Source: Bacillus subtilis subsp. subtilis str. 168 (GTDB lineage Bacteria; Bacillota; Bacilli; Bacillales; Bacillaceae). Taken from it: DNA of 64,000 nucleotides. Below are positions 1 through 64,000 of the stretch, piece by piece. The stretch covers positions 558,001-622,000 of the forward strand of contig NC_000964.3 in assembly GCF_000009045.1 (NCBI RefSeq). Reading direction: 5' to 3'. The notes below the pieces were generated by a model. It was not told where the DNA came from. It saw only the letters and a program-made list of their open reading frames with translations, and made no database searches. Numbering within the stretch: the stretch's first letter is position 1; each line of letters opens with the position of its first letter. The translations under genes were made by a program, and so were the position numbers.

Positions 1-1
1 G

Positions 2-58
2 AATATTGTTGGACTTTTTAGCAAAGAATCAGTAAAACAAGCACAGCAAGCAAATTAA
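2..58 (+). CDS. ydzN: 3' end of a small CDS entering the window (...NIVGLFSKESVKQAQQAN*)
   Basis: Open frame from nt 2 to TAA 56-58, followed by a terminator hairpin; name from recalled synteny only. Confidence 0.55.
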   Translation, partial: NIVGLFSKESVKQAQQAN

Positions 59-74
59 AAGTCATAAAGTTGGG

Positions 75-108
75 AAAGAAGGATGTTACTTATGTAGTAT
101 CCTTCTTT
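75..108 (+). terminator. Intrinsic terminator-like hairpin
   Basis: AAAGAAGGAT...ATCCTTCTTT inverted repeat after the partial CDS. Confidence 0.6.
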
Positions 109-407
109 ATTATTCCTTGAAAAATGAAACAAATTGGAGATTACAGCTTATATAATCAATTGAAGTCGTTGATTATTTTCATGAACAGGAGATTTAATGC
201 TTTCTGATGAAATATTATCGTATGAATGTTGCAAGAGGAAACGTTACTCAAAGATTACAGGGATGTGATGAACACTCCTCTTTATCGCACTCACCTGACC
301 CCAAATTGTTGGGGAAGGGCAGGTACGGAAGATAGAGTATTTTTTCTTCGTAACAAATCGAAAAGGTTGGATAATAAAAAACTTATAATCTAAGGCGGTA
401 TATAGTT

Positions 408-1001
408 GTGAAAAAGGCGTTATTTCTTATATTAGACCAGTATGCAGATTGGGAAGGTGTTTACTTAGCATCTGCATTAAATCAAAGAGAAGATTGGTCG
501 GTTCACACTGTTTCTTTAGACCCTATTGTAAGCTCAATAGGTGGTTTTAAAACATCTGTCGATTACATAATAGGGTTAGAACCTGCAAATTTTAATTTGC
601 TAGTTATGATTGGCGGGGATTCCTGGAGTAATGACAATAAAAAACTATTACATTTTGTAAAAACTGCATTTCAAAAAAACATTCCAATAGCAGCGATATG
701 CGGTGCAGTGGATTTTTTGGCGAAGAATGGTTTGCTGAATAATCATAGCCATACAGGTAATTTTGTTTACTTATGGAAAGATTACAAACAATATAAACCG
801 ATTAGCAGTTTTGTAGAGAAACAAGCAGTAAGAGATAAAAATTTGGTTACTGCTAATGGAACTGCCCCTATTGAATTTACTAATTTAATTTTAGAGATGA
901 TTGATTTTGATACTCCTGAGAACATAGAGAAAATGATGTATATGAATCGTTATGGTTTTTATCATTTTTGTGATAAATATGGAAATCCATTTGTTGATTA
1001 A
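408..1001 (+). CDS. ydeA: DJ-1/PfpI (ThiJ) family protein
   Basis: 197 aa, GTG start, nucleophile-elbow AICGA, N-terminal D..ADWE motif, LVTANG motif. Confidence 0.9.
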   Translation: MKKALFLILDQYADWEGVYLASALNQREDWSVHTVSLDPIVSSIGGFKTSVDYIIGLEPANFNLLVMIGGDSWSNDNKKLLHFVKTAFQKNIPIAAICGAVDFLAKNGLLNNHSHTGNFVYLWKDYKQYKPISSFVEKQAVRDKNLVTANGTAPIEFTNLILEMIDFDTPENIEKMMYMNRYGFYHFCDKYGNPFVD

Positions 1002-1116
1002 TTTGCTGGAAATGATTTTCCCGAATAGGGGGCTTTGCGATTGAGTTGAATTTCCTAATAAAGCAAAGAAAGATGATTTGAGGTCAAGTTTAACAAATAA
1101 TGCCATCAATATTAAT

Positions 1117-1145
1117 TTGCAGTTATTTCCGATTCCTGATATAAT
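1117..1145 (+). promoter_or_regulatory. SigA promoter of cspC (TTGCAG-17-TATAAT, extended -10 TG), giving a ~110-nt 5'UTR with an ATTATTTTTGTTC cold-box-like motif
   Basis: TTGCAG 1117-1122, TG 1137-38, TATAAT 1140-1145; long UTRs are typical of Bacillus csp genes. Confidence 0.75.
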
Positions 1146-1263
1146 AAAGAAGAATTATTTTTGTTCGGTGTAAAGGATAGTATGAAGATTGACTTTTCGT
1201 CTTGATGATACTTTGGGCAAGGATAGTATATACTGTGTGGTTACACACTAGGAGGCAACAAAA

Positions 1264-1464
1264 ATGGAACAAGGTACAGTTAAATGGTTTAATGCAGAAA
1301 AAGGTTTTGGCTTTATCGAACGCGAAAATGGAGACGATGTATTCGTACACTTTTCTGCAATCCAAAGTGACGGATTCAAATCTTTAGACGAAGGTCAAAA
1401 AGTATCGTTTGACGTTGAGCAAGGTGCTCGTGGAGCTCAAGCTGCTAACGTTCAAAAAGCTTAA
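1264..1464 (+). CDS. cspC: Cold-shock protein CspC
   Basis: 66 aa, RNP1 KGFGFI and RNP2 VFVHF, SD AGGAGG. Confidence 0.98.
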
Positions 1465-1481
1465 TCTTCAATCGTTTATAC

Positions 1482-1513
1482 AAACAGGCTCTTTATATAG
1501 GGCCTGTTTTTTT
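1482..1513 (+). terminator. cspC intrinsic terminator
   Basis: AAACAGGC..GCCTGTTT stem plus T-run. Confidence 0.85.
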
Positions 1514-1532
1514 ATGTCTATATCATACTCAA

Positions 1533-1608
1533 TAAAAAACCCTACTCAACGTTCGAGTAGGGAGATGCTACAAGGTAATAGAAAAAGATTTAAAACTTCA
1601 AAGGTTTG
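1533..1608 (-). ncRNA. Candidate ~75-nt sRNA convergent with cspC
   Basis: Extended -10 TGTTATACT (1614-1622, minus), no ORF, CCCTACTC/GAGTAGGG hairpin (1540-1562) followed by T6 on the minus strand. Confidence 0.55.
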
Positions 1609-2150
1609 TTTACAGTATAACATACTGGATTGACAATATGCGGAATGTATATAAATTATTTAATGTTTTGTTCAAATATAGATAACTGACTCTTTTTTTC
1701 ACTAACCTGTTCGTTCATTTAAGTAAGATTAGATGAATTATAAAAATGGTTTCATCTAAATGTTATCAACTCGCATATCTCTTTTATGAGAAGAAGATAA
1801 ACAATTATTATTCAATGTTGCAGTGGATATAAGAAATTCTTAAAAATAATGAGGAGATCGATTGTTTTTTTCTCCTGGAAATAATCACTTAGAGATACCT
1901 AAAACAATGAAAGCCCTACCTCTCTTCCATCCTTACGGCTCCTTGTCCGTGCCAGTGTGAATCAGGATACTAAAAAAAGTGACTATTTTATTGAGTTTTT
2001 TGGTAAAACTTCAATCTTCGCAGAAGAAATGTAAATAATAAAAATGGATTAGAATGTAGGAATAACAAAAGAGGTCGTTAATGTTCTAAACATAAGTTGG
2101 AGAAGATTTGCTTTTCATCATAATATTCCGAAATATCTTTTGGGATGTAT

Positions 2151-2612
2151 CTAACCAAAACTTTTTATTTGTTTTTCAGTGATTCCTTTAATTACTTCCA
2201 GTTCACTAATCAAAAATTCATATGCATTATCCAGCATTTTTTTTTCGCTTGCATTAAGTGCTTTTTCTTTCTTCATACGCATTAAATCACGTACAACTTC
2301 AGCACCTTCTTGTATTTCACCTGTTTTTATTTTGTCCGTGTTTATTTTGTACCTTTGCTTCCATGGCAGTAACCTATCGGATTCTCCATGCTGAAAAATG
2401 TGCATAATGTGTTTTAATGCAAGTATATCGGTAACTGGTCGTATATTCGAACTCAATATTTTACTCGTTGGAATCATAACTGTCATATTACTGATTGACA
2501 TTCTTATGACATAATACTGTTGTTTTTCCTCTAAGAATTCTTTTTCTTCTATGGCTTCAATTATACCTGCTCCGTGCATTGGATAAACAATGTTATCGCC
2601 AATTTGAAACAT
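2151..2612 (-). CDS. ydeB: CarD/CdnL-family RNA-polymerase-binding factor
   Basis: MFQIGDNIVYPMHGAGII CarD N-terminal signature; start moved to ATG 2612 behind SD GGAGGTG. Confidence 0.92.
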   Translation of the reverse strand: MFQIGDNIVYPMHGAGIIEAIEEKEFLEEKQQYYVIRMSISNMTVMIPTSKILSSNIRPVTDILALKHIMHIFQHGESDRLLPWKQRYKINTDKIKTGEIQEGAEVVRDLMRMKKEKALNASEKKMLDNAYEFLISELEVIKGITEKQIKSFG

Positions 2613-2618
2613 ATCATC

Positions 2619-2665
2619 CACCTCCATATATGGTATCCTTCTTAAGATTACCATATATGGAGGTG
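2619..2665 (-). promoter_or_regulatory. Perfect 17-bp hairpin sequestering the ydeB SD
   Basis: CACCTCCATATATGGTA (2619-2635) / TACCATATATGGAGGTG (2649-2665). Confidence 0.8.
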
Positions 2666-2681
2666 TAATATCAAAATTTTA

Positions 2682-2711
2682 ATAATAACATGATCGAATT
2701 TTTGATGTCAA
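2682..2711 (-). promoter_or_regulatory. SigA promoter of ydeB (TTGACA-18-TATTAT, extended -10)
   Basis: Reverse complement of TGTCAA 2706-2711 and ATAATA 2682-2687, TG at -15/-14. Confidence 0.75.
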
Positions 2712-3143
2712 TAACTTTTTTGAAAAAACAGATCAAGCAAAAACAATAGGGAACGTGTCGGATTTCCAATCAGGAAAAGGTCAATTGATCCGTGTGAGCA
2801 GTTTTTCATTGGCTCAATGACATTACAGAAATGATTTGAGTAGATAAGAAAGAACGATATTCGTGAAATGTCAGCTAAAAATATTTAAAGCACATGATTA
2901 AGTTCTAATTTCTTTACCGATTTGATATGGATAACGGCCGACTTACTTAATGATGCATTTTCACTTATCTTGCAAGCAGAAAAAGGTTTGTTGATAAACA
3001 TTTAGCCACCAAATTGGCATTATTATCAGGGAAATTGACAACCTTCAAATGGGTATTGAGGCGAGAAGAAAAATAAAGAAAGGAGAGATTATAAATGAAG
3101 ACCAGAACATAAAGAAGTAAAGGGGAAAGAACAAGGTTAATTG

Positions 3144-3178
3144 AAAAGCAAACTATATAAAATAGTTTGCTTTTTTTT
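3144..3178. terminator. Bidirectional terminator
   Basis: AAAAGCAAACTAT / ATAGTTTGCTTTT 13-bp stem. Confidence 0.8.
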
Positions 3179-3179
3179 G

Positions 3180-3416
3180 TTATGACTTCACTTCTTTTTC
3201 TTTCTCTTTAATGACTAATAAAACACCGCTCAGAATTAAAAACGAACCTATCCAAAATGTCCCGCCTATTTGTTCTCCAAGCAGAATCCATCCGAGTAAG
3301 GTTCCAACCAGAGGCTGAAAAAAGAAAAAGAGGCCTCCACTTGAGGCATTTAATAATTGTAAGCCGTGGTTCCACAATAAAAATGCACAAGCTGTTGAAA
3401 CAATTCCCAAATACAA
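3180..3416 (-). pseudogene. ydzE: C-terminal fragment of an EamA/DMT transporter
   Basis: 78 aa of only the last ~3 TM helices (YLGIVSTACAFLLWNHGL...LLGEQIG); upstream frame is broken, no RBS. Confidence 0.8.
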
Positions 3417-3513
3417 AAGGCCACCTAGAATTTTAGGGTCAAGCAGTAGTGGCGTAAAAATCGTGCTAGGGGAGTACCATTAACAGGGACTCCATTTATT
3501 AATAGAATAAACT

Positions 3514-4389
3514 TTATGAATTCATTTTTTTGTATGATAATGGCGTCATATTCATCGCTTGTTGAAATTTACTTATGAAATAACTGGTACTGTTAAATCC
3601 AACTTGATAAGACACTTCTGTCACATTGGATTCAGGGTGTTGCAGTAATAATAAGCTTTTTTGAATTCTATAATCCATTACATAACGTAATGGCGTCTTA
3701 TTCAGCATTCGTTTAAAATAACGGCAGCATTCAGAACGGCTCAGTTGGCCAGCTTTTGCAATGTCCTCTAATGTGATTTTTTCAACATAATGGAGATGGA
3801 TCCAGTTTAACATTTGTTTCATTCGATGACTTTTTATCATTTCAGATTGATCGTACTCTAATTGAAAACCATTAACGACCAGGTTTTTCCACATTAACGT
3901 TAATTGCATCGTAATGTCAATCTCATAGAGCGATGTCTTTTGTTGAATCAATTGATTTATTTTTTTAACAGCATCTAGAATATTTTTTGCCCACTGTTGA
4001 TTTCCAGCCAAAAATAAATAGGGCAAATTGGTTGAAAACATATAGGGCTGAACATAGCTTGAATACAGTTCCTGAGATAAAACGAAATGGGGTGACACAT
4101 TCAAGCAAATATACGTACAATCCGAGCCTTCCTTTTCTTCGGCCATGTGCAGGTAGCCGCTATTGATAAATAATCCATCCCCTTCGTGAACCTCTATTTT
4201 TTCTTCATTTATTTGAAAGAGAGCTATCCCTTTTAGTATCAAAACAAATTGGATTTCATCATGCCAATGAAGCGGAATATAGCCATTTATATTTTGATTG
4301 ATCGTTGTCTTGTAGCAGGCAACTGGCAATTCTACCGTTCGGTGCTCTGTTAATTCTTTTAAATTTTGATCGATCACAAAATTCTTCAT
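3514..4389 (-). CDS. ydeC: AraC-family regulator with cupin sensing domain
   Basis: LHWHDEIQF cupin motif, C-terminal double HTH (VGFNSTSYF); start 4389 behind GAGGTG. Confidence 0.92.
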   Translation of the reverse strand: MKNFVIDQNLKELTEHRTVELPVACYKTTINQNINGYIPLHWHDEIQFVLILKGIALFQINEEKIEVHEGDGLFINSGYLHMAEEKEGSDCTYICLNVSPHFVLSQELYSSYVQPYMFSTNLPYLFLAGNQQWAKNILDAVKKINQLIQQKTSLYEIDITMQLTLMWKNLVVNGFQLEYDQSEMIKSHRMKQMLNWIHLHYVEKITLEDIAKAGQLSRSECCRYFKRMLNKTPLRYVMDYRIQKSLLLLQHPESNVTEVSYQVGFNSTSYFISKFQQAMNMTPLSYKKMNS

Positions 4390-4501
4390 TCTGACTTCAC
4401 ACCTCAATATATTTATATTTTTTCATTCAATTTGAGTATTTTTTATCATGTTTTGCATTTATTATAACACTATTATTATATTTATTAGTGAGGAGTCATG
4501 T

Positions 4502-5461
4502 ATGAATACTTCCAATAGAAGAATGGGATTGTTCTATGTTATCACAGGGGCGACATGTTGGGGGATTGGAGGCACAGTAGCCAAAAAACTTTTTCAAGAA
4601 TATCAAATTGATGTCAATTGGCTTGTAACGACACGCTTGCTTACGGCTGGAATGTTACTTTTAATGCTGCAACTGTTCAGAAAGGATCGTTCCCAGGTTA
4701 TTGAGGTGTGGAAACACAAAGCGTCGGCTGGCCAGCTTCTAATTTTTGGCCTATTGGGAATGCTAGCTGTGCAGTACACATATATGGCATCCATTCAACA
4801 TGGGAATGCTGCCGTTGCTACGTTATTGCAATATTTATCCCCAGTAATCGTCATTATCTACACGCTGTTGCGAAAACAAACGGTTCTTACCAAACAAGAT
4901 ATCATAACTGTTGTACTTGCTTTAGTGGGTTGCTTTTTTTTGTTAACAAATGGTTCAATGTCTCAACTTTCAGTGCCGGCAGCTGCAGTAGTATGGGGAG
5001 TTTTATCAGGATTCGCGGCAGCTTTTTATACTTTGTATGCCGTTGGTTTATTAAATAAATTTGATTCTCTTGTCGTTGTAGGTTGGGCTATGATTATTGG
5101 CGGTTTTGCATTGGGTTTTATCCATCCGCCATGGCAACTGGATTTTCAACGATTAACTGCTGAGGCGTATGCATATATCTTATTCGTGATATTATTTGGA
5201 ACAATGATTGCGTTCTGGTTCTTCATAAAAAGCTTGGAAAGCCTCTCTCCAAAAGAAACAAGCCTACTAGGCAGTCTAGAGCCTCTATCAGCTGTTGTAA
5301 CAACTGTCGTTTGGTTAAAAGCGCCATTTGGTTCTTTTCAATGGATTGGTGCTATTTGTATTATAGGGATAACTTTAATATTGGCTTTACATAAAGAGCC
5401 TTCTATGGAGAGTGAAAAATCGATATTAAAGATTAGGAATCATGCAAATCGGGATATATAG
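4502..5461 (+). CDS. ydeD: EamA/DMT (RarD/YicL-like) transporter
   Basis: ~10 hydrophobic segments, duplicated EamA pattern, divergent from AraC gene; start 4502 behind GAGGAG. Confidence 0.9.
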
Positions 5462-5534
5462 GGGCTTTTTTTGCTTACATGACCGGTCCGGCAATGAAAA
5501 ACACTGGTGGAGTTTGAGCCCTCTCGGCAGTATC

Positions 5535-5570
5535 AAAAATACCAAGGGTTTTGACGCCCTAGGTATTTTT
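5535..5570. repeat. Palindromic element copy 1 (AAAAATACCAAGGG-TTTTGACG-CCCTAGGTATTTTT), probable bidirectional terminator
   Basis: Between convergent ydeD and ydeE; near-identical to the reverse complement of 17670-17704. Confidence 0.8.
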
Positions 5571-5613
5571 TCTTCAAGAACCTTCAATTTTTCTTCTCTG
5601 ATTGAAAAACGTA

Positions 5614-6486
5614 TTACTTTTTTGTGATTGGTATCCAAATTTCACTTTTAAAAGATGGTGATGTTACATCCTTATGCTCGTTCCACAATATTTCTGGACC
5701 TTCTATTTGTTCGTAATTTGACGATGGAAACCATTCGGAATAAATGCGTCCCCATACTTCTTGCAGTGTATCCGGAAATGGCCCGATTGATTCGAATACA
5801 GCCCATGTTGAGGCAGGAACTTCAAGCCGTGAGAAGTTATCTGGACACCGTTTCGTTGTGGCTGCGCCAATATAGTGATCGAGCTCTCCGTTTTCCTCTG
5901 TCCGACCTTCAGAAAAATTCGTGGATGCACTAATGAGGCCTGATGGTGCTACATTAGATAGCTCTTTTAGTTTATTTATTGCTTTTTCATCTAAACTTTC
6001 CCACATAGATGCAATTTCCGGATTAATTCCTTTGAAAATAATAGGAACTCTTTTTTTAATGCCAACGATGCGAAATGCCTCTTTTTCTTCAATACGGTAG
6101 TTCATTTCATTTCCTCCTTTAATTGTTAGCTGGAAGGTCATTCGTGGATAAGCTTTAAGGGAATGGCCATTAAATCTGGCTTTTGATGGGTTTATGCCAT
6201 GTAAATTTTGGAATGCCCGTGCAAAAGAATCTGGTGAGTTATAACCGTACTTTATTGCAATATCAATCACTTTTACATTGCTGTCTTTCAGTTCAAAAGC
6301 TGCAAGAGTAAGACGTCTGCGACGAATATATTCCGATAATGAAATACCTGCAAGGAAGGAAAACATCCTTTTAAAATGATATTCAGAGCAGAAAGCAAGC
6401 TTTGCTGCCTCTTGAAAATCAATATCATTAGTGAGGTTTTCTTCAATATACTTTAACGCCCTATTCATACTTTTAAGCAAATCCAT
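5614..6486 (-). CDS. ydeE: AraC-family regulator with GyrI-like effector domain
   Basis: N-terminal AraC HTH ([22 protein letters not shown]), C-terminal GyrI-like domain (EIWIPI). Confidence 0.9.
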
Positions 6487-6712
6487 TTATTTGGCCTCCT
6501 TTAACCAAAGAATAACAGGAGTGAAATGTATTTATCCGACATTCTGTGCACAGTTTTGCAGGATGACTTATATGAAATAAAGTAAGTGATTCACTTGTAT
6601 TTGTACAGGTTTTATTGAAGCATGCTGTTCATAAAAAGGCATCAATAAAAGAAAGTTATAATTGTCTTATAAACGGCACATTCATATAATTGAGTGAAAA
6701 AGGATGCGTATC

Positions 6713-8101
6713 ATGCCTATCAATTCTTTTGAAAATTATCCGATGAGCTGGAAGCCATCGATTGATAAAGCTGAAAAGCCTATTTATAAAGCACTTGCAG
6801 GGCAATTGGAACAGGATATTTTAAACGGAGTTTTATTACCTGGAACAAAACTTCCTCCACAGCGAGAATTGGCCGATTATCTAGATTTAAATGTGAGTAC
6901 GATTTCAAAAGCATTTAAAGTGTGTGAGTTAAAAGGGCTGCTGAGTGCGACTGTAGGGAGCGGCACATTTGTATCGTATGATGCGTTGTCGAATGCGTAT
7001 TTACTTGAGGATACTAAGCCGACACATTTAATTGAAATGGGAGCAATACTTCCAGATCACGCTTCATATGAGCCCTTGTTATACCAACTGAAAAACATGG
7101 TTCATGAGGAGGATTATGAAAAATGGTTTAGCTATGGCCGGGCAGGTGAAAGCCTTTGGCAAAAAGATGCAGCTGTAAAGCTCATCCAAAGAGGCGGATT
7201 TGAAACATCCGTTGATCACATTTTATTTGCAAATGGAGGGCAAAATGCGATTGCAGCGACATTGGCGAGTCTTTGTAAGCCTGGAGATCGCATCGGAGTT
7301 GACCATCATACGTACCCTGGATTAAAAACTGTTGCATCATTGCTTAGTGTGCAAATCGTACCGATAAAATCAGAAAACGATGAAATGAGTCCGGAGTCAC
7401 TTGAATATGCGTGTAAAAACGAAAATATTAAAGGTTTGTATTTAATCCCGGATTATCATAATCCGACGACTTCCTTTATGTCTGTTGAGAATCGAAGAAT
7501 GGTTGCAGACATTGTAAAGAAATATAATCTGTTTGTTATTGAGGATGCATCGTACCATCTTCTCAACAAAAATCCGCTTCCGGCACTCGCCTCATTCGCA
7601 CCGCAACAGGTTATTCATATTGCAAGTTTATCAAAATCGTTAGCGCCAGGCCTGCGTTTGGCTTATGTAGCAGTGCCGAGACAATATAAGGAGCCAATAT
7701 CAAAGGCGCTTTATAATTTAAATATAACTGTTTCCCCGCTATTAGCTGAACTTACTGCTCGCACGATTGTATCAAATCAATTTGAAGTCTTAATTGAGAG
7801 TCATCGTGAACAAACCATTCGCAGAAATCAACTCGTAAACCGATATGTTGCGGGATATACATGTTTAGGTGTTGAAACAGGCATTTTTCGTTGGTTGTTG
7901 TTACCGGGTAAAATGTCTGGTGCCGAATTTGAAGAATTGGCTGCTCGACTTGGCGTGCAAGTGTATGCGGCTGAACGCTTTGTAGTGGGAAATAGTTGTC
8001 CTGAAAGGGCTGTAAGGGTTTCTGTCTGTGCACCAAAAACACTTGAAGAGCTTGAACAAGGATTAATGATCCTGAGACGTTTGCTAGACGATCTTACCTA
8101 A
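6713..8101 (+). CDS. ydeF: MocR/GabR-family (GntR HTH + PLP aminotransferase) regulator
   Basis: GTKLPPQRELA wHTH, HNPT motif, SLSKSLAPGLR PLP-lysine motif. Confidence 0.92.
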   Translation: MPINSFENYPMSWKPSIDKAEKPIYKALAGQLEQDILNGVLLPGTKLPPQRELADYLDLNVSTISKAFKVCELKGLLSATVGSGTFVSYDALSNAYLLEDTKPTHLIEMGAILPDHASYEPLLYQLKNMVHEEDYEKWFSYGRAGESLWQKDAAVKLIQRGGFETSVDHILFANGGQNAIAATLASLCKPGDRIGVDHHTYPGLKTVASLLSVQIVPIKSENDEMSPESLEYACKNENIKGLYLIPDYHNPTTSFMSVENRRMVADIVKKYNLFVIEDASYHLLNKNPLPALASFAPQQVIHIASLSKSLAPGLRLAYVAVPRQYKEPISKALYNLNITVSPLLAELTARTIVSNQFEVLIESHREQTIRRNQLVNRYVAGYTCLGVETGIFRWLLLPGKMSGAEFEELAARLGVQVYAAERFVVGNSCPERAVRVSVCAPKTLEELEQGLMILRRLLDDLT

Positions 8102-8109
8102 TATTGTTT

Positions 8110-8141
8110 GCCATACAATTATGACATTGTATGGCTTTTTT
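8110..8141 (+). terminator. ydeF terminator
   Basis: GCCATACAAT / ATTGTATGGC stem plus T-run. Confidence 0.8.
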
Positions 8142-8210
8142 GTGCGTGTTATGATGATCCACATCTAGAGGGAGGTTTATACAAAATTGGCTTTTAGAAA
8201 GGAAGGTCAG

Positions 8211-9503
8211 ATGATGTTAGACAAGGACAGCGTAAAAGCAATAGATGTTCAAACTGCTTCATTACAGAGCTACATCAGTTCACCAGAAAAACAAAAATCG
8301 TTATACAAGCGTACACTATTCGTTGTGAGTATCTCACAAATTTTTGGCGGTGCGGGGCTGGCGGCAGGAGTGACTGTCGGTGCGCTTATTGCACAGCAAA
8401 TGCTTGGCACTGATGCGTTTGCTGGTTTGCCTTCTGCTTTATTTACTTTAGGGTCAGCAGGATCTGCATTAATTGTTGGAAGACTTTCTCAACGTTATGG
8501 CCGTCGAACAGGTCTTTCAGCTGGCTTTATGATTGGCGGACTTGGAGCAATAGGCGTTATTATGGCAGCAATCATAAATAGTATTTTCTTGTTATTTATT
8601 TCGTTGCTTATTTACGGTGCAGGTACAGCCACTAATTTACAGGCCCGTTATGCAGGTACAGACTTAGCAAATCATAAGCAGCGAGCGACTGCTGTTAGTA
8701 TAACCATGGTTTTTACTACATTTGGCGCAGTGGCAGGTCCAAGCTTAGTGAATGTGATGGGGGATTTCGCTCTTTCTATTGGTGTTCCATCACTTGCTGG
8801 CCCTTTCATTTTAGCCGCAGCAGCATATATGTTAGCAGGTGTGGTCCTTTTCATTATGCTTCGTCCAGATCCATTAGTTATAGCAAGAACAATAGAAGCG
8901 GCAAATGAAGAGCCTGGTGATAAAGGACATTTGGCGGCAACTGAGCATACAGAAAACAAAAAAGGGATAATCGTTGGGGCAACGGTTATGGTTCTTACCC
9001 AAATAGTAATGGTAGCTATTATGACAATGACACCGGTTCATATGAGACATCATGGGCATGACTTGGGTGCAGTCGGTCTTGTTATTGGTTTTCATATAGG
9101 TGCTATGTATCTCCCTTCACTTGTTACAGGTGTTCTTGTAGATAGGTTGGGACGTACCGCAATGGCTATTTCCTCTGGAACAACGTTGCTTTTGGCAGGT
9201 GTAATAGCAGCATTTGCTCCGGGAGAATCTATGATTCTTCTCGTCATTGCTCTTTCTTTACTGGGATTAGGGTGGAATTTTGGTTTGATAAGCGGGACTG
9301 CCCTTATTGTAGATTCAACTGATACTGCCACACGAGCTAAAACGCAGGGGACAGTGGATGTTCTGATTGCGTTGTCAGGAGCTGCTGGCGGAGCATTATC
9401 TGGAATGATTGTGGCAGGTTCAAGTTACCTCGCATTATCACTTATTGGAGGGATTTTGTCCTTATTACTCATTCCGGTGGTGGTATGGTCTAGGGGCCGC
9501 TAA
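8211..9503 (+). CDS. ydeG: MFS transporter
   Basis: 12-TM pattern, GRLSQRYGRR and DRLGR MFS loop motifs; alternative TTG start at 8187 also has an SD. Confidence 0.9.
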   Translation: MMLDKDSVKAIDVQTASLQSYISSPEKQKSLYKRTLFVVSISQIFGGAGLAAGVTVGALIAQQMLGTDAFAGLPSALFTLGSAGSALIVGRLSQRYGRRTGLSAGFMIGGLGAIGVIMAAIINSIFLLFISLLIYGAGTATNLQARYAGTDLANHKQRATAVSITMVFTTFGAVAGPSLVNVMGDFALSIGVPSLAGPFILAAAAYMLAGVVLFIMLRPDPLVIARTIEAANEEPGDKGHLAATEHTENKKGIIVGATVMVLTQIVMVAIMTMTPVHMRHHGHDLGAVGLVIGFHIGAMYLPSLVTGVLVDRLGRTAMAISSGTTLLLAGVIAAFAPGESMILLVIALSLLGLGWNFGLISGTALIVDSTDTATRAKTQGTVDVLIALSGAAGGALSGMIVAGSSYLALSLIGGILSLLLIPVVVWSRGR

Positions 9504-9733
9504 AGGGTAGGATTGTTTAATTTACATTAATTTGTTATATTGTTAGATAAAGTATATTGCAGCATCTAATATTCTAACGAACTATAGTTGCTCCATTAAA
9601 TCTATTATAAAGATTTGACCAGGATTCCTTATAGCTGTGTCACTCACTGCATATTCTTTAATTGAATCACATAAAATGGTTATCGGATTTGAAAAAGGCA
9701 GGATTACTCGCTTTAGGTAAAGGAGTCATAACG

Positions 9734-10108
9734 TTGTTAAAAAGGTTTTCTCTTGTTATTGTTACACTAATGATGTCTATCGTTGTTGTTTTAGCGGCTG
9801 CTAAAGAGTCGCCTGGAGATCATGTCATCTCATTTGATGAACCTATTATCTTGATGATCTCAATTGGAATCGTTGTATTTTTATTGATCCCTCCATTAGT
9901 CATGTCCTTTTTTGGCAATTTGGTTGTAAGAATAATATCTGGTGTATACCAATGTTTTATCGTTTTCACTTTTCTGGGGCTCATTCCAATTGGATTTCTT
10001 ATTCCCAATGGCTTTTTGACAATTCTAGTTTCTATTGCAGGAACTTTAGTCAGTATAGCTAGTGTTGCCGTAACCTTATGCATTGGCAAGAATAAAAAAG
10101 ATATATAA
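9734..10108 (+). CDS. ydeH: Small multi-pass membrane protein of unknown function
   Basis: Four hydrophobic segments; TTG 9734 follows AAAGGAG at 8 nt, so preferred over 9662. Confidence 0.8.
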   Translation: MLKRFSLVIVTLMMSIVVVLAAAKESPGDHVISFDEPIILMISIGIVVFLLIPPLVMSFFGNLVVRIISGVYQCFIVFTFLGLIPIGFLIPNGFLTILVSIAGTLVSIASVAVTLCIGKNKKDI

Positions 10109-10159
10109 TCATCGAATTGTTATTTTTTCAGATTGTCAGTGAAATAATTATACAAAAAG

Positions 10160-10185
10160 AGAAGGCTTGTGGGCCTTCTTTTTTT
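10160..10185 (+). terminator. ydeH terminator
   Basis: GAAGGC / GCCTTC stem plus T8. Confidence 0.75.
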
Positions 10186-10344
10186 GTTGTTGCATCATCC
10201 CCACTTTGAGCTTAATCTATTGAATAATAAGAGAAGGAACCTATAGAAGAATAAAATAAATACCGAGATGTCAAAAATAAAACTGGACTTCATTATTGTG
10301 AATTCACGTAAATGTAAAAAGATTGGAAAGAGGGGAATTCCTTC

Positions 10345-10938
10345 ATGACAAATAGCAGAACAAATCCGAAGGTTGATGAATTTTTAAGTAAAGCGAAAAA
10401 GTGGAAGGAAGAATTTGAGAAGTTGAGAACCATCATTCTTGACTGTGAGCTGACTGAAGATTTTAAGTGGATGCATCCTTGTTACACATATCATAATAAA
10501 AATATTGTTTTAATACATGGGTTTAAAGAATATTGCGCGCTTCTGTTCCACAAAGGCGTCTTATTACAGGATACAGATGGAATTCTCATTCAACAAACGG
10601 AGAATGTACAGGCGGCGCGCCAGATTCGGTTTACAAATGTTCAGGAAATAAATGAGCTAGAAAACATTTTGAAAGCCTATATTCACGAAGCCATTGAAGT
10701 TGAAAAAGCCGGTTTGAAAGTGGATGTTAACAAAAATATTGAATTGAACATTCCTGAAGAACTTCAAAATAAATTCGATGAAATCCCTGCATTGAAAATT
10801 GCTTTTGAAGCTTTGACCCCGGGACGGCAAAGAGCGTACACTCTTTATTTTTCTCAAGCCAAACAATCCAAAACCCGAGAATCGAGAGTCGAAAAATATG
10901 TGCAAAAAATTCTCGATGGAAAGGGATTAAAGGATTAG
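10345..10938 (+). CDS. ydeI: DUF1801 (YdhG-like) + OmdA/YdeI-type C-terminal domain protein
   Basis: KWMHPCY DUF1801-type motif, FEALTPGRQRAY...AKQSKTRESR OmdA-type motif. Confidence 0.88.
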   Translation: MTNSRTNPKVDEFLSKAKKWKEEFEKLRTIILDCELTEDFKWMHPCYTYHNKNIVLIHGFKEYCALLFHKGVLLQDTDGILIQQTENVQAARQIRFTNVQEINELENILKAYIHEAIEVEKAGLKVDVNKNIELNIPEELQNKFDEIPALKIAFEALTPGRQRAYTLYFSQAKQSKTRESRVEKYVQKILDGKGLKD

Positions 10939-11000
10939 GCACGCCAAGGTTCAGGCTAAAGGAATAGCATCATAGCGTAATAAGATCATTTCTATAGAAG

Positions 11001-11031
11001 AAAAACAAGCATAGTAAGATGCTTGTTTTTT
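11001..11031. terminator. Terminator after ydeI
   Basis: AAAAACAAGCAT / ATGCTTGTTTTT stem. Confidence 0.75.
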
Positions 11032-11289
11032 CTTAGGACAACATTCACTTACTGCTGAAATGCTTCTAACATTGTATGCCACTAGACAGCGTTATAAAAT
11101 ATTAATGCAACACCTAGAAATCTATCCAATGAAATAGCTCAATGGTATGGCTCATTACATTTAGAATGCCTAGGAGAACTAATAGAACCGGAAGATTTTT
11201 AGCAAGTTACTACACTCCAAACTTTGTTTTTGTATTAATATACCTTATTAACCATTGTTTTTAGTCAGGTGCAGACAAACGAATACTGA

Positions 11290-11949
11290 TTAATGAATCA
11301 TCATGATATCAATGAGCCGCTTGATTTTTTCATCGTCGCCTGTATCAACGTACACTGTTTTTCTGTTTTTTATGATACTCTCAGTCACTTCCCGCATGAC
11401 GCCTTTTTCTATATCATCAGCGGAATCCCAGCGTAAAGGCACATTATATACATGAATTGTGCCATCCCCATTGCCATGATAAGTGACTGATCCATCCACT
11501 AAACGAGAACCTGCCAACTGGGTCACATTTTCTGGATAGCTGGCACTTGTATCATCATTAGGATTAATTGGCTCGCCAGCCGCAATATGTCGAACATTTA
11601 ATTCATCTATCTCTTGATTAGGTCCAAGTTGAAGCCAAACTCTGGCATATTCAATTTTTTCCGAAGAGTATGCTGCCAATACATTGTCTTCTTTGCTTTT
11701 CTCTTCTGCTGAAGAGGTATCATTTGCAGCTTTTGTTGCGGATTCTTCTGATTCTGTTATTGGCTCCGCTTCATCCTTGCGTATTTTGGTGCTCTCTTCA
11801 GGCTCAGTGTGTTTTTCGTCAGTTTGCACAGCAGAAGCTTGATTTGAAGGTTGTTGTGCTTCTCCATCCTTACTGTCCGTACATCCAGCAAGCAAAATCA
11901 TAAGCAGCAGGGCAGTATTGCAATAACATATCTTTCTGCGTTTCTTCAT
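11290..11949 (-). CDS. ydeJ: Lipoprotein of unknown function
   Basis: Basic N-terminus, hydrophobic stretch, lipobox LAGC, low-complexity linker. Confidence 0.88.
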   Translation of the reverse strand: MKKRRKICYCNTALLLMILLAGCTDSKDGEAQQPSNQASAVQTDEKHTEPEESTKIRKDEAEPITESEESATKAANDTSSAEEKSKEDNVLAAYSSEKIEYARVWLQLGPNQEIDELNVRHIAAGEPINPNDDTSASYPENVTQLAGSRLVDGSVTYHGNGDGTIHVYNVPLRWDSADDIEKGVMREVTESIIKNRKTVYVDTGDDEKIKRLIDIMMIH

Positions 11950-12294
11950 TTTTTCATTCCTCTCTATTAATTCAGGTCAGCTTCATATATAAGTTTATGT
12001 ATCTAAATATTACCATGGAATAGATAGGATGATATTGAAAACTGTTTAAGAAGAGGAAACGATCTTGAATAGCATCGCGAAAACCTAAGAATCTTAAGAA
12101 GTTTTGCCCCTTTTTCTTCAGGTATTGAATGTAAAGTGGGATATAAATGCAAACAAAAACGAAATGCCTTATCCACCTCGTGTCATGGCAGAAAAAGTGG
12201 GGGATTTATTAGAGCGGATTTGATAATGGCGGCAGGTAAATGGGTGTTGACTTATATGTCTAAGCGGGAGACTCAAGTCTGCTCGATCGCATAC

Positions 12295-12328
12295 AAAATA
12301 CCAAGGGCCAGCAACCCTTGGTATTTTT
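12295..12328. repeat. Palindromic element copy 2 (AAAATACCAAGGG-CCAGCAA-CCCTTGGTATTTTT), probable ydeK terminator
   Basis: Same stem as copies 1, 3 and 4; 43 nt past the ydeK stop. Confidence 0.8.
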
Positions 12329-12370
12329 ATACCTTCATGCATTTTTGAAGTTTATGCTTAAAGGTCTGCC

Positions 12371-13234
12371 TTACTTTGCAAATCGCCGAGCTGCTGCAAC
12401 GCACATGATAACGGCGATATTCACTGCTACGAGTGCCCAGCCCACTTTCTCGTGCAGAATCACTGAGGCAAGCAGCAGTCCAAAAAAAGGCTGGAGAAGC
12501 TGGAGCTGCCCAACCGCTGCAATTCCCCCTTGGGCAAGACCTCGATACCAGAACACGAAGCCAATCAGCATGCTGAATAAGGATACATATGCAAGACTGA
12601 GCAGTGCGGGAACGCCGATCGCCGACCATGAGTCCGGCGTAAAAAAGAACGACAATGGCAGCATAAGAGGAAGCGACAGAACGAGTGCCCATGAGATCAC
12701 CTGCCAATTCCCCAGACGCCGTGAAAGTTTGGCCCCTTCTGCATAACCAAGACCGCATACGACAATAGAAGCCAGCATGTACGCGTCGCCAAGCGGGGAT
12801 GAACCTCCCCCCTGAATGAGGGCGAAACCTGCTACTAACAAGCTGCCGGCAGCTGAGAAAATCCAGAAGACGGGGCGAGGGCGTTCACCCCCGCGCAGTA
12901 CGCCGAAGACTGCCGTTGCGAGTGGAAGAAGTCCAATGAAGACAATGGCGTGTGCGGATGTGACATGCTGAAGCGCTAAAGCTGTCAGCAACGGGAAACC
13001 AATCACTACGCCGAACGCTACCACTAACAATGAAATGAGATCTCTTTTGGCAGGATGCTGCTGCCGGAAGATGAGAAGGAGACCTCCCGCCAGTACACCA
13101 GCTATCGCAGCACGGCAAACTGTGAGAAATAACGGATCGAAGTCTGACACAGCCAAACGGGTCGCAGGCAGCGAGCCGCTGAAAATGAGTACGCCTATAA
13201 AACCATTTATCCAGCCATTTGTTGTTTTGTTCAT
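12371..13234 (-). CDS. ydeK: EamA/DMT transporter
   Basis: 10-TM EamA pattern, GQLQLLQPFFG; ATG 13234 behind GGAGTG. Confidence 0.9.
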   Translation of the reverse strand: MNKTTNGWINGFIGVLIFSGSLPATRLAVSDFDPLFLTVCRAAIAGVLAGGLLLIFRQQHPAKRDLISLLVVAFGVVIGFPLLTALALQHVTSAHAIVFIGLLPLATAVFGVLRGGERPRPVFWIFSAAGSLLVAGFALIQGGGSSPLGDAYMLASIVVCGLGYAEGAKLSRRLGNWQVISWALVLSLPLMLPLSFFFTPDSWSAIGVPALLSLAYVSLFSMLIGFVFWYRGLAQGGIAAVGQLQLLQPFFGLLLASVILHEKVGWALVAVNIAVIMCVAAARRFAK

Positions 13235-13388
13235 TATAATCACTCCACATATCTTTCTTGTTCATTGTCTGTATTTTCTTAACAAAACCAGCAGCTAAGG
13301 ATTACAATGACTATAAACTGGAATTGGCCTTTTATAAACAGCCAGTTTTCATAAAAAAATGCATACCAGTTAGGAGAACAACGCGCAA

Positions 13389-14780
13389 ATGGATATCACG
13401 CCTTTTTTGAATAGAACTCTGGATATTCCGCTTTATCAGCAGCTTTATCGGTATTTTAAAGAAAATATGCATCGGGGCCGTATTCAAAAAGGAATGAAGC
13501 TTCCTTCAAAAAGACTCCTGGCGAATCAGCTTTCCATCAGCCAAACGACTGTAGAACGTGCCTATGAACAGCTCGCTGCTGAAGGTTATATTGTGAGCAA
13601 GCCAAGAAGCGGGTGGTTTGCTGATTATCATGATTCTGATTTTGCTTATGATAGAATGCCAAGCACAACACCCATTCAACAAGAAGCAGAAGAAAATAAA
13701 CAATGGATTGATTTTCATTATGGGAATGTAGATTCTTCTTACTTCCCTTTTTCCGCATGGCGAAAAAGCATGGTCAATAGCTTAGACCAATATGGACACG
13801 AGCTTTATCGGCCGGGACATGTTTTAGGAGAGTTTGAGCTGAGAACACTCATTGCAGAGTACCTGTATCAATCTCGGGGGGTTCATTGCGGCCCTGAACA
13901 AGTGATTATAGGTGCCGGGAACCCTATTCTGCTGCAAATCTTGTGCCAAGTTTTTGAGCCGAATATTTCTATAGGGTATGAGGATCCTGGTTATCCAAGA
14001 GCACGCAAGATTTTTGAAGCCAACCGCATGAATATTGTTCCTATACCAGTCGATGATGAGGGAATCTGTATACAGAAGATCAAAGAACAGCAGCCAAACC
14101 TTGTATATGTCACACCTTCCCATCAATTTACGCTGGGAACCATAATGACAATAAACAGAAGAATTCAGCTGCTCAAATGGGCGGCCGAAAATCAATCCTT
14201 TATCATAGAGGATGATTATGACGGGGAATTTAGGTACACAGGACAGCCGGTTCCTTCTCTGCAAGGGCTTGATCAGCATAACCGTGTCATTTATATGGGC
14301 ACTTTTTCTAAGTCTCTTTTGCCCTCGCTGCGTATCAGCTATATGATTCTTCCTTCGCCTCTTTTAAAAAAGGGTCATGAAATCACGTCCTTATATAAGC
14401 AGACAGTGTCCTGCCACAGTCAGCTAACCCTAGCTGAATTTATAAAAAATGGAGAGTGGCAAAAACACATCAACAGAATGAGAAAACTTTACCGCAAAAA
14501 AAGAGCCATTGTATTAGAGGCAGTGCAAAGGGAATTAGGAGAGCATGTCAGAATCCGCGGAGAAAACTCTGGGCTTCGTATCTTACTTGACGTTTATTTG
14601 CCATTTGGTGAAAAAGAGTTAATTGAGAAGGCGAAAAAACATGGAGTAAAAATTTATCCTGTTTCTCTTTCTTATCAACATCATCCTCCTACAAAAACGG
14701 TCTCGCTCGGGTTTGCAGGGGTTTCTGAATCCGACATAAGAGAAGGCATAAAAAAACTGAAGGCTGCCTGGAAGATATGA
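13389..14780 (+). CDS. ydeL: MocR/GabR-family regulator (GabR/PdxR-like)
   Basis: KLPSKRLLA wHTH, IIEDDYDGEFRY, GTFSKSL PLP-lysine motif. Confidence 0.92.
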   Translation: MDITPFLNRTLDIPLYQQLYRYFKENMHRGRIQKGMKLPSKRLLANQLSISQTTVERAYEQLAAEGYIVSKPRSGWFADYHDSDFAYDRMPSTTPIQQEAEENKQWIDFHYGNVDSSYFPFSAWRKSMVNSLDQYGHELYRPGHVLGEFELRTLIAEYLYQSRGVHCGPEQVIIGAGNPILLQILCQVFEPNISIGYEDPGYPRARKIFEANRMNIVPIPVDDEGICIQKIKEQQPNLVYVTPSHQFTLGTIMTINRRIQLLKWAAENQSFIIEDDYDGEFRYTGQPVPSLQGLDQHNRVIYMGTFSKSLLPSLRISYMILPSPLLKKGHEITSLYKQTVSCHSQLTLAEFIKNGEWQKHINRMRKLYRKKRAIVLEAVQRELGEHVRIRGENSGLRILLDVYLPFGEKELIEKAKKHGVKIYPVSLSYQHHPPTKTVSLGFAGVSESDIREGIKKLKAAWKI

Positions 14781-14973
14781 GGGAGCTTTCAGTTTAGCAA
14801 AACGGCCAAGTGACGACTAAGTGTTGAGAGCTGTTCAATATTTTTTAAGTATATGATGAGTGCCTGCAGTCCAGGCCACGATACGTCTGTTTAGCGAAAA
14901 ACAGAATTTTTTATTTGCTCCTCACAGTGCTAAAATAAACAAAATAGACAATTGAAAAAATAGAGGTGTAAGA

Positions 14974-15399
14974 ATGAAGTTAGATGAGTTTACAATTGGC
15001 CAGGTCTTCAAAACGAAATCATTAAAAGTATCAAAAGATGATATTATGCGGTTTGCGGGTGAATTTGACCCTCAGTATATGCATGTAGATGAAGAAAAAG
15101 CGAGTAAAGGCAGATTTAATGGAATTATCGCTTCCGGCATACAAACACTGGCCATATCTTTTAAACTTTGGATTGAAGAAGGTTTCTATGGAGACGATAT
15201 TATAGCCGGAACAGAGATGAATCATATGACATTCATAAAACCCGTATATCCGGATGATGAATTGTTTACAATTGTTGAGGTTCTTGATAAGCAGCCAAAG
15301 AGAAATGAATTGGGAATACTCACAGTATTGCTATCTACTTATAATCAAAAAGAAGTAAAAGTGTTTGAAGGTGAGTTATCTGTATTGATCAAACGATAA
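14974..15399 (+). CDS. ydeM: MaoC-like hot-dog dehydratase
   Basis: FDPQYMHVDEE..GIIASG MaoC motif, FIKPVYPDD. Confidence 0.88.
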   Translation: MKLDEFTIGQVFKTKSLKVSKDDIMRFAGEFDPQYMHVDEEKASKGRFNGIIASGIQTLAISFKLWIEEGFYGDDIIAGTEMNHMTFIKPVYPDDELFTIVEVLDKQPKRNELGILTVLLSTYNQKEVKVFEGELSVLIKR

Positions 15400-15451
15400 C
15401 TCAGAAAGCCCGCTTTTCGCGGGCTCGATTGAAGCAGATGGGTGAAAGATG

Positions 15452-16024
15452 TTAGCGGGTTTCCTTTGAAAAATAAGAGGTTAAAACATCATAAACAATA
15501 GGCAAAGAAGTAAATCCCTCATCTTCTAGAAAATGACCTCCGTGCTGAACTTCATATAACGCAGCATCAATTTGTTGTGCCAGATCCTTGCTGAATGAAA
15601 AAGGCACAATTTGGTCGTCCTTAGAAGCAATGACAGCACGGTGCTTCGCGGACTCGATGATTTTTTGATGATCAAACGATCCCTGTGTAAATTCATCTAA
15701 CATCTGTAAAGTGGGCAATGATTTGGCAAAGCCGGAAACAAGTATGATTCCGCCAAGCTGTTTTCGTAATTGAAGATGTTCCAAAAATCTCAAAATGGCG
15801 GGGCAACCTAAGCTGTGCGCAACCAAATACGTATTTTCATGTAAAGTGTGCTGATATAAAGAGAGTGTATCCAGCCAATCCTCAAGTCTTGGCTGGAGCG
15901 GATTAGGCATGTTTAAAATGTCTGCTTGGACCCCATCTGCGAGCAGACGTTTTTTCAGCCAAGGGAACCAATGATTTGTTGAGGAGGCTCTGTAGCCATG
16001 AATGATATAGACTTGTTTTGTCAT
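15452..16024 (-). CDS. ydeN: RBBP9/YdeN alpha/beta hydrolase
   Basis: IIHGY oxyanion motif, AHSLG nucleophile motif, DD and GGHF catalytic residues. Confidence 0.95.
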   Translation of the reverse strand: MTKQVYIIHGYRASSTNHWFPWLKKRLLADGVQADILNMPNPLQPRLEDWLDTLSLYQHTLHENTYLVAHSLGCPAILRFLEHLQLRKQLGGIILVSGFAKSLPTLQMLDEFTQGSFDHQKIIESAKHRAVIASKDDQIVPFSFSKDLAQQIDAALYEVQHGGHFLEDEGFTSLPIVYDVLTSYFSKETR

Positions 16025-16079
16025 TATTTCCTCCTAAGAAATATTTTCATTCAGTATAAAATTCCTCTCATTGGGAAAC

Positions 16080-16091
16080 AAGTACGCACTT
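16080..16091 (-). promoter_or_regulatory. HxlR-type box AAGTGCGTACTT abutting the -35 of ydeN
   Basis: 21 nt upstream of TATACT (16053-58); same motif and spacing as at ydeQ. Confidence 0.55.
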
Positions 16092-16105
16092 TTTTGTAAG
16101 TAGCT

Positions 16106-16435
16106 TTACATATGAGGCCCTCCTTGTGCCATTCCCCACTTACACATCTCATCTATGAGGGGATACAAAGATCGCCCTCTGTCAGATAACGAATACTCTA
16201 CTTTCAGTGGGGTGTGAGAAACCTCAGACCGATGAATAAGGCCGTCAGTTTGCAATTCCTTAAGCTGTGCGCTTAACATTTTATGGGTGATGAAGGGCAT
16301 AGCCCTTTTCAGCTCGCCGTATCTCATCGTTTTTTCACACCCTAACTCATAGAGAATTCTCATTTTCCATTTGCCCCCTATAAGAGATAAGGTGTATTCA
16401 AATGGGGCTTGTTTACTGCGGCACAGGCTATTCAT
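16106..16435 (-). CDS. ydzF: HxlR/DUF24-family regulator
   Basis: IGGKWKMRIL, ITHKMLSAQLKELQ, VEYSLS; ATG 16435 behind GGAGG. Confidence 0.92.
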   Translation of the reverse strand: MNSLCRSKQAPFEYTLSLIGGKWKMRILYELGCEKTMRYGELKRAMPFITHKMLSAQLKELQTDGLIHRSEVSHTPLKVEYSLSDRGRSLYPLIDEMCKWGMAQGGPHM

Positions 16436-16689
16436 TGTAATCAAACCTCCTTTTTTAAGTATCATATCAGAATAAATTAGGATTTTCGGTGTTGAAGTTT
16501 GAGGGCGATTCACGATCTGAAGTGAAAGGGGCCGCTTGCTCAACAGGCGGCACGGTACATGAATGTTCTAAGTCAAAGAGGGTTACCTTACTGTTAGTTA
16601 CTTTATTTAAAAAAACGCATGTTTTTAGCTGAAAATATCTATTATGGTATATTTAAATATAAAGAAATATTTGAGAAATGAGGAATGGT

Positions 16690-17562
16690 ATGAATACACC
16701 CAAAAAACATAAGAAATTTAAAGCGAAAATGATTCTCCAAATCATCATGGTTATCATTGGAGGAATCATAGCGGCATATGGACTAGAAACAGTGCTCATT
16801 CCAAACAGTGTATCTGATGGAGGGGTGACGGGTCTTAGCATCGTTGGTTCACAGCTATTCAACTTGCCGCTGGGGATTTTGATTGCTGTGATCAACATTC
16901 CATTTGTCTGGTTAGGATATAAGCAAATTGGGAAAAGCTTTGCATTATTATCAATTATCGGAATCGTATCGCTTGCCGCGGGGACAAGCTTTTTCCACCA
17001 CACACCCGCTATCATAGAAGGAGATACCCTGTTAATTACCGTTGTCGGCGGGATTATCCTTGGATTCGGAATGGGGCTGGCGCTGCGTAATGGCGGCGCA
17101 TTAGATGGAATTGACATGCTTGCTGTGCTGCTATCCCGAAAACTGCCATTCGGAACGAGCGATCTCATTCTATTCTTAAACCTATTTGTGTTTATTTTTG
17201 TTTCCACAGTATTTGGCTTACAAGGGGCATTGCTTTCAGTCATTGCTTACTACATTGCATCCAAAGTGATTCATGTTGTGGAGGAAGGCTTAAGCGGCTC
17301 TAAAACCTTTCAAATTATTACAACCCAACCTGAATTAATGGTAGAGACAATACGTGATCAATTAGGCCGAAGCGCCACATATAAAGAAGCTTACGGGGGT
17401 TTTTCCCACGAGAAATTTAAAGAAATCACATGTGTCATCAACCGTTTAGAAGAAACCAAACTAAAGGAAATTATTAATGATATTGATAAAACTGCCTTTG
17501 TTACCGTGTATGATGTAGCTGAAGTGAAGGGCAGCAATTTTAGAAATCTTAATCATCACTAA
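16690..17562 (+). CDS. ydeO: YitT/UPF0750-family membrane protein
   Basis: DGGVTG, GGALDGID motifs, C-terminal DUF2179-type domain (IDKTAFV). Confidence 0.88.
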   Translation: MNTPKKHKKFKAKMILQIIMVIIGGIIAAYGLETVLIPNSVSDGGVTGLSIVGSQLFNLPLGILIAVINIPFVWLGYKQIGKSFALLSIIGIVSLAAGTSFFHHTPAIIEGDTLLITVVGGIILGFGMGLALRNGGALDGIDMLAVLLSRKLPFGTSDLILFLNLFVFIFVSTVFGLQGALLSVIAYYIASKVIHVVEEGLSGSKTFQIITTQPELMVETIRDQLGRSATYKEAYGGFSHEKFKEITCVINRLEETKLKEIINDIDKTAFVTVYDVAEVKGSNFRNLNHH

Positions 17563-17669
17563 AAAATAGAATGACCTTTTTAACCGTAACTGACATGCCG
17601 CGGGTAATTTAATCAAAAACACTTTTTTGAGGCTTGTGGGTGAATAACCGGTGAAGGTCTGAATCACAG

Positions 17670-17704
17670 AAATACCAAGGGCGTCAAAACCCTTGGTATT
17701 TTTT
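17670..17704. repeat. Palindromic element copy 3 (AAATACCAAGGG-CGTCAAAA-CCCTTGGTATTTTTT), probable bidirectional terminator
   Basis: Between convergent ydeO and ydeP; loop is the exact reverse complement of the copy-1 loop. Confidence 0.82.
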
Positions 17705-17711
17705 CTGGTTA

Positions 17712-18098
17712 TTAGATTTTATCTTCAGCTTTACGTGCTGCTTCGAGCTTATCAATCCTGTCTTTATATTTTTCTCCCCAGTCCTTCATGTGCAGGATAA
17801 CAGGTTCTAATGTTCTTCCAAACTCAGTTAAAGAGTATTCGACTTTTGGAGGGACCTGTTTATAAACCTCGCGGTGAATCACGCCATCCCGTTCCAATTC
17901 TCTTAATTGTAGCGTGAGCATACGCTGGGTAATTTTTGGGTATAGTTTTCGAAACTCATTAAACCTCTTTTTACCGTCAATGAGATGATAAAGAAGAATG
18001 CCTTTCCACTTACCTCCGATGATATCTAATGTTGTCTCCACCGGACATCCTTCAAAGTCATCAGAAGAATAATCAATGCCGAGTTTACGATTTCTCAA
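17712..18098 (-). CDS. ydeP: HxlR/DUF24-family regulator with N-terminal Cys
   Basis: GCPVETTLDIIGGKWKG, ITQRMLTLQLRELE, PPKVEYSLT; TTG 18098 behind AGGAGTG. Confidence 0.93.
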   Translation of the reverse strand: MRNRKLGIDYSSDDFEGCPVETTLDIIGGKWKGILLYHLIDGKKRFNEFRKLYPKITQRMLTLQLRELERDGVIHREVYKQVPPKVEYSLTEFGRTLEPVILHMKDWGEKYKDRIDKLEAARKAEDKI

Positions 18099-18143
18099 GC
18101 TGTTCACTCCTAATAGTATACTTTTTGATACTATATACATTCA

Positions 18144-18155
18144 ATGTGCGTACTT
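18144..18155 (+). promoter_or_regulatory. HxlR-type box ATGTGCGTACTT abutting the -35 of ydeQ
   Basis: 21 nt upstream of TATAAT (18177-82). Confidence 0.55.
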
Positions 18156-18217
18156 TTTATATTTTAATATACATCATATAATGATGTCACATCTAAGGAA
18201 TGAAAGGAATGGATCAT

Positions 18218-18802
18218 ATGAAAACACTCGTACTCGTTGTACATCCGAATATAGAATCCTCTCGTATCAATAAAAAGTGGAAAGAAGCCGTTTTAAGTGA
18301 ACCAGATGTAACTGTCCATGATCTTTATGAAAAATATCGCGATCAACCAATTGATGTGGAATTTGAACAACAGCAGCTCCTGGCCCATGACCGTATCGTT
18401 TTTCAGTTTCCATTATACTGGTACAGCAGCCCACCGCTTTTAAAACAGTGGTTTGATGAAGTGTTTACGTTTGGCTGGGCTCATGGTCCCGGCGGAAATA
18501 AATTGAAGGGGAAAGAGTGGGTAACTGCCATGTCCATCGGTTCACCTGAACACTCTTATCAAGCCGGCGGATATAACTTGTTTTCGATAAGCGAGCTGAC
18601 AAAACCGTTCCAAGCATCTGCCCATTTAGTAGGCATGACCTATCTGCCTTCCTTTGCCGAATATCGCGCCAATACAATCAGTGACCAAGAAATTGCCGAA
18701 AGTGCGAATCGGTATGTAAAGCATATTACAAATATAGAATTAAACCCGAAGGTTCGCCTGCAAAGGTATTTGAAACAGCTGGAGAGTGTCGATTTAACAT
18801 AA
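18218..18802 (+). CDS. ydeQ: NAD(P)H-dependent oxidoreductase, flavodoxin-like (KefF/MdaB type)
   Basis: VVHPN, FQFPLYWYSSPPLLKQW motifs; start 18218 chosen by SD spacing. Confidence 0.9.
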   Translation: MKTLVLVVHPNIESSRINKKWKEAVLSEPDVTVHDLYEKYRDQPIDVEFEQQQLLAHDRIVFQFPLYWYSSPPLLKQWFDEVFTFGWAHGPGGNKLKGKEWVTAMSIGSPEHSYQAGGYNLFSISELTKPFQASAHLVGMTYLPSFAEYRANTISDQEIAESANRYVKHITNIELNPKVRLQRYLKQLESVDLT

Positions 18803-18945
18803 AGATTGATTTTTGAAAATCCTGTACTCACCAAGCAGGATTTTTTCTTGTTCAGCAGAGGGATTTTAACATATAGCAAAAAAAGAAGAAGCCACCAAAA
18901 ATAAGCTATTTGCTTGGTCCTGACTGCTTATTTTTGGTGAAATAC

Positions 18946-20133
18946 TTATTTCTCTGTGATGAAATAAAGCAAAGCGATGACCGGAAAAGCGATTCCAATC
19001 CATAATGCTGTACTCCATCCGCCTGAGGCATATGCCCATCCTCCAATTGATGACCCTATCGCACCGCCTAGAAAGAAGATCGCCATGAATAATCCGTTTA
19101 ATCGACTGCGAATTTCAGGCGCCAACGAAAAAATAGCACGTTGACTGAGCACAAGGTTTGCAGATACACCCATATCTAACAGAATAGCAGCGGCCACTAG
19201 AACTGTTATACCGACGGGGGAGCTGCTCTGAATCATGAGCGGCAGTAATAAAGAGACAACGACAACACCGAGAGCGATTCCAGTGGCAAGCCTGGTTAAG
19301 CCTCGATCAGCCAGGCGGCCGCCTATTGGTGCAGTGACTGCACCCGCAATGCCCACCAATGCGTAGAGTGCTATTGCCTTCTGAGAAAAATGAAAATCAG
19401 GACCGGACAATAATAAAGGAACAGTTGTCCAGAACAAGCTGAAAGCTCCAAATACAAACGCATGATAGATGGCACGGCGGCGTAAGACTGGAGTCGTGCG
19501 CAGCAGCTTCCACATTGAACCGAGTAAGGCAGTATAGTTTGTATTTGCTGTTGGTTTTCTGGCAGGAAGCACTTTTGATAATACGATGGCCAGGATAACA
19601 CTTACCACGGCGGACAAAGCGAATATTGCATTCCACCCCCAGATATCAGCGACTAGACTAGATATCGGACGGGAAAGCATAATACCGAGTAATAAGCCGC
19701 TCATGACATTGCCAACAACCCGGCCGCGTGCAGCGTCTGATGCAAGGTATGATGCAAATGGAACAAGCACTTGGGCTGCGATTGATCCCAATCCGACGAA
19801 AAACGCAGCTGCTAAAAACAGTGTTCCATGCTTCACAAATGCTGTTAGTGTCAAAGCCGCTGCGCTTAGAAGGAGCGATACAACAATAAGTTTTTTGTTT
19901 TCGATAATATCTCCTAAAGGGACAAGGAATAGTAAGCCGGCAACGTATCCGATTTGGGTGAGTGTGACAATCAATCCAGCACCGCTTGGAGAAAGTCCAA
20001 TTGCCTTACTAATTAATCCGACCAAGGGTTGTGCATAGTAAAGATTAGCAACAATGATACCGCATGCAGTTGCGAGAAGAAGGGTTAAACTGGGTGAAAT
20101 CCTCTGACCTGCTTGTTTGTTTCCATTAGCCAT
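18946..20133 (-). CDS. ydeR: MFS transporter (YnfM/NreB-like)
   Basis: [27 protein letters not shown] motifs; ATG 20133 behind AAAAGGAG. Confidence 0.92.
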
Positions 20134-20197
20134 ATGAATGAACTCCTTTTTAAGTGGTTTTTTGAGTGTAATCATGACTTCTCACAAGTGATTTTAT

Positions 20198-20310
20198 AAA
20201 CTGAACGTTCAGTTTCGTCGATTAATAAAAATAATATACTAAACGTTCAGTTTTGTAAATGGATTTCTGTTTTCTTTTTTTATTCAATTTAAGTATACTG
20301 AACGTATAGT
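20198..20310. promoter_or_regulatory. Three ACTGAACGTTCAGT-type palindromes, putative YdeS operators
   Basis: 20198-20215 (perfect 18 bp), 20238-20251, 20297-20310 between divergent ydeR and ydeS. Confidence 0.7.
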
Positions 20311-20336
20311 TTATATTGCGGGAAGGAATGATTTAT

Positions 20337-20933
20337 GTGCAGAGTAAACGAGGGCGGCCGCGTGATGAAGGAACGCATAAGGCGATTCTCTCTGCAGCCT
20401 ATGACCTATTGCTGGAAAAAGGCTTCGATGCGGTGACAGTCGATAAAATTGCCGAGCGTGCGAAAGTGAGTAAAGCAACGATTTATAAATGGTGGTCTAA
20501 CAAGGCTGCCGTTATCATGGACAGCTTTCTTTCGACCGCGACGGACAGGCTGCCTGTGCCTGATACAGGGTCGTCAGTACAAGATATAGTAACCCACGCC
20601 ACGAATTTAGCTAGGTTTTTGACAAGCCGGGAAGGAACCGTTATTAAGGAATTAATAGGTGCAGGGCAGTTGGATGAAAAATTGGCAGAAGAATATCGCA
20701 CGCGATTTTTCCAGCCTCGCCGCCTCCAAGCGAAAGGCCTTCTAGAAAAGGGAATTCAGAAAGGTGAATTGAGAGAGAATCTTGATATTGAAGTAAGCAT
20801 AGATCTCATTTACGGACCAATTTTCTATCGTCTGCTTATAACAGGGGATGAGGTGAATGATTCCTATGTGCGTGATTTGGTGATGAATGCGTTTAAGGGA
20901 GTTCAAGCTACCTCTGCTACAGAGAGTATGTAG
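20337..20933 (+). CDS. ydeS: TetR-family regulator
   Basis: RGRPR N-terminus, VTVDKIAERAKVSKATIYKWW HTH; GTG start. Confidence 0.93.
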   Translation: MQSKRGRPRDEGTHKAILSAAYDLLLEKGFDAVTVDKIAERAKVSKATIYKWWSNKAAVIMDSFLSTATDRLPVPDTGSSVQDIVTHATNLARFLTSREGTVIKELIGAGQLDEKLAEEYRTRFFQPRRLQAKGLLEKGIQKGELRENLDIEVSIDLIYGPIFYRLLITGDEVNDSYVRDLVMNAFKGVQATSATESM

Positions 20934-21232
20934 CTGATAAGAACTGCAAAAGCTGCGGATTATATGACAAATTGGTTCCATCGTACAGTGAAATATAAGA
21001 TTTTTGTTGCTGAGCGGAATCATCGAGGGAAAAGTTCTCTTATCGGATGTCGAAAAAGAAGTCATTCAATCGTGAATACATAACATCATATTATTACATT
21101 CCTTTTCATCGATTGGAACAAGGGTTCTATACTTCAATGGAATACCGCAAAGTTGGAGTATTTAAACAACAGGGGAAAATCGATGGCCATTATGTAGGTG
21201 TCATGGCAATGGAAAAAATACTTGCAATGTAA
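20934..21232 (+). pseudogene. ydzO: Collapsed ArsN1/Pat-type GNAT N-acetyltransferase
   Basis: Fragments IRTAKAAD / YMTNWF..KYKIFVAE / HRGK / FYTSMEYRKVGVFKQQGKIDGHYVGVMAMEKIL in shifting frames. Confidence 0.7.
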
Positions 21233-21259
21233 ACAGGCCTCTAAAGAGACCTGTTTTTT
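21231..21259 (+). terminator. Terminator after the GNAT remnant
   Basis: AAACAGG..CTCT/AGAG..CCTGTTT plus T-run. Confidence 0.75.
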
Positions 21260-21495
21260 AATATCCAGATGATTGTCTAGTTTCAGCTTGGGCTCTATGA
21301 CCACTCCCATAACTGAAATAGTCTAATATTTATACCAGAAGGGATTGTTTATATAAATAAAAGTTTATATAATGACGGGGGCGCTAAGGAAACGCGGGGA
21401 GCGACTCAGGTTTTCGTTTCAAAGTTTTGATCCTTAAGATATACGGAGCGCTACATATGGAAACGTAAAGGGGAATGTATAATCATTTGGCGTGT

Positions 21496-21515
21496 ATATA
21501 ACGATTTGCTTATAT
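21496..21515. promoter_or_regulatory. Putative AseR operator (ATATAA-N8-TTATAT) just downstream of TGTATAAT
   Basis: Dyad between the -10 (21478-83) and the aseR SD, typical ArsR placement. Confidence 0.55.
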
Positions 21516-21540
21516 ATTGATTTGGGAAGGAGGAGCTCAT

Positions 21541-21876
21541 ATGACGATTGATGTTGCGGCGATGACTCGTTGTTTGAAAACACTTAGTGATCAAACTAGG
21601 CTTATCATGATGAGATTATTTCTTGAACAAGAATATTGTGTCTGTCAATTGGTTGATATGTTCGAAATGAGCCAGCCCGCCATAAGCCAGCATTTGCGGA
21701 AATTAAAAAACGCAGGTTTTGTGAATGAGGACAGAAGAGGCCAATGGCGTTATTATTCAATAAATGGTTCCTGTCCTGAGTTTGATACATTGCAATTGAT
21801 CTTACATCAAATTGATCAAGAGGATGAATTGTTAAACCATATCAAACAAAAGAAAACTCAAGCGTGTTGCCAGTAA
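21541..21876 (+). CDS. aseR: ArsR/SmtB arsenite-responsive repressor
   Basis: YCVCQL metal site, [13 protein letters not shown]-terminal CC. Confidence 0.93.
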
Positions 21877-21888
21877 GGAGGCATTAGA

Positions 21889-23196
21889 TTGACATCAATG
21901 ATTTTGGCAGTATTCATCTTTTTATTAACTCTAGTATTGGTCATATGGCAGCCGAAAAATTTATCTATAGGGTGGTCAGCCTGTGGAGGCGCAGTTTTAG
22001 CTCTAATAGCAGGTGTTGTCAATTTTCATGATGTGTTAACTGTGACAGGGATTGTTTGGAATGCGACCTTGGCTTTTGTGGCCATCATACTGATATCGTT
22101 AATTCTTGATAATATCGGTTTCTTTGAATGGGCAGCGCTTCATATGGCTAAGGCTGCAAAAGGATACGGTGTGCGGATGTTCGTTTATGTATCTCTATTA
22201 GGAGCTATCGTCGCCGCGTTATTTGCAAATGACGGTGCAGCTCTTATATTGACACCAATCGTATTAGCGATGGTCAGAGCATTACATTTTAATGAAAAAT
22301 TAGTTTTTCCTTTTATCATTGCCAGCGGATTTATTGCGGATACCACTTCGCTTCCTTTTGTAGTAAGCAATTTGGTCAACATTGTTTCAGCGGACTATTT
22401 TCATATTACGTTTATTGATTATGCATCCAGAATGGTTGTCCCGTACCTGTTTTCGCTGCTGGCGAGCATCATTGTACTTTACCTTTTCTTTAGAAAAAGC
22501 ATACCAAAACGCTATGATCTGACTGAGGTTAAAAAACCTGTTGAAGCAATTAAAGATCAAAACATGTTCAGACTGTCATGGTATATCTTAGGGCTGCTGT
22601 TAATTGGATATTTTGCAAGTGAATTTTTTTCTATCCCTGTATCAGTGGTAGCGGGCAGCATTGCAATCATTTTCTTAATCGCTGCGCAAAAGAGTCCGGC
22701 CGTCCATACAAAGAAAGTGGTGAAAGAGGCGCCATGGGCTATCGTATTCTTTTCAATTGGCATGTACGTTGTTGTGTATGGTGTCCGAAATGCCGGATTA
22801 ACGGATGTCCTTTCAGATGTGATTCAAGCCGCAGCTGATCAAGGATTGTTTGCTGGGACAATTGGAATGGGCTTTATTGCGGCGATTCTTTCTTCCATTA
22901 TGAATAACTTGCCGACTGTTATGATTGACGCATTGGCCATTGCCGGTACAGATACACATGGGATGATGAGAGAAGCGCTTATTTATGCAAATGTGATCGG
23001 TTCAGATTTAGGGCCTAAAATAACACCGATTGGTTCCTTAGCGACATTATTATGGCTTCATGTTCTTTCGCACAAAGGTATGAAGATTTCCTGGGGCACG
23101 TATTTTAAAACAGGAATTATCCTCACGATACCCACTTTATTGATCACACTTGTCGGCCTGTATATTTGGCTGCTGATAATCCATTCTTGTTTCTAA
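21889..23196 (+). CDS. aseA: ArsB-family (12-TM) arsenite/antimonite efflux pump
   Basis: [40 protein letters not shown] ArsB motifs. Confidence 0.95.
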
Positions 23197-23211
23197 AAGG
23201 ACAAGGTCACT

Positions 23212-23500
23212 ATATCAAGGAAAACAATGCACTGGTAACTCTTGCCGCAGCCAAATGGCTGAAGGGTGGGGGAGAAAATACCTTGGGGCTAAGTGGAATG
23301 TGTACAGCGCAGGAATCGAAGCTCAAGGATGACATCGAGTGCTGTCAAAGCAATGAAAGAAGCAGGGATTGATATTTCAAATCAAACATCGGAGAAATTT
23401 GATGATCCGGCAAAAGCACACGGAACAGAAGAAGTGTTTCCAAAGGGTCCGTGATGAAATTGGTGACCGTTTAAAACAGTTTGCTGTAACTGGGGAATAA
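23212..23500 (+). pseudogene. arsC: Thioredoxin-dependent arsenate reductase (arsC) pseudogene
   Basis: [15 protein letters not shown]-loop at 23228, premature TGA, frameshifts, internal deletion joining NQTS to FDDP, C-terminal QRVRDEIGDRLKQFA. Confidence 0.9.
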
Positions 23501-23552
23501 AGAATCGATATATTCAGCGTTTTCTTGGGTTATATAATACAATGTGTTGTTC

Positions 23553-23590
23553 AACAGGTGTCTGCGAGCTGAGTGCAGACACCTGTTTTT
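23553..23590 (+). terminator. Terminator of the ase operon
   Basis: AACAGGTGTCTGC / GCAGACACCTGTT 13-bp stem plus T-run. Confidence 0.8.
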
Positions 23591-23702
23591 GTTTTTATTT
23601 GTCTGAGATTCGTAACAGGGAAGTTATTTAGCTGGTGACAGAGGAAAATTGATTTGTGAACAGAATCATGAAGGAGACGGTGTTTTAAAGGAGTTGTCTG
23701 TT

Positions 23703-24479
23703 TTGCAGGAATTAACAAAAAAAAAATACAGTAGCTTAAAAACAATGTTTGATGACAAATATTGTCCCACATTTGTCTATTCAATATTAGACCAAACCAT
23801 TCCGGGAGCTGTTTATGCAGATGATCAAACCTTTCCTAAATCGTTTTTTATAGGAACTGAATCAGGCATTTATTTTATTGCGGGAGACCAAGGGAATCGG
23901 GATTTTCATGATTTCATTGCAGGATATTATGAAGAACAAGTGAAATCATCAAAACGATTTACCTTGTTTTCTTCCAGTGATACATGGGATAGCGTACTGA
24001 AACCCATACTGAAAGATGACTTAAACCAAATGAGAAGAGCTGCATTTTCTTATCAACCAAAATCTTTCAAAAAGACTTTGCAACTGCCAAAGGGGCTTGT
24101 ATTGAAAAGAATTGACGAAGACATCATTTCACATAGCACAGCGTTTAACAGCGCGTATTATGAGGAGTATTGGAATTCTGTCTCACAGTTTGCTTCAAAA
24201 GGTTTTGGATTTGCCGTATTACATGGCAATCACGTAGTAAGTGAGTGTACCTCTATATTTTTAGGGCATAATCGAGCGGAAATGGATATCTATACACTTG
24301 AAGAATATAGAGGACTGGGGTTAGCTTATTGCGTAGCAAATAGGTTTATAGCGTTTTGTATGGAAAATGGGATTGTTCCTAGCTGGGATTGTGATATTTG
24401 CAACAATTCGTCCATTGCATTAGCAGCTAAACTAGGGTTTAAGACGGTAACGGAATACACTATTTACTACTCTGGCTAA
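23703..24479 (+). CDS. ydfB: GNAT-family acetyltransferase
   Basis: C-terminal EMDIYTLEEYRGLGLA, PSWDC..N.SSIALAAKLGF; TTG 23703 has the best SD spacing. Confidence 0.88.
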   Translation: MQELTKKKYSSLKTMFDDKYCPTFVYSILDQTIPGAVYADDQTFPKSFFIGTESGIYFIAGDQGNRDFHDFIAGYYEEQVKSSKRFTLFSSSDTWDSVLKPILKDDLNQMRRAAFSYQPKSFKKTLQLPKGLVLKRIDEDIISHSTAFNSAYYEEYWNSVSQFASKGFGFAVLHGNHVVSECTSIFLGHNRAEMDIYTLEEYRGLGLAYCVANRFIAFCMENGIVPSWDCDICNNSSIALAAKLGFKTVTEYTIYYSG

Positions 24480-24503
24480 CCTTAATGAAAGAACCTTAAA
24501 AGG

Positions 24504-24532
24504 AGATACCAACCGATGTTGGTATCTTTTTT
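24504..24532. terminator. Bidirectional terminator between ydfB and ydfC
   Basis: AGATACCAAC / GTTGGTATCT stem; shares the ATACCAA core with the palindrome family. Confidence 0.75.
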
Positions 24533-24535
24533 GTT

Positions 24536-25456
24536 TTAGAGTTTTTTTACCCTTTTAGCAGAAAAATGGGTGATGAAAATCTTATTCATTTTATTTACTT
24601 TTAGGTAGGTAAAACATACCCCGCCAACTGTAACCACTCCGCCTAGCAGAGAGAGCAGTGTGGGTATCTCGCCGATCCAGAGCCAAGATATGATCAAGGC
24701 TAAAGCCGGTGTAACATAAAGTGAAAGGGTTGCTTCTGAAGCACCGACGAATGAAGTGACATATGCTAGTGCGAAGTAAGGAATAACCGTCGGCAATAAT
24801 CCTAAGTAAACGATAGACAAAGTTGCGCTTATTGAAGCGTTCATCATCTCTTCGCCTAAGCCTGGCAGAAACACAAGCATAGGTATTGTTCCGCCCCAAA
24901 TGGTGAATGTAACGAATGGAATAAAACCATATTTTTTTATATAGCGGGCTTGAAAAACGAAATAAATACTCTCCGAAAATGCTGCCAGCAGGATGACCAA
25001 GATACCGCTCATTGAATATGTAAAGTCTCCCGCCCCAAATGCAATCAATAATACACCCAATAAACTGATCATAGAGCCAAGCCATTTCGTAAATCCAAAA
25101 TGCTCTTTATAAAACAGGCGGGATAGCATGGCTGAGAAGATCGGTGCCGTAGTAACGAGTAAGCTTGCAACTCCGGCACTAACTGTTTTTTCACCGATGT
25201 TCAGCAAAATGTGATAGAATGCAAATCCTAAAAACCCTAAAAGAAAAATGGCAGGAATGTCTTTCAAGTCGGGTAGGCGCATCTGAGTCAAAACAGCAAA
25301 AAGCAATAATGCCATAGAGCCGATTAACAAACGAAATAAAGCAAGGTGTTCTGGCGTGTACCCTTCAAGTCCTGCGCGAATTCCCGGAAAAGCAGATGCC
25401 CATAAACCAATCATGAGACTATGAGATATCATTATTTGAACTGTTTTCTTTCGCAT
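24536..25456 (-). CDS. ydfC: EamA/DMT transporter
   Basis: LWASAFPGIRAG, 10-TM pattern; ATG 25456 behind GAGGAGTG. Confidence 0.9.
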   Translation of the reverse strand: MRKKTVQIMISHSLMIGLWASAFPGIRAGLEGYTPEHLALFRLLIGSMALLLFAVLTQMRLPDLKDIPAIFLLGFLGFAFYHILLNIGEKTVSAGVASLLVTTAPIFSAMLSRLFYKEHFGFTKWLGSMISLLGVLLIAFGAGDFTYSMSGILVILLAAFSESIYFVFQARYIKKYGFIPFVTFTIWGGTIPMLVFLPGLGEEMMNASISATLSIVYLGLLPTVIPYFALAYVTSFVGASEATLSLYVTPALALIISWLWIGEIPTLLSLLGGVVTVGGVCFTYLKVNKMNKIFITHFSAKRVKKL

Positions 25457-25480
25457 TCCTCTCACTCCTCTTTACAAAAA

Positions 25481-25567
25481 CCAACCAGTTATTTAATGTG
25501 TTTCTATACTAATAAAGATTTGATGATATGGCTTCAACCAGTTCAATAGATTTTGACCCAACCAATT
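25481..25567. promoter_or_regulatory. Three CAACCA(G/A)TT direct repeats, putative YdfD sites
   Basis: 25481-90, 25534-43, 25558-67 between divergent ydfC and ydfD. Confidence 0.55.
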
Positions 25568-25588
25568 TATTTTAAGGAGACCGATTCT

Positions 25589-27037
25589 ATGAGCTTTCCA
25601 GAAGAAAAAAAGATGAAAAAGCTCCCTAAGTACAGACAAATCGTTCATTTTATTAAAGAGAAAATAGGAAATGGAGAGTGGCCGATTGGAAGCAAGATTC
25701 CAAGCCAGCGCACGCTTGCAAAAGATTTTCAGGTAAATCGGAGCACAGTGATTACAGCGTTAGAGGAATTGATGGCCGATGGGCTAATAGAAGGCACAAT
25801 GGGGAAAGGCACAGTTGTTATCAACAACACATGGACACTGATGGCTAAGAATTCTGCTCCCGATTGGGATCAATATGTCACCTCTGGCATTCAGATGCCA
25901 AGCCGAAAAATCGTTCAAGAGATAAATCAATCAGAATCAAATACAGACCTTATACAGCTCAGTAAAGGTGAACTTTCAGCTGAGATTTTTCCTTTGGCTG
26001 TTATGAAAGAGATGATGGGGAAGGTATCTCAACACATGGAGGCATTCGGATATGAAGAACCAAAAGGTTACTTACCTTTGAGGGAGGCATTAAGCAACTA
26101 TTTAAAAACCATTGGAATCAACGTCTCATCTTCTTCCATTCTGATTGTCTCAGGAGCGTTGCAAGCCTTGCAGCTGATATCAATGGGGCTGTTACAAAGA
26201 GGATCAACCGTTTATCTTGATCAGCCCTCCTACCTTTATTCATTACACGTATTTCAATCAGCTGGTATGAAGCTGACTGGACTTCCTATGGATAATGAAG
26301 GACTTTTGCCTGAAAATGTTCATTTAACAAGAGGAGAGCGGGGAAGGGCTATCTTATATACAAATCCATGTTTTCACAATCCGACTGGTATTCTTATGTC
26401 TAAAAAGCGACGGGAAGAAATCCTAGCAGTAAGTGAGAATACACAGCTTCCTATTATTGAAGATGACATTTATCGTGAGTTATGGATCGATGAAATTCCG
26501 CCATATCCTATTAAAACAATTGATAAAAATGGACACGTACTGTACATAGGAAGTTTATCGAAAACATTAAGCCCAGGTTTGAGGATTGGATGGATCGTCG
26601 GACCGGAACCGGTGATTGAACGTTTATCTGACATTAAAATGCAAACAGATTACGGATCCAGTTCGCTATCCCAGAGAGTAGCGGCAGAGTGGTTTACTTC
26701 CGGCCACTACCAGCAGCATGTAGAAAAGGTTAGGCAGCAATTAAAGGTGAGAAGAGAATTGGCCTTGAGTGCTTTAGAAACTCATTTGAAAGAAGTGGCG
26801 ACATGGAATATCCCAAAAGGAGGGTTTTTTGTCTGGATAAAAATATTGCCTTCCATATCAATGAAATTACTTTATACTAAAGCCTTATCAAAAGGGATTC
26901 TGATCAATCTCGGCAGTATCTATGCTCAGGAAAAAGGGAATTATATTCGCTTATCATATGCTTATGCATCTCTTGAAGACCTTCAAAAGGGGATTTATGA
27001 GTTGGGTTTAATGATTAAAGAATTGGCAAGCAGGTAA
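25589..27037 (+). CDS. ydfD: MocR/GabR-family regulator
   Basis: KIPSQRTLA wHTH, FHNPTG, IIEDD, SLSKTLSPGLRIGW. Confidence 0.93.
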   Translation: MSFPEEKKMKKLPKYRQIVHFIKEKIGNGEWPIGSKIPSQRTLAKDFQVNRSTVITALEELMADGLIEGTMGKGTVVINNTWTLMAKNSAPDWDQYVTSGIQMPSRKIVQEINQSESNTDLIQLSKGELSAEIFPLAVMKEMMGKVSQHMEAFGYEEPKGYLPLREALSNYLKTIGINVSSSSILIVSGALQALQLISMGLLQRGSTVYLDQPSYLYSLHVFQSAGMKLTGLPMDNEGLLPENVHLTRGERGRAILYTNPCFHNPTGILMSKKRREEILAVSENTQLPIIEDDIYRELWIDEIPPYPIKTIDKNGHVLYIGSLSKTLSPGLRIGWIVGPEPVIERLSDIKMQTDYGSSSLSQRVAAEWFTSGHYQQHVEKVRQQLKVRRELALSALETHLKEVATWNIPKGGFFVWIKILPSISMKLLYTKALSKGILINLGSIYAQEKGNYIRLSYAYASLEDLQKGIYELGLMIKELASR

Positions 27038-27154
27038 CTTTTATATCCTTAAATGGATGTTTCACTAAAAAAGAGATCAAGCCTAATGATCGCTTGATCT
27101 GATAATAACAAGGGTTACTAGAATAGACCAAATCATGGTTCGGTCTTAAAATAA

Positions 27155-27778
27155 TCATGTCTCTGAACGAAAAGTCTTTCCGACTTCTCTTCCTAAACCA
27201 AAGTAGTGTCTGAAATTATAGATAAGCGGGCTCCATTTGGAAGGGTTGATATGGTTTTCGTCCAGAATGATACTTTCCTCGGCATGAAAATGTAGTGCCT
27301 GCGTCTCTACAATTGCGAATGACGATTCATATTCTGGAAGCCGAATGTGTTTCACTTCGGCTTCGATTTGGATAGGGCATTCTTTAATTCGTGTTGGTGA
27401 TACTGTTTTTGATTGTAAAGGCGTTAACCCTGCTGCCTCGTATTTTTCTTTTTTATATGTAAATCCGATCTGCTTCTTTAAAGGCGGTATACTCTTTTTT
27501 CCGCTATAAGATGAAATTCTTTCAACGTTTTCCCATAAATCCGGGCCAGGCAAGTTTATGACACACTCTTTGTGTCTTTCCAAATTGTCGATGGCTTTTC
27601 CTCCCAGTCCTACTCCAAGGATTATATAATGTCCAAGAGCCCAAGAAGAAGACATAGGACTAATATTAGTGGTTCCATCCTCATTCAATGTGGTTAGAAG
27701 AAATGTCGAGGTACCATAATACATGATCTTGGGTTTGATTTCCTTAAATCGACGAGTGTCTTGTTTTTTGATGTCCAA
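27155..27778 (-). CDS. ydfE: Flavin reductase-like (flavoredoxin) FMN-binding protein
   Basis: TNISPMSS, ECVINLP, RIKECPIQIEA, WSPLIYNFRHY. Confidence 0.85.
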   Translation of the reverse strand: MDIKKQDTRRFKEIKPKIMYYGTSTFLLTTLNEDGTTNISPMSSSWALGHYIILGVGLGGKAIDNLERHKECVINLPGPDLWENVERISSYSGKKSIPPLKKQIGFTYKKEKYEAAGLTPLQSKTVSPTRIKECPIQIEAEVKHIRLPEYESSFAIVETQALHFHAEESIILDENHINPSKWSPLIYNFRHYFGLGREVGKTFRSET

Positions 27779-27867
27779 CGTTTTTTCCTCCTTGTCACGC
27801 TTACATTTATATTGTAAAGGATTAACATTTCAACTATCATCGAAATATGAATGTAAGGAGGAAAATC

Positions 27868-28548
27868 ATGAATCCTAATATTGCAAAAATCTCTTCGTTG
27901 CTATCAGATCCCTCGCGTTCTTCCATTCTTCTCAGTCTGATGGATGGAAGGATACACCCTGCGGGAGAGCTTGCATATCTCGCTAACATTAAACCTCAAA
28001 CTGCAAGTTTTCACCTGAATAAATTGCTTGAAGCAAAGCTGATTAGCGTAGAGAAGCATGGGAGACATCGGTATTACAGATTGGCTGACTCAGATGCTGC
28101 AAATGTGATCGAACAATTGCTTCATATTGCGCCTAAAGCAAAAGTCAAATCTTTAAAAGAGTCAAAAGAGAAAAAGGACTTGCATTTCGCCCGGACCTGT
28201 TATGATCATTTGGCAGGTTATGTGGGCGTGCAAATGGCACATTCACTAGTTGAGCAGGGGATGTTAAAAAAAGTTGATTTAAACTTTGAGGTGACTTCAG
28301 AGGGTGCTTTATTCTTTTCGAAGTTAGGCATCAATGAAGAGCAACAACGGAATAAGAGGAGAGCCTTTGCCCGCTGCTGTTTGGATTGGAGTGAACGGCA
28401 GCATCATATTGCAGGAGCATTAGGAAACGCCCTATTGGTGCGCATGTTAGAAGAAGAATGGATCGTTCGTATGCCTAAAACGAGAGCGATTAGGATTACA
28501 CAAAGCGGGAAAATCGCGTTTGAAAAGCACCTAAACGTGAAGATTTAG
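27868..28548 (+). CDS. ydfF: ArsR-like winged-helix regulator with Cys-containing C-terminal domain
   Basis: DPSRSSIL, TASFHLNKL, GRHRYYRL, ARTCYDHLAG, CLDWSERQHH. Confidence 0.9.
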   Translation: MNPNIAKISSLLSDPSRSSILLSLMDGRIHPAGELAYLANIKPQTASFHLNKLLEAKLISVEKHGRHRYYRLADSDAANVIEQLLHIAPKAKVKSLKESKEKKDLHFARTCYDHLAGYVGVQMAHSLVEQGMLKKVDLNFEVTSEGALFFSKLGINEEQQRNKRRAFARCCLDWSERQHHIAGALGNALLVRMLEEEWIVRMPKTRAIRITQSGKIAFEKHLNVKI

Positions 28549-28592
28549 GATTTTGAAGCGGAAACATCAGATGATGAGGCACGATATCTAGG

Positions 28593-28622
28593 AGGAGTAA
28601 GATTTGTTCTAATCTTACTCCT
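28593..28622. terminator. Bidirectional terminator between ydfF and ydfG
   Basis: AGGAGTAAGATT / AATCTTACTCCT 12-bp stem. Confidence 0.75.
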
Positions 28623-28627
28623 TCTTC

Positions 28628-29071
28628 TTATTTTGAAGCAGCTCGATTCCCCATTGCAATAGAGATGCGGTTCCAACTGTTTATTTGATTAATGATCAGA
28701 ACAAGGTCAACATATTGTTCCTCATCATAATGTTCCCGCACCCGATGATATAGCTCATCAGGAACCCTTTTAGATGGAATGAGCGTGATGTGTTCAGATA
28801 GTTCGAGAGCCGCTTTCTCTTCAGGTGAGTAAAAATCACATTCATTCCAAGCATGTAAACAGTAAATTCGCTGTTCAGTTTCTCCCATTTTGCGGGCATC
28901 GGACGTATGCATATCTATGCAGAAGGCACAGCCGTTCATTTGAGAGACTCTGATTTTGATTAGTTCTCTCGTCGTTCGGTTAATTGAGGATTGTTTCGTG
29001 TATTTCTCCATATCCATCATGATTTTCATACCTTCAGGTGCAATCTCATAGTAGGACACTCTTTGACTCAT
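28628..29071 (-). CDS. ydfG: AhpD/carboxymuconolactone decarboxylase-family protein
   Basis: SQMNGCAFCIDMH CxxC motif, INSWNR. Confidence 0.92.
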   Translation of the reverse strand: MSQRVSYYEIAPEGMKIMMDMEKYTKQSSINRTTRELIKIRVSQMNGCAFCIDMHTSDARKMGETEQRIYCLHAWNECDFYSPEEKAALELSEHITLIPSKRVPDELYHRVREHYDEEQYVDLVLIINQINSWNRISIAMGNRAASK

Positions 29072-29156
29072 AAAGCAAGACTCCTTTCCATAGAATACCT
29101 AGATTGTATCCCGGTATTGATCATTTTACCAATGTGCGGTTTGAATGACAGCTGTT

Positions 29157-29330
29157 TCAGCGTCTTTTGGAAAGAAGCTTCTTTGAATAAAAATAAGGGT
29201 AGCCAGCAATGATGAGTGGAGCTGCTAATGCAAGCAGTATCCATGAGCCTGATTGGCTGTCTCTAGTGACTCTAATGAATATATAAGTACCGATCAGAAA
29301 ATATAATAAAGCACCTAGAAACCAATACAT
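29157..29330 (-). CDS. ydzP: 57-aa two-TM membrane microprotein (MYWFLGALLYFLIGTYIFIRV...YSKKLLSKRR)
   Basis: Read by hand; ATG behind GAGGAA, two hydrophobic helices, basic tail; below the ORF-track cut-off. Confidence 0.75.
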   Translation of the reverse strand: MYWFLGALLYFLIGTYIFIRVTRDSQSGSWILLALAAPLIIAGYPYFYSKKLLSKRR

Positions 29331-29332
29331 GT

Positions 29333-29476
29333 TCATTCCTCTTTTTCCTTGCTTTTTGGTTGCGCATTTTTGTCTGTCATATGGCTTAATCGATCAGGGT
29401 TCTGATTTTTTAATACCTTTTCGGTCCGGATTCCTTTTCTCTTTAATGATAAAATTGTGAGATCAATCGATTTCAA
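29333..29476 (-). CDS. ydzQ: 47-aa basic soluble microprotein (MKSIDLTILSLKRKG...KSKEKEE)
   Basis: TTG start behind GAAGGA; stop lies 2 nt before the ydzP ATG. Confidence 0.55.
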   Translation of the reverse strand: MKSIDLTILSLKRKGIRTEKVLKNQNPDRLSHMTDKNAQPKSKEKEE

Positions 29477-29544
29477 TGATGATCATTCCTTCAATGAATA
29501 GTAAGTTCCTTATGATTTTAAAGGTAAATTTGAAAAGATAAAAC

Positions 29545-29579
29545 GTACATAGAGGCAGAACGTTCATGTACGTTTGGGC
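29545..29579 (-). promoter_or_regulatory. YdfI-box copy facing ydzQ-ydzP
   Basis: GCCCAAACGTAC (29568-79) and GCCTCTATGTAC (29545-56) on the minus strand, 24 nt before TAAAAT (29515-20). Confidence 0.65.
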
Positions 29580-29743
29580 AATGATCACTTGTTGGAAACT
29601 CTAATGTTTCCCTGCACCTGATATTGTTGTGTTCCTTCTCTTCCTATAAAATGATTGGATACATGTATGTTTGCACGTTGAAATATGGGTTCGATTTTCA
29701 TGAATCTCTATTCGGTGAAACAGGTAAAGGAAGTGGATAAGGT

Positions 29744-30967
29744 TTGCTTATAAGGAATCCTTTTAAAGATAAATATTACTCACATGATAGGCGGGCATTA
29801 AACATGCTTGCACTCAGAGTGCCGGGCCTGGCTTTTATTCTCATGATCTATATAGCCTCTATCGTGCTGCAATTTGTTTCTGGGGGCTGGTCCATTTTAT
29901 TGCTTTATGCGTTTACCATATTAATCGCCATTTTTGCTTTGCTTCATTGGCACTCATATCGCTGGGTTAAGAAAAGAGTGATTCTGTATTTCGCGGTACA
30001 AGGTTTGATCACCTTTGCACTTGCTAATCTCATGACTGGCTTCTTTATACTTGTGATTATCGGCCTTTATGCATTTTTAATTGGACAAATTATAGGAATG
30101 GCAGACAGAAGAAGGACTTTTCTCATTCTTTATCTATTGCTGCTGCTGGTCATAAATTCGGCGTATCACCTTCATAAAGGTGAAGTTTTGCATTTTATTG
30201 TTATTGCTGCGCCGATCATGATTGTCATCATCACTTATGCCGCAACATTTTTTGCCCAAGTCGATGAAAAAATAAAAGCTCAATTGACTCTTGAAAGGCT
30301 GGAGCTGGCTCATCAGCAGGTAGAACAGCTGACGCTGCAGAACGAAAGACAGCGGATGGCCCGAGACTTACACGATACGCTTGCTCAAGGTCTTGTCAGT
30401 TTAAATATGCAGCTGGATGCGATTCATGTTCATCTCGCCAAAGGCAACACAGAGAGAGCGAAGGAAATCATACAACAATCGATGAAAAGAGTGAAAAGCA
30501 CAATAGCTGATGCACGTTCAGCTATTGACGATCTCCGCAGCAAATCAGAAGAAATCGGTGTTTTAAAAGAAAGAATTACCTCGCTAATGGATCATTTTAT
30601 AGAGTCGACAGGCATGGCTTGTTTATTAGATTACAGATTGCATCAGGTGCTGGATGTGCGTACAGCTGAAAACTGTTATTACATCATTGGAGAATGCATG
30701 ACGAATGCGGCAAAGCATGCTGAGGCGAAAACAATCTGGATATCCATTTGGGATGATGAAAAGGGAAGGCTCCATTTAACAGTTAAGGATAACGGCAAGG
30801 GATTTGATGTTGAAAAAGGAAAGAAAAAGAGAGGACATTATGGGCTTCTTGGCATACAAGAACGCGTCAGGGCAATAAATGGCCAATTCAATATCAAGAG
30901 TACAAAATTGAAAGGAACACAAATTGAGATCACTGTACCAATTCAGGGAGAGATGCAAGATGAATAA
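29744..30967 (+). CDS. ydfH: Membrane sensor histidine kinase (HisKA_3, NarX/DesK-like)
   Basis: ERQRMARDLHDTLAQ H-box, NAAKHA, DNGKGF, GHYGLLGIQER. Confidence 0.95.
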   Translation: MLIRNPFKDKYYSHDRRALNMLALRVPGLAFILMIYIASIVLQFVSGGWSILLLYAFTILIAIFALLHWHSYRWVKKRVILYFAVQGLITFALANLMTGFFILVIIGLYAFLIGQIIGMADRRRTFLILYLLLLLVINSAYHLHKGEVLHFIVIAAPIMIVIITYAATFFAQVDEKIKAQLTLERLELAHQQVEQLTLQNERQRMARDLHDTLAQGLVSLNMQLDAIHVHLAKGNTERAKEIIQQSMKRVKSTIADARSAIDDLRSKSEEIGVLKERITSLMDHFIESTGMACLLDYRLHQVLDVRTAENCYYIIGECMTNAAKHAEAKTIWISIWDDEKGRLHLTVKDNGKGFDVEKGKKKRGHYGLLGIQERVRAINGQFNIKSTKLKGTQIEITVPIQGEMQDE

Positions 30968-31601
30968 GGTTTTAATCGTTGATGACCATCTTGTCGTGAG
31001 GGAAGGTCTGAAGCTTTTAATTGAAACGAATGATCAATACACCATTATAGGAGAGGCGGAAAATGGAAAAGTAGCAGTCCGTCTTGCAGATGAATTAGAA
31101 CCGGATATCATTCTGATGGATTTGTATATGCCGGAGATGAGCGGGTTAGAGGCCATTAAACAAATAAAAGAAAAACACGATACCCCCATCATTATTTTGA
31201 CTACATATAATGAAGATCACTTAATGATCGAAGGGATTGAATTAGGAGCGAAAGGATATCTGTTAAAAGATACGAGTTCAGAAACCCTTTTTCACACAAT
31301 GGATGCAGCCATCAGAGGAAATGTGCTATTGCAGCCTGATATCCTTAAACGTCTGCAAGAAATCCAATTTGAGCGGATGAAAAAGCAGCGCAATGAGACG
31401 CAGCTGACAGAAAAGGAAGTCATTGTTCTAAAAGCAATTGCTAAAGGTCTTAAAAGCAAAGCGATTGCCTTTGATTTGGGCGTCTCTGAGCGAACAGTAA
31501 AGTCCAGATTAACGTCCATTTACAATAAATTAGGCGCGAATTCAAGAACTGAGGCAGTAACGATTGCCATGCAAAAAGGTATTCTGACAATAGACAACTA
31601 A
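30960..31601 (+). CDS. ydfI: NarL/LuxR-family response regulator
   Basis: VLIVDDH, ILMDLYMP, LTEKE..LuxR HTH; ATG overlaps the ydfH stop. Confidence 0.95.
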   Translation: MNKVLIVDDHLVVREGLKLLIETNDQYTIIGEAENGKVAVRLADELEPDIILMDLYMPEMSGLEAIKQIKEKHDTPIIILTTYNEDHLMIEGIELGAKGYLLKDTSSETLFHTMDAAIRGNVLLQPDILKRLQEIQFERMKKQRNETQLTEKEVIVLKAIAKGLKSKAIAFDLGVSERTVKSRLTSIYNKLGANSRTEAVTIAMQKGILTIDN

Positions 31602-31619
31602 ACTGCATATTTGAAAATT

Positions 31620-31674
31620 GCCCAAACGTACATGCCCGAATGTACGTTTTTTTCATTTCATTGTCAACTACAAT
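31620..31674 (+). promoter_or_regulatory. YdfI tandem-repeat binding site and -10 of ydfJ
   Basis: GCCCAAACGTAC-AT-GCCCGAATGTAC, then 23 nt to TACAAT; matches the reported YdfI site as I recall it. Confidence 0.8.
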
Positions 31675-31716
31675 GAGAAAGAATGTGATCAAGCAATGTG
31701 TTGAAAGGAGATTATC

Positions 31717-33891
31717 ATGTCAAAAATGTTATATACATTAGGAGGATGGGTTGCTCGCAATCGCATAAAAGCAATATGTGCGTGGATCGTTGTGTTAGTT
31801 GCTGCGATAGGCCTTGCAGTGACCTTGAAACCAAGTTTTTCTGAGGATATGTCCATACCTGACACACCTTCGGAAAAAGCGATGGATGTGATTCAAAAAG
31901 AATTTCCTCATGGTCCTGATAAAGGGAGCATACGGGTTATTTTCGGTGCTGGTGATGGGGAGAAACTTACTGGGAAGCCAGCAAAAAAAGCAATAGAAGA
32001 TACGTTCAAAGAAATCAGTAAAGATGATTCTGTTGACTCGATTGCAAGTCCTTTTGTGACAGGGACAATCGCGAAAGATGGCACAGTTGCCTATGCTGAT
32101 ATCCAGTATAAATCATCAGCAGATGATATAAAGGATTACTCTATCAAACACTTAAAAGACAGTTTGAAAATGGCTGATGATGAAGGATTGCAAACTGAGC
32201 TAAGCGGAGATGTACCGGGAGCGGAGATGGAGATAGGCGGTGTCTCTGAAATTGTCGGCATTATCTTGGCTTTTGTCGTTTTAGCCATTACATTCGGTTC
32301 TTTATTAATAGCAGGTTTGCCGATTTTAACTGCACTGATTGGTTTAGGTGTAAGTATTGGACTGGTTTTGATTGGGACACAAGTATTTGATATTGCTTCT
32401 GTCAGTCTTTCATTAGCCGGAATGATTGGCCTTGCTGTTGGTATTGATTATGCTTTATTTATTTTTACGAAACACCGCCAGTTTTTAGGCGAAGGCATAC
32501 AAAAGAATGAATCAATTGCGAGAGCCGTGGGAACAGCGGGAAGTGCAGTGGTTTTTGCCGGACTTACTGTTATCGTTGCACTTTGCGGATTAACTGTCGT
32601 TAACATTCCTTTTATGTCTGCGATGGGGCTGACAGCAGGGCTTAGTGTACTGATGGCTGTTTTGGCTTCCATCACACTTGTGCCTGCGGTCTTATCGATT
32701 GCAGGGAAGCGGATGATTCCGAAATCAAACAAGAAAATAGAAAAACAAAGCACTGAAACAAATGTCTGGGGACGCTTTGTCACCAAAAATCCTATCATGC
32801 TAAGTGTATGCAGCATTCTGATTTTGATCGTCATTAGTATCCCATCTATGCATTTGGAACTGGGCTTGCCTGATGCTGGGATGAAAGCTAAGGATAATCC
32901 GGATCGCCGGGCATATGACTTGCTTGCCGAAGGCTTTGGAGAAGGATTTAATGGCCAATTAACAATCGTAGCGGATGCCACAAATGCTACAGAAAATAAG
33001 GCGGAGGCTTTCGCAGATGCAGTGAAAGAAATAAAGGGCTTAGACCATGTAGCAAGTGTCACTCCTGCAATGCCTAATAAAGAAGGGAACTTTGCCATCA
33101 TTACGGTCGTTCCTGAAACAGGTCCAAATGATGTCACAACGAAAGATTTGGTACATGATGTACGCAGTTTATCAGATAAAAACGGAGTAGATTTGCTTGT
33201 TACTGGATCAACTGCAGTGAATATTGACATTTCAGATCGCCTGAATGATGCGATACCGGTGTTTGCTGTACTTATTGTTGGCTTTGCGTTTGTATTGCTG
33301 ACCATCGTTTTCCGTTCGCTGCTTGTGCCGCTTGTTGCTGTTGCAGGTTTCATGTTGACGATGACAGCCACTCTTGGAATCTGTGTATTTGTCTTGCAAG
33401 ACGGGAATCTCATCGACTTTTTCAAAATACCTGAAAAAGGGCCGATACTCGCGTTCCTGCCGATTTTATCGATTGGGATTCTGTTCGGGTTAGCCATGGA
33501 TTATCAAGTATTCCTTGTCAGCAGAATGCGTGAAGAATATGTAAAAACAAACAATCCAGTACAAGCCATTCAGGCTGGATTAAAACACAGTGGTCCTGTT
33601 GTTACAGCAGCCGGCTTGATCATGATCTTCGTTTTTGCAGGATTTATCTTTGCAGGCGAAGCTTCTATTAAAGCCAATGGGCTGGCTCTTTCCTTTGGTG
33701 TACTCTTTGATGCCTTTATTGTAAGAATGACACTGATTCCAAGTGTCATGAAGCTGATGGGGAATGCAGCCTGGTATTTGCCGAAATGGTTAGACAAGAT
33801 TATTCCGAATGTGGATATAGAAGGGCATCAACTGACAAAGGAAATACAGCCGGAAATAGATCATGAACAAAAGAAACAAATCAGTGTGTAA
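31717..33891 (+). CDS. ydfJ: MMPL/RND-family transporter
   Basis: GLAVGIDYALF and FGLAMDYQVFL MMPL motifs, two membrane halves. Confidence 0.95.
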   Translation: MSKMLYTLGGWVARNRIKAICAWIVVLVAAIGLAVTLKPSFSEDMSIPDTPSEKAMDVIQKEFPHGPDKGSIRVIFGAGDGEKLTGKPAKKAIEDTFKEISKDDSVDSIASPFVTGTIAKDGTVAYADIQYKSSADDIKDYSIKHLKDSLKMADDEGLQTELSGDVPGAEMEIGGVSEIVGIILAFVVLAITFGSLLIAGLPILTALIGLGVSIGLVLIGTQVFDIASVSLSLAGMIGLAVGIDYALFIFTKHRQFLGEGIQKNESIARAVGTAGSAVVFAGLTVIVALCGLTVVNIPFMSAMGLTAGLSVLMAVLASITLVPAVLSIAGKRMIPKSNKKIEKQSTETNVWGRFVTKNPIMLSVCSILILIVISIPSMHLELGLPDAGMKAKDNPDRRAYDLLAEGFGEGFNGQLTIVADATNATENKAEAFADAVKEIKGLDHVASVTPAMPNKEGNFAIITVVPETGPNDVTTKDLVHDVRSLSDKNGVDLLVTGSTAVNIDISDRLNDAIPVFAVLIVGFAFVLLTIVFRSLLVPLVAVAGFMLTMTATLGICVFVLQDGNLIDFFKIPEKGPILAFLPILSIGILFGLAMDYQVFLVSRMREEYVKTNNPVQAIQAGLKHSGPVVTAAGLIMIFVFAGFIFAGEASIKANGLALSFGVLFDAFIVRMTLIPSVMKLMGNAAWYLPKWLDKIIPNVDIEGHQLTKEIQPEIDHEQKKQISV

Positions 33892-33975
33892 TAGAAAAAG
33901 CAGATCTTTTATGATCTGCTCTTTTGCTTATGGTAGTATTTAGAAGATGAAGTCGGCAGTTAAAAGGAGACGCTT

Positions 33976-34086
33976 ATGGCGCCATCACTCATTTTCGATA
34001 TGGATGGAACTTTGTTTCATATTGGCAGAAGCTGCATCATACTAGCAGGCATCCCAGGAGAAGTGACATGATTTTTTGACTTTGCA
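33976..34086 (+). pseudogene. Collapsed HAD-family hydrolase remnant
   Basis: AAAAGGAGA + ATG, MAPSLIFDMDGTLF (HAD motif I), stop after 31 codons; out-of-frame FDFA at 34075-86. Confidence 0.65.
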
Positions 34087-34302
34087 TTCACTACTTGATG
34101 CCAAGGATCTTGAGAATCCTTCTTGAAAATAAAGGATTTTACAACTGATCATATAAGAAACCTAAAGAAACAAGCACACAAAACCAGCTGCGGGTTTTGT
34201 CCAAGAAAAATAGAGTCCATAAGAGGGACTCTATTTTTTGAAGTGCCCGGCTAGAAGCATATTGCAGGACTTTATGAATGCAAATCACTATCTTATAAGC
34301 CC

Positions 34303-35205
34303 TTACCGTGAAATGCCTGTTTCTGCATTGAAAAAACGCATTACACGTTCATTTACGTAAGTGGGTTGTTCCATCGATAAAACATGTCCGGCATTTTTAA
34401 TGACTTCCGCCTCAATATCTGGAACGAATGAAGAGGCTCGGTGCAGGGCTGAGTGGGGATCATAGATGACTTCATGTTCACCAAGTAATAATAGGATAGG
34501 AACTCTTGCTGAACGTAATTCCTCATCGGTAAAAACATACGGAAATCCGTCGGCATTAGGATTTGGATTTCTTGATCCATCCTGCCACATTACCCCTGCC
34601 TTAAACTGCTTCACAAAAATCGGGTGCAGCACATTCTGATCATTCATCATCCAATTTAAGAATGTTTCAACTCCATTTGACGCTGTAAGGCCAAGAGCGT
34701 ATTTGTAGAAATCGTGATGAAATGGCAAAAACGTTTCTGCCGGACTCAGTATAGCTGCGCTTTTTACTCTCTCAGGCATACGTAAAAGGAAATTCATCGT
34801 ATGGAGACCGCCAAGCGAAAGTCCGATCATGTGGGACTTTTCGATCCCCAGATTGTCAAACACATCAAGAAGCCAATTGGCGTAATCCGTTCTTGTACCG
34901 CTTACATTCTCAGGAATACTCTTGTTTTTATCACCTATGATATCAACTGCATAAGTTCTGTATTTACTGCTCCAATCGGCGATGTTGGGATACCACATCG
35001 TCGAGCTGAATAATGCTCCGTGGAGTAATACAAGCGGCGGGGCATCCTCTGGGCCGCTTGCAATCACATGTGTTTGACCAAAACGAGTAGATATATAGAA
35101 TGATTTACAACGGACCGGCCAAAGACTAAGGCTTTCATTATAAGTTTGATAATAGCGGATACCGTTGTCACTTAATTCGGGAATACTAGATGAATGGTTT
35201 GACAT
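34303..35205 (-). CDS. nap: Carboxylesterase (alpha/beta hydrolase)
   Basis: LLHGA, GLSLGG nucleophile motif, AGHVL. Confidence 0.93.
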   Translation of the reverse strand: MSNHSSSIPELSDNGIRYYQTYNESLSLWPVRCKSFYISTRFGQTHVIASGPEDAPPLVLLHGALFSSTMWYPNIADWSSKYRTYAVDIIGDKNKSIPENVSGTRTDYANWLLDVFDNLGIEKSHMIGLSLGGLHTMNFLLRMPERVKSAAILSPAETFLPFHHDFYKYALGLTASNGVETFLNWMMNDQNVLHPIFVKQFKAGVMWQDGSRNPNPNADGFPYVFTDEELRSARVPILLLLGEHEVIYDPHSALHRASSFVPDIEAEVIKNAGHVLSMEQPTYVNERVMRFFNAETGISR

Positions 35206-35406
35206 ACAAATGCCCCTCCCAATTTTGTTTAAATGAATGTGCCGTTTCGTGATGGGGAATCTGATTTTGATATAACAGACTTTATTTACAATATAATACA
35301 GTTGTTATTAGACGTCAAATCCAAGATGAAAAGGAAAAAAACGATTGAAACAGATTATTGAAAATCAATATAACAGAATATTAACCTCCTTTGTGGAGCC
35401 GCTTCA

Positions 35407-36096
35407 TTAAAACCGCAATCCAAATGCATGAATCACAAAAATCACAACAGGAGGGATCAGGAGGGAAGGCAGCAGATTCAGTGTTTTGAACTTCTTGATT
35501 CCAAGAATGCTTAGACCTGAACTGAGGATGAGTATGCCTCCCACAATTGTGATTTCATTAATAAGGTCTGTATTGATTGCGCTCTCCATTACTTGTGCAA
35601 ATAAATAGATGGAGCCCTGCCAGGAAAATAATACAAGTGCGGCAGCCGCTATTCCAAAACCAAAAGTTGAAGCGAGCACAATGGAGGTGATCCCATCTAA
35701 CATCCCGTTTGTCAGAAGGTATGTATAATCTCCATGCAAAGCGGCTTCAACAGGGCCTAATATTGACAGCGAACCTATACAAAATAATAAGACCGCAGTT
35801 GATAAGCCCTCTGCTAAATTGCTTTTAGAAAATTTGTTCACCAGCTTGTTGAATCGTAATTCTAAATTGATGATCTGGCCTAGCAAACCTCCAATGGCTA
35901 AACTCACGATGAATAGAATGGGGTATTTACTATCAGGCAAATGCTGTGTAATGGCGTTGATCCCCAGTGCGACCGCAGCGAATCCCATTGCCTGCATCAA
36001 AATATCCTGGTATTCATCTTTAATGCCTTTTTTGAATATCCCCCCGATTATGCTTCCTGCAATGATCATCACTGTGTTAAAAATCGTTCCAAACAT
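35407..36096 (-). CDS. ydfK: DUF554-family membrane protein
   Basis: MFGTIFN, LLFCIGSLSILG, GMLDG motifs. Confidence 0.9.
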   Translation of the reverse strand: MFGTIFNTVMIIAGSIIGGIFKKGIKDEYQDILMQAMGFAAVALGINAITQHLPDSKYPILFIVSLAIGGLLGQIINLELRFNKLVNKFSKSNLAEGLSTAVLLFCIGSLSILGPVEAALHGDYTYLLTNGMLDGITSIVLASTFGFGIAAAALVLFSWQGSIYLFAQVMESAINTDLINEITIVGGILILSSGLSILGIKKFKTLNLLPSLLIPPVVIFVIHAFGLRF

Positions 36097-36129
36097 AAGC
36101 TTTCTCCTCCAAAAATCATTCCTGCATAA

Positions 36130-36160
36130 AAAATAAACCCTCTAGTTAGTAGAGAGTCAA
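36130..36160 (-). promoter_or_regulatory. MerR-type promoter of ydfK (TTGACT-19-TATTTT with internal dyad)
   Basis: 19-bp spacer, ACTCTCTA/TAGAGGGT dyad; ydfK is a reported Mta target as I recall. Confidence 0.8.
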
Positions 36161-36185
36161 GGGAGATCAAAACATATTCATGAGA

Positions 36186-36998
36186 TTATTTGATGGGCAG
36201 CAGGATTTCAGTCACGTAATTATCTAGGTTATTCGTAATGCCATAATCAATGAGTGTGATTTCGATTGAGTCCCCTGCTACCTCATAATGATGTTCTTTC
36301 ATATATGCCAGTAATTTTTTGTAGTATGGTTCGGCTTCTGGATGTGACCCTTTAAACCTAATTTGCAGATATTCTCTTGAAGGAAAGATGATTTCTGAAG
36401 AAGTTTTTTCATTTTCATCTTCAAGAATCATAAATATACTGGAATATTTGTCAAACTGTTTTGCTTTCACATTTGCTGCAGAAATGGATAAACCAATCTT
36501 GCCTATGAATATATCTTCGTTTACATTCAGGTGGGTTCTCAATTCAGCTAACGAATGTTCGATATCATGGCCGAGAACATATTCATGCTGCAAATAGGCC
36601 ACACGCATTGCGGGAAGTTTGATTTTTGAAATTTGATGTAACGGCATGTTAACGGCATCTTCTATATGTGTGATGCGTCGGGAGATCTTTCGTTCAATGC
36701 GTTCCAATTCTTTCTTCTTGCGATCAATTTCAACCTGCTGGCTTTTTAGTAAATGAAGAAGAGTGTTTGTATTTTGAGAGTTATAAAAATCAAGAAGCTT
36801 ATTGATTGGCAGGCCTAGGGCCCTCAAATACTTGATGGTATCCAGCCGCTCAAACTGTTGGGTAGAATAATATCTATAGTTCGTTTGCTCATCTTTATAT
36901 TCCGGTTTCAAAAGGCCGATTTCATCATAATACCGAAGAGCAGAGATTTTCACATTGAATAACTTTGACACTTCTCCAATCGAAAAAAATTCCTTCAT
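36186..36998 (-). CDS. ydfL: MerR-family multidrug regulator (BmrR/BltR-like)
   Basis: [26 protein letters not shown]; C-terminal GyrI-like domain. Confidence 0.93.
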
Positions 36999-37035
36999 TC
37001 TAACAACCTTTCTGTCCTATGATTGATATACACAC

Positions 37036-37066
37036 ATTATATAGTACGGCGAGTACTAAAGGTAAA
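37036..37066 (-). promoter_or_regulatory. MerR-type promoter of ydfL (TTTACC-19-TATAAT with TAGTAC-N5-GTACTA dyad)
   Basis: 19-bp spacer with a perfect 6-bp dyad. Confidence 0.65.
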
Positions 37067-37108
37067 GTTTGCAGCATAAAGAAAAAACTCCTTCTAAAAA
37101 GGAGCTTT

Positions 37109-38002
37109 TCATTCTTCGAAATAAGGATTTACATGGATGAGCACTTCTTCTACATCTGAAAACTGTCTTTTGATTTCATTTCGAATTTCGCGGGCAATGT
37201 CGTGTCCCTGCTTAATTGTCAAATCATGATCCAAAGATAAACGGACATCAAGCAATTTATAGTGGCCATGTTCTCGCGCGCGGATTCTATCAATTCGTTT
37301 TACCTGATCACATTGAAAAATAACAGCTTTATATTCCTCTATCAGCTCGGGATCAACACTCTTTTCCATGAGCACATCAACAGACGGCCTGATTAATTCC
37401 ATTGAAATCTTAAAAATGAGGTAAGCAACGATTGCACTGGCAATGGCATCGGCGTACAACAGATAGGACCATCCACGGCTGTTTCCGATGATAGCCAACA
37501 GGACGCCGATAAAAGCGGCAAGAGAGGCAACGATATCGCCTTTATGATCGTACGCAATCGCTATAATCGCTTTGCTGTTCCATTTTTTCCCTTGCTTTAT
37601 AGAATAACGATATAAGATTTCCTTAGCCACGTACGAAATCAGAGCCGCAAACAATGCGCTGTATTGGGGAACGCTTGGCCCTTTAACAAAGGACAGAATC
37701 GCTTCTATGAGGATATAAACGGATACGATCACTAAGATAATTCCTACAATCGCCTCACTAATGACTTCAGCTTTTCCGTGACCAAAAGGATGGTCTTGAT
37801 CGGGCGGTTTATTGGAAATTCCGATCACTGCCAAGACTGCAATCGAAGCAACGACATCTGCCGCGGAATGTATTCCGTCTGCAAACACGGCTTCACTATC
37901 GCCTACCAGCCCAAAAAAGACCTTTCCTGCCATTAAGATCAGATTGGCGATCAATGCAATCAAAGCAACTTTTCTGCTTATTTGTTCTCTTTCACTTGCC
38001 AT
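37109..38002 (-). CDS. mneP: CDF-family Mn(II) efflux pump
   Basis: ADGIHSAADVV, DHPFGHGKAE, HDKGD-type site, VLIHVNP. Confidence 0.93.
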   Translation of the reverse strand: MASEREQISRKVALIALIANLILMAGKVFFGLVGDSEAVFADGIHSAADVVASIAVLAVIGISNKPPDQDHPFGHGKAEVISEAIVGIILVIVSVYILIEAILSFVKGPSVPQYSALFAALISYVAKEILYRYSIKQGKKWNSKAIIAIAYDHKGDIVASLAAFIGVLLAIIGNSRGWSYLLYADAIASAIVAYLIFKISMELIRPSVDVLMEKSVDPELIEEYKAVIFQCDQVKRIDRIRAREHGHYKLLDVRLSLDHDLTIKQGHDIAREIRNEIKRQFSDVEEVLIHVNPYFEE

Positions 38003-38285
38003 TTTTTCCTCCTATAAAACTGCACAAAAAAATAGGAGTGCTCTATATACGCTCTCCGTATCCTTTCCTGTGTAATCACTTTGTTTATCATACCAATTCA
38101 ATTTCGAGTGGGTCTATAGCAACGTTGTTTCCTGTTTACTAATAAATAAGGTGACAGAAAAAAAGTTGGAGCTATGCTAAAAAGGTCATACAGCAAACAA
38201 ATGAGTTCTTATGTAACAACAGTGATGATTCGCTATTAAAATGCTGCCGTCAGTGAAAAATTTCCACCTAATTTTCAAAAACCTA

Positions 38286-38460
38286 TTGACATGAGAAGAT
38301 CTGTATTTTACTATTATCTCATATTCAAGATATTTTAATTTGAGATATTTGGTCGGAAAGATCAGCGATCAAGCGCAACTCTAAGTGTTCAATCGTTGTC
38401 AGTTCTTTTACACAATATTCAATATGATTTTTTATAACATAATATCTCGAATTCGAGATA
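38286..38460 (+). promoter_or_regulatory. mhqNOP promoter (TTGACA-17-TACTAT) with MhqR boxes
   Basis: Perfect TATCTCGAATTCGAGATA 38443-60; variants at 38315-32 and 38330-47. Confidence 0.85.
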
Positions 38461-38477
38461 AAAGGGAGTGTAGCGTA

Positions 38478-39098
38478 ATGGCTGAATTTACTCATTTAGT
38501 CAATGAAAGACGATCTGCAAGCAATTTTCTTTCAGGTCATCCAATCACAAAAGAAGATCTCAATGAGATGTTTGAATTGGTTGCATTGGCACCATCGGCT
38601 TTTAATTTGCAGCATACAAAATATGTGACGGTTCTTGACCAGGACGTAAAGGAAAAGCTGAAGCAGGCCGCAAACGGACAATATAAAGTGGTTAGCTCTT
38701 CTGCGGTTCTCTTGGTATTAGGGGATAAGCAGGCATATCAACAAGCGGCCGATATCTATGAAGGTTTAAAGGTATTGGGGATATTAAATAAGCAAGAGTA
38801 TGACCACATGGTGCAAGACACCGTTTCGTTTTATGAAAACAGGGGAGAACAATTTAAGAGAGATGAGGCGATAAGGAATGCTTCACTTTCTGCGATGATG
38901 TTTATGCTGAGTGCTAAGGAAAAAGGCTGGGATACCTGCCCGATGATCGGCTTTGATGCGGAAGCCGTAAAACGGATTTTGAACATAGACGACCAATTTG
39001 AGGTTGTCATGATGATTACGATTGGAAAAGAAAAAACAGAGAGCAGAAGACCGCGCGGCTACCGGAAGCCTGTGAATGAGTTTGTTGAGTATATGTAA
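38478..39098 (+). CDS. mhqN: Nitroreductase-family oxidoreductase
   Basis: RRSASNF, APSAFNLQ, GWDTCPMIGF. Confidence 0.93.
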   Translation: MAEFTHLVNERRSASNFLSGHPITKEDLNEMFELVALAPSAFNLQHTKYVTVLDQDVKEKLKQAANGQYKVVSSSAVLLVLGDKQAYQQAADIYEGLKVLGILNKQEYDHMVQDTVSFYENRGEQFKRDEAIRNASLSAMMFMLSAKEKGWDTCPMIGFDAEAVKRILNIDDQFEVVMMITIGKEKTESRRPRGYRKPVNEFVEYM

Positions 39099-39113
39099 AA
39101 GGAGCGGATAAAA

Positions 39114-40052
39114 ATGGCTAAAAAAACGATGGGAATTCATCATATTACAGCGATTGTCGGTCACCCTCAAGAGAACACAGATTTTTACGCAGGAGTGCTT
39201 GGGCTTCGTTTGGTCAAGCAAACTGTCAATTTTGATGACCCAGGTACGTATCATCTTTATTTTGGGAATGAAGGCGGGAAGCCGGGAACAATCATTACCT
39301 TCTTTCCGTGGGCCGGAGCCCGCCAAGGCGTCATTGGAGACGGTCAAGTTGGCGTGACTTCGTATGTCGTGCCGAAAGGGGCTATGGCATTTTGGGAAAA
39401 GAGACTAGAAAAGTTCAACGTTCCCTACACCAAAATCGAGCGCTTTGGGGAACAATATGTAGAATTTGATGATCCTCATGGACTGCACTTAGAAATCGTG
39501 GAAAGAGAAGAAGGAGAGGCTAATACGTGGACTTTCGGAGAAGTAACGCCCGATGTTGCCATTAAAGGTTTTGGGGGTGCAACCCTATTATCAGAGCAGC
39601 CTGACAAAACCGCTGACCTTTTAGAAAACATCATGGGGCTGGAGCGAGTCGGCAAAGAAGGAGACTTCGTTCGTTATCGTTCCGCCGGTGATATCGGAAA
39701 TGTGATTGACCTTAAGTTAACGCCTATTGGCCGCGGGCAAATGGGGGCCGGAACGGTGCATCACATCGCTTGGCGGGCTAACGATGATGAAGATCAGTTA
39801 GATTGGCAAAGATATATTGCTTCCCACGGATATGGTGTAACTCCTGTTCGGGATAGAAACTACTTTAATGCCATTTACTTCAGGGAACACGGGGAAATCC
39901 TGTTTGAAATCGCAACTGATCCCCCAGGCTTTGCACATGATGAAACACAGGAAACAATGGGCGAAAAACTGATGCTGCCTGTGCAATATGAACCGCATCG
40001 CACACAAATTGAACAAGGGCTGCTGCCGTTTGAAGTAAGAGAGTTAGATTGA
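39114..40052 (+). CDS. mhqO: Ring-cleaving dioxygenase (glyoxalase/VOC family)
   Basis: GIHHIT, KQTVNFDDPGTYHLYFG, GTVHHIAW, DRNYF, EIATDPPGF. Confidence 0.95.
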   Translation: MAKKTMGIHHITAIVGHPQENTDFYAGVLGLRLVKQTVNFDDPGTYHLYFGNEGGKPGTIITFFPWAGARQGVIGDGQVGVTSYVVPKGAMAFWEKRLEKFNVPYTKIERFGEQYVEFDDPHGLHLEIVEREEGEANTWTFGEVTPDVAIKGFGGATLLSEQPDKTADLLENIMGLERVGKEGDFVRYRSAGDIGNVIDLKLTPIGRGQMGAGTVHHIAWRANDDEDQLDWQRYIASHGYGVTPVRDRNYFNAIYFREHGEILFEIATDPPGFAHDETQETMGEKLMLPVQYEPHRTQIEQGLLPFEVRELD

Positions 40053-40153
40053 TTTGACACATAAAAAATAAAGAAACATATATTCAATTGATGATTGCTG
40101 GATGGTACTGTCAGCAAAGAATCAGATAAAATCAAAGATGAGGAGAGATACAA

Positions 40154-40543
40154 ATGGAAGATGCAGGACTGTTGCTTATTCGTATAATGATTGGTGTGGT
40201 GTTTTTGTTTTATGGCACACAAAAATTATTCGGCTGGTTTGGCGGATACGGGATTAAAGGAACCGGACAATGGTTCGAATCAATTGGGGTGAAACCAGGA
40301 AACGTTGCGGCCGCTCTATCAGGTCTTGGGGAGTTAGTAAGCGGAATTCTATTTATTTTAGGCGTATTCCTCCCGCTTGGAGCTGCTATCATAACAATCA
40401 TCATGTTAGGTGCTATCGTAAAAGTCCATGGAGCGAAAGGTTTTGCGAATGGCGCCGGAGGTTTTGAATATAACCTGGTGCTCATTGCAGTTTCCATAGG
40501 GGTTGCACTCATCGGTTCAGGAGCTTACGCTTTGCATTTTTAA
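40154..40543 (+). CDS. mhqP: DoxX-family membrane protein
   Basis: [27 protein letters not shown]. Confidence 0.93.
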
Positions 40544-40728
40544 TACGAAAGTATGTAAGAACAGTTGCTGCTTGTCAGTAACTGTTCTTTTATTTTCACA
40601 TTTTCGGCAAGCTTGCAGGTACTCTGCAAAGCAAAAAAGCGGATATCATAAATATAAATCTGTATAGTGAATGATACGTATTGATGAGCTTGGTCATGAA
40701 AAACAGACCTATTTGAAGGAGTAAATGG

Positions 40729-41067
40729 ATGAAAGAGATGACAGGATTACATTCATTAGTTTCTATAGAAAACTTTATCAAACAGCACAAATTCAGTTTT
40801 ATTTATATATCAAGGCCTGGCTGTACAGTATGTCACGCAGTTCTGCCCCAGCTCAGAATAGTATTGGATCAGTTTCCAAACATCAAATTGGGGCATATCA
40901 ATGCTGACGATGTAGCAGAGGTCGCCGGCAGATTTTCAGTTTTCACCGTTCCTGTGCTTCTTTTGTTCATTGATGGGACTGAGTTTCTAAGAGAAGCCCG
41001 TTTTGTTCATTTTGAACAGCTTGAACAAAAGCTGAAAAGGGTTTATCGATTATATGAAGGCGAATAA
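40729..41067 (+). CDS. ydfQ: Thioredoxin-like protein
   Basis: CTVC CxxC motif, FTVPV cis-Pro loop. Confidence 0.88.
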   Translation: MKEMTGLHSLVSIENFIKQHKFSFIYISRPGCTVCHAVLPQLRIVLDQFPNIKLGHINADDVAEVAGRFSVFTVPVLLLFIDGTEFLREARFVHFEQLEQKLKRVYRLYEGE

Positions 41068-41106
41068 AGGAATAAGGCAAAAAAAGAACTCAAATGAGTT
41101 CTTTTT

Positions 41107-41343
41107 TTATTCTTCACTAGGCGAAGAAGGGTTATCAACCTGCCCTTGATCACTTGTATCATTATCACAACTTGCTGAAATAATAATTGAATGAGAAGGA
41201 GAGTAATCTCCTAATGTGAAATTCACTCCGTAATTTTTGCTGTTCGCAGTATGGCTGTTTTGCAAGTTTTGTCCGATATCTGTATTGGCGTTTTGTGTCA
41301 TTCCATTTATCGTGAGATTTGAGATGTTGATTTGAGATCGCAT
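41107..41343 (-). CDS. ydzH: GerPA/GerPF-like spore protein
   Basis: [23 protein letters not shown]-rich; clearly paralogous to ydgA. Confidence 0.85.
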
Positions 41344-41547
41344 GCTTCAAAAACTCCTTTCACTCAGAAGTAGCTGTCATAAAGGACGCTGGCAGTCTAT
41401 TTACTTCTATGATATTGCGTTTTTATATCATTGCATCAACATAATGGTAAAAATAATAGCGAGTGAATGATCATCTTTTGAAGATGATCAACCTATCAGC
41501 AGAAATAAAGCCGCCTGATAAAGAGGCGGCAGATCGTTATATGTCAT

Positions 41548-41841
41548 CTATGAATTTGATGTATCGTTTTTCGTTTGCCTGAAGGATAAGATAGTCGTTT
41601 TTAATGATGAGTAGGAGCCTATAGCAGCGTAGCCATAAAACCAGCCCATAAATACGCCAGAAAAGAGGCTGTGTCGATGGCTTATGAAAACAGAAATGAC
41701 AAGGCCTGTTATTAAGGCAACTGACGGTACAAAAGTTTTGGGGATTTTCAATAATATTTTGAGGATTTGGGTTATCAATATGATGATTGGAACAGCTATC
41801 ACAGCATCCCAAAAGTTCGTGTGAATAATTGGAAAAGCCAT
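41548..41841 (-). CDS. 97-aa multi-TM membrane protein (MAFPIIHTNFWDAVIAVP...), holin-like topology
   Basis: ATG 41841 behind GAGGTG, 3-4 hydrophobic helices, 33 nt downstream of ydzR on the same strand. Confidence 0.75.
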   Translation of the reverse strand: MAFPIIHTNFWDAVIAVPIIILITQILKILLKIPKTFVPSVALITGLVISVFISHRHSLFSGVFMGWFYGYAAIGSYSSLKTTILSFRQTKNDTSNS

Positions 41842-41874
41842 ACGGCACCTCATGAAGTGTTTATTTCTTAATTT

Positions 41875-42105
41875 TTACGCTAAAAGCTTGGAAAGCAGCT
41901 CTTGGATCGCATATGTTACATTTTGGGCTTGATTGGCGGAGCTTGTTTGGCTTAAAGCATTGGATTCAAAAACCAAACCTGTATTACTCCCACCGGAACC
42001 CTCTGTTGTTTTAGACACAGAGAACGGGCTGATGGAAACTGCAAATCCGTTATTAAAAACGCTGTTCCCGGATATCGAATGAATATAAACTGGGAATTTC
42101 ATCAT
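41875..42105 (-). CDS. ydzR: GerPA/GerPF-like spore protein
   Basis: IHSISGNSVFNNG...GGSNTG GerPA-type pattern; SD GAGGAG. Confidence 0.82.
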   Translation of the reverse strand: MMKFPVYIHSISGNSVFNNGFAVSISPFSVSKTTEGSGGSNTGLVFESNALSQTSSANQAQNVTYAIQELLSKLLA

Positions 42106-42134
42106 TCATCTCTCCTCTCTGTTATGACTGTTTA

Positions 42135-42143
42135 TACAATATG
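42135..42143 (-). promoter_or_regulatory. SigK-type -10 (CATATTGTA) upstream of ydzR
   Basis: CATAnnnTA match, GCA 16 nt upstream. Confidence 0.5.
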
Positions 42144-42228
42144 GTGTGTGAGCAGCAGTTGCTTAAACAAAACGGCAAAAACTTTCAGTAAGAGACAAAA
42201 ACCTGCAAAATGCCACAAGCGCCTTTTG

Positions 42229-42810
42229 TTAATGCAGCTTTTTAGGGACGTTTTTTTTATTTTTTTTGCCAACTTCATCAAAAATATTCTGATTGCCAGA
42301 CTGGGCTTGTCCGTCCTTATTTATGAAATCGGGGTGAATGAGTTTTTTCAGATCCCTGACTGTTAAAGGCTTGGCGTCATCAGTTAATTCTATTCCTAAT
42401 TGCCCGTTTGCCTCTAATGTCGCAATTTTGACATCTTGTATAGCCGTAACGCCGTGAAGCCTTAGCTGCATTTCAAGCTGGTCAGCTGTAAGTCTCATCT
42501 TCTTTAAGTTTTCGATATGAAGCTGTCCGTTTTCAATGACGATTTTTGCTTTTCCGGTTAACATCTTTTCAATGGTGTTCGATTTCATTTGGATCCATTC
42601 CATAACGATGAGTGTGCTTGTGAAAATTGCCGCTGCAATTAATGTTTTGAAGAGGCTGTACTCGATGATTGGCTGAACGATAATAGTTCCGATCGAAATC
42701 ATGACAACCGTTTGAGTCGACGTCATTTGTGCGATTGATTTCCTTCCTGAAATTCTCAGCAAAATGACCCCGGCTACAATGAGAACAAGAGATTCCCAAG
42801 TGAAATTCAT
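42229..42810 (-). CDS. ydfR: YetF/DUF421-family membrane protein
   Basis: [30 protein letters not shown]; probable start at ATG 42810 rather than 42906. Confidence 0.88.
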
Positions 42811-43018
42811 GCTACCACCTGACCAATGATGAATTAGATTTGTCATGGGATTGGCTTTTCTTCCGGCCAATCGCAATTTAATATATCCGAAAGGCAGTCG
42901 GTTCATTCTGTCCTGAACCGAACAATATTTTTGGTATAGATGGATATATTAAGCCAAACAATGATAGCAACAGGAGTTTTTTGGCCGAAACAATCTGGGA
43001 AGCGGGGAGCGCCATAAC

Positions 43019-43726
43019 ATGATTGAACTTGAAGTTGTCATTAGAACGGTTGCCAGCTTTGGCTTGCTGTTAATCGCAGAACGAATTTTAGGCAAACAGA
43101 CAATCTCTCAAATGACGATTTTTGATTTTATTGCGGCGATCACACTAGGGGCGATTGCTGCCGGATTAGCTTACAATACTTCAATAAAACCGCACAATAT
43201 GGCCATTTCGTTTAGTATTTTTGTGCTAACCATTTTTCTAATTTCGTTTCTGTCGATAAAGAACAGGAAGCTGAGGAAATTTTTTGCCGGAGATCCAACA
43301 GTGCTGATTCAAAACGGGAAGATACTTGAATCAAATATGAGGAAAATGCGTTACACACTTGATTATTTAAATCAGCAATTACGGGAAAAAGAAATATTTA
43401 ATATCGAAGAAGTTCTTTTTGCCATTCTTGAAACGAATGGTCAGCTGACTGTGTTAAGAAAACCGCAATTCCGGCATGTGACCAAACAGGATTTAATGAT
43501 TGCGGTAAACCAAGAACAAAGGCTTCCGATAGAACTTATTATGGACGGAGAAATCATTGAGAATAATTTAAAGCAGAATCGTTTGACGGAATCCTGGCTT
43601 TTGGAAGAATTGCGAAAAAGAGACATAAAGGTGAAAGAGACCGTGTACGCAGTGCTGCTGGGTAATGGGGATATTTATGTGGATCAATATAAAGACCATA
43701 TATCAGTCCCTATGGATAAGGAATGA
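43019..43726 (+). CDS. ydfS: YetF/DUF421-family membrane protein
   Basis: GKQTISQMTIFDF, LIQNGKI, LREKEIF, AILETNGQLTV. Confidence 0.92.
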   Translation: MIELEVVIRTVASFGLLLIAERILGKQTISQMTIFDFIAAITLGAIAAGLAYNTSIKPHNMAISFSIFVLTIFLISFLSIKNRKLRKFFAGDPTVLIQNGKILESNMRKMRYTLDYLNQQLREKEIFNIEEVLFAILETNGQLTVLRKPQFRHVTKQDLMIAVNQEQRLPIELIMDGEIIENNLKQNRLTESWLLEELRKRDIKVKETVYAVLLGNGDIYVDQYKDHISVPMDKE

Positions 43727-43740
43727 AGGAACAATCAATC

Positions 43741-44172
43741 TTAAAGCCCCTTATTGAACGCAACGGTTTCAACTTGTCTTGGGTACGAAATATGCAGAAG
43801 CCCGTTTAACAGCTGAATCTGTAACAAATGAGTTTCAGCGGCTTCGGGAAGCTGAATGATTCGCTCAATTTCTCCGTAATACCGTTCACGCAGCACTTCC
43901 ATTTCGGCTGGAAAAACAGGCGTGATCGTTCCTTTGATCAGCAGCTGGGTTTTAGACAGTAAACGGATCGTTAATTCTTCCTCATACACACCGGGCATTT
44001 CCACAATGATAAAATTATATTCCTCATCTTGATAAAAGTCGTAAACAAACGTAGAAGCTTCGGAATCAAAAAAATGTTCCGGGGCTTTATATTTGAGCAC
44101 ATTTGTCCAAAAGTCACTTTGTTTATATTCATTCGTAATCTCAAGCCACTTTCGAATTTTTTCGAAATCCAT
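43741..44172 (-). CDS. cotP: Spore coat protein, HSP20/alpha-crystallin domain
   Basis: VEMPGV, ERYYGEIERII.LP, LLNGLLHISYP. Confidence 0.92.
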   Translation of the reverse strand: MDFEKIRKWLEITNEYKQSDFWTNVLKYKAPEHFFDSEASTFVYDFYQDEEYNFIIVEMPGVYEEELTIRLLSKTQLLIKGTITPVFPAEMEVLRERYYGEIERIIQLPEAAETHLLQIQLLNGLLHISYPRQVETVAFNKGL

Positions 44173-44184
44173 ATGAGATTCTCC

Positions 44185-44427
44185 TTAAATTTGATTTGAA
44201 ATCGGCGCAGAAGGGTTTCCGATTTGGTCTTGGTCACTAACGTCTGAATCAATATTTCCAGTGTTTAAAAGTGAAGACGTAGGCGAAAGATCCCCTAAGG
44301 AAAAGTTTGCTCCAAAATATTTGCTGTTCGCAGTATGGCTGTTGTGCACAGTCGGACCGACATCTATATTTCCGTTTTGCGTGACGCCGTTGATCTTAAT
44401 ATTTGCGATATTAATTTGATATGGCAT
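44185..44427 (-). CDS. ydgA: GerPA/GerPF-like spore protein
   Basis: INIANIKINGVTQNGNIDVG...NFSLGD. Confidence 0.88.
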   Translation of the reverse strand: MPYQINIANIKINGVTQNGNIDVGPTVHNSHTANSKYFGANFSLGDLSPTSSLLNTGNIDSDVSDQDQIGNPSAPISNQI

Positions 44428-44440
44428 AGACGAAACCCCT

Positions 44441-44713
44441 TTAATCTAAAATTGGCGGTGGTGCAATCGGAGGAGCATTAACGTTGGATGTATCAGAGTT
44501 GCCGATAGATGTCTGGTCATTTACATCAGGATCGTTTAAGAAGTTTTCCATTACGGATTCTGTAGGTGATGTATCACCGAAAGAAGAGTTGGTCCCTTGA
44601 GATTTTTGATTGTTGGTAGGGCTGTTATAAGCAGCTTCGCCTATTGTAATTGAACCATTGCCCGAAATACTGTTGATCTTCAAATAATATAGGTTGATTA
44701 CTGTAGACGGCAT
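44441..44713 (-). CDS. ydgB: GerPA/GerPF-like spore protein
   Basis: MPSTVINLYYLKINSISGNGSITIG; ATG 44713 behind GAAGGG. Confidence 0.88.
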   Translation of the reverse strand: MPSTVINLYYLKINSISGNGSITIGEAAYNSPTNNQKSQGTNSSFGDTSPTESVMENFLNDPDVNDQTSIGNSDTSNVNAPPIAPPPILD

Positions 44714-44743
44714 CCCATCACACCCTTCCATCTTTCTGTACAG

Positions 44744-44771
44744 TACATTATGCGCCGCTGCACCCAATTGT
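44744..44771 (-). promoter_or_regulatory. SigK promoter of ydgB-ydgA-cotP
   Basis: ACA-16-CATAATGTA. Confidence 0.75.
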
Positions 44772-44957
44772 TCCTTGCATTTACGGGCAAAACTCTATCT
44801 GGCCCCGGAGTGATGCTCAATTATCAGTGAATGAAAAGCCATTGATATAGGAATCAATGAATTGATTCAGTTATTCGAAATGCATGAGACCTTTTAATAA
44901 AGGAAGCTGGCAAACAGGATCAGTTTGAAATAATTGACAATGAAGCTAATGCCATGA

Positions 44958-44995
44958 AATAATACTCGTGAGTAACATTACTCGTGGGTATTATT
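44958..44995. promoter_or_regulatory. 38-bp imperfect palindrome with two TACTCGTG(A/G)GTA units, putative YdgC operator
   Basis: AATAATAC...GTATTATT outer arms and GAGTAA/TTACTC inner arms, overlapping the -10 after TTGACA 44934-39. Confidence 0.65.
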
Positions 44996-45011
44996 TTTGG
45001 GGTGGTCCTAG

Positions 45012-45599
45012 TTGAAAAGTAAAGGAGTAGAAAGCCGAAAACGATTACTTAAAGCTGCCGCTAATGAATTTTCGGTTCGGGGATTCCATGACGCGAAGGT
45101 AAGTGAAATTGTGAAAAAAGCTGGGTTCACGCAGCCTTCATTTTACCTGTACTTTCAAAGCAAAGAAGCCATCTTTGCCGAGTTAATAACCGATTTTCAC
45201 TCTCGAGTCAGAAAGCTGACAGAGTCACTTCTTCTGGAAAACGGATTAAACACGGAGGATGTGTCAAAACGGGTACTGCTAGCTGTAGAGACTGTTTTTC
45301 AATTTTTGGATGAGGACAAGGATTTAACCAAGATCGGCTTTTTTCTCAACCCGGAAGCAAAACAAATGAAAAAAGACTTGGCGATGGTTTTGAAAGAGAA
45401 CTTAGAAGCAGAACAGCGGCTTGGCTATTTTCACTCTGAACTGGATATGGAAACTGTCGCTGAGTGTTTGGTCGGCATGATTGAACATTTAACCGAATCA
45501 TTTTTGTTAACCGGAATCAAAGATCCGGCAAGCCTCGCAGCAGAGGTTGTGAATCTTTTAATTTACGGGATGCTTCCGAAAGGGAATGATGTAAGATGA
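45012..45599 (+). CDS. ydgC: TetR-family regulator
   Basis: AKVSEIVKKAGFTQPSFYLYFQSKEAIF HTH. Confidence 0.92.
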   Translation: MKSKGVESRKRLLKAAANEFSVRGFHDAKVSEIVKKAGFTQPSFYLYFQSKEAIFAELITDFHSRVRKLTESLLLENGLNTEDVSKRVLLAVETVFQFLDEDKDLTKIGFFLNPEAKQMKKDLAMVLKENLEAEQRLGYFHSELDMETVAECLVGMIEHLTESFLLTGIKDPASLAAEVVNLLIYGMLPKGNDVR

Positions 45600-45940
45600 T
45601 ATCTATTATGATGAAAGTCAGTTTGGCAGTTTTTATGCTTGCGGGAGGCATCATAAAGGTAAGCCGCGTTCCCTTTCAAGTTGAGCATTGGCGGCATTAT
45701 CAATATCCATTATGGTTTCTGACTGTTACTGGCATTCTTGAAATAGCCGGGGCACTTGCTATGACAGCGGGAATTTGGAATCGGTATGCAGCAATTGGAG
45801 CAGGTGTTCTGTTTGTCGTTCTCATGGCGGGAGCAATTCATGCGCATATGTTTCGAGCAAGACAATCTGTCATCATGGCGATACAAGCGATGATTTGTTT
45901 GATTGTTTCAATCATGATCATCATGGGGAGTTACACGTAA
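45596..45940 (+). CDS. ydgD: DoxX-like membrane protein
   Basis: AGGIIK, YPLWF..TGILEIAGA; 4-nt overlap with ydgC. Confidence 0.88.
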   Translation: MISIMMKVSLAVFMLAGGIIKVSRVPFQVEHWRHYQYPLWFLTVTGILEIAGALAMTAGIWNRYAAIGAGVLFVVLMAGAIHAHMFRARQSVIMAIQAMICLIVSIMIIMGSYT

Positions 45941-46059
45941 GCTTTTCACTAATGTTTAAGAACAAGCCCATTTGCAGGAAATCTCCTTTTCTTATCGAAT
46001 AATAGAAAGTCCAGGAATTAACTGAATCAGTAAAATAGAGCTCCATTTCTGTGTTATTC

Positions 46060-46084
46060 GTCCGGCATCAGCTGGGCTTTTTTT
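46060..46084 (+). terminator. Terminator-like hairpin immediately before the ydgE SD
   Basis: GTCCGGC-ATCA-GCTGGGC followed by T7, then ATAAAGGAGG. Confidence 0.6.
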
Positions 46085-46102
46085 ATAAAGGAGGAATACA
46101 GG

Positions 46103-46576
46103 ATGGCATTCACTTTGGAAGACATGACTGAGGAAGAGTTCGAAGCCTTTCGCGGGATGTCCGTGCAAAATTTTGCGAAACAAAACATAACGTCAGGAAC
46201 TTGGACGGAAAAAGAGGCATTTGAGAAATCGGAGCAGGCATATGAGAACATGATTCCGAATGGGCGAGACAGCAGCAATCATTATTTTTGGAACATCACA
46301 AATGACCAAGGAGAAAGAATGGGCTGGCTCTGGCTGTATGCTGATCCATTACATCCGCAAAAGGAAGCGTTTATCTATTCCTTTGGATTGTATGAAGCCT
46401 TTCGCGGAAAAGGACTTGCTCAATTGGCGCTTCAAACGCTTGATGAAAGAGCAAGAGAGCTTGGTGCGGAAAGGCTGGCTCTACATGTATTTGCACACAA
46501 CGAGACAGCCGTCTATCTTTATCAGAAGATGGGCTATGCCATGACCAATATACGTATGCGGAAACAGCTATGCTGA
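46103..46576 (+). CDS. ydgE: GNAT-family acetyltransferase
   Basis: EAFRGKGLA, LHVFAHNETAVYLYQKMGY. Confidence 0.92.
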   Translation: MAFTLEDMTEEEFEAFRGMSVQNFAKQNITSGTWTEKEAFEKSEQAYENMIPNGRDSSNHYFWNITNDQGERMGWLWLYADPLHPQKEAFIYSFGLYEAFRGKGLAQLALQTLDERARELGAERLALHVFAHNETAVYLYQKMGYAMTNIRMRKQLC

Positions 46577-46686
46577 AAAGCCGCTTACGTTACCCAAATA
46601 CAACATGCCTATCTGGAAGCGGTGGCAGGGTACTATAAGTCATCATTAGAAAGATTAAGGTCATGGGAGGCTTGAACATATAAAGA

Positions 46687-46712
46687 AAAAGGACAACAGC
46701 TGTTGTCCTTTT
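46687..46712. terminator. Perfect 26-bp palindrome, bidirectional terminator between ydgE and vmlR
   Basis: AAAAGGACAACAG/CTGTTGTCCTTTT. Confidence 0.8.
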
Positions 46713-46735
46713 CAATGCCGCTTGAACTTTCTCCC

Positions 46736-48379
46736 TCAGTCTTTTTTGTCTTGATGATCCAGCTCTTTTATTCGTTTCGTAAGCTCATTGAAAGCCTGAT
46801 CAAGCTCCTTATACCCTTTATCATTTGGCGTCATAAAACTGAGCTTTCCCAGCACTTCTTGTCTTTCTGTCTCAAGCTTTAACCGAAGCTCCTCCCGCTC
46901 ATTTCTTTCTGAAGGAACGTCGTTTAACTGCTTTTCGATGCCGTTGTTTGAGATGACGAGTTTACTGTTTGTTGTTTTTTCGAGAAAGTATCGGTCATGT
47001 GAAACCGCCAGCAATGTGCCGCTGTATTGTGACAGTGTTTCTTCCAGCTGTTCGCGTGACGGCAGGTCGAGATGGTTTGTCGGCTCATCTAAAATCAGCA
47101 CGTCTTTTTCCTCCAGAATATATGCCATCAGCTTGATCTTTACACGCTCACCCATACTCATATGCTTGATCGGTTCAGTCCATTGGGCGGCTGTAAAACC
47201 TAAGTGCCTCATCAGATTTTGAACGTGCCCCCTTGCTTTGAATGTTTCATTCTCAAATAACTCTTCCGGTGTTTGTTCTAAAGGCAAATCAAACACCTCC
47301 TGCGTTAAATAGCCGATGTTTGCGGACGGCGACACCCATACACTTCCTTCTGCTGTTTCCTGTCCCAGAATGATGTTCAGTAATGTCGTTTTTCCGCTGC
47401 CATTGGGGCCTATGATCGCAACCTTTTCGCCGTGCTGAATTGTAAAGTTTGCGTTTTTAAAGAGAGTCCTTTCTCCAAACGCTTTTGTTACATTCTGAAC
47501 TTCTAAAAAACGTTTTCCTGTTTTGTGGGTTGTATCGATTGAAAAGCGGACTGTATATTCTGGGGTAACGGGTTCCGCCTTTGCTTTTTCAAGCTCTTTT
47601 TCAAGCCGCTTCTGCTTGGATTTTATCTGGGCATCCGTACGCTTCGCTTTTACCCGGTGATATTCTTTAAACCCTTCCTTTTTCGTCGATTGAGCATGGG
47701 CTTTTTCCGACCAAGAAGCGAGCCCATTCATTTGTGCTTCAATCCGTTCAACCATTTTTTGCTGCTTTTCATATTCACGCTGCTGGGTGAGTCTTTTCTT
47801 CTCCCGGAACTTCATATACCCGGAGTAATTCCCTTTGAATTCAATCAGCGTCTGATCCTCAAGCGACCATATTTTTGTTGCGGCTTCGTCTAAAAAATAT
47901 CGATCGTGAGAAACGAGAATCACAGTGCCGTTATAATGTTTCAGCTGTTGGATGAGAAATTGCAAGCTTTTTTCATCAAGGTGGTTTGTCGGTTCATCTA
48001 ACAGCAGCAGATCTGCATCCTCTGATAGTCCTTTCGCCAGCCGCGCTTTCAGTTTTTCACCGCCGCTTAACTGATGAAAATCACGAAGAGGCACATGCCA
48101 TTTCTCCAGTAACTTCTTTTCGGCAGGTGTCTGATCCGCAAAGGAATACGCCGCGGTTTCCTGTTCAACCAAAGCCAGTTTTATATCCTTCCGAAGGATT
48201 TGACCCTGTGCAGGGGCTAAGTCATTGTGAATGAGGTGCAGCAACGTAGATTTCCCAGCGCCGTTTTTGCCGATAATCCCAATGATATCTCCTTGCTGAA
48301 CACTGGCGTTTACATGTTTAAAAACAGTTTGATCCTTTACTTCATAGCTAACGTTTGTTAATGTTACGATCTCTTTCAT
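46736..48379 (-). CDS. vmlR: ABC-F ribosome-protection protein VmlR
   Basis: Two NBDs (GKNGAGKS, GPNGSGKT; LSGGE, MSMGE; LDEPTNHLD x2), no TM segments, interdomain linker. Confidence 0.96.
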   Translation of the reverse strand: MKEIVTLTNVSYEVKDQTVFKHVNASVQQGDIIGIIGKNGAGKSTLLHLIHNDLAPAQGQILRKDIKLALVEQETAAYSFADQTPAEKKLLEKWHVPLRDFHQLSGGEKLKARLAKGLSEDADLLLLDEPTNHLDEKSLQFLIQQLKHYNGTVILVSHDRYFLDEAATKIWSLEDQTLIEFKGNYSGYMKFREKKRLTQQREYEKQQKMVERIEAQMNGLASWSEKAHAQSTKKEGFKEYHRVKAKRTDAQIKSKQKRLEKELEKAKAEPVTPEYTVRFSIDTTHKTGKRFLEVQNVTKAFGERTLFKNANFTIQHGEKVAIIGPNGSGKTTLLNIILGQETAEGSVWVSPSANIGYLTQEVFDLPLEQTPEELFENETFKARGHVQNLMRHLGFTAAQWTEPIKHMSMGERVKIKLMAYILEEKDVLILDEPTNHLDLPSREQLEETLSQYSGTLLAVSHDRYFLEKTTNSKLVISNNGIEKQLNDVPSERNEREELRLKLETERQEVLGKLSFMTPNDKGYKELDQAFNELTKRIKELDHQDKKD

Positions 48380-48405
48380 CCATATCCCTCGCTTTAAAGG
48401 GAGAA

Positions 48406-48641
48406 TAAAAAAATCCTCCCAAATGTGTTGGAAGGATTAGCCGTGCCTGTGCATGATCAAATAAGCTATTTTTTATAAATAGCAGTGTCGTATATATAGA
48501 AAATGGGCAGACTAATCCTATTTTTTGATTTGAAATATTGATTTCAAACGGTAAAAATAAGATTAGTTAATCATTGTCCACCCATCATCCCTTCTTGTTT
48601 TGATTACAAACACTATAGCATACCTTTAAATTCAAAAGCAA
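48406..48641 (-). promoter_or_regulatory. vmlR promoter and attenuator leader
   Basis: TTGCTT-18-TATAGT (48641-48612); terminator AATCCTTCC/GGGAGGATT plus T7 (48406-38); antiterminator AGGATTAG (48512-19) can pair CTAATCCT. Confidence 0.88.
48563..48574 (-). CDS. vmlR leader peptide Met-Ile-Asn
   Basis: ATG ATT AAC TAA in the attenuator; matches the published uORF as I recall it. Confidence 0.8.
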   Translation of the reverse strand: MIN

Positions 48642-48655
48642 AGGTCATTTTCATC

Positions 48656-48693
48656 AAAAAAACTCCTGCTCTCATTTTTGAGGCAGGAGTTTT
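48656..48693 (-). terminator. ydgF terminator
   Basis: AAAACTCCTGC / GCAGGAGTTTT stem. Confidence 0.75.
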
Positions 48694-48698
48694 GAGTC

Positions 48699-50075
48699 TT
48701 ATTGATGCTTCGCTTTTCTCACTTTATAAATCACAATCAGCAAAATAAACCAAACCGGTGTGACAAATAAGGAAACACGAGTATCCTGTGCCAGTGCCAG
48801 CACAACCAGAACAAACGCCAGGAACGCAAGAATCAGGTAATTTGTAAACGGATAAAGCGGAAGCTTAAACTTGTTTGTTTTCGCTAATTCAGGTCTTGTT
48901 TTGCGGTATTTCATATGGCAGATGACCGTAATCCCCCAAATGTAGATAAAGCATACGGTTGAAATACTTGTGATCAGGGTGAATACGCCTTCTGGCATGA
49001 TGTAGTTTAACGTAACACCGATTAAAATCACGATAGCTGAAAAGAATAAAGCATTTCTAGGCACTTTACGCTGAGTCAGTTTCGCCATTGACTCAGGCGC
49101 ATTGTGATCTTTCGCCAGGGAATAGACCATACGGCTTGTACTGAATACAGCGCTGTTGCATGCTGAAGCAGCGGATGTCAACACAACAAAGTTGATAATA
49201 CTTGCAGCCCCGACGATGCCAACAGCGACAAATACTTGTACGAATGGGCTTTCGCTGGGATTGATGATATCCCAAGGATAGATGCTCATAATCACGAGAA
49301 GAGCCCCGATATAAAAAAGCAGCACACGGACAGGAATATTGTTGATCGCCTTAGGGATTACTTTTTCAGGGTTTTCTGTTTCACCGGCCGTAAGCCCGAC
49401 AAGCTCAATGCCGACAAAAGCAAACACAACCATCTGGAACGAGAGGATAAACCCGTGCATGCCATTCGGGAACAGGCCTCCGTGGCTCCAGAGGTTTGTG
49501 AAGCTGGACACTCCTGAGCTTGTGGAAAAGCCTTTGAAAATCATCACAAGGCCAATGACGATTAACGCCAAAATGGCAATGACTTTAATCAAAGCGAACC
49601 AAAATTCTAATTCTCCAAAAAGCTTGACTGTCGCCAGATTCATAATCAGTAAAATAATAAGAGCGATTAAGCCAGGCACCCATTGCGGCACACCCGGGAG
49701 CCAATATTGAGTGTAGAGCCCGACTGCTGTCAGATCAGCCATCGCAATGGAAATCCAGCAGAACCAATATGTCCAGCCGGTGATAAAAGCTGCCATATCG
49801 CCTAGGTAGTCTTGTACAAAATCCACAAAAGAGTGATAGTTCAAGTTTGATAACAGCAGTTCACCCAGCGATCTCATAATTAAAAAGCAAATGATCCCTG
49901 TGATCATATAAGCAAATAAAATCGAAGGTCCGGCAAAATGAATCGATTTGCCCGAGCCGAGAAATAAGCCTGTCCCAATGGCTCCGCCGATGGCGATGAG
50001 CTGGATATGCCTGTTTTTCAAGCCTCTCTGCAACGTTTGCTGATTTATATTGTCTTTCGTCATGTCGTCTGTCAC
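48699..50075 (-). CDS. ydgF: APC-superfamily amino-acid permease (CycA/AapA-like)
   Basis: RHIQLIAIGGAIGTGLFLGSG, FGELEFWFALIK, FAFVGIELVG. Confidence 0.93.
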   Translation of the reverse strand: MTDDMTKDNINQQTLQRGLKNRHIQLIAIGGAIGTGLFLGSGKSIHFAGPSILFAYMITGIICFLIMRSLGELLLSNLNYHSFVDFVQDYLGDMAAFITGWTYWFCWISIAMADLTAVGLYTQYWLPGVPQWVPGLIALIILLIMNLATVKLFGELEFWFALIKVIAILALIVIGLVMIFKGFSTSSGVSSFTNLWSHGGLFPNGMHGFILSFQMVVFAFVGIELVGLTAGETENPEKVIPKAINNIPVRVLLFYIGALLVIMSIYPWDIINPSESPFVQVFVAVGIVGAASIINFVVLTSAASACNSAVFSTSRMVYSLAKDHNAPESMAKLTQRKVPRNALFFSAIVILIGVTLNYIMPEGVFTLITSISTVCFIYIWGITVICHMKYRKTRPELAKTNKFKLPLYPFTNYLILAFLAFVLVVLALAQDTRVSLFVTPVWFILLIVIYKVRKAKHQ

Positions 50076-50214
50076 TTTATGTGTTCCTCCATTGAAAATT
50101 GTTTATTGAGTCAGCAATCTATTTTTAATGATTATTATAACACTAAAATTTCTATCTTTTTTACTAAAAAAGGATTGATGAAAAGAATTTTAATGTGATT
50201 TGGACTATTTCCCG

Positions 50215-50247
50215 AAAAAGCGGCTCCATTTAGGGAGCCGCTTTTTT
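50215..50247 (-). terminator. dinB terminator
   Basis: AAAAAGCGGCTCC / GGAGCCGCTTTTT stem. Confidence 0.8.
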
Positions 50248-50764
50248 ATGCTTTTTCAGTTTTTGTCATAAACAGGTAGAGCCCGTAATCTGTCGGTGCG
50301 GATGCGTAGCCTGCCTGCCGCAGCATTGCTGTGATATTGCCGCGGTGGTATGTCCCGTGATTGACAACGTGGGGAAGCAGTTCGGAAACAGTTGTTTTCA
50401 TGATTCCGCTTGAGGGATTTTGAATCTGGAGTGGCTTATTGAGCTGTTCTTTTTGCTGTAAAAATAGTATATAGCGCTCGGATAACCTCAGAAAAAGGTC
50501 TTCCATTTCCTCTATTTCTTTAGCCTCTGTCTGTTCTTTAAGCTGTTCAGCTAAAGCCAACGCATCGCTCAAGGTTTTGCCGGAAAACACTTCAATCCAG
50601 CCGAGATCAGAAAGATAAACATGAGACAATACATGGGATATTGACGGAAACACGCTTTGAATTTCTTGATGGTATATCTCTTTTGGAAGCTCTTTTAATC
50701 GGTTGAATATTTGTTGATTGGCCCAGACGTTATATTCATACAATTTGAATGCAAAATCTGACAT
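50246..50764 (-). CDS. dinB: DinB/YfiT-family DNA-damage-inducible protein
   Basis: YNVWAN, SHVL, HVVNHGTYHRGNI metal-binding His motif; ATG 50764 behind AAGGGGG. Confidence 0.93.
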   Translation of the reverse strand: MSDFAFKLYEYNVWANQQIFNRLKELPKEIYHQEIQSVFPSISHVLSHVYLSDLGWIEVFSGKTLSDALALAEQLKEQTEAKEIEEMEDLFLRLSERYILFLQQKEQLNKPLQIQNPSSGIMKTTVSELLPHVVNHGTYHRGNITAMLRQAGYASAPTDYGLYLFMTKTEKA

Positions 50765-50805
50765 GTTAAAATTCCCCCTTTCGTGTGTATAGCTTTCATT
50801 ATACA

Positions 50806-50819
50806 CGAACATGAGTTCT
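50806..50819 (-). promoter_or_regulatory. LexA (Cheo) box in the dinB promoter
   Basis: AGAACTCATGTTCG (GAAC-N4-GTTC) just upstream of TATAAT 50798-50803. Confidence 0.9.
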
Positions 50820-50847
50820 TATGTAGAGTGCTCGAAAATAAAATTTG

Positions 50848-50912
50848 TTGACATATATAGTTTAGAGGAATAAACTAATTGACATTGAACATAAAGTTTA
50901 GCGGGGTAAACT
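50848..50912 (+). promoter_or_regulatory. ydgG promoter (TTGACA-17-TAAACT) with two AGTTTA-N6-TAAACT operators
   Basis: Dyads at 50859-76 and 50895-912. Confidence 0.72.
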
Positions 50913-50932
50913 ATAATGAGGAGGGGAAGATA

Positions 50933-51391
50933 TTGAATGAACAAAAGCTATGTCAGGCGATAAACCTGTTTGTGGAAGTCCTGCTTGAAGGGACAGAATT
51001 TGTGCATCGTGAAATCAATCAGGATGTCTTCAAGCATATCTCAAGGGAACAGGCAGACCTGTTGAAAATTTTAAAAGTCAAGGGCCCAACCTCTCCCGGC
51101 AGCCTGGCCATGTACCAAAATGTACATAAGAGCGCGATCTCTAACAGACTGAAAAAGCTGCTCGAAAAGGGATTGGTTCAATGGGACGACTGTCCGGAAA
51201 AAAGTGATAGGCGCTCTAAGCTTATTAACATTACACCCAGTGGTGAACACATACTAGAAGAATTAGATTCTGCCATCTTTAACGCGCTCAAACCGTTGAT
51301 TGATGATATAGATGAGGAACACTTACATTCTATCATCGAGATATTCACCATTTTAAAAAGCAAATTTAAAGGAGGAGATTCTGCCGAATGA
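50933..51391 (+). CDS. ydgG: MarR-family regulator
   Basis: HKSAISNRLKKLLEKGLV, DRRSKLINIT..G; TTG behind GAGGAGG. Confidence 0.92.
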   Translation: MNEQKLCQAINLFVEVLLEGTEFVHREINQDVFKHISREQADLLKILKVKGPTSPGSLAMYQNVHKSAISNRLKKLLEKGLVQWDDCPEKSDRRSKLINITPSGEHILEELDSAIFNALKPLIDDIDEEHLHSIIEIFTILKSKFKGGDSAE

Positions 51392-54045
51392 GAGCAATCA
51401 TCAAATTCAAGTGGGCAATTGCAGCCATAGTATTAGCACTTACCGTCGTTTTGAGTTTGTTTTCTCCGAACTTAACGGAGCTGGCCAATCAAAAGGGGCA
51501 GGCCCAGCTTCCCGCTGATGCTGTTTCAGAAAGGGCAAACGCCATTTTAAAACAAGCGGGAGAAGACAATAATTCGATCAGTGTAGTCTTTACATTAGAC
51601 AACGCTATAAAGAAAGAAACAGAGAATCAGCTCCGGATAATAATTGATAAAATCAAAAAGATCGACGGTGTAGAAGAGGTAACATCTCCTCTGTCAGCGG
51701 AAAAAGAAGTCAAAGACCAGTTGATGTCGAAAGACAAGAAAACCGTTCTCATGCCTGTCACGATTACAGGTTCTGATAAAAAGGCGGAAAAAATTGCGGA
51801 CGAGATTTATCAAATCGTTCCTGATGACTTGACGGCATATATTACGGGAGCTTCCCTTATCAACCAGGATTTCGCTCACAGCTCAGAGGAAGGGCTTAAG
51901 AAAACGGAAGTGATAACAGTCTGCCTGATCATCGGTTTACTGTTGATCGTGTTCCGATCTGTTGTGACGCCTTTTATCCCGATTGTGGTTGTCGGTTTTT
52001 CTTATCTGATCAGTCAATCTATACTGGGCATCCTTGTATACAATGTTGATTTTCCTATCTCGACGTTTACGCAAACCTTCTTAGTTGCGATCCTGTTCGG
52101 CATTGGAACAGATTACTGCATACTGCTTCTTACACGGTTCCGTGAAGAATTGGCAAACGGGCATGATAAAAAAGAAGCGGCGCTTATCGCTTACCGCACA
52201 GGGGGAAAAACCTTATTTATCAGCGGATTTGCGGTATTGATCGGATTTTCCGCCTTAGGATTTGCGAAGTTTGCGATTTTCCAATCCGCAGTAGGGGTAG
52301 CAGTCGGTGTGGGAATTTTAATGATCATCCTCTACACACTGCTGCCATTATTTATGGTGACGCTGGGTGAAAAATTATTCTGGCCTTCTAAGAAAGTGCT
52401 GTCACACAGTGATAACAAACTATGGGCGTTTCTCGGCAGACACTCCGTTGCGCGTCCGTTTCTGTTCATTGTCATCACGGTGGTGATTACGCTTCCGTTC
52501 ATCTTGACCTATGATGACCAGATTTCATTCGACTCAACTGCGGAAATCAGCAGCGATTATAAATCTATAAAAGCTCTCGAGGCCATTAAGGATGGATTCG
52601 GGGAAGGAAAAGCGTTCCCGATCAATGTTGTCGTAAAAGGAGACAAAGATCTTACAACAGCTGATACAATCCCCTATCTAGGAAATATCAGCAAAGCGAT
52701 CGAGAAAGTTGATCATGTTGACTCTGTTATGACCATTACGCAGCCGACTGGTAAAAAAATCAAAGATTTATATATTGATAACCAGCTAGGATCGGTTTCA
52801 GACGGGCTGGATAAGACGGTGAAAGGGATTGCCGATGTCCAAAGCGGATTAACGGATATAGAAAACGGACTGAATCAAATGGCAGGGCAAACCGGCTCGG
52901 CCTCAAATGGAGGGTCTGGCGGTTCACTGGGCGATGCGGCAGATGGCTTGGGCAAAATCAATCAGCAGCTGCAGCTCGTGAGCAAACAGATTTCCCAAAC
53001 CGGCAATACCGCACAGACCGTGCAGCAGCTTACGGCAATAAGCGGACAGCTTGGCCAGATTCAAACCGGCCTTGAACAAGCGAACCAACAGCTCTCAGGC
53101 CAGCAGGCACAAGCCGGAACGCTGACAGAAAGCCTGAAAAAGCTGTCCGAAGGCGTGAAAAGCGCAAATGAGGGCCTGACGAAAGTCTCTGACGGTATTA
53201 CAGCTTCCAGTGATATATTAGAGGACATGAGCAAAAGTCCAACTGTAAGAGATACTGGCATATTCATTCCTGATCAAGTAATGAAGGACAAAGACTTTAA
53301 GAAGTCAATTGACCAGTATTCCTTTGCAGACGGCAAAGGTGTTCAATTAAGTGTCGTTCTGGATTCAAATCCGTACTCAGAACAAGCTATTACGACAATA
53401 AACCAAATCAAAAAAGCTGTCGCAAACGAAGTTGACGGCACTCCTTTGGAGAATGCACAGATCGTGTACGGCGGGGTCACGAGTATGAATGCGGACTTAA
53501 AGGAGCTATCCACAACGGACTTCTCCAGAACAATGGTGATTATGATTATAGGCCTGTTTATCGTGTTAACCATTTTGTTCCGCTCAATGATCATGCCGAT
53601 TTATATGATCGCGTCATTGCTGCTGACGTACTATACGTCGATATCCATAACAGAATTAATTTTTGTAAACGGCTTAGGAAACGCGGGTGTCAGCTGGGCA
53701 GTGCCATTCTTCAGCTTTGTCATCTTGATCGCGTTAGGGGTAGATTATTCGATCTTCTTGCTGGATCGATTTAAGGAAGAGGTGCACCTTGGCATTGAGC
53801 AAGGTGTCGTCAGGTCAATGAGCAAAATGGGATCTGTCATTATTACAGCTGCCATTATATTGGCCGGTACGTTCGCGGCGATGATGCCTTCAGGTGTCAA
53901 TACACTGATGCAGGTGGCAAGTGTTATCATCATCGGGCTCTTGCTTTACGGCCTTGTCATACTTCCGCTCTTCATCCCGGCAATCATTGCGACCTTTGGA
54001 GAAGGAAACTGGTGGCCGTTCGGCAGGAAGAAAGGAAAAGAGTAA
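51388..54045 (+). CDS. ydgH: MMPL/RND-family transporter with a long coiled-coil insert
   Basis: FGIGTDYCILL and ALGVDYSIFL motifs; Gly/Gln/Ser-rich heptad insert. Confidence 0.93.
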   Translation: MRAIIKFKWAIAAIVLALTVVLSLFSPNLTELANQKGQAQLPADAVSERANAILKQAGEDNNSISVVFTLDNAIKKETENQLRIIIDKIKKIDGVEEVTSPLSAEKEVKDQLMSKDKKTVLMPVTITGSDKKAEKIADEIYQIVPDDLTAYITGASLINQDFAHSSEEGLKKTEVITVCLIIGLLLIVFRSVVTPFIPIVVVGFSYLISQSILGILVYNVDFPISTFTQTFLVAILFGIGTDYCILLLTRFREELANGHDKKEAALIAYRTGGKTLFISGFAVLIGFSALGFAKFAIFQSAVGVAVGVGILMIILYTLLPLFMVTLGEKLFWPSKKVLSHSDNKLWAFLGRHSVARPFLFIVITVVITLPFILTYDDQISFDSTAEISSDYKSIKALEAIKDGFGEGKAFPINVVVKGDKDLTTADTIPYLGNISKAIEKVDHVDSVMTITQPTGKKIKDLYIDNQLGSVSDGLDKTVKGIADVQSGLTDIENGLNQMAGQTGSASNGGSGGSLGDAADGLGKINQQLQLVSKQISQTGNTAQTVQQLTAISGQLGQIQTGLEQANQQLSGQQAQAGTLTESLKKLSEGVKSANEGLTKVSDGITASSDILEDMSKSPTVRDTGIFIPDQVMKDKDFKKSIDQYSFADGKGVQLSVVLDSNPYSEQAITTINQIKKAVANEVDGTPLENAQIVYGGVTSMNADLKELSTTDFSRTMVIMIIGLFIVLTILFRSMIMPIYMIASLLLTYYTSISITELIFVNGLGNAGVSWAVPFFSFVILIALGVDYSIFLLDRFKEEVHLGIEQGVVRSMSKMGSVIITAAIILAGTFAAMMPSGVNTLMQVASVIIIGLLLYGLVILPLFIPAIIATFGEGNWWPFGRKKGKE

Positions 54046-54151
54046 TCGAGAGAAGAGTGATGAATGGTCATCACTCTTTTTTCATGACTAAACGACTAAC
54101 TTCAGACGTGTTACCCAAAAAGATCAGACGATCAAACGGCGGCTGTACTTA

Positions 54152-54192
54152 AAAACAAAGAGCCCGGAAAACATTCCCGGGCTCTTTGTTTT
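54152..54192. terminator. Terminator after ydgI
   Basis: AAAACAAAGAGCCCGG / CCGGGCTCTTTGTTTT 16-bp stem. Confidence 0.85.
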
Positions 54193-54820
54193 ATTTCCAT
54201 TCTGCAATTGTATCAATCGGCAGACGGTAGGAAGCATAGCCTTCGTCTGCTGCTTTTCCGATAGAAAGTAGCATAACCGGTACATAACGTTCTTTATCTA
54301 ATCCGAAGGTTTCCGCGATGTTTTCTTTATCGTATCCGCCGATCGGGTTTGTATCGTAGCCATGCGCGCGTGCAGTCAGCATCAGCTGCATGGAAACAAG
54401 ACCTCCGTCAATCAGGATCGTTTCACGGTTGACCTGTGCCGGAAGCTTTTCAAAATGTGCGGTCAGCGCGGCGATTTGTCTGTCTTTGACCTCCTGCGGC
54501 ATGTAACCAAGTTCCACGGCTTTTGAATAGATTTCTTCTAGATAGTCTGCGTTGTTCATGTCTGCAAATACAGCGATGACAGCAGATGATGTTGTGACTT
54601 GTGTTTGGTTAAAGCTTGCAAGCGGTGCGAGCTTTTCTTTTCCTTCCGGGCTGTCAATGACAAGAAAACGCCATGGCTGCGCGTTAACAGAAGATGGGGC
54701 AGTTGTTGCTTCCTCTAAGATCTCTGTCATTTCTTCTTTGCTGATTTTTACTGCCGGATCATAGTTGCGGATAGAACGGCGGCCTTTCATAATTTCCATA
54801 AAATCGTTTGTTTTGATCAT
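54191..54820 (-). CDS. ydgI: Nitroreductase-family oxidoreductase
   Basis: RRSIRNYD, APSSVNAQPW, GYDTNPIGGY. Confidence 0.93.
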   Translation of the reverse strand: MIKTNDFMEIMKGRRSIRNYDPAVKISKEEMTEILEEATTAPSSVNAQPWRFLVIDSPEGKEKLAPLASFNQTQVTTSSAVIAVFADMNNADYLEEIYSKAVELGYMPQEVKDRQIAALTAHFEKLPAQVNRETILIDGGLVSMQLMLTARAHGYDTNPIGGYDKENIAETFGLDKERYVPVMLLSIGKAADEGYASYRLPIDTIAEWK

Positions 54821-54835
54821 GTTGATACACTCCTC

Positions 54836-55270
54836 TTAAGCTTCGATATTATTTATATTGTTTCGCATGCGCGCCAGCACATCAATGAGCAGGCGGCGTT
54901 CTTCTGCGCTTACATTTGCGAGCATTTCCTTCATGAAACGCTCCTTTTCCTTCTTAGAAGACTCAATTCGCTCTCTTCCTTGGTCTGTTAACCGAACAAG
55001 GGTGATGCGGTTGTCCTCAGGCTTGCGCCGCCTTGATACCATGCCTTTGGATTCCAGCTGTTTCAGGTGTCTGGTAACGGCTGCGCTATCGATATTTACT
55101 TTCTTTTGAAGGTCGCTTTGACTGATCTCATCTGCATGATAAAGCAATGTCAGCAATTCCAAACGAGATTGGCTGATGCCCGTGCATGCCTCGAACTTCA
55201 CGCCAATCACCTTGTTCACGCCTTGCAGCTGATATAAAATCTCGGCTTCCTCTGAACAAAATGACGCCAA
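54836..55270 (-). CDS. ydgJ: MarR-family regulator
   Basis: IDSAAVTRHLKQLESKGMV, DNRITLVRLT; TTG 55270 behind AAGAAGGGA preferred over 55330. Confidence 0.9.
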   Translation of the reverse strand: MASFCSEEAEILYQLQGVNKVIGVKFEACTGISQSRLELLTLLYHADEISQSDLQKKVNIDSAAVTRHLKQLESKGMVSRRRKPEDNRITLVRLTDQGRERIESSKKEKERFMKEMLANVSAEERRLLIDVLARMRNNINNIEA

Positions 55271-55302
55271 AACCCATCCCTTCTTTCCTGTCAAAACTAT
55301 TA

Positions 55303-55361
55303 ATTGATATATCAATGATTGACACGTCAATTAATATACAACGATTGATTTCATCTTGCAA
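55303..55361 (-). promoter_or_regulatory. ydgJ-ydgI promoter (TTGCAA-17-TATATT) with two tandem ATTGA-N4-TCAAT operators
   Basis: Dyads at 55303-16 and 55318-31, just downstream of the -10 (55333-38). Confidence 0.72.
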
Positions 55362-55640
55362 GCCATTTGCACTTTTGAACAACCTCCCAGCGCATAAAAT
55401 TCGCTAGGCTAGAACTTAGCAAAAAAAGCTGGCCGCTTCTTCAGATGATGCTGGTCACGATGATTCCCTGCATCATTCCCATTTATAGGTGTTCGGAATA
55501 TCACTTTGCCGGCCCGTGCTCAAGCGGCTTTCACAGGCTGAAAGTTATGATACAATATACAAATGTTTCACAGCTTCAATCCATAGTTGGAGCTGACATC
55601 CATTATATAAGGGACTAGGTTGAAGGGAAGGTTTGATAAC

Positions 55641-56849
55641 ATGCTGCACAATCCAACTGGAAAAGAACGCTTGGCACTAGCGTTTCTGCTCGGCATGCTT
55701 GCTATATTGGGCCCGCTTAATATAGATATGTATTTGCCAAGTTTTCCTGAAATCGCGAAAGATTTATCAGCAAGTGCTTCACTTGTTCAGTTAAGTTTAA
55801 CAGCCTGTCTGGTCGGGCTTACGATCGGCCAGCTGATTGTCGGGCCGGTCAGCGATGCGCAGGGAAGACGAAAACCGCTATTAATCTGTATTTTTTTATT
55901 TGCGTTATCTTCTCTGTTTTGTGCACTGTCGCCCAATATAACAACTTTAGTGGCTGCGCGTTTTTTACAAGGCTTCACTGCTTCTGCAGGGCTTGTGCTG
56001 TCTCGCGCAATCGTCCGCGATGTGTTTACCGGAAGAGAGCTTTCTAAATTTTTCTCGCTGTTAATGGTCATTACCGCGGTGGCGCCAATGGTTGCGCCTA
56101 TGACAGGCGGTGCCATTTTGCTTTTGCCGTTCGCAACGTGGCATACAATTTTTCACGTCTTAATGATCATCGGATTTTTACTAGTTCTTCTGATTGCATT
56201 GAGGTTAAAAGAAACGCTTCCGCTGGAAAAACGGATTCCAAGCTCAATCGGAACATCCGTCAAAACGATGGGCAGCCTGCTGAAGGATCGATCCTTTATG
56301 GGGTACGCGTTAACTGTCGGATTTATTCACGGGGGAAGCTTTGCATATGTGTCTGGTACGCCTTTTGTATACCAGGATATCTACGGGGTGTCTCCGCAGG
56401 TATTTAGTATTCTTTTTGGCATTAACGGGCTGGCGATTATATCGGGCAGCTTTATCATCGGACGCTTTGGCGGAATCATTCATGAAAAAAGCCTGCTTCG
56501 TATAGCGGTCATTACGGCTATGATTGCGACGGCTGTGCTATTAACCATGACCATGATTCACGGTCCTCTTGCTACATTAGTCATATCCATTTTCATTTAC
56601 ATGATTACGATCGGCATGGTTCTGACCAGCACGTTTACCCTAGCCATGGAAAAGCAGGGGCACCGCGCCGGAAGTGCAAGTGCGCTGCTTGGAATGCTTC
56701 CGCTGCTCCTCGGTTCAATCGTGTCACCGCTTGTAGGCATTAATGAGACAACAGCCGTTCCGATGGGAGCCATCATGTTTGTGACAGCTGTCATCGGCTC
56801 ACTGGCGTTTTTTGGATTAACGAAAGAACGAGTAGGGCAGAATTCATAA
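55641..56849 (+). CDS. ydgK: Bcr/CflA-family MFS drug:H+ antiporter
   Basis: IDMYLPSFP, GPVSDAQGRRKP, RAIVRD motifs. Confidence 0.93.
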   Translation: MLHNPTGKERLALAFLLGMLAILGPLNIDMYLPSFPEIAKDLSASASLVQLSLTACLVGLTIGQLIVGPVSDAQGRRKPLLICIFLFALSSLFCALSPNITTLVAARFLQGFTASAGLVLSRAIVRDVFTGRELSKFFSLLMVITAVAPMVAPMTGGAILLLPFATWHTIFHVLMIIGFLLVLLIALRLKETLPLEKRIPSSIGTSVKTMGSLLKDRSFMGYALTVGFIHGGSFAYVSGTPFVYQDIYGVSPQVFSILFGINGLAIISGSFIIGRFGGIIHEKSLLRIAVITAMIATAVLLTMTMIHGPLATLVISIFIYMITIGMVLTSTFTLAMEKQGHRAGSASALLGMLPLLLGSIVSPLVGINETTAVPMGAIMFVTAVIGSLAFFGLTKERVGQNS

Positions 56850-56877
56850 AAAAACCTGACATGACGTCAGGTTTTTT
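56849..56877. terminator. Bidirectional terminator between ydgK and ydhB
   Basis: AAAAAACCTGAC / GTCAGGTTTTTT stem. Confidence 0.8.
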
Positions 56878-56884
56878 GTTTTAT

Positions 56885-57622
56885 TTAGAATAACAACAGC
56901 AGGCCTGCAATCGCCGGAGTCAAAAAGATGGCTGATTTCAAAACCACCTTTGGCATGAGGTTGGTGAATTTCGCGCCTACATAGGCCCCGCACATTGTCC
57001 CGACCAGAACTTTGACAAGTAAAACGTAATCAACAAAACCTTCTGTAATATATCCGATGCCTCCACCTACAGCCAGAGGGATGATCACAAGCATCGTCGT
57101 TCCGACAGAATGGCGAATGGACAGATTCAGCATAATCATTAAACCGATTTGAATAAAAGGTGCCGACCCGATGCCGAATGTGCCGGAAAGAACGCCGGCT
57201 GCAATTCCTAAGATGACCGCTCTCGTATACGTTGAAAGAGTGCTTTGATTCACTTGAGCCTTCTCTTTTAAAATAAATAATCTGATTAAAATGAGAATTG
57301 CTGATAAAAATAACATTCCAGCCGTCAAATAATGAAGCAAATCAGCCGGAATAAAAGAAGTCAGCTTGGCGCCGAAAAATGAGCCAACCGCAGCAAAGCC
57401 TCCGACTATTAAGCCGATTTTCATTTGAATGTTACCCTCGCGATAGTGGCTGTATGCCCCTGATAAGCTTGTAAAAGCCATGCCGGCAAGCGAAGTGCCT
57501 AAAGCCGTATGAATCGGGATATGGAAAAGAAGCGTTAAAAGGGCAATGACAAAGCCGGCTCCACCGGCGCCAATAAAGCCTAAAATAATTCCTAGAAGAA
57601 ACATAACAAGAATAATGAGCAT
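56885..57622 (-). CDS. ydhB: TauE/SafE-family membrane exporter
   Basis: GAGGAG, HTALGTSLA, FGIGSAPF duplicated pattern. Confidence 0.88.
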   Translation of the reverse strand: MLIILVMFLLGIILGFIGAGGAGFVIALLTLLFHIPIHTALGTSLAGMAFTSLSGAYSHYREGNIQMKIGLIVGGFAAVGSFFGAKLTSFIPADLLHYLTAGMLFLSAILILIRLFILKEKAQVNQSTLSTYTRAVILGIAAGVLSGTFGIGSAPFIQIGLMIMLNLSIRHSVGTTMLVIIPLAVGGGIGYITEGFVDYVLLVKVLVGTMCGAYVGAKFTNLMPKVVLKSAIFLTPAIAGLLLLF

Positions 57623-57870
57623 ATTTTTTCCTCCATTGAAAAGATGTAAAAATGTAATCGTGCGCTATTCTGGCGGAGGTATGGTGTCCTATTGACGAAG
57701 AAAAACACGCCGTTTTTTCAGTTGCCAGTAGTCCGTCGACCGTCGTTCAGCAAACATATCGTACCTCAAATTCAGGGATCTGACAAGGCAGTTTGTTGCT
57801 TCCCATTACCATCTGTTATATGATTTTGATGAAGAAAAGCCCTTGAATATATTCAAAAGAGGTATTATAT

Positions 57871-58545
57871 ATGGACGATTTTAAATTAGATAAGCCGACT
57901 CCCTACTACCTGCAATTTTATAACCAGCTAAAAAAAATGATCTTCAACGGGACTTTTAAGCCTGGGGAACGGATAAACGAAACACAGCTGGCGAAAAGCT
58001 TTGGCGTCAGCCGCTCTCCGATAAGGGAAGCCATGCGATTGCTTGAGAAAGATGGTTTGTTAAAAGCGGATGACCGAAATGGGTTTTCGATCACGTCGTT
58101 AACGGCAAAAGATGTAGATGAGATTTATAAAATCAGAATTCCGCTGGAGCAGCTGGCAGTCGAATTAGTCATAGACGAAGCGGACGAAGAAGAGCTGACC
58201 ATACTCGAAAAACAGCTTGAAGAAACAGAGAAAGCGATTCACAACGGCACGGAAGATACAGAAATCATTCGTTTAAACCAAAAATTTCATGAGCTGCTGG
58301 TTGATTTCAGCCATAACAGACATTTGAAAAATTTGCTTGAGCATGTAAATGACCTGATTCATTTTTGCAGAATCCTTAATTATACCGGCGACCACCGCGC
58401 AGAAACGATACTGCGTGAGCACCGCAGGATATTTGAAGAAGTGAAAAAGAAAAACAAAGAAGCAGCCAAACAACATGTGCTGGCTCATTTCAATCATGAC
58501 TGTGAGCATTTGAAGCATGTGCTTGAAGAAGGTAAAGAGAATTGA
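57871..58545 (+). CDS. ydhC: GntR-family (FadR/FCD) regulator
   Basis: GERINETQLA..GVSRSPIREA, NQKFHE, EHRRI. Confidence 0.93.
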   Translation: MDDFKLDKPTPYYLQFYNQLKKMIFNGTFKPGERINETQLAKSFGVSRSPIREAMRLLEKDGLLKADDRNGFSITSLTAKDVDEIYKIRIPLEQLAVELVIDEADEEELTILEKQLEETEKAIHNGTEDTEIIRLNQKFHELLVDFSHNRHLKNLLEHVNDLIHFCRILNYTGDHRAETILREHRRIFEEVKKKNKEAAKQHVLAHFNHDCEHLKHVLEEGKEN

Positions 58546-58559
58546 TTTGTATGATCCGG

Positions 58560-58593
58560 TACCAAGGGAGAGCAGAACCCTTGGTATTTTTTT
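58560..58593. repeat. Palindromic element copy 4 (TACCAAGGG-AGAGCAGAA-CCCTTGGTATTTTTTT), probable ydhC terminator
   Basis: Same stem as copies 1-3; 15 nt after the ydhC stop. Confidence 0.8.
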
Positions 58594-58671
58594 ATGTATT
58601 CACCACATATCTAAGAGGCCCCGTTAATAAGATTTTATGATGGTTTGACTAACGAATAATGGGGGTTAAAT

Positions 58672-59934
58672 ATGTTTATCCATATCGTCGGGCCTGGTGA
58701 TTCTTTGTTTTCGATAGGCAGAAGATACGGTGCTTCTGTTGATCAAATACGGGGTGTGAATGGTTTAGATGAAACGAATATCGTGCCGGGGCAGGCTCTG
58801 CTTATCCCTCTTTATGTATATACAGTCCAGCCGAGAGATACGCTTACCGCCATTGCAGCTAAAGCGTTTGTGCCATTAGAGCGACTGCGAGCGGCCAATC
58901 CGGGCATCAGCCCAAATGCTTTACAAGCGGGAGCAAAAATAACGATTCCTTCGATCTCAAATTACATTGCGGGAACGTTAAGTTTTTATGTGCTCCGAAA
59001 CCCAGACCTCGATCGGGAATTAATCAATGATTATGCGCCATACTCGTCTTCGATTTCAATTTTCGAATACCATATTGCACCGAACGGCGACATTGCAAAC
59101 CAATTGAATGATGCGGCCGCTATTGAGACAACTTGGCAAAGACGAGTCACGCCGCTGGCAACAATAACGAACCTTACATCAGGAGGCTTCAGTACGGAGA
59201 TTGTTCACCAAGTGCTAAACAATCCGACAGCGAGAACCAATCTGGTCAACAACATTTATGACTTAGTTTCCACAAGGGGATATGGCGGTGTCACAATCGA
59301 TTTTGAGCAGGTGAGCGCCGCGGATCGCGATCTTTTCACTGGATTTTTACGCCAGCTGAGAGATCGACTTCAGGCGGGAGGGTATGTGCTGACGATAGCT
59401 GTTCCTGCAAAAACAAGTGATAATATCCCATGGCTGAGGGGCTACGATTACGGGGGGATAGGAGCGGTTGTCAATTATATGTTTATCATGGCTTATGATT
59501 GGCATCATGCGGGAAGTGAGCCGGGTCCTGTAGCGCCGATTACTGAAATAAGGAGAACCATTGAGTTTACGATTGCGCAGGTGCCGAGCAGAAAAATCAT
59601 TATCGGAGTCCCGCTCTACGGGTACGACTGGATCATCCCGTACCAGCCGGGCACAGTTGCTTCAGCGATTTCAAATCAAAACGCAATCGAAAGAGCGATG
59701 AGGTACCAAGCCCCGATACAATATTCAGCCGAATATCAATCACCGTTTTTCCGGTACAGTGATCAGCAGGGGCGGACGCATGAGGTATGGTTTGAGGATG
59801 TCAGAAGCATGAGCCGGAAGATGCAGATCGTCCGTGAATACAGATTGCAGGCTATTGGCGCTTGGCAGTTAACGCTGGGCTTTACGCCGGGCCCATGGCT
59901 TCTGCGGAAATTTTTTACGATCAGAAAAGTGTAA
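58672..59934 (+). CDS. ydhD: Spore LysM + GH18 glycoside hydrolase
   Basis: Two LysM domains, GVTIDFE GH18 motif, IMAYDW, HEVWFED. Confidence 0.93.
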   Translation: MFIHIVGPGDSLFSIGRRYGASVDQIRGVNGLDETNIVPGQALLIPLYVYTVQPRDTLTAIAAKAFVPLERLRAANPGISPNALQAGAKITIPSISNYIAGTLSFYVLRNPDLDRELINDYAPYSSSISIFEYHIAPNGDIANQLNDAAAIETTWQRRVTPLATITNLTSGGFSTEIVHQVLNNPTARTNLVNNIYDLVSTRGYGGVTIDFEQVSAADRDLFTGFLRQLRDRLQAGGYVLTIAVPAKTSDNIPWLRGYDYGGIGAVVNYMFIMAYDWHHAGSEPGPVAPITEIRRTIEFTIAQVPSRKIIIGVPLYGYDWIIPYQPGTVASAISNQNAIERAMRYQAPIQYSAEYQSPFFRYSDQQGRTHEVWFEDVRSMSRKMQIVREYRLQAIGAWQLTLGFTPGPWLLRKFFTIRKV

Positions 59935-59967
59935 AAAAAGACACCAGAGCTTGGGTGTCTTTTTTTT
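59934..59967 (+). terminator. ydhD terminator
   Basis: AAAAAAGACACC / GGTGTCTTTTTT stem. Confidence 0.75.
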
Positions 59968-60094
59968 GATTAAGTCCAGAGCAGCAGAATAGTTCATTCA
60001 TTTGTACCTTGCATGGGTTGTGTTCCCATTTTACGATTAGTAGTAGTCTGATCAAACAAAGAGTCAGAATACGATTTGAGAGGGAGTTGTCTAC

Positions 60095-61282
60095 ATGAAG
60101 ACAGTATTGATTTTGAATTTTCCTGCGGAAGGCCATGTGAATCCTACTTTAGGCATTACGAAAGCGTTTTCCGATAAGGGATATGATGTCCATTATATAT
60201 CCACTGAAAAATATAAAAAACGATTAGAAGCAGCGGGAGCAACGGTCCATCTTCACCGGGATCTGCTGCGAACGACACCTATTCATGTCGGTTCGCCCAA
60301 TGGCATTCTTGATTTCGTGAAAATCCATATCAAAACGTCATTGGACATTTTACAGATTGTCAAAGACTTATCTAAGAGCATTCAATTTGATTTTGTTTAT
60401 TATGATAAATTCGGCGCGGGGGAATTGGTGAGGGATTACTTAGATATTCCAGGGGTCTCTTCATCGGCGTCTTTCCTGTTTGGCGAGGAGCATCTGAAAA
60501 TCCTGCCGCTGCATCCGGAGTCTGGAGCGCCGCTTGAATTGGATCAAGAGTGCGAAGACCTTTTGGCAAAAATGAAAGAAACGTACGGTGTTGCCCCGAA
60601 AAACCTGGTTCAATTCATGAACAATAAAGGGGAATTGAACGTAGTGTATACAAGCCGTTATTTTCAGCCAGAAAGTGATCGTTTCGGGGATGAATGTCTA
60701 TTTATCGGGCCGAGCTTTCCAAAGAGAGCGGAAAAAACAGATTTCCCGATTGAACAGCTAAAAGATGAGAAGGTCATTTATATTTCAATGGGGACTGTAC
60801 TGGATCATACAGAGGATTTCTTCAACCTTTGTATTGATGCATTTTCAGGCTTTAACGGAAAAGTCGTCATCGCTGCCGGAGAAAAAGCGGACCTGACCAA
60901 ATTAAAGCAGGCGCCGGAAAACTTTATCATTGCTCCGTATGTCCCTCAGCTGGAAGTGCTGGAGCAATCGGATGTTTTCATTACACACGGCGGAATGAAC
61001 AGCGTAAACGAAGGCATTCATTTCAGCGTGCCACTGGTTGTCATGCCTCATGACAAGGATCAGCCGATGGTGGCGCAGCGTCTCTCTGAACTCCATGCAG
61101 GCTATGTCATCTCTAAAGATGAAGTCAATGCCCAAATATTAAAACAGGCCGTAGATGAGGTTTTGCGCAACGATCAGTATACGGCAGGCATTAAAAAAAT
61201 CAATCAAAGCTTCAAAGAATGTATGGACATGGAAGAAGTGATGGAGCGGATTGATGAGTTGATTCGCCAAAAAAACAAATAA
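60095..61282 (+). CDS. ydhE: GT1 UDP-glycosyltransferase (macrolide-GT/YjiC-like)
   Basis: EGHVNPTL, YVPQLEVL..DVFITHGGMNSVNEG..P..DQ PSPG-like motif. Confidence 0.93.
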   Translation: MKTVLILNFPAEGHVNPTLGITKAFSDKGYDVHYISTEKYKKRLEAAGATVHLHRDLLRTTPIHVGSPNGILDFVKIHIKTSLDILQIVKDLSKSIQFDFVYYDKFGAGELVRDYLDIPGVSSSASFLFGEEHLKILPLHPESGAPLELDQECEDLLAKMKETYGVAPKNLVQFMNNKGELNVVYTSRYFQPESDRFGDECLFIGPSFPKRAEKTDFPIEQLKDEKVIYISMGTVLDHTEDFFNLCIDAFSGFNGKVVIAAGEKADLTKLKQAPENFIIAPYVPQLEVLEQSDVFITHGGMNSVNEGIHFSVPLVVMPHDKDQPMVAQRLSELHAGYVISKDEVNAQILKQAVDEVLRNDQYTAGIKKINQSFKECMDMEEVMERIDELIRQKNK

Positions 61283-61286
61283 GAAA

Positions 61287-61317
61287 AAGAACTCCCGTAC
61301 CTTGTACGGGAGTTCTT
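61287..61317. terminator. Bidirectional terminator between ydhE and ydhF
   Basis: AAGAACTCCCGTAC / GTACGGGAGTTCTT 14-bp stem. Confidence 0.82.
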
Positions 61318-61320
61318 GAT

Positions 61321-62031
61321 TTAAAACTTGATTTTGATTTTTTGAGCATCACTGATTTTCTTATGGTTATGGTCAAAGACGTCACTTGTCGTGATTTCGA
61401 TCCACTTGATCTCTTTTGTTTTCTTCTCAGCATCCGCGGCCTTATCATGAGCATGGCCGCTTGATGCGTTCACAATAAAGCCGAGATTTCCGGACTTTTC
61501 GGCGCCGCCTTCCAATTCGCCGTTTAACTCTTCAAGATAAATATCTTTGTTCCAATCAAAGGTTTCACCCGTATTTGTTTTCATCAATGCAATCGGCGCA
61601 ACATTTACTTTTTTTGTAGAGGTGTTCTTGATATCAACGAAAACCTTAACGAAATCAAACTCTTCATCGTGTGTTAACTCATGAAAGTAATCAATCATGC
61701 TGTAGTCCGGGCGCAAGTGGATCAGCTTCATTTCTTTTACTGTTAACTCCACGTCGCCAATTTTATAGGTTTTGTTCACTTGTTTGATATCTTTTAAGAC
61801 AGCTTTTCCTTTATCATCTGAAAACGTTTGGCCGACCTTATGCAATGTCCGGTCATCAGTTACCTGGGAATTAGGCTGATAATCATCTGTGCTGTCCTTC
61901 TGGGATGAAGTGCTTTGCGGCTCAGCTTTTACTGTTTTCTCCCCGCCTGCATGCTGTTTTTCAGTACTGGCGTTTGATGAGCAGCCCGCAAGCATGATAG
62001 CAAAAACGAGAATTGAAAGAATTCTTCTCAT
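61321..62031 (-). CDS. ydhF: Lipoprotein co-transcribed with phoB
   Basis: Lipobox LAGC; ATG 62031 behind GGAGG. Confidence 0.9.
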   Translation of the reverse strand: MRRILSILVFAIMLAGCSSNASTEKQHAGGEKTVKAEPQSTSSQKDSTDDYQPNSQVTDDRTLHKVGQTFSDDKGKAVLKDIKQVNKTYKIGDVELTVKEMKLIHLRPDYSMIDYFHELTHDEEFDFVKVFVDIKNTSTKKVNVAPIALMKTNTGETFDWNKDIYLEELNGELEGGAEKSGNLGFIVNASSGHAHDKAADAEKKTKEIKWIEITTSDVFDHNHKKISDAQKIKIKF

Positions 62032-62096
62032 GATGATTCCTCCATTAAAAAGAGATCCCGTTACTTCATACAAGCAACGGGACACCTTGTATTCTT

Positions 62097-63485
62097 TTAC
62101 TTATCGTTAATCTTAATGTTGTATTGTAAAGCCTTGAAAACATTTTTGGCGATTTCTGTATTGTCGATTTGGCCGGCAAATGTCTCACTAGACGGACCGT
62201 ATGCATAGACGGGAACATCTTCACCGGTATGTCCGCCTGTTGTCCATCCAGTGTGAGAGCGTTTATTAAAGATGTTCTCGATTGCGTTATCGATATCCAG
62301 TACTTCCTTCGATTTTGCCGCTTCTTCAACAGATTGAATTTCGGCTTTTGTTAAAGCCAATTTCTTTTGATCGATATATGTTTTCAACGTTTTTTCAACA
62401 TCCGCGCCGTCAGCGATCTTTTCTGCCATAAAGTCTGGTGTGCGCTTTGCGGCTTTAATGGGTTCACTGAACCAGTTGTAGATGCCGTCCGCACCGATGG
62501 AATATCCGCCGGTTGAGTGGTCAGCCGTTGCGACAACCAATGTGTGCTTGTCTTTTTTAGCGAAATCAATAGCCGCCTTATAAGCTTGTTCGAAGTCTTC
62601 CATCTCGCTCATGGCGCCAACGATATCATTGTCATGGCCCGCCCAGTCAATCTGGCTGCCTTCCACCATGAGGAAGAATCCGTCTTTATCCTTGTTTAAT
62701 TTTTTAATGGCTGTGTTTGTCATATCTTTAAGTGATGGAATATCCTTCGTACGGTCAATCTTTTTAGGCAGGCCGCCGTCAGCGAATAGGCCGAGAACTT
62801 GGCTGTCTTTGTTTTTCAGCATGTCCTTGCGATCATCCACGTAGCTGTACCCCGCCTTTTTGAATTCCTTAATCAAATTACGGTCCTTACGGTCAAAATT
62901 GCTCTTTCCTCCGCCTAGAAGGACATCAATTTTGTGCTTGCCGTTGACCATCTCATCAAAATAATCATCCGCAATTGAGTTCATATTTTTTCGGCTGTGG
63001 TCGTGTGAACCAAAAGAGGCCGGAGTGGCGTGTGTAATTTCTGAAGTGGCCACAAGTCCTGTTGCTTTTCCTTTTTCTTTCGCAGCTTCAAGCACCGTTT
63101 TGGCTTCTGACCCGTCGTTATCAACGGCTATGGCATTATTGTATGTTTTAATTCCCGCAGACATAGCCGTTGCCGCCGCTGCAGAATCCGTTACATTTTG
63201 TTCAGGATCATCGGGGTAAGTTGTTTGCTGGCCGACAAGATACTGATCAAAAGCCGTAGGCTCCACAACTTTTGTCTTTTTATTATCCTTTAAGTATCGA
63301 TAAGCAGACGTATAAGACACACCCATACCATCACCAATCAGAACAATAACATTTTTAATTTCGTCTTGGTTCCCCTTTTTCTTTTCCTGGGCGCTGGCTT
63401 CAGGCACACTGCCGCTGGCTAAGCTGCTGAACGCAATTGATGATAAAACCGCGATAGGCAGTAATTTCTTCGGGAATTTTTTCAA
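62097..63485 (-). CDS. phoB: Alkaline phosphatase III
   Basis: IGDGMG, VTDSAAAATA (catalytic Ser), EITHATPA, EGSQIDWAGHDND, TADH, GHTGEDV. Confidence 0.97.
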   Translation of the reverse strand: MKKFPKKLLPIAVLSSIAFSSLASGSVPEASAQEKKKGNQDEIKNVIVLIGDGMGVSYTSAYRYLKDNKKTKVVEPTAFDQYLVGQQTTYPDDPEQNVTDSAAAATAMSAGIKTYNNAIAVDNDGSEAKTVLEAAKEKGKATGLVATSEITHATPASFGSHDHSRKNMNSIADDYFDEMVNGKHKIDVLLGGGKSNFDRKDRNLIKEFKKAGYSYVDDRKDMLKNKDSQVLGLFADGGLPKKIDRTKDIPSLKDMTNTAIKKLNKDKDGFFLMVEGSQIDWAGHDNDIVGAMSEMEDFEQAYKAAIDFAKKDKHTLVVATADHSTGGYSIGADGIYNWFSEPIKAAKRTPDFMAEKIADGADVEKTLKTYIDQKKLALTKAEIQSVEEAAKSKEVLDIDNAIENIFNKRSHTGWTTGGHTGEDVPVYAYGPSSETFAGQIDNTEIAKNVFKALQYNIKINDK

Positions 63486-63528
63486 CTGGATAACCTCCTA
63501 AATATAGATGAATCTCAATGACAACCCA

Positions 63529-63582
63529 ATTATATTTTTAAACTGTTAAGCTAGTATTAATCGATTTTAAAGATTGGATTTA
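63529..63582 (-). promoter_or_regulatory. phoB promoter with PhoP-type TT(A/T)ACA repeats
   Basis: TAAATC / TTTAAA / TTAATA / TTAACA at 11-bp period upstream of TATAAT 63529-34. Confidence 0.75.
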
Positions 63583-63846
63583 CAAGAATAATGAACTGGC
63601 ACCCTTAAATAATGGTTATTCTTTTATGAGAAGTTTTAGAAGGAAAGAGCGATAGTACTAAAGAAATAAATTGGAGGAATAGATACTGGCCGTGGATAGG
63701 CGGACTGAAATCTGCTATAGTCGCATAGAAGCAACCCGCTTACATCTTGAACAATTTAAAGTATTACGTTGGAAAGAGGTATTGTGTAAGCACATGTCTG
63801 AGCAGTTCATATGGAGTGGCATCATTTTATTTTAGGAGGGAACAAC

Positions 63847-64000
63847 ATGGACGTTTTTTCTGAGTACTTAGCGGGGATTGCTGACCCGTTCCACCGAGAA
63901 AGAACGGAAGAGGTGTTAACTTGGATAAAAAATAAATATCCAAATTTACATACAGAAATAAAATGGAATCAGCCGATGTTTACGGATCACGGTACATTTA
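63847..64000 (+). CDS. fra: 5' part of DUF1801 frataxin-like iron chaperone (runs off the window)
   Basis: [11 protein letters not shown]...[22 protein letters not shown]. Confidence 0.88.

Follow-up and report, generated by a model that had tools for sequence, protein, structure and literature searches.

Introduction

The ydeB leader of Bacillus subtilis raises the question of how a messenger RNA could be translated when its whole Shine–Dalgarno sequence (SD) is buried in a perfect hairpin, and what would open it. The window analysed here is a 64-kb stretch of B. subtilis 168 DNA, to which all positions below refer. A sequence-only reading of it had described the hairpin and suggested that some trigger is needed for ydeB translation.

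YdeB carries the Pfam domains CarD_TRCF_RID (PF02559, 1.2e-16) and CarD_C (PF21095, 6.8e-28). The CarD/CdnL family is essential in mycobacteria and myxobacteria. The B. subtilis protein is reported to be non-essential and not to bind RNA polymerase beta (PMC5324124); the binding of RNA polymerase that the sequence-only reading gave for CarD-family proteins is thus reported untrue for this member. ydeB is reported to be induced at low temperature (PMC5324124, citing Budde et al. 2006), and its B. cereus counterpart is responsive to cold and other stresses (PMC4746229). In the literature found on ydeB only its expression is mentioned, and the leader hairpin is described nowhere in it.

Promoter and leader hairpin of ydeB

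A sigma-A-like promoter, TTGACA-18-TATTAT with TG (2711..2682), matches the consensus at 11 of 12 positions and is kept in all 62 aligned orthologous leaders (80 loci fetched). It puts +1 near 2675, in agreement with the earlier placement of the stem about 10 nt after the predicted start. No internal promoter is evident in the leader. Published paired 3' and 5'-P ends at 2656/2655 lie inside the 5' arm, and therefore the 5' arm is transcribed. The internal 5' end at 2655 is a cleavage product and not a start site. This cleavage signature speaks against a transcription start inside or below the 5' arm (~2650), a case that the sequence-only reading had raised against its own proposal. The features of the locus are listed in Table 1.

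Table 1. Positions of the ydeB promoter, leader hairpin and neighbouring features in the window
Feature	Positions	Strand	Description
-35 hexamer TTGACA	2706..2711	minus	Best consensus-scan match in the region; TTGAC invariant in 62 orthologous leaders
Extended -10 TGtTATTAT	2682..2690	minus	Consensus scan; TG and TA...T positions invariant across genera
Predicted start region with conserved UUUGA(U)	2671..2677	minus	+1 at ~2675, inferred from the -10 spacing; TTTGAT near-invariant
5' arm CACCUCCAUAUAUGGUA (DNA letters CACCTCCATATATGGTA)	2649..2665	minus	Direct read; anti-SD CACCUCC and palindrome CCAUAUAUGG; anti-SD part confined to the B. subtilis clade
RNase Y-dependent endonucleolytic cut CACCUCCAUA^UAUGGUA	2655..2656	minus	PMC11780869; new 5'-P end 2655 = genome position 560655
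Apical loop AAUCUUAAGAAGG with 4-bp mini-stem UCUU/AGGA	2636..2648	minus	From the fold; +/-1 indels of orthologues all lie here
3' arm UACCAUAUAUGGAGGUG (DNA letters TACCATATATGGAGGTG)	2619..2635	minus	Direct read; SD GGAGGUG at 2625..2619; near-invariant across genera
Spacer GAUGAU and AUG	2610..2618	minus	Partly paired via lower helix UAUUA/UGAUA; orthologues start with ATG or TTG
ydeB CDS	2151..2612	minus	153 aa, CarD/CdnL family; 81-93% amino acid identity in 80 species-level loci
BsrC sRNA (Rfam RF01410)	1894..1980	plus	99 bits; convergent with ydeB; also in other genera

The two arms pair over 17 bp with no mismatch around a loop of 13 nt. The SD (GGAGGTG in DNA letters) lies entirely inside this stem, 6 nt 5' of the AUG; the spacer GATGAT occupies 2618..2613 and the ATG 2612..2610. 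The perfect 17-bp stem enclosing the whole SD, as first described from the sequence, is thus borne out by direct read and fold. ViennaRNA adds four apical pairs (UCUU/AGGA) and two lower helices of 5 bp each (UAUUA/UGAUA and UUUGA/UCAAA), which extend into the AUG and codons 2-3. The hairpin is the longest perfect and the top-ranked inverted repeat of the whole window. Each arm is itself a 10-bp palindrome, as had also been noticed: CCATATATGG is found exactly twice in the window, once per arm, and the two palindrome centres are 27 bp apart. The ydeB leader therefore carries a real cis hairpin that sequesters the ribosome-binding site (RBS), an element of a kind already known.

Modelled stability and excluded kinds of element

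The minimum free energy (MFE) of the fold is about -33 to -34 kcal/mol (96 nt). Dinucleotide-shuffled sequences give -15.1 +/- 2.8, and none of 200 reaches the native value (z = -6.7); the leader alone gives a folding z of -8.4 versus shuffles. Opening the RBS (SD-AUG region) is modelled to cost 23.2 kcal/mol at 37 °C, rising to 31 when the temperature is lowered to 15 °C. In a temperature series (5-90 °C) the stem of the MFE structure stays closed at every step, with a mean probability of an unpaired SD between 0.004 and 0.08.

An RNA thermometer is rejected on this modelled series, with no melting in the physiological range. There are some likenesses to thermometers: ROSE, fourU and cspA 5'UTR (RF01766) elements also place the SD in a leader hairpin, ydeB is temperature-responsive like thermometer genes, and the leader of its neighbour cspC (window 1183-1512, Rfam) itself matches RF01766. 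However, thermometer stems are weak and mismatched and melt at 30-42 °C, whereas the ydeB stem is perfect, GC-clamped at the SD and predicted to be folded at 90 °C. That it is far stronger than a typical thermometer, as proposed before, agrees with the model. An intrinsic terminator or attenuator is rejected as well, as the terminator scan gave no call and GAUGAUAUGUUUC, with no U-tract, follows 3' of the stem. An N-terminal extension or uORF from an in-frame AUG/GUG in the 5' arm, for which the substitutions seemed conservative, was rejected because about 10 of the 62 orthologues have +/-1 indels or a TAA before the annotated start, and because there is no SD. The +/-1 indels are found only in the apical loop, so this stretch is non-coding. 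An Rfam search of window 1-6000 at E<=1 returned no family for the hairpin and only a chance MIR447 match (E = 0.52); PADLOC and NCBIfam gave nothing useful.

Since the stem is too stable to melt at physiological temperature, "off unless acted on" is its natural reading. For the earlier proposal that ydeB translation is off by default, the buried SD and the modelled opening cost of 23 kcal/mol are in favour, while the block itself is something we infer from them.

Restriction of the lock to the B. subtilis clade

Orthologues were scanned with one genome per species, which gave 80 loci with YdeB identities of 81-93% from Bacillus, Fictibacillus, Neobacillus, Metabacillus, Shouchella and others. 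The alignment of promoter and leader is nearly gap-free. Little or no variation is seen among the 62 leaders in TTGAC, the TG/-10 positions, UUUGAU and the entire SD-containing 3' arm. At the place of UUACACCUCC, most genera have AAAAAAnn and no anti-SD. Their stem is reduced to (C/U)AU(A/G)U(A/G)UG versus CAUAUAUG plus a few pairs, with the SD unpaired.

The modelled RBS-opening cost falls into three ranges. It is 22-24 kcal/mol in the window, B. mojavensis, B. spizizenii, B. inaquosorum and 'B. mexicanus'; 14-18 kcal/mol in L002, B. tequilensis, B. siamensis, the B. pumilus group (L046, L054) and one Neobacillus (L072, at the lower edge); and 3-12 kcal/mol in the remaining orthologues. Because both the opening costs and the anti-SD fall off outside the B. 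subtilis clade, the full SD lock is, as judged from the aligned leaders, a derived trait of this clade only. It is also labile. The lock is mismatch-free in the window, L001, L070 and L004 (at least four species-level lineages), with the perfect stem retained in L004 as CAUGUAUG/CAUACAUG, and has one mismatch in L064. Imperfect anti-SD versions are found in L061, L047 and L002, and B. rugosus (L057) is without the lock although its CDS nests in the spizizenii/inaquosorum (L064/L070) clade. The lower stem is lengthened in the B. subtilis clade by the change of GAUUAU to GAUGAU, which turns U.U into U.G. The sequence-only reading was silent on clade-specificity, and the SD lock is no conserved trait of ydeB orthologues. 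An older "ancestral hairpin" appears patchy too, since about one third of the orthologous leaders fold no better than shuffles.

Substitutions in the 5' arm

A column-shuffle covariation test gave 71.9% standard pairs versus 71.5% after shuffling, a null result because the 3' arm barely varies; in the SD part of the stem covariation is impossible. RNAalifold on the orthologous leaders found no family-wide consensus hairpin. The kinds of substitution in the 5' arm core, counted on the CDS tree, are more informative. About 30 events are A<->G opposite U and about 10 are C<->U opposite G, while pair-breaking U<->C opposite A is seen only 4 times; the control, fourfold-degenerate sites of the same sequences, has 16 A<->G and 16 U<->C. 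Such a G.U-tolerant asymmetry would be expected of a sense-strand RNA helix and not of a DNA palindrome or an antisense RNA, and the helix is favoured. Stem covariation among orthologues, which had been suggested as a check, thus gives a divided answer: the shuffle test is null and a consensus fold is missing, but the asymmetry of 30 versus 4 events speaks for the helix.

RNase Y-dependent cleavage in the anti-SD arm

The endonuclease site lists of Taggart et al. 2025 (NAR, PMC11780869) contain a single entry matching the arm sequence, at position 560655 on the minus strand, local sequence TTTGATATTACACCTCCATA|TATGGTAATCTTAAGAAGGA, with a sensitivity of 11.0165. Two tables carry it, S4 (RNase Y sites) and the relaxed S6, the cut-off being 10.69. 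Sites were called there from a ligatable 5'-monophosphate end in an RNase J1-deficient strain together with an adjacent 3' end in a strain deficient in four 3'-exonucleases, and from a signal fall of more than 10.69-fold without the endonuclease; growth was at 37 °C only, in 2xYT. We place the cut after position 20 of the listed sequence since this position is G in most rows, which is the known -1 preference of RNase Y. With this placement genome position 560655 corresponds to window position 2655, and the window to coordinates 558001-622000 of B. subtilis 168. No other site of the ydeB region is present in these lists. The leader is absent from the RNase III Tables S3 and S5 (strict and relaxed; 37 °C, rich medium), and the tables hold no second staggered cut or 5' end in the 3' arm. 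RNase III had been suggested as the trigger; the lone mapped cut is instead RNase Y-dependent and lies in the anti-SD arm.

Through this cut the anti-SD segment CACCUCCAUA is lost from the downstream RNA. The RNA beginning at the cut is predicted to form a 7+4-bp 5'-terminal hairpin followed by a free SD, with an RBS-opening cost of 7.2 versus 23.2 kcal/mol for the uncut leader. The site is AU-rich with A at -1, U at -2 and U at +1; the apical hairpin begins at +1, and the site is in a predicted duplex. RNase Y sites are typically AU-rich and weakly structured, with a purine at -1 (G preferred), A at +1 and structure downstream (PMC11780869). The RNase Y sensitivity of the ydeB site is borderline (11.02 vs 10.69), and a library artefact is conceivable because the cut sits exactly at a palindrome centre.

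RNase Y cleavage is usually the start of decay. RNase Y maturation sites such as cggR-gapA are known from Taggart et al. 2025 and, reportedly, from work of DeLoughery and colleagues from 2018. As in ydeB, the cut at such sites is immediately 5' of a stable hairpin and leads to a protected 5' end downstream. However, the cggR-gapA-type cases alter stability and operon stoichiometry and not SD accessibility, and the ydeB site, unlike them, is within a predicted perfect duplex and has neither G at -1 nor A at +1, the bases that RNase Y prefers.

Comparison with known leader systems

In the type I toxin mRNAs tisB (+42) and zorO, the primary transcript is inert through leader or long-range pairing, and nucleolytic trimming gives the active form. 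In the E. coli rpoS leader, an anti-SD arm further upstream masks the SD, and DsrA opens it at low temperature. ydeB is similar to rpoS in being a cold-related gene with an SD masked in this way and in the presumed need for a trans-acting factor, but different in that no sRNA complementary to its 5' arm was found, BsrC being negative. B. subtilis is not known to have a comparable Hfq-dependent system for such opening.

Activation by processing is reported for the type I toxin aapA1 mRNA (PMC5416894). In contrast to the type I toxins, ydeB is a CarD-like regulator gene, no antisense partner to its leader was found, and activation by the cut would be an interpretation of the mapped ends. A precedent within B. 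subtilis is the work of McCormick et al. 2021 (PMC8208050), where sigma-A and sigma-B mRNA isoforms differ in translation up to 100-fold through RBS-occluding structure. There, as in ydeB, the RBS is paired with a part of the leader that lies upstream of it, and the isoform whose shorter 5' end lacks this part is the one that is translated. The short isoform of PMC8208050 comes from an internal sigma-B promoter, whereas the sole mapped internal 5' end of ydeB is a monophosphate with an adjacent 3' end. Both leader-arm RBS occlusion relieved in a shorter isoform (PMC8208050) and relief by processing (PMC5416894) are already established.

The ydeB cassette and its neighbours

Leader conservation was rejected as evidence for the hairpin, because the synonymous sites of the CDS are equally conserved. 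Across genera, conservation extends to the nucleotide sequence of the whole cassette, which runs from ~185 nt 5' of the AUG to ~400 nt past the stop codon (window ~1761-2795). Identical codons at same-residue ydeB positions reach a fraction of 0.88 versus B. cereus, 0.89 versus Fictibacillus and 0.88 versus B. mojavensis; the neighbouring cspC-type genes give 0.85-0.97 and a csp paralogue 0.69. Copies of the cassette are found on 93 large Bacillus-group plasmids, and none of ydeB were found in phages. The ydeB CDS tree has very short branches and is in broad agreement with taxonomy. For this reason horizontal transfer alone is rejected as the source of the conservation, despite the 93 plasmid copies. 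This pattern of codon identity and tree shape points to extreme constraint on the mRNA plus some transfer.

In 67 of 82 loci the opposite strand carries a BsrC-like element 168-300 nt past the ydeB stop codon. Downstream of ydeB, 25-26 of 80 loci from several genera have a convergent csp gene, and an acyl-ACP-desaturase-like gene lies upstream in 23 loci. An antisense RNA or sRNA had been suggested as the opener; BsrC was tested against either hairpin arm in either orientation, and its complementarity is no better than that of shuffles (z -0.8 to +0.2). BsrC is a syntenic partner outside the hairpin mechanism. Of the stress module proposed for cspC, the sRNA and ydeB, the gene linkage and the reported cold induction stand, but BsrC does not pair with the hairpin; a cold-related module is plausible.

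Proposed mechanism

We propose that the leader hairpin of the ydeB transcript, which starts from a sigma-A-type promoter, acts in cis as a translational lock. The perfect anti-SD CACCUCC of the 5' arm would hold the SD, and the AUG through the two short lower helices, in a thermally unopenable duplex. Since SD and AUG would be locked in this way, very low protein output is expected from the primary transcript, which most likely needs its 5' arm removed or displaced. The lock would be an elaboration of the B. subtilis clade, in which SD-complementary sequence took the place of the upstream A-rich tract in an older and much weaker leader hairpin; in other Bacillaceae this older hairpin would stop immediately before a free SD.

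Removal of the 5' arm would be achieved by the mapped RNase Y-dependent cut, which falls midway along it and would leave a terminal hairpin and an exposed SD, essentially the default layout of other genera. As to what exposes the duplex to a single-strand nuclease, the basal 10 bp may be opened by an SD-capturing 30S subunit or by a helicase (CshA), and the freed AU-rich strand would then be cut at the foot of the apical hairpin. The cut would render the opening irreversible. We hold with moderate confidence that ydeB has a clade-specific cis translational lock, probably relieved by loss of the 5' arm via the mapped cut. The unlocking step taken alone, in which the cut would activate translation rather than only start decay, is a tentative suggestion. 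In a fuller form, which we consider doubtful, ydeB would be a dead primary transcript that is licensed by RNase Y-dependent removal of the anti-SD, perhaps needing ribosome capture or the cold-shock helicase CshA, and this switch would belong to a ydeB-BsrC cold-shock cassette of Bacillaceae that is csp-like and ultraconserved in its nucleotides.

Alternative explanations

The hairpin could also be a constitutive damper and stabiliser without any switch, which would keep YdeB low from a very strong promoter and possibly protect the 5' end, the cut being ordinary decay. This would fit a near-consensus promoter, a dispensable protein for which no binding to RNA polymerase is reported in B. subtilis, and a borderline RNase Y score at a site of the main decay-initiating nuclease, which has 669 sites in 397 genes (PMC11780869). 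Yet a lock of 23 kcal/mol would allow essentially no protein, while the CDS is under very strong purifying selection, and the cut takes off precisely the anti-SD and leaves a 5'-terminal hairpin with a free SD, a stabilised and translatable layout atypical of a decay intermediate. We see such a damper as a possible but somewhat doubtful explanation. Less probable, and in our judgement unlikely, is a mutational and unselected origin of the perfect repeat. A quasi-palindrome would have been "corrected" by intrastrand template switching, with the SD arm copied upstream in one step and tolerated as ydeB is dispensable. It would account for the abrupt replacement of the A-tract by an anti-SD that is perfect in several species and decayed or absent in close relatives (L057; L061, L047, L002), and could even mimic compensatory change, as in L004. 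However, at least four species-level lineages keep the lock free of mismatches, and L064 has just one; this argues against such an origin, as do changes such as GAUGAU that extend the pairing beyond the original repeat and the ultra-conservation of the ydeB gene itself.

Paired protein operators, which the palindromes had suggested to the sequence-only reading, would make the repeat a DNA element: two CCATATATGG operators for a dimeric repressor, or a cruciform, at ~+12 to +56, blocking transcription. Each arm is indeed a 10-bp palindrome, the downstream box is near-invariant across genera, and the placement shortly after +1 is reminiscent of CIRCE-type operators. The upstream box does not keep its palindromy, however: 47% of sequences have complementary outer pairs there, and its inner pairs are lost in 11-15 of 62 through A-to-G changes, which break the dyad but keep G.U pairs in the sense RNA. 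The 27-bp spacing is a non-integral number of helical turns, no extra CATATATG boxes are found near the syntenic csp/desaturase genes (2 seen vs ~10 expected), and no regulator gene is kept alongside ydeB across the orthologous loci. Operators are thus very unlikely. The literature found for CCATATATGG concerns only eukaryotic CArG-box and vector sequences. An RNase III substrate, or a leader opened by an sRNA in the manner of DsrA/rpoS, is most improbable. With ~21 bp of near-continuous duplex the stem has the length that RNase III needs, and BsrC is an adjoining, syntenic sRNA; but Taggart et al. 2025 (PMC11780869) give no RNase III-dependent site here in their strict or relaxed lists, the 3' arm is without the second staggered cut, and the pairing of BsrC with the arms stays at shuffle level.

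Biological significance

A limited literature search returned no case of an RNase Y cut that unmasks an SD. The locus is of moderate interest, as a partly documented processing step is located exactly where unlocking of the proposed clade-specific lock would have to occur. If the cut truly unlocks the SD, ydeB would offer a clean and genetically tractable RNase Y-dependent switching-on of translation, and if licensing by the cut is true, RNase Y would be a translational activator for a cold-induced homologue of an RNA polymerase factor. A leader that nearly abolishes translation in laboratory conditions could explain why a function of YdeB has not been seen, and points to the conditions or mutants in which it might be. 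The clade-limited gain of a perfect anti-SD on an ultra-conserved leader would be a natural experiment on the origin of such locks.

Nucleotide-level conservation of ydeB and its cold-shock neighbours

A comparison of ydeB and its flanks (1761-2795) across the 80 species-level loci shows that the synonymous sites of ydeB are ultra-conserved between genera. Among positions encoding the same residue, 0.88-0.93 of the codons are identical when B. subtilis, B. cereus, Fictibacillus and Cytobacillus are compared, and codon identity between sister species is not above this level. Even rare codons, e.g. ATA, are preserved in the orthologues. The tree of the coding sequence has very short branches and a topology that approximately follows taxonomy. 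The csp genes adjoining ydeB (cspC at 1264-1464 and its counterparts in L001-L075, species-level loci) equal ydeB in cross-genus nucleotide conservation, with 0.85-0.97 identical codons between genera; for a B. cereus csp paralogue the value is 0.69. A whole-mRNA constraint is common to ydeB and cspC-type cold-shock genes.

BsrC and the plasmid-borne cassette

The sRNA BsrC is a fixed partner of ydeB, found with it in 67 of the 82 loci. Its position is constant: in the many genera that have it, as well as on plasmids, BsrC is encoded on the strand opposite to ydeB, 168-300 nt beyond the ydeB stop codon. The same ydeB-BsrC cassette of about 1.1 kb is carried at about 80% identity by large plasmids of the B. 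cereus group (L081, NZ_CP007625.1; L082, NZ_CP115306.1; 93 PLSDB records), some of them with two copies. Its neighbours there are genes for a cold-shock protein and an acyl-ACP desaturase and small genes of the BC1881/YuzF family. A search for the cassette in phages found none.

Surrounding elements and a possible downstream end of the ydeB transcript

The 525-nt gap upstream of ydeB holds an SD, a mini-ORF and a terminator hairpin; together these may encode a leader peptide or belong to a small RNA. Besides the ydeB leader hairpin, two long inverted repeats are observed in the 64-kb window, and the second of them looks like a terminator.

Features around ydeB and elsewhere in the window
Feature	Position	Strand	Remark
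Intrinsic terminator	1540-1562	-	downstream of ydeB
ncr1566	1532-1610	-	genome 559532-559610 (Irnov et al. 2010)
BsrC (RF01410)	1894-1980	+	
Strong SD AAGGAGAG	within 3080-3175	+	precedes mini-ORF
5-codon mini-ORF	3095-3112	+	ATG AAG ACC AGA ACA TAA
14-bp terminator hairpin	3143-3175	+	beyond mini-ORF
Inverted repeat, 23 nt, 83%	20191-20260		24-nt spacer with AACGTTCAGT motifs
Inverted repeat, 19 nt, 95%	54152-54192		

The genome coordinate of the published cleavage site places the window at 558001-622000 on the plus strand of the B. subtilis 168 chromosome. With the resulting offset of 558000 applied, the 3' limit of ncr1566 coincides with the minus-strand terminator downstream of ydeB. The two may mark the end of a ydeB 3' UTR of about 600 nt, or else a separate sRNA. 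If ydeB transcription does continue past the gene, the resulting 3' UTR would have BsrC as an antisense RNA.

Follow-up and report, generated by a model that had tools for sequence, protein, structure and literature searches.

The locus examined here raises the question whether the two-component system YdfH-YdfI of Bacillus subtilis controls, beside the transporter gene ydfJ, a second transcription unit made by two very small genes. The window, i.e. the whole stretch of 64 kb that was analysed and to which all coordinates refer, features the gene order ydfF-ydfG-ydzP-ydzQ, followed by the divergent ydfH-ydfI-ydfJ. To our knowledge, neither a stimulus nor a physiological role has been assigned to YdfHI, and the described regulon is made by one gene. 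The ydfJ operator was reportedly defined in 2005 by Serizawa and Sekiguchi, and PydfJ is said to be activated by YdfI. The reading favoured here, to which we assign a probability of roughly 70%, is that ydzQ and ydzP form an operon placed under a YdfI operator, and would be switched on with ydfJ; binding and activation by YdfI are what we infer from the sequence. The genes and the reference promoter are the following:

29157..29336, minus strand: ydzP (BSU05408), 59 aa in the annotation, which starts it at the ATG at 29336; end at 29157
29333..29476, minus strand: ydzQ (BSU05409), 47 aa, TTG start at 29476, stop at 29333
29744..30967, plus strand: ydfH, sensor kinase (HisKA_3) that crosses the membrane several times in its N-terminal part, oriented divergently to ydzQ
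30960..31601, plus strand: ydfI, response regulator of the NarL/GerE type, 213 aa
31620..31674, plus strand: PydfJ, the reference YdfI operator, GCCCAAACGTAC-AT-GCCCGAATGTAC (31620-31645), 23 nt, and TACAAT (31669-31674)
31717..33891, plus strand: ydfJ, MMPL-family transporter, 724 aa, PF03176
29152..33929, no strand assigned: the module ydzP-ydzQ / ydfH-ydfI-ydfJ, 4.8 kb, delimited by the extent of nucleotide similarity

The region upstream of ydzQ, denoted PydzQ, is best viewed as a series of elements read on the minus strand:

29568..29579, minus strand: distal 12-mer GCCCAAACGTAC, which fits the consensus published for the YdfI repeat, GCCCRAAYGTAC, at every position
29557..29567, minus strand: 11-nt spacer between the 12-mers, made by AT (29567-29566), the only spacer at PydfJ, and the extra GAACGTTCT (29565-29557)
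29545..29556, minus strand: proximal 12-mer GCCTCTATGTAC, which is GCCTTTATGTAC in other species
29521..29544, minus strand: 24-nt T-rich stretch (GTTTTATC...), starting with GTTTT (29544-29540) directly after the proximal 12-mer, and filling the -35 region without a -35 hexamer
29515..29520, minus strand: -10 hexamer TAAAAT, invariant in alignments A1 and A4

Transcription of ydzQ is predicted to start near 29508, leaving a 5' UTR of about 32 nt. The elements and distances described in the earlier note were all found where it had placed them, and its statement that both promoters lack a good -35 is borne out: no usable -35 hexamer is present at PydzQ, where the best candidates (TTTTAT and GTTTTA) match at 2 of 6 positions. 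A scan of the window for sigma-70 consensus promoters listed neither PydzQ nor PydfJ, as fits the missing -35. The same note had described PydzQ as a perfect repeat followed by a second one. Both 12-mers are indeed there; they are not a tandem of the ydfJ type with a 2-nt gap. The 9 additional nucleotides GAACGTTCT between them had been overlooked, and the period is 23, versus 14 at PydfJ.

PydfJ and PydzQ share the 12-mer family, its orientation, the T-rich stretch, the distance of the proximal 12-mer from the -10 (23 nt at PydfJ, 24 nt at PydzQ), the lack of a -35 and the location in one locus. The distal 12-mer and 5 flanking bases are identical in the two, and runs of 17 (ATTGCCCAAACGTACAT) and 11 (ATGTACGTTTT) consecutive bases recur in both. 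They differ in the gap between 12-mers (2 nt at PydfJ, 11 nt at PydzQ), in the proximal repeat itself (GCCCGAATGTAC versus GCCTCTATGTAC) and in the target, an MMPL transporter in one case and two microproteins in the other. PydfJ is the only characterised YdfI operator, whereas PydzQ is a predicted one, known here from its sequence. The proximal PydzQ repeat deviates from GCCCRAAYGTAC at 3 positions, where genuine ydfJ boxes of other species are variable too (GCCCCTATGTAC in L007 and L087; ACCCGAATGTAC). The motif GAACGTTC, found inside the extra spacer, was considered as a third half-site and dropped, as it is not conserved between species.

The PydzQ site is not a chance match. Perfect copies of GCCCRAAYGTAC occur three times in the window, always within PydzQ or PydfJ, against an estimated expectation of about 0.03. 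When up to 2 mismatches are allowed, 8 sites are found versus 9.7 expected from shuffled sequences, so that weight is given to exact matches only. As a composite, the inverted repeat AAACGTACAT-N6..16-ATGTACGTTT is present twice in the window, and in none of 100 shuffles.

Conservation of the site was assessed in a set of close relatives comprising, besides the window, B. stercoris, B. inaquosorum, B. spizizenii, B. haynesii, B. swezeyi and B. sonorensis. Across the 7 species the sequences of the two 12-mers and of the -10 never change, nor does the 24-nt distance, whereas variation is seen at 5 bases of the spacer and in the 40 nt upstream. More distant are B. atrophaeus and B. halotolerans, with YdfH 81-85% identical; alignment fails upstream of the box there, and the stretch from the -10 to ydzQ has diverged. 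The box persists as GCCCCAACGTAC-AT-AAGAATAT-GCCCTTATGTAC-GTTTT, located 24 nt from TAAAAT, and is followed by a ydzQ of 35-37 aa and a ydzP of 56 aa. In a third type of module (L090, L092) the period is 24, and TAAAAT once more lies at a distance of 24 nt. The distal 12-mer carries one mismatch in the atrophaeus/halotolerans and the L090/L092 variants. Judged by these alignments, the PydzQ box stands out as a footprint retained by lineages that have otherwise diverged.

Spacing is constant on one side of the proximal 12-mer and flexible on the other. The distance to the -10 measures 24 nt in all 4 lineages bearing ydzQ (8 loci tabulated), and 23-24 nt in most of 12 tabulated MMPL promoters, which lack a -35. 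The spacer between 12-mers measures 10-12 nt in lineages other than that of the window, corresponding to periods of 22-24. A metagenome scan allowing 0-12 extra spacer bases (N0-12) recovered sites with 0, 8 or 9 extra bases only. In metagenome lineages a long-spacer box is found at the MMPL gene itself, as GCCCAAACGTAC-AT-N8/9-GCCCTTATGTAC followed at 24 nt by TAGAAT or TAGGAT. In one such lineage, with YdfH 42%, YdfI 60% and YdfJ 54% identical, the order ydfH-ydfI-ydfJ is kept and the box lies immediately before the MMPL gene. The YdfI recognition-helix region (SERTVK..LT.IY.KLG) is conserved across all lineages compared. The long spacer therefore looks like a natural form of the operator. 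As relatives use it at the MMPL promoter, the 9 additional nucleotides of PydzQ would be harmless, and, as the long period recurs at related MMPL promoters, a period of 14 may not define YdfI operators. Priestia and the B. pumilus group make do with single 12-mers. These comparisons yield a rule for the operator: the proximal 12-mer is placed 23-24 nt from the -10, and a distal one, which is optional, at +14 or +22-24.

The box lies in the intergenic region shared by ydzQ and ydfH, 165 nt upstream of the ydfH start, and might serve only the positive autoregulation of the divergent ydfHI, ydzQP being transcribed from an unrelated promoter or constitutively. This alternative, already considered in the earlier note, is very unlikely in the light of four observations. 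Orientation and the 24 nt to a conserved -10 match the PydfJ layout on the ydzQ strand only. The loci of B. siamensis and of the amyloliquefaciens type, which carry ydfHIJ and a normal PydfJ box, lack ydzQP, and ydfH is not preceded by a box in either; the same holds for the L102/L107 lineage, also endowed with ydfHIJ. In L090 ydfH and the receiver half of ydfI have been deleted, but the box is kept beside ydzQ-ydzP, and ydfJ is kept as well. Finally, a deletion of about 80 nt in B. stercoris, located between the box and ydfH, has spared the box itself. Comparison of these loci indicates that the box tracks ydzQ rather than ydfH.

Autoregulation is plausible in B. zhangzhouensis, a member of the B. 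pumilus group (YdfH 44% identical). A gene for a YdzQ-like peptide (MKSIESIIKALKNKGILVEKV..., E 7e-6 to P0176) is found there behind GCCCTTACGTAC-24 nt-TAAAAT, directly upstream of ydfH and on the same strand, so that the 12-mer promoter points to both and may also feed ydfHI. The MMPL gene is separate from them, and convergent. A dual, bidirectional role of the B. subtilis box may likewise be envisaged.

A link between YdfI and the two genes has been predicted before. The names ydzP (BSU05408, 59 aa) and ydzQ (BSU05409, 47 aa) appear in the supplement of Arrieta-Ortiz 2015 (PMC4670728), the Dataset EV7 of which lists ydfI→ydzP (beta 0.304), ydfI→ydzQ (beta 0.318) and an operon ydzQP. Both links have positive coefficients and are low-ranked among the "Top 500 novel predictions" of that dataset, and the columns for knockout, motif and ChIP are filled by ND or NA in either case (PMC4670728). 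As presented in the supplement, the model draws on expression alone, with no operator, promoter, conservation or module analysis, and lends weak, independent support to ydfI→ydzQP. A full-text literature search for ydzP, ydzQ, BSU05408 and BSU05409 retrieved nothing relevant, the 2015 prediction being confined to the supplement. The second arm of the YdfHI system is consequently less hidden than the earlier note had it, the regulatory link having been predicted in 2015; the cis-element at PydzQ, its conservation and the structure of the module appear to be new.

In a sheet of 45 conditions, which has too little dynamic range for judging co-regulation, expression of ydfJ correlates with that of ydzP at r 0.31 and of ydzQ at r 0.14, no better than with that of its neighbour ydfK. 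In the same sheet of little dynamic range ydzP and ydzQ correlate at 0.55, ydzP and ydfG at -0.13. The feeble correlation with ydfJ might be taken to mean that the box is only the decaying remnant of, say, a duplicated ydfJ promoter, devoid of present function, and that ydzQP is independent of YdfI. The proximal repeat is degenerate relative to the consensus, and the spacing unlike that of PydfJ. Moreover, ydzQP outlives the two-component system not only in L090, but also in L092-94, where intact ydzQP sit by a broken ydfH, with no ydfIJ in the locus; the pair may thus not strictly need YdfI, or these copies are decaying. A relic would hardly be retained where the surrounding non-coding DNA has diverged beyond alignment, at a constant distance from the -10. 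The long-spacer design is in use at MMPL promoters elsewhere, and where the -35 is missing the -10 has to rely on an activator. The box is very improbably a relic, and control of ydzQP by YdfI is the reading pursued below.

Being so short, and in the case of ydzQ opened by a TTG in B. subtilis, the two ORFs might be untranslated, and the transcript be a non-coding RNA or a leader. Searches of Pfam, NCBIfam and PDB sequences assigned neither YdzQ nor YdzP to a family, as would be expected of spurious ORFs. Comparative data make this hardly credible for either gene. YdzQ measures 47, 49, 49, 56, 56, 56 and 55 aa in seven species, and none of the underlying indels, 3 to 27 nt long, breaks the reading frame. 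ATG takes the place of the TTG at the ydzQ start codon in four loci, those of B. inaquosorum (L002), L089, L090 and L092. Ribosome binding sites are conserved (GAAGGAA at 29492-29486 for ydzQ), and the ATGA overlap between the ydzQ stop and the ydzP ATG at 29336 is kept in loci of the subtilis and licheniformis types. In the first 29 codons of ydzQ, 6-7 synonymous versus 1-4 non-synonymous changes were counted in the close set, corresponding to pN/pS values of 0.04-0.17; for ydzP the ratio is 0.26-0.58. All values are well below 1. No match to Rfam was found in the interval 28000-32500. By their substitution patterns, ydzQ and ydzP are real coding genes under purifying selection.

The products had initially been described as a 47-aa basic peptide and a 57-aa protein with two transmembrane segments; frame, start codon and RBS of the two ORFs are preserved. 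An alternative ydzP ATG at 29330 gives 57 aa (MYWF...) and is likely to be the true start, because the ORFs of relatives (B. atrophaeus, B. halotolerans, L090, L092) begin at MYWF, MFWF or MYWT. YdzP, of 56-57 aa, is predicted to be a two-helix membrane hairpin: in the AlphaFold2 model (pLDDT 69) helices span residues 3-23 and 28-55. In YdzQ, the orthologs of which measure 35-56 aa, the N-terminal 25 aa are conserved and the basic tail is variable. Its AlphaFold2 model features an N-terminal helix plus turn (first 20 residues, pLDDT above 90) and a disordered basic tail. YdzQ is proposed to be a cytoplasmic peptide with a structured N-terminus of 20-25 aa, followed by the disordered tail.

YdzQ and SpxO (YirB) are both basic Bacillus peptides of about 50 aa, and residues 1-21 of YdzQ weakly match the N-terminus of the SpxO model NF041458 (E 0.015). 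Kinship was rejected, as the score is 15.5 bits versus a cut-off of 107, and SpxO was not recovered by profile search: a YdzQ profile run against 1.84 billion proteins retrieved only four clusters, all of the YdzQ type. The resemblance is treated as chance, or at best as very remote. Frameshifted ydzP alleles are found in some assemblies of the B. subtilis group; one of these, P0022, had been considered as a distant YdzP, and is only a frameshifted allele in a context of the subtilis type. In the window, a search of the ydzP-ydfG junction for a terminator gave none; in the licheniformis group a strong one marks the end of ydzP.

The five genes also travel together. B. haynesii, B. swezeyi and B. 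sonorensis exhibit about 90% nucleotide identity to the window over exactly 29152-33929, and unrelated flanks. In these licheniformis-group genomes the similar stretch begins at the ydzP stop codon and extends slightly beyond ydfJ. In B. paralicheniformis the five genes are found together in a different neighbourhood. Synteny of ydzP with the ydfHIJ orthologs, which the earlier note had left as a check, is thus confirmed, with borders falling exactly at ydzP and ydfJ in the licheniformis group. Shared by genomes with unrelated flanks and in another neighbourhood, the genes behave like a single transferable unit. Given the high identity and the fact that insertion sites differ, we infer that the module has spread by horizontal transfer.

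The notion of an activator-dependent ydzQ-ydzP promoter of the YdfI type, part of the ydfHIJ module, agrees with the computational tests of geometry, footprint, gene linkage and coding status, and with the expression-based model of 2015. ydzQ and ydzP would form a two-gene operon, served by a sigma-A promoter with TAAAAT as -10 and no -35, and hence dependent on an activator. The putative YdfI operator upstream would consist of the two 12-mers, the proximal one set 24 nt from the -10. YdfI phosphorylated by YdfH would bind PydzQ as it does PydfJ, and recruit RNA polymerase. Activation is probably of the class II type, phosphorylated YdfI sitting on the 12-mers and drawing in the sigma-A polymerase, in parallel to PydfJ. 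If YdfI acts at both promoters, one signal would turn on YdfJ and both microproteins.

What the two products do is a more speculative matter. Small proteins that modulate sensor kinases, some of them induced by the cognate regulator, include MgrB, acting with PhoQ/PhoP, SafA, and Sda, acting with KinA. As in MgrB-type systems, the microproteins lie beside a two-component system and would seem to be induced by it, and one is predicted to be embedded in the membrane. Unlike the known modulators, to which YdzQ and YdzP have no sequence similarity, they come as a pair, a soluble basic peptide plus a membrane hairpin. The sensor part of YdfH is made by membrane helices only, and kinases of this kind often rely on accessory membrane proteins. 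Tentatively, and with odds below even, a feedback or threshold modulation of the signalling proteins by the microproteins may be proposed in place of a subunit function in the transporter: the target of YdzQ would be YdfH or YdfI, that of YdzP the YdfH membrane domain.

Small accessory proteins are also found in transporters of the RND superfamily, such as AcrZ with AcrB and MmpS with MmpL. YdzQ and YdzP could by the same logic be subunits of the MMPL transporter YdfJ, their promoter being controlled by YdfI all the same. They are small, one is a predicted membrane hairpin, and both would be co-regulated with an RND-superfamily transporter by one type of operator; besides, L090 keeps ydfJ and ydzQP, having lost ydfH and half of ydfI. 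In contrast to the known pairs, ydzQP is not co-transcribed with the transporter gene. Neither homology to MmpS or AcrZ nor an obligatory co-occurrence with the transporter was found, and the Pfam search returned no family. YdfJ orthologs with no ydzQP are found in amyloliquefaciens-type genomes, in Priestia and in L102/L107, and L092-94 keep ydzQP with no ydfJ in the locus. The YdzQ-like gene of B. zhangzhouensis is placed next to ydfH, away from the convergent MMPL gene. A role as transporter subunits is, on balance, unlikely. Because the YdzQ-like gene of the B. pumilus group adjoins ydfH, and many YdfJ orthologs lack ydzQP, gene position gives a weak tilt to the signalling proteins as the target.

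A more specific version of the signalling role can be imagined, although it is rather unlikely in this detailed form: the pair may be a feedback device of a new kind, made by two microproteins, built into a transferable kinase-regulator-MMPL module in which the kinase senses within the membrane, and setting the threshold or the duration of signalling. YdzQ would dock on YdfH or YdfI via its conserved 20-residue N-terminal motif, and the YdzP hairpin would insert among the membrane helices of the kinase, or of the transporter. If true, the device would be the first experimental handle on the stimulus of YdfH.

The comparisons support PydzQ as a second promoter of the YdfI type, which would govern two uncharacterised microproteins. 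A second operon, encoding two conserved microproteins and travelling with YdfHI, enlarges the unit to be studied, and the operator rule can be used to search for further YdfI targets; those already predicted besides ydzQP include yfiN, ykvO, yqjC, yrzP and yvaC. The DNA-binding domain of YdfI and PydfJ are already in use as parts in synthetic biology (Landry et al. 2018, PMC5897336), where nitrate induces PydfJ115 through NarX and a NarL-REC/YdfI-DBD chimera in a ydfHI deletion strain. To these parts PydzQ would add another natural output promoter, whose operator spacing differs from that of PydfJ. For work on the system, ydzQP offers reagents, such as deletions, tagged proteins and a second reporter. 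The pair is also a well-supported example of small proteins associated with signalling systems, of which more and more are being described.

The DNA of the PydfJ operator, the reference YdfI site before ydfJ, coincides with a terminator-like hairpin, and two further elements lie in the interval separating the box (the pair of 12-mers upstream of ydzQ) from ydfH:

Window 31624-31656, + strand: terminator-like hairpin (stem-loop and U run) coinciding with the PydfJ operator.
Within window 29609-29685, + strand: best candidate ydfH promoter, TTGTTG-17-TAAAAT, read by hand.
Window 29594-29612, - strand: small inverted repeat GGGAAAC-N6-GTTTCC, immediately upstream of the distal 12-mer.

The hairpin features a 10 bp stem (AAACGUACAU/AUGUACGUUU) and a 6 nt loop, is followed by a U7 run, and has a folding energy of -13.9 kcal/mol (z -2.9). 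It lies 23 nt past the ydfI stop codon, and the same DNA may therefore serve both to end the ydfHI transcript and to bind YdfI. In B. stercoris (L001, around 3943) about 80 nt, corresponding to window 29609-29685, are deleted between the box and ydfH, and the stretch carrying the best candidate ydfH promoter is thereby removed. The arms of the small inverted repeat co-vary in some species, as in B. inaquosorum, where they read GAACC...GGTTC.

Additional 12-mers, putative YdfI repeats, or sequences resembling them mark the loci of two relatives, B. zhangzhouensis (L089) and Priestia megaterium (L088):

L089 4547-4558, - strand: third 12-mer, GCCCTTTCGTAC, 25 nt from TAAAAT.
L088 9222-9233, - strand, and 9364-9405, + strand: Priestia 12-mer observations.
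L088 4935-4950, + strand: palindrome ATGCCCTTAAGGGCAT, about 60 nt upstream of the ydfH ortholog.

The third 12-mer of B. zhangzhouensis faces a cytochrome P450 gene (L089 3266-4468, - strand) in divergent orientation to the ydzQ-like/ydfH unit. The MMPL gene there is convergent with ydfI and separated from it by an IS-type transposase. In P. megaterium the MMPL promoter features one 12-mer, 24 nt from TACGAT. A second, GCCCTTACGTAC, runs in the opposite direction, 24 nt from TAGGAT, and faces a Cys-rich ORF of 65 aa, for which no Pfam family was found. In this lineage, the 12-mer and ORF may form a 'second arm' of another kind. Both halves of the palindrome resemble the start of the 12-mer (GCCCTTA).

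Residues 1-21 of YdzQ weakly match the N-terminus of the anti-adapter SpxO (NF041458; E 0.015, 15.5 bits, cut-off 107), a resemblance not recovered in a large profile search. In several assemblies of the B. subtilis group, ydzP alleles (P0004, P0020, P0021, P0022) are frameshifted in or past the second helix; these could reflect sequencing errors or pseudogenes at the strain level.

Some loci look like decay states of the five-gene module. In CP048852.1 (L090 5452-5890) ydfH is gone, as is the half of ydfI that encodes the receiver; ydfJ, both boxes and ydzQP are retained. In three assemblies (L092-L094, 4807-5797), lacking ydfI and ydfJ at the locus, ydfH is frameshifted, and ydzQ (51 aa) and ydzP (56 aa) are intact. 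The B. subtilis module (window 29152-33929) shares about 90% nucleotide identity with that of the B. licheniformis group (L004-L006, L082-L084), despite unrelated neighbourhoods, which suggests that the whole five-gene unit moved by recent horizontal transfer.
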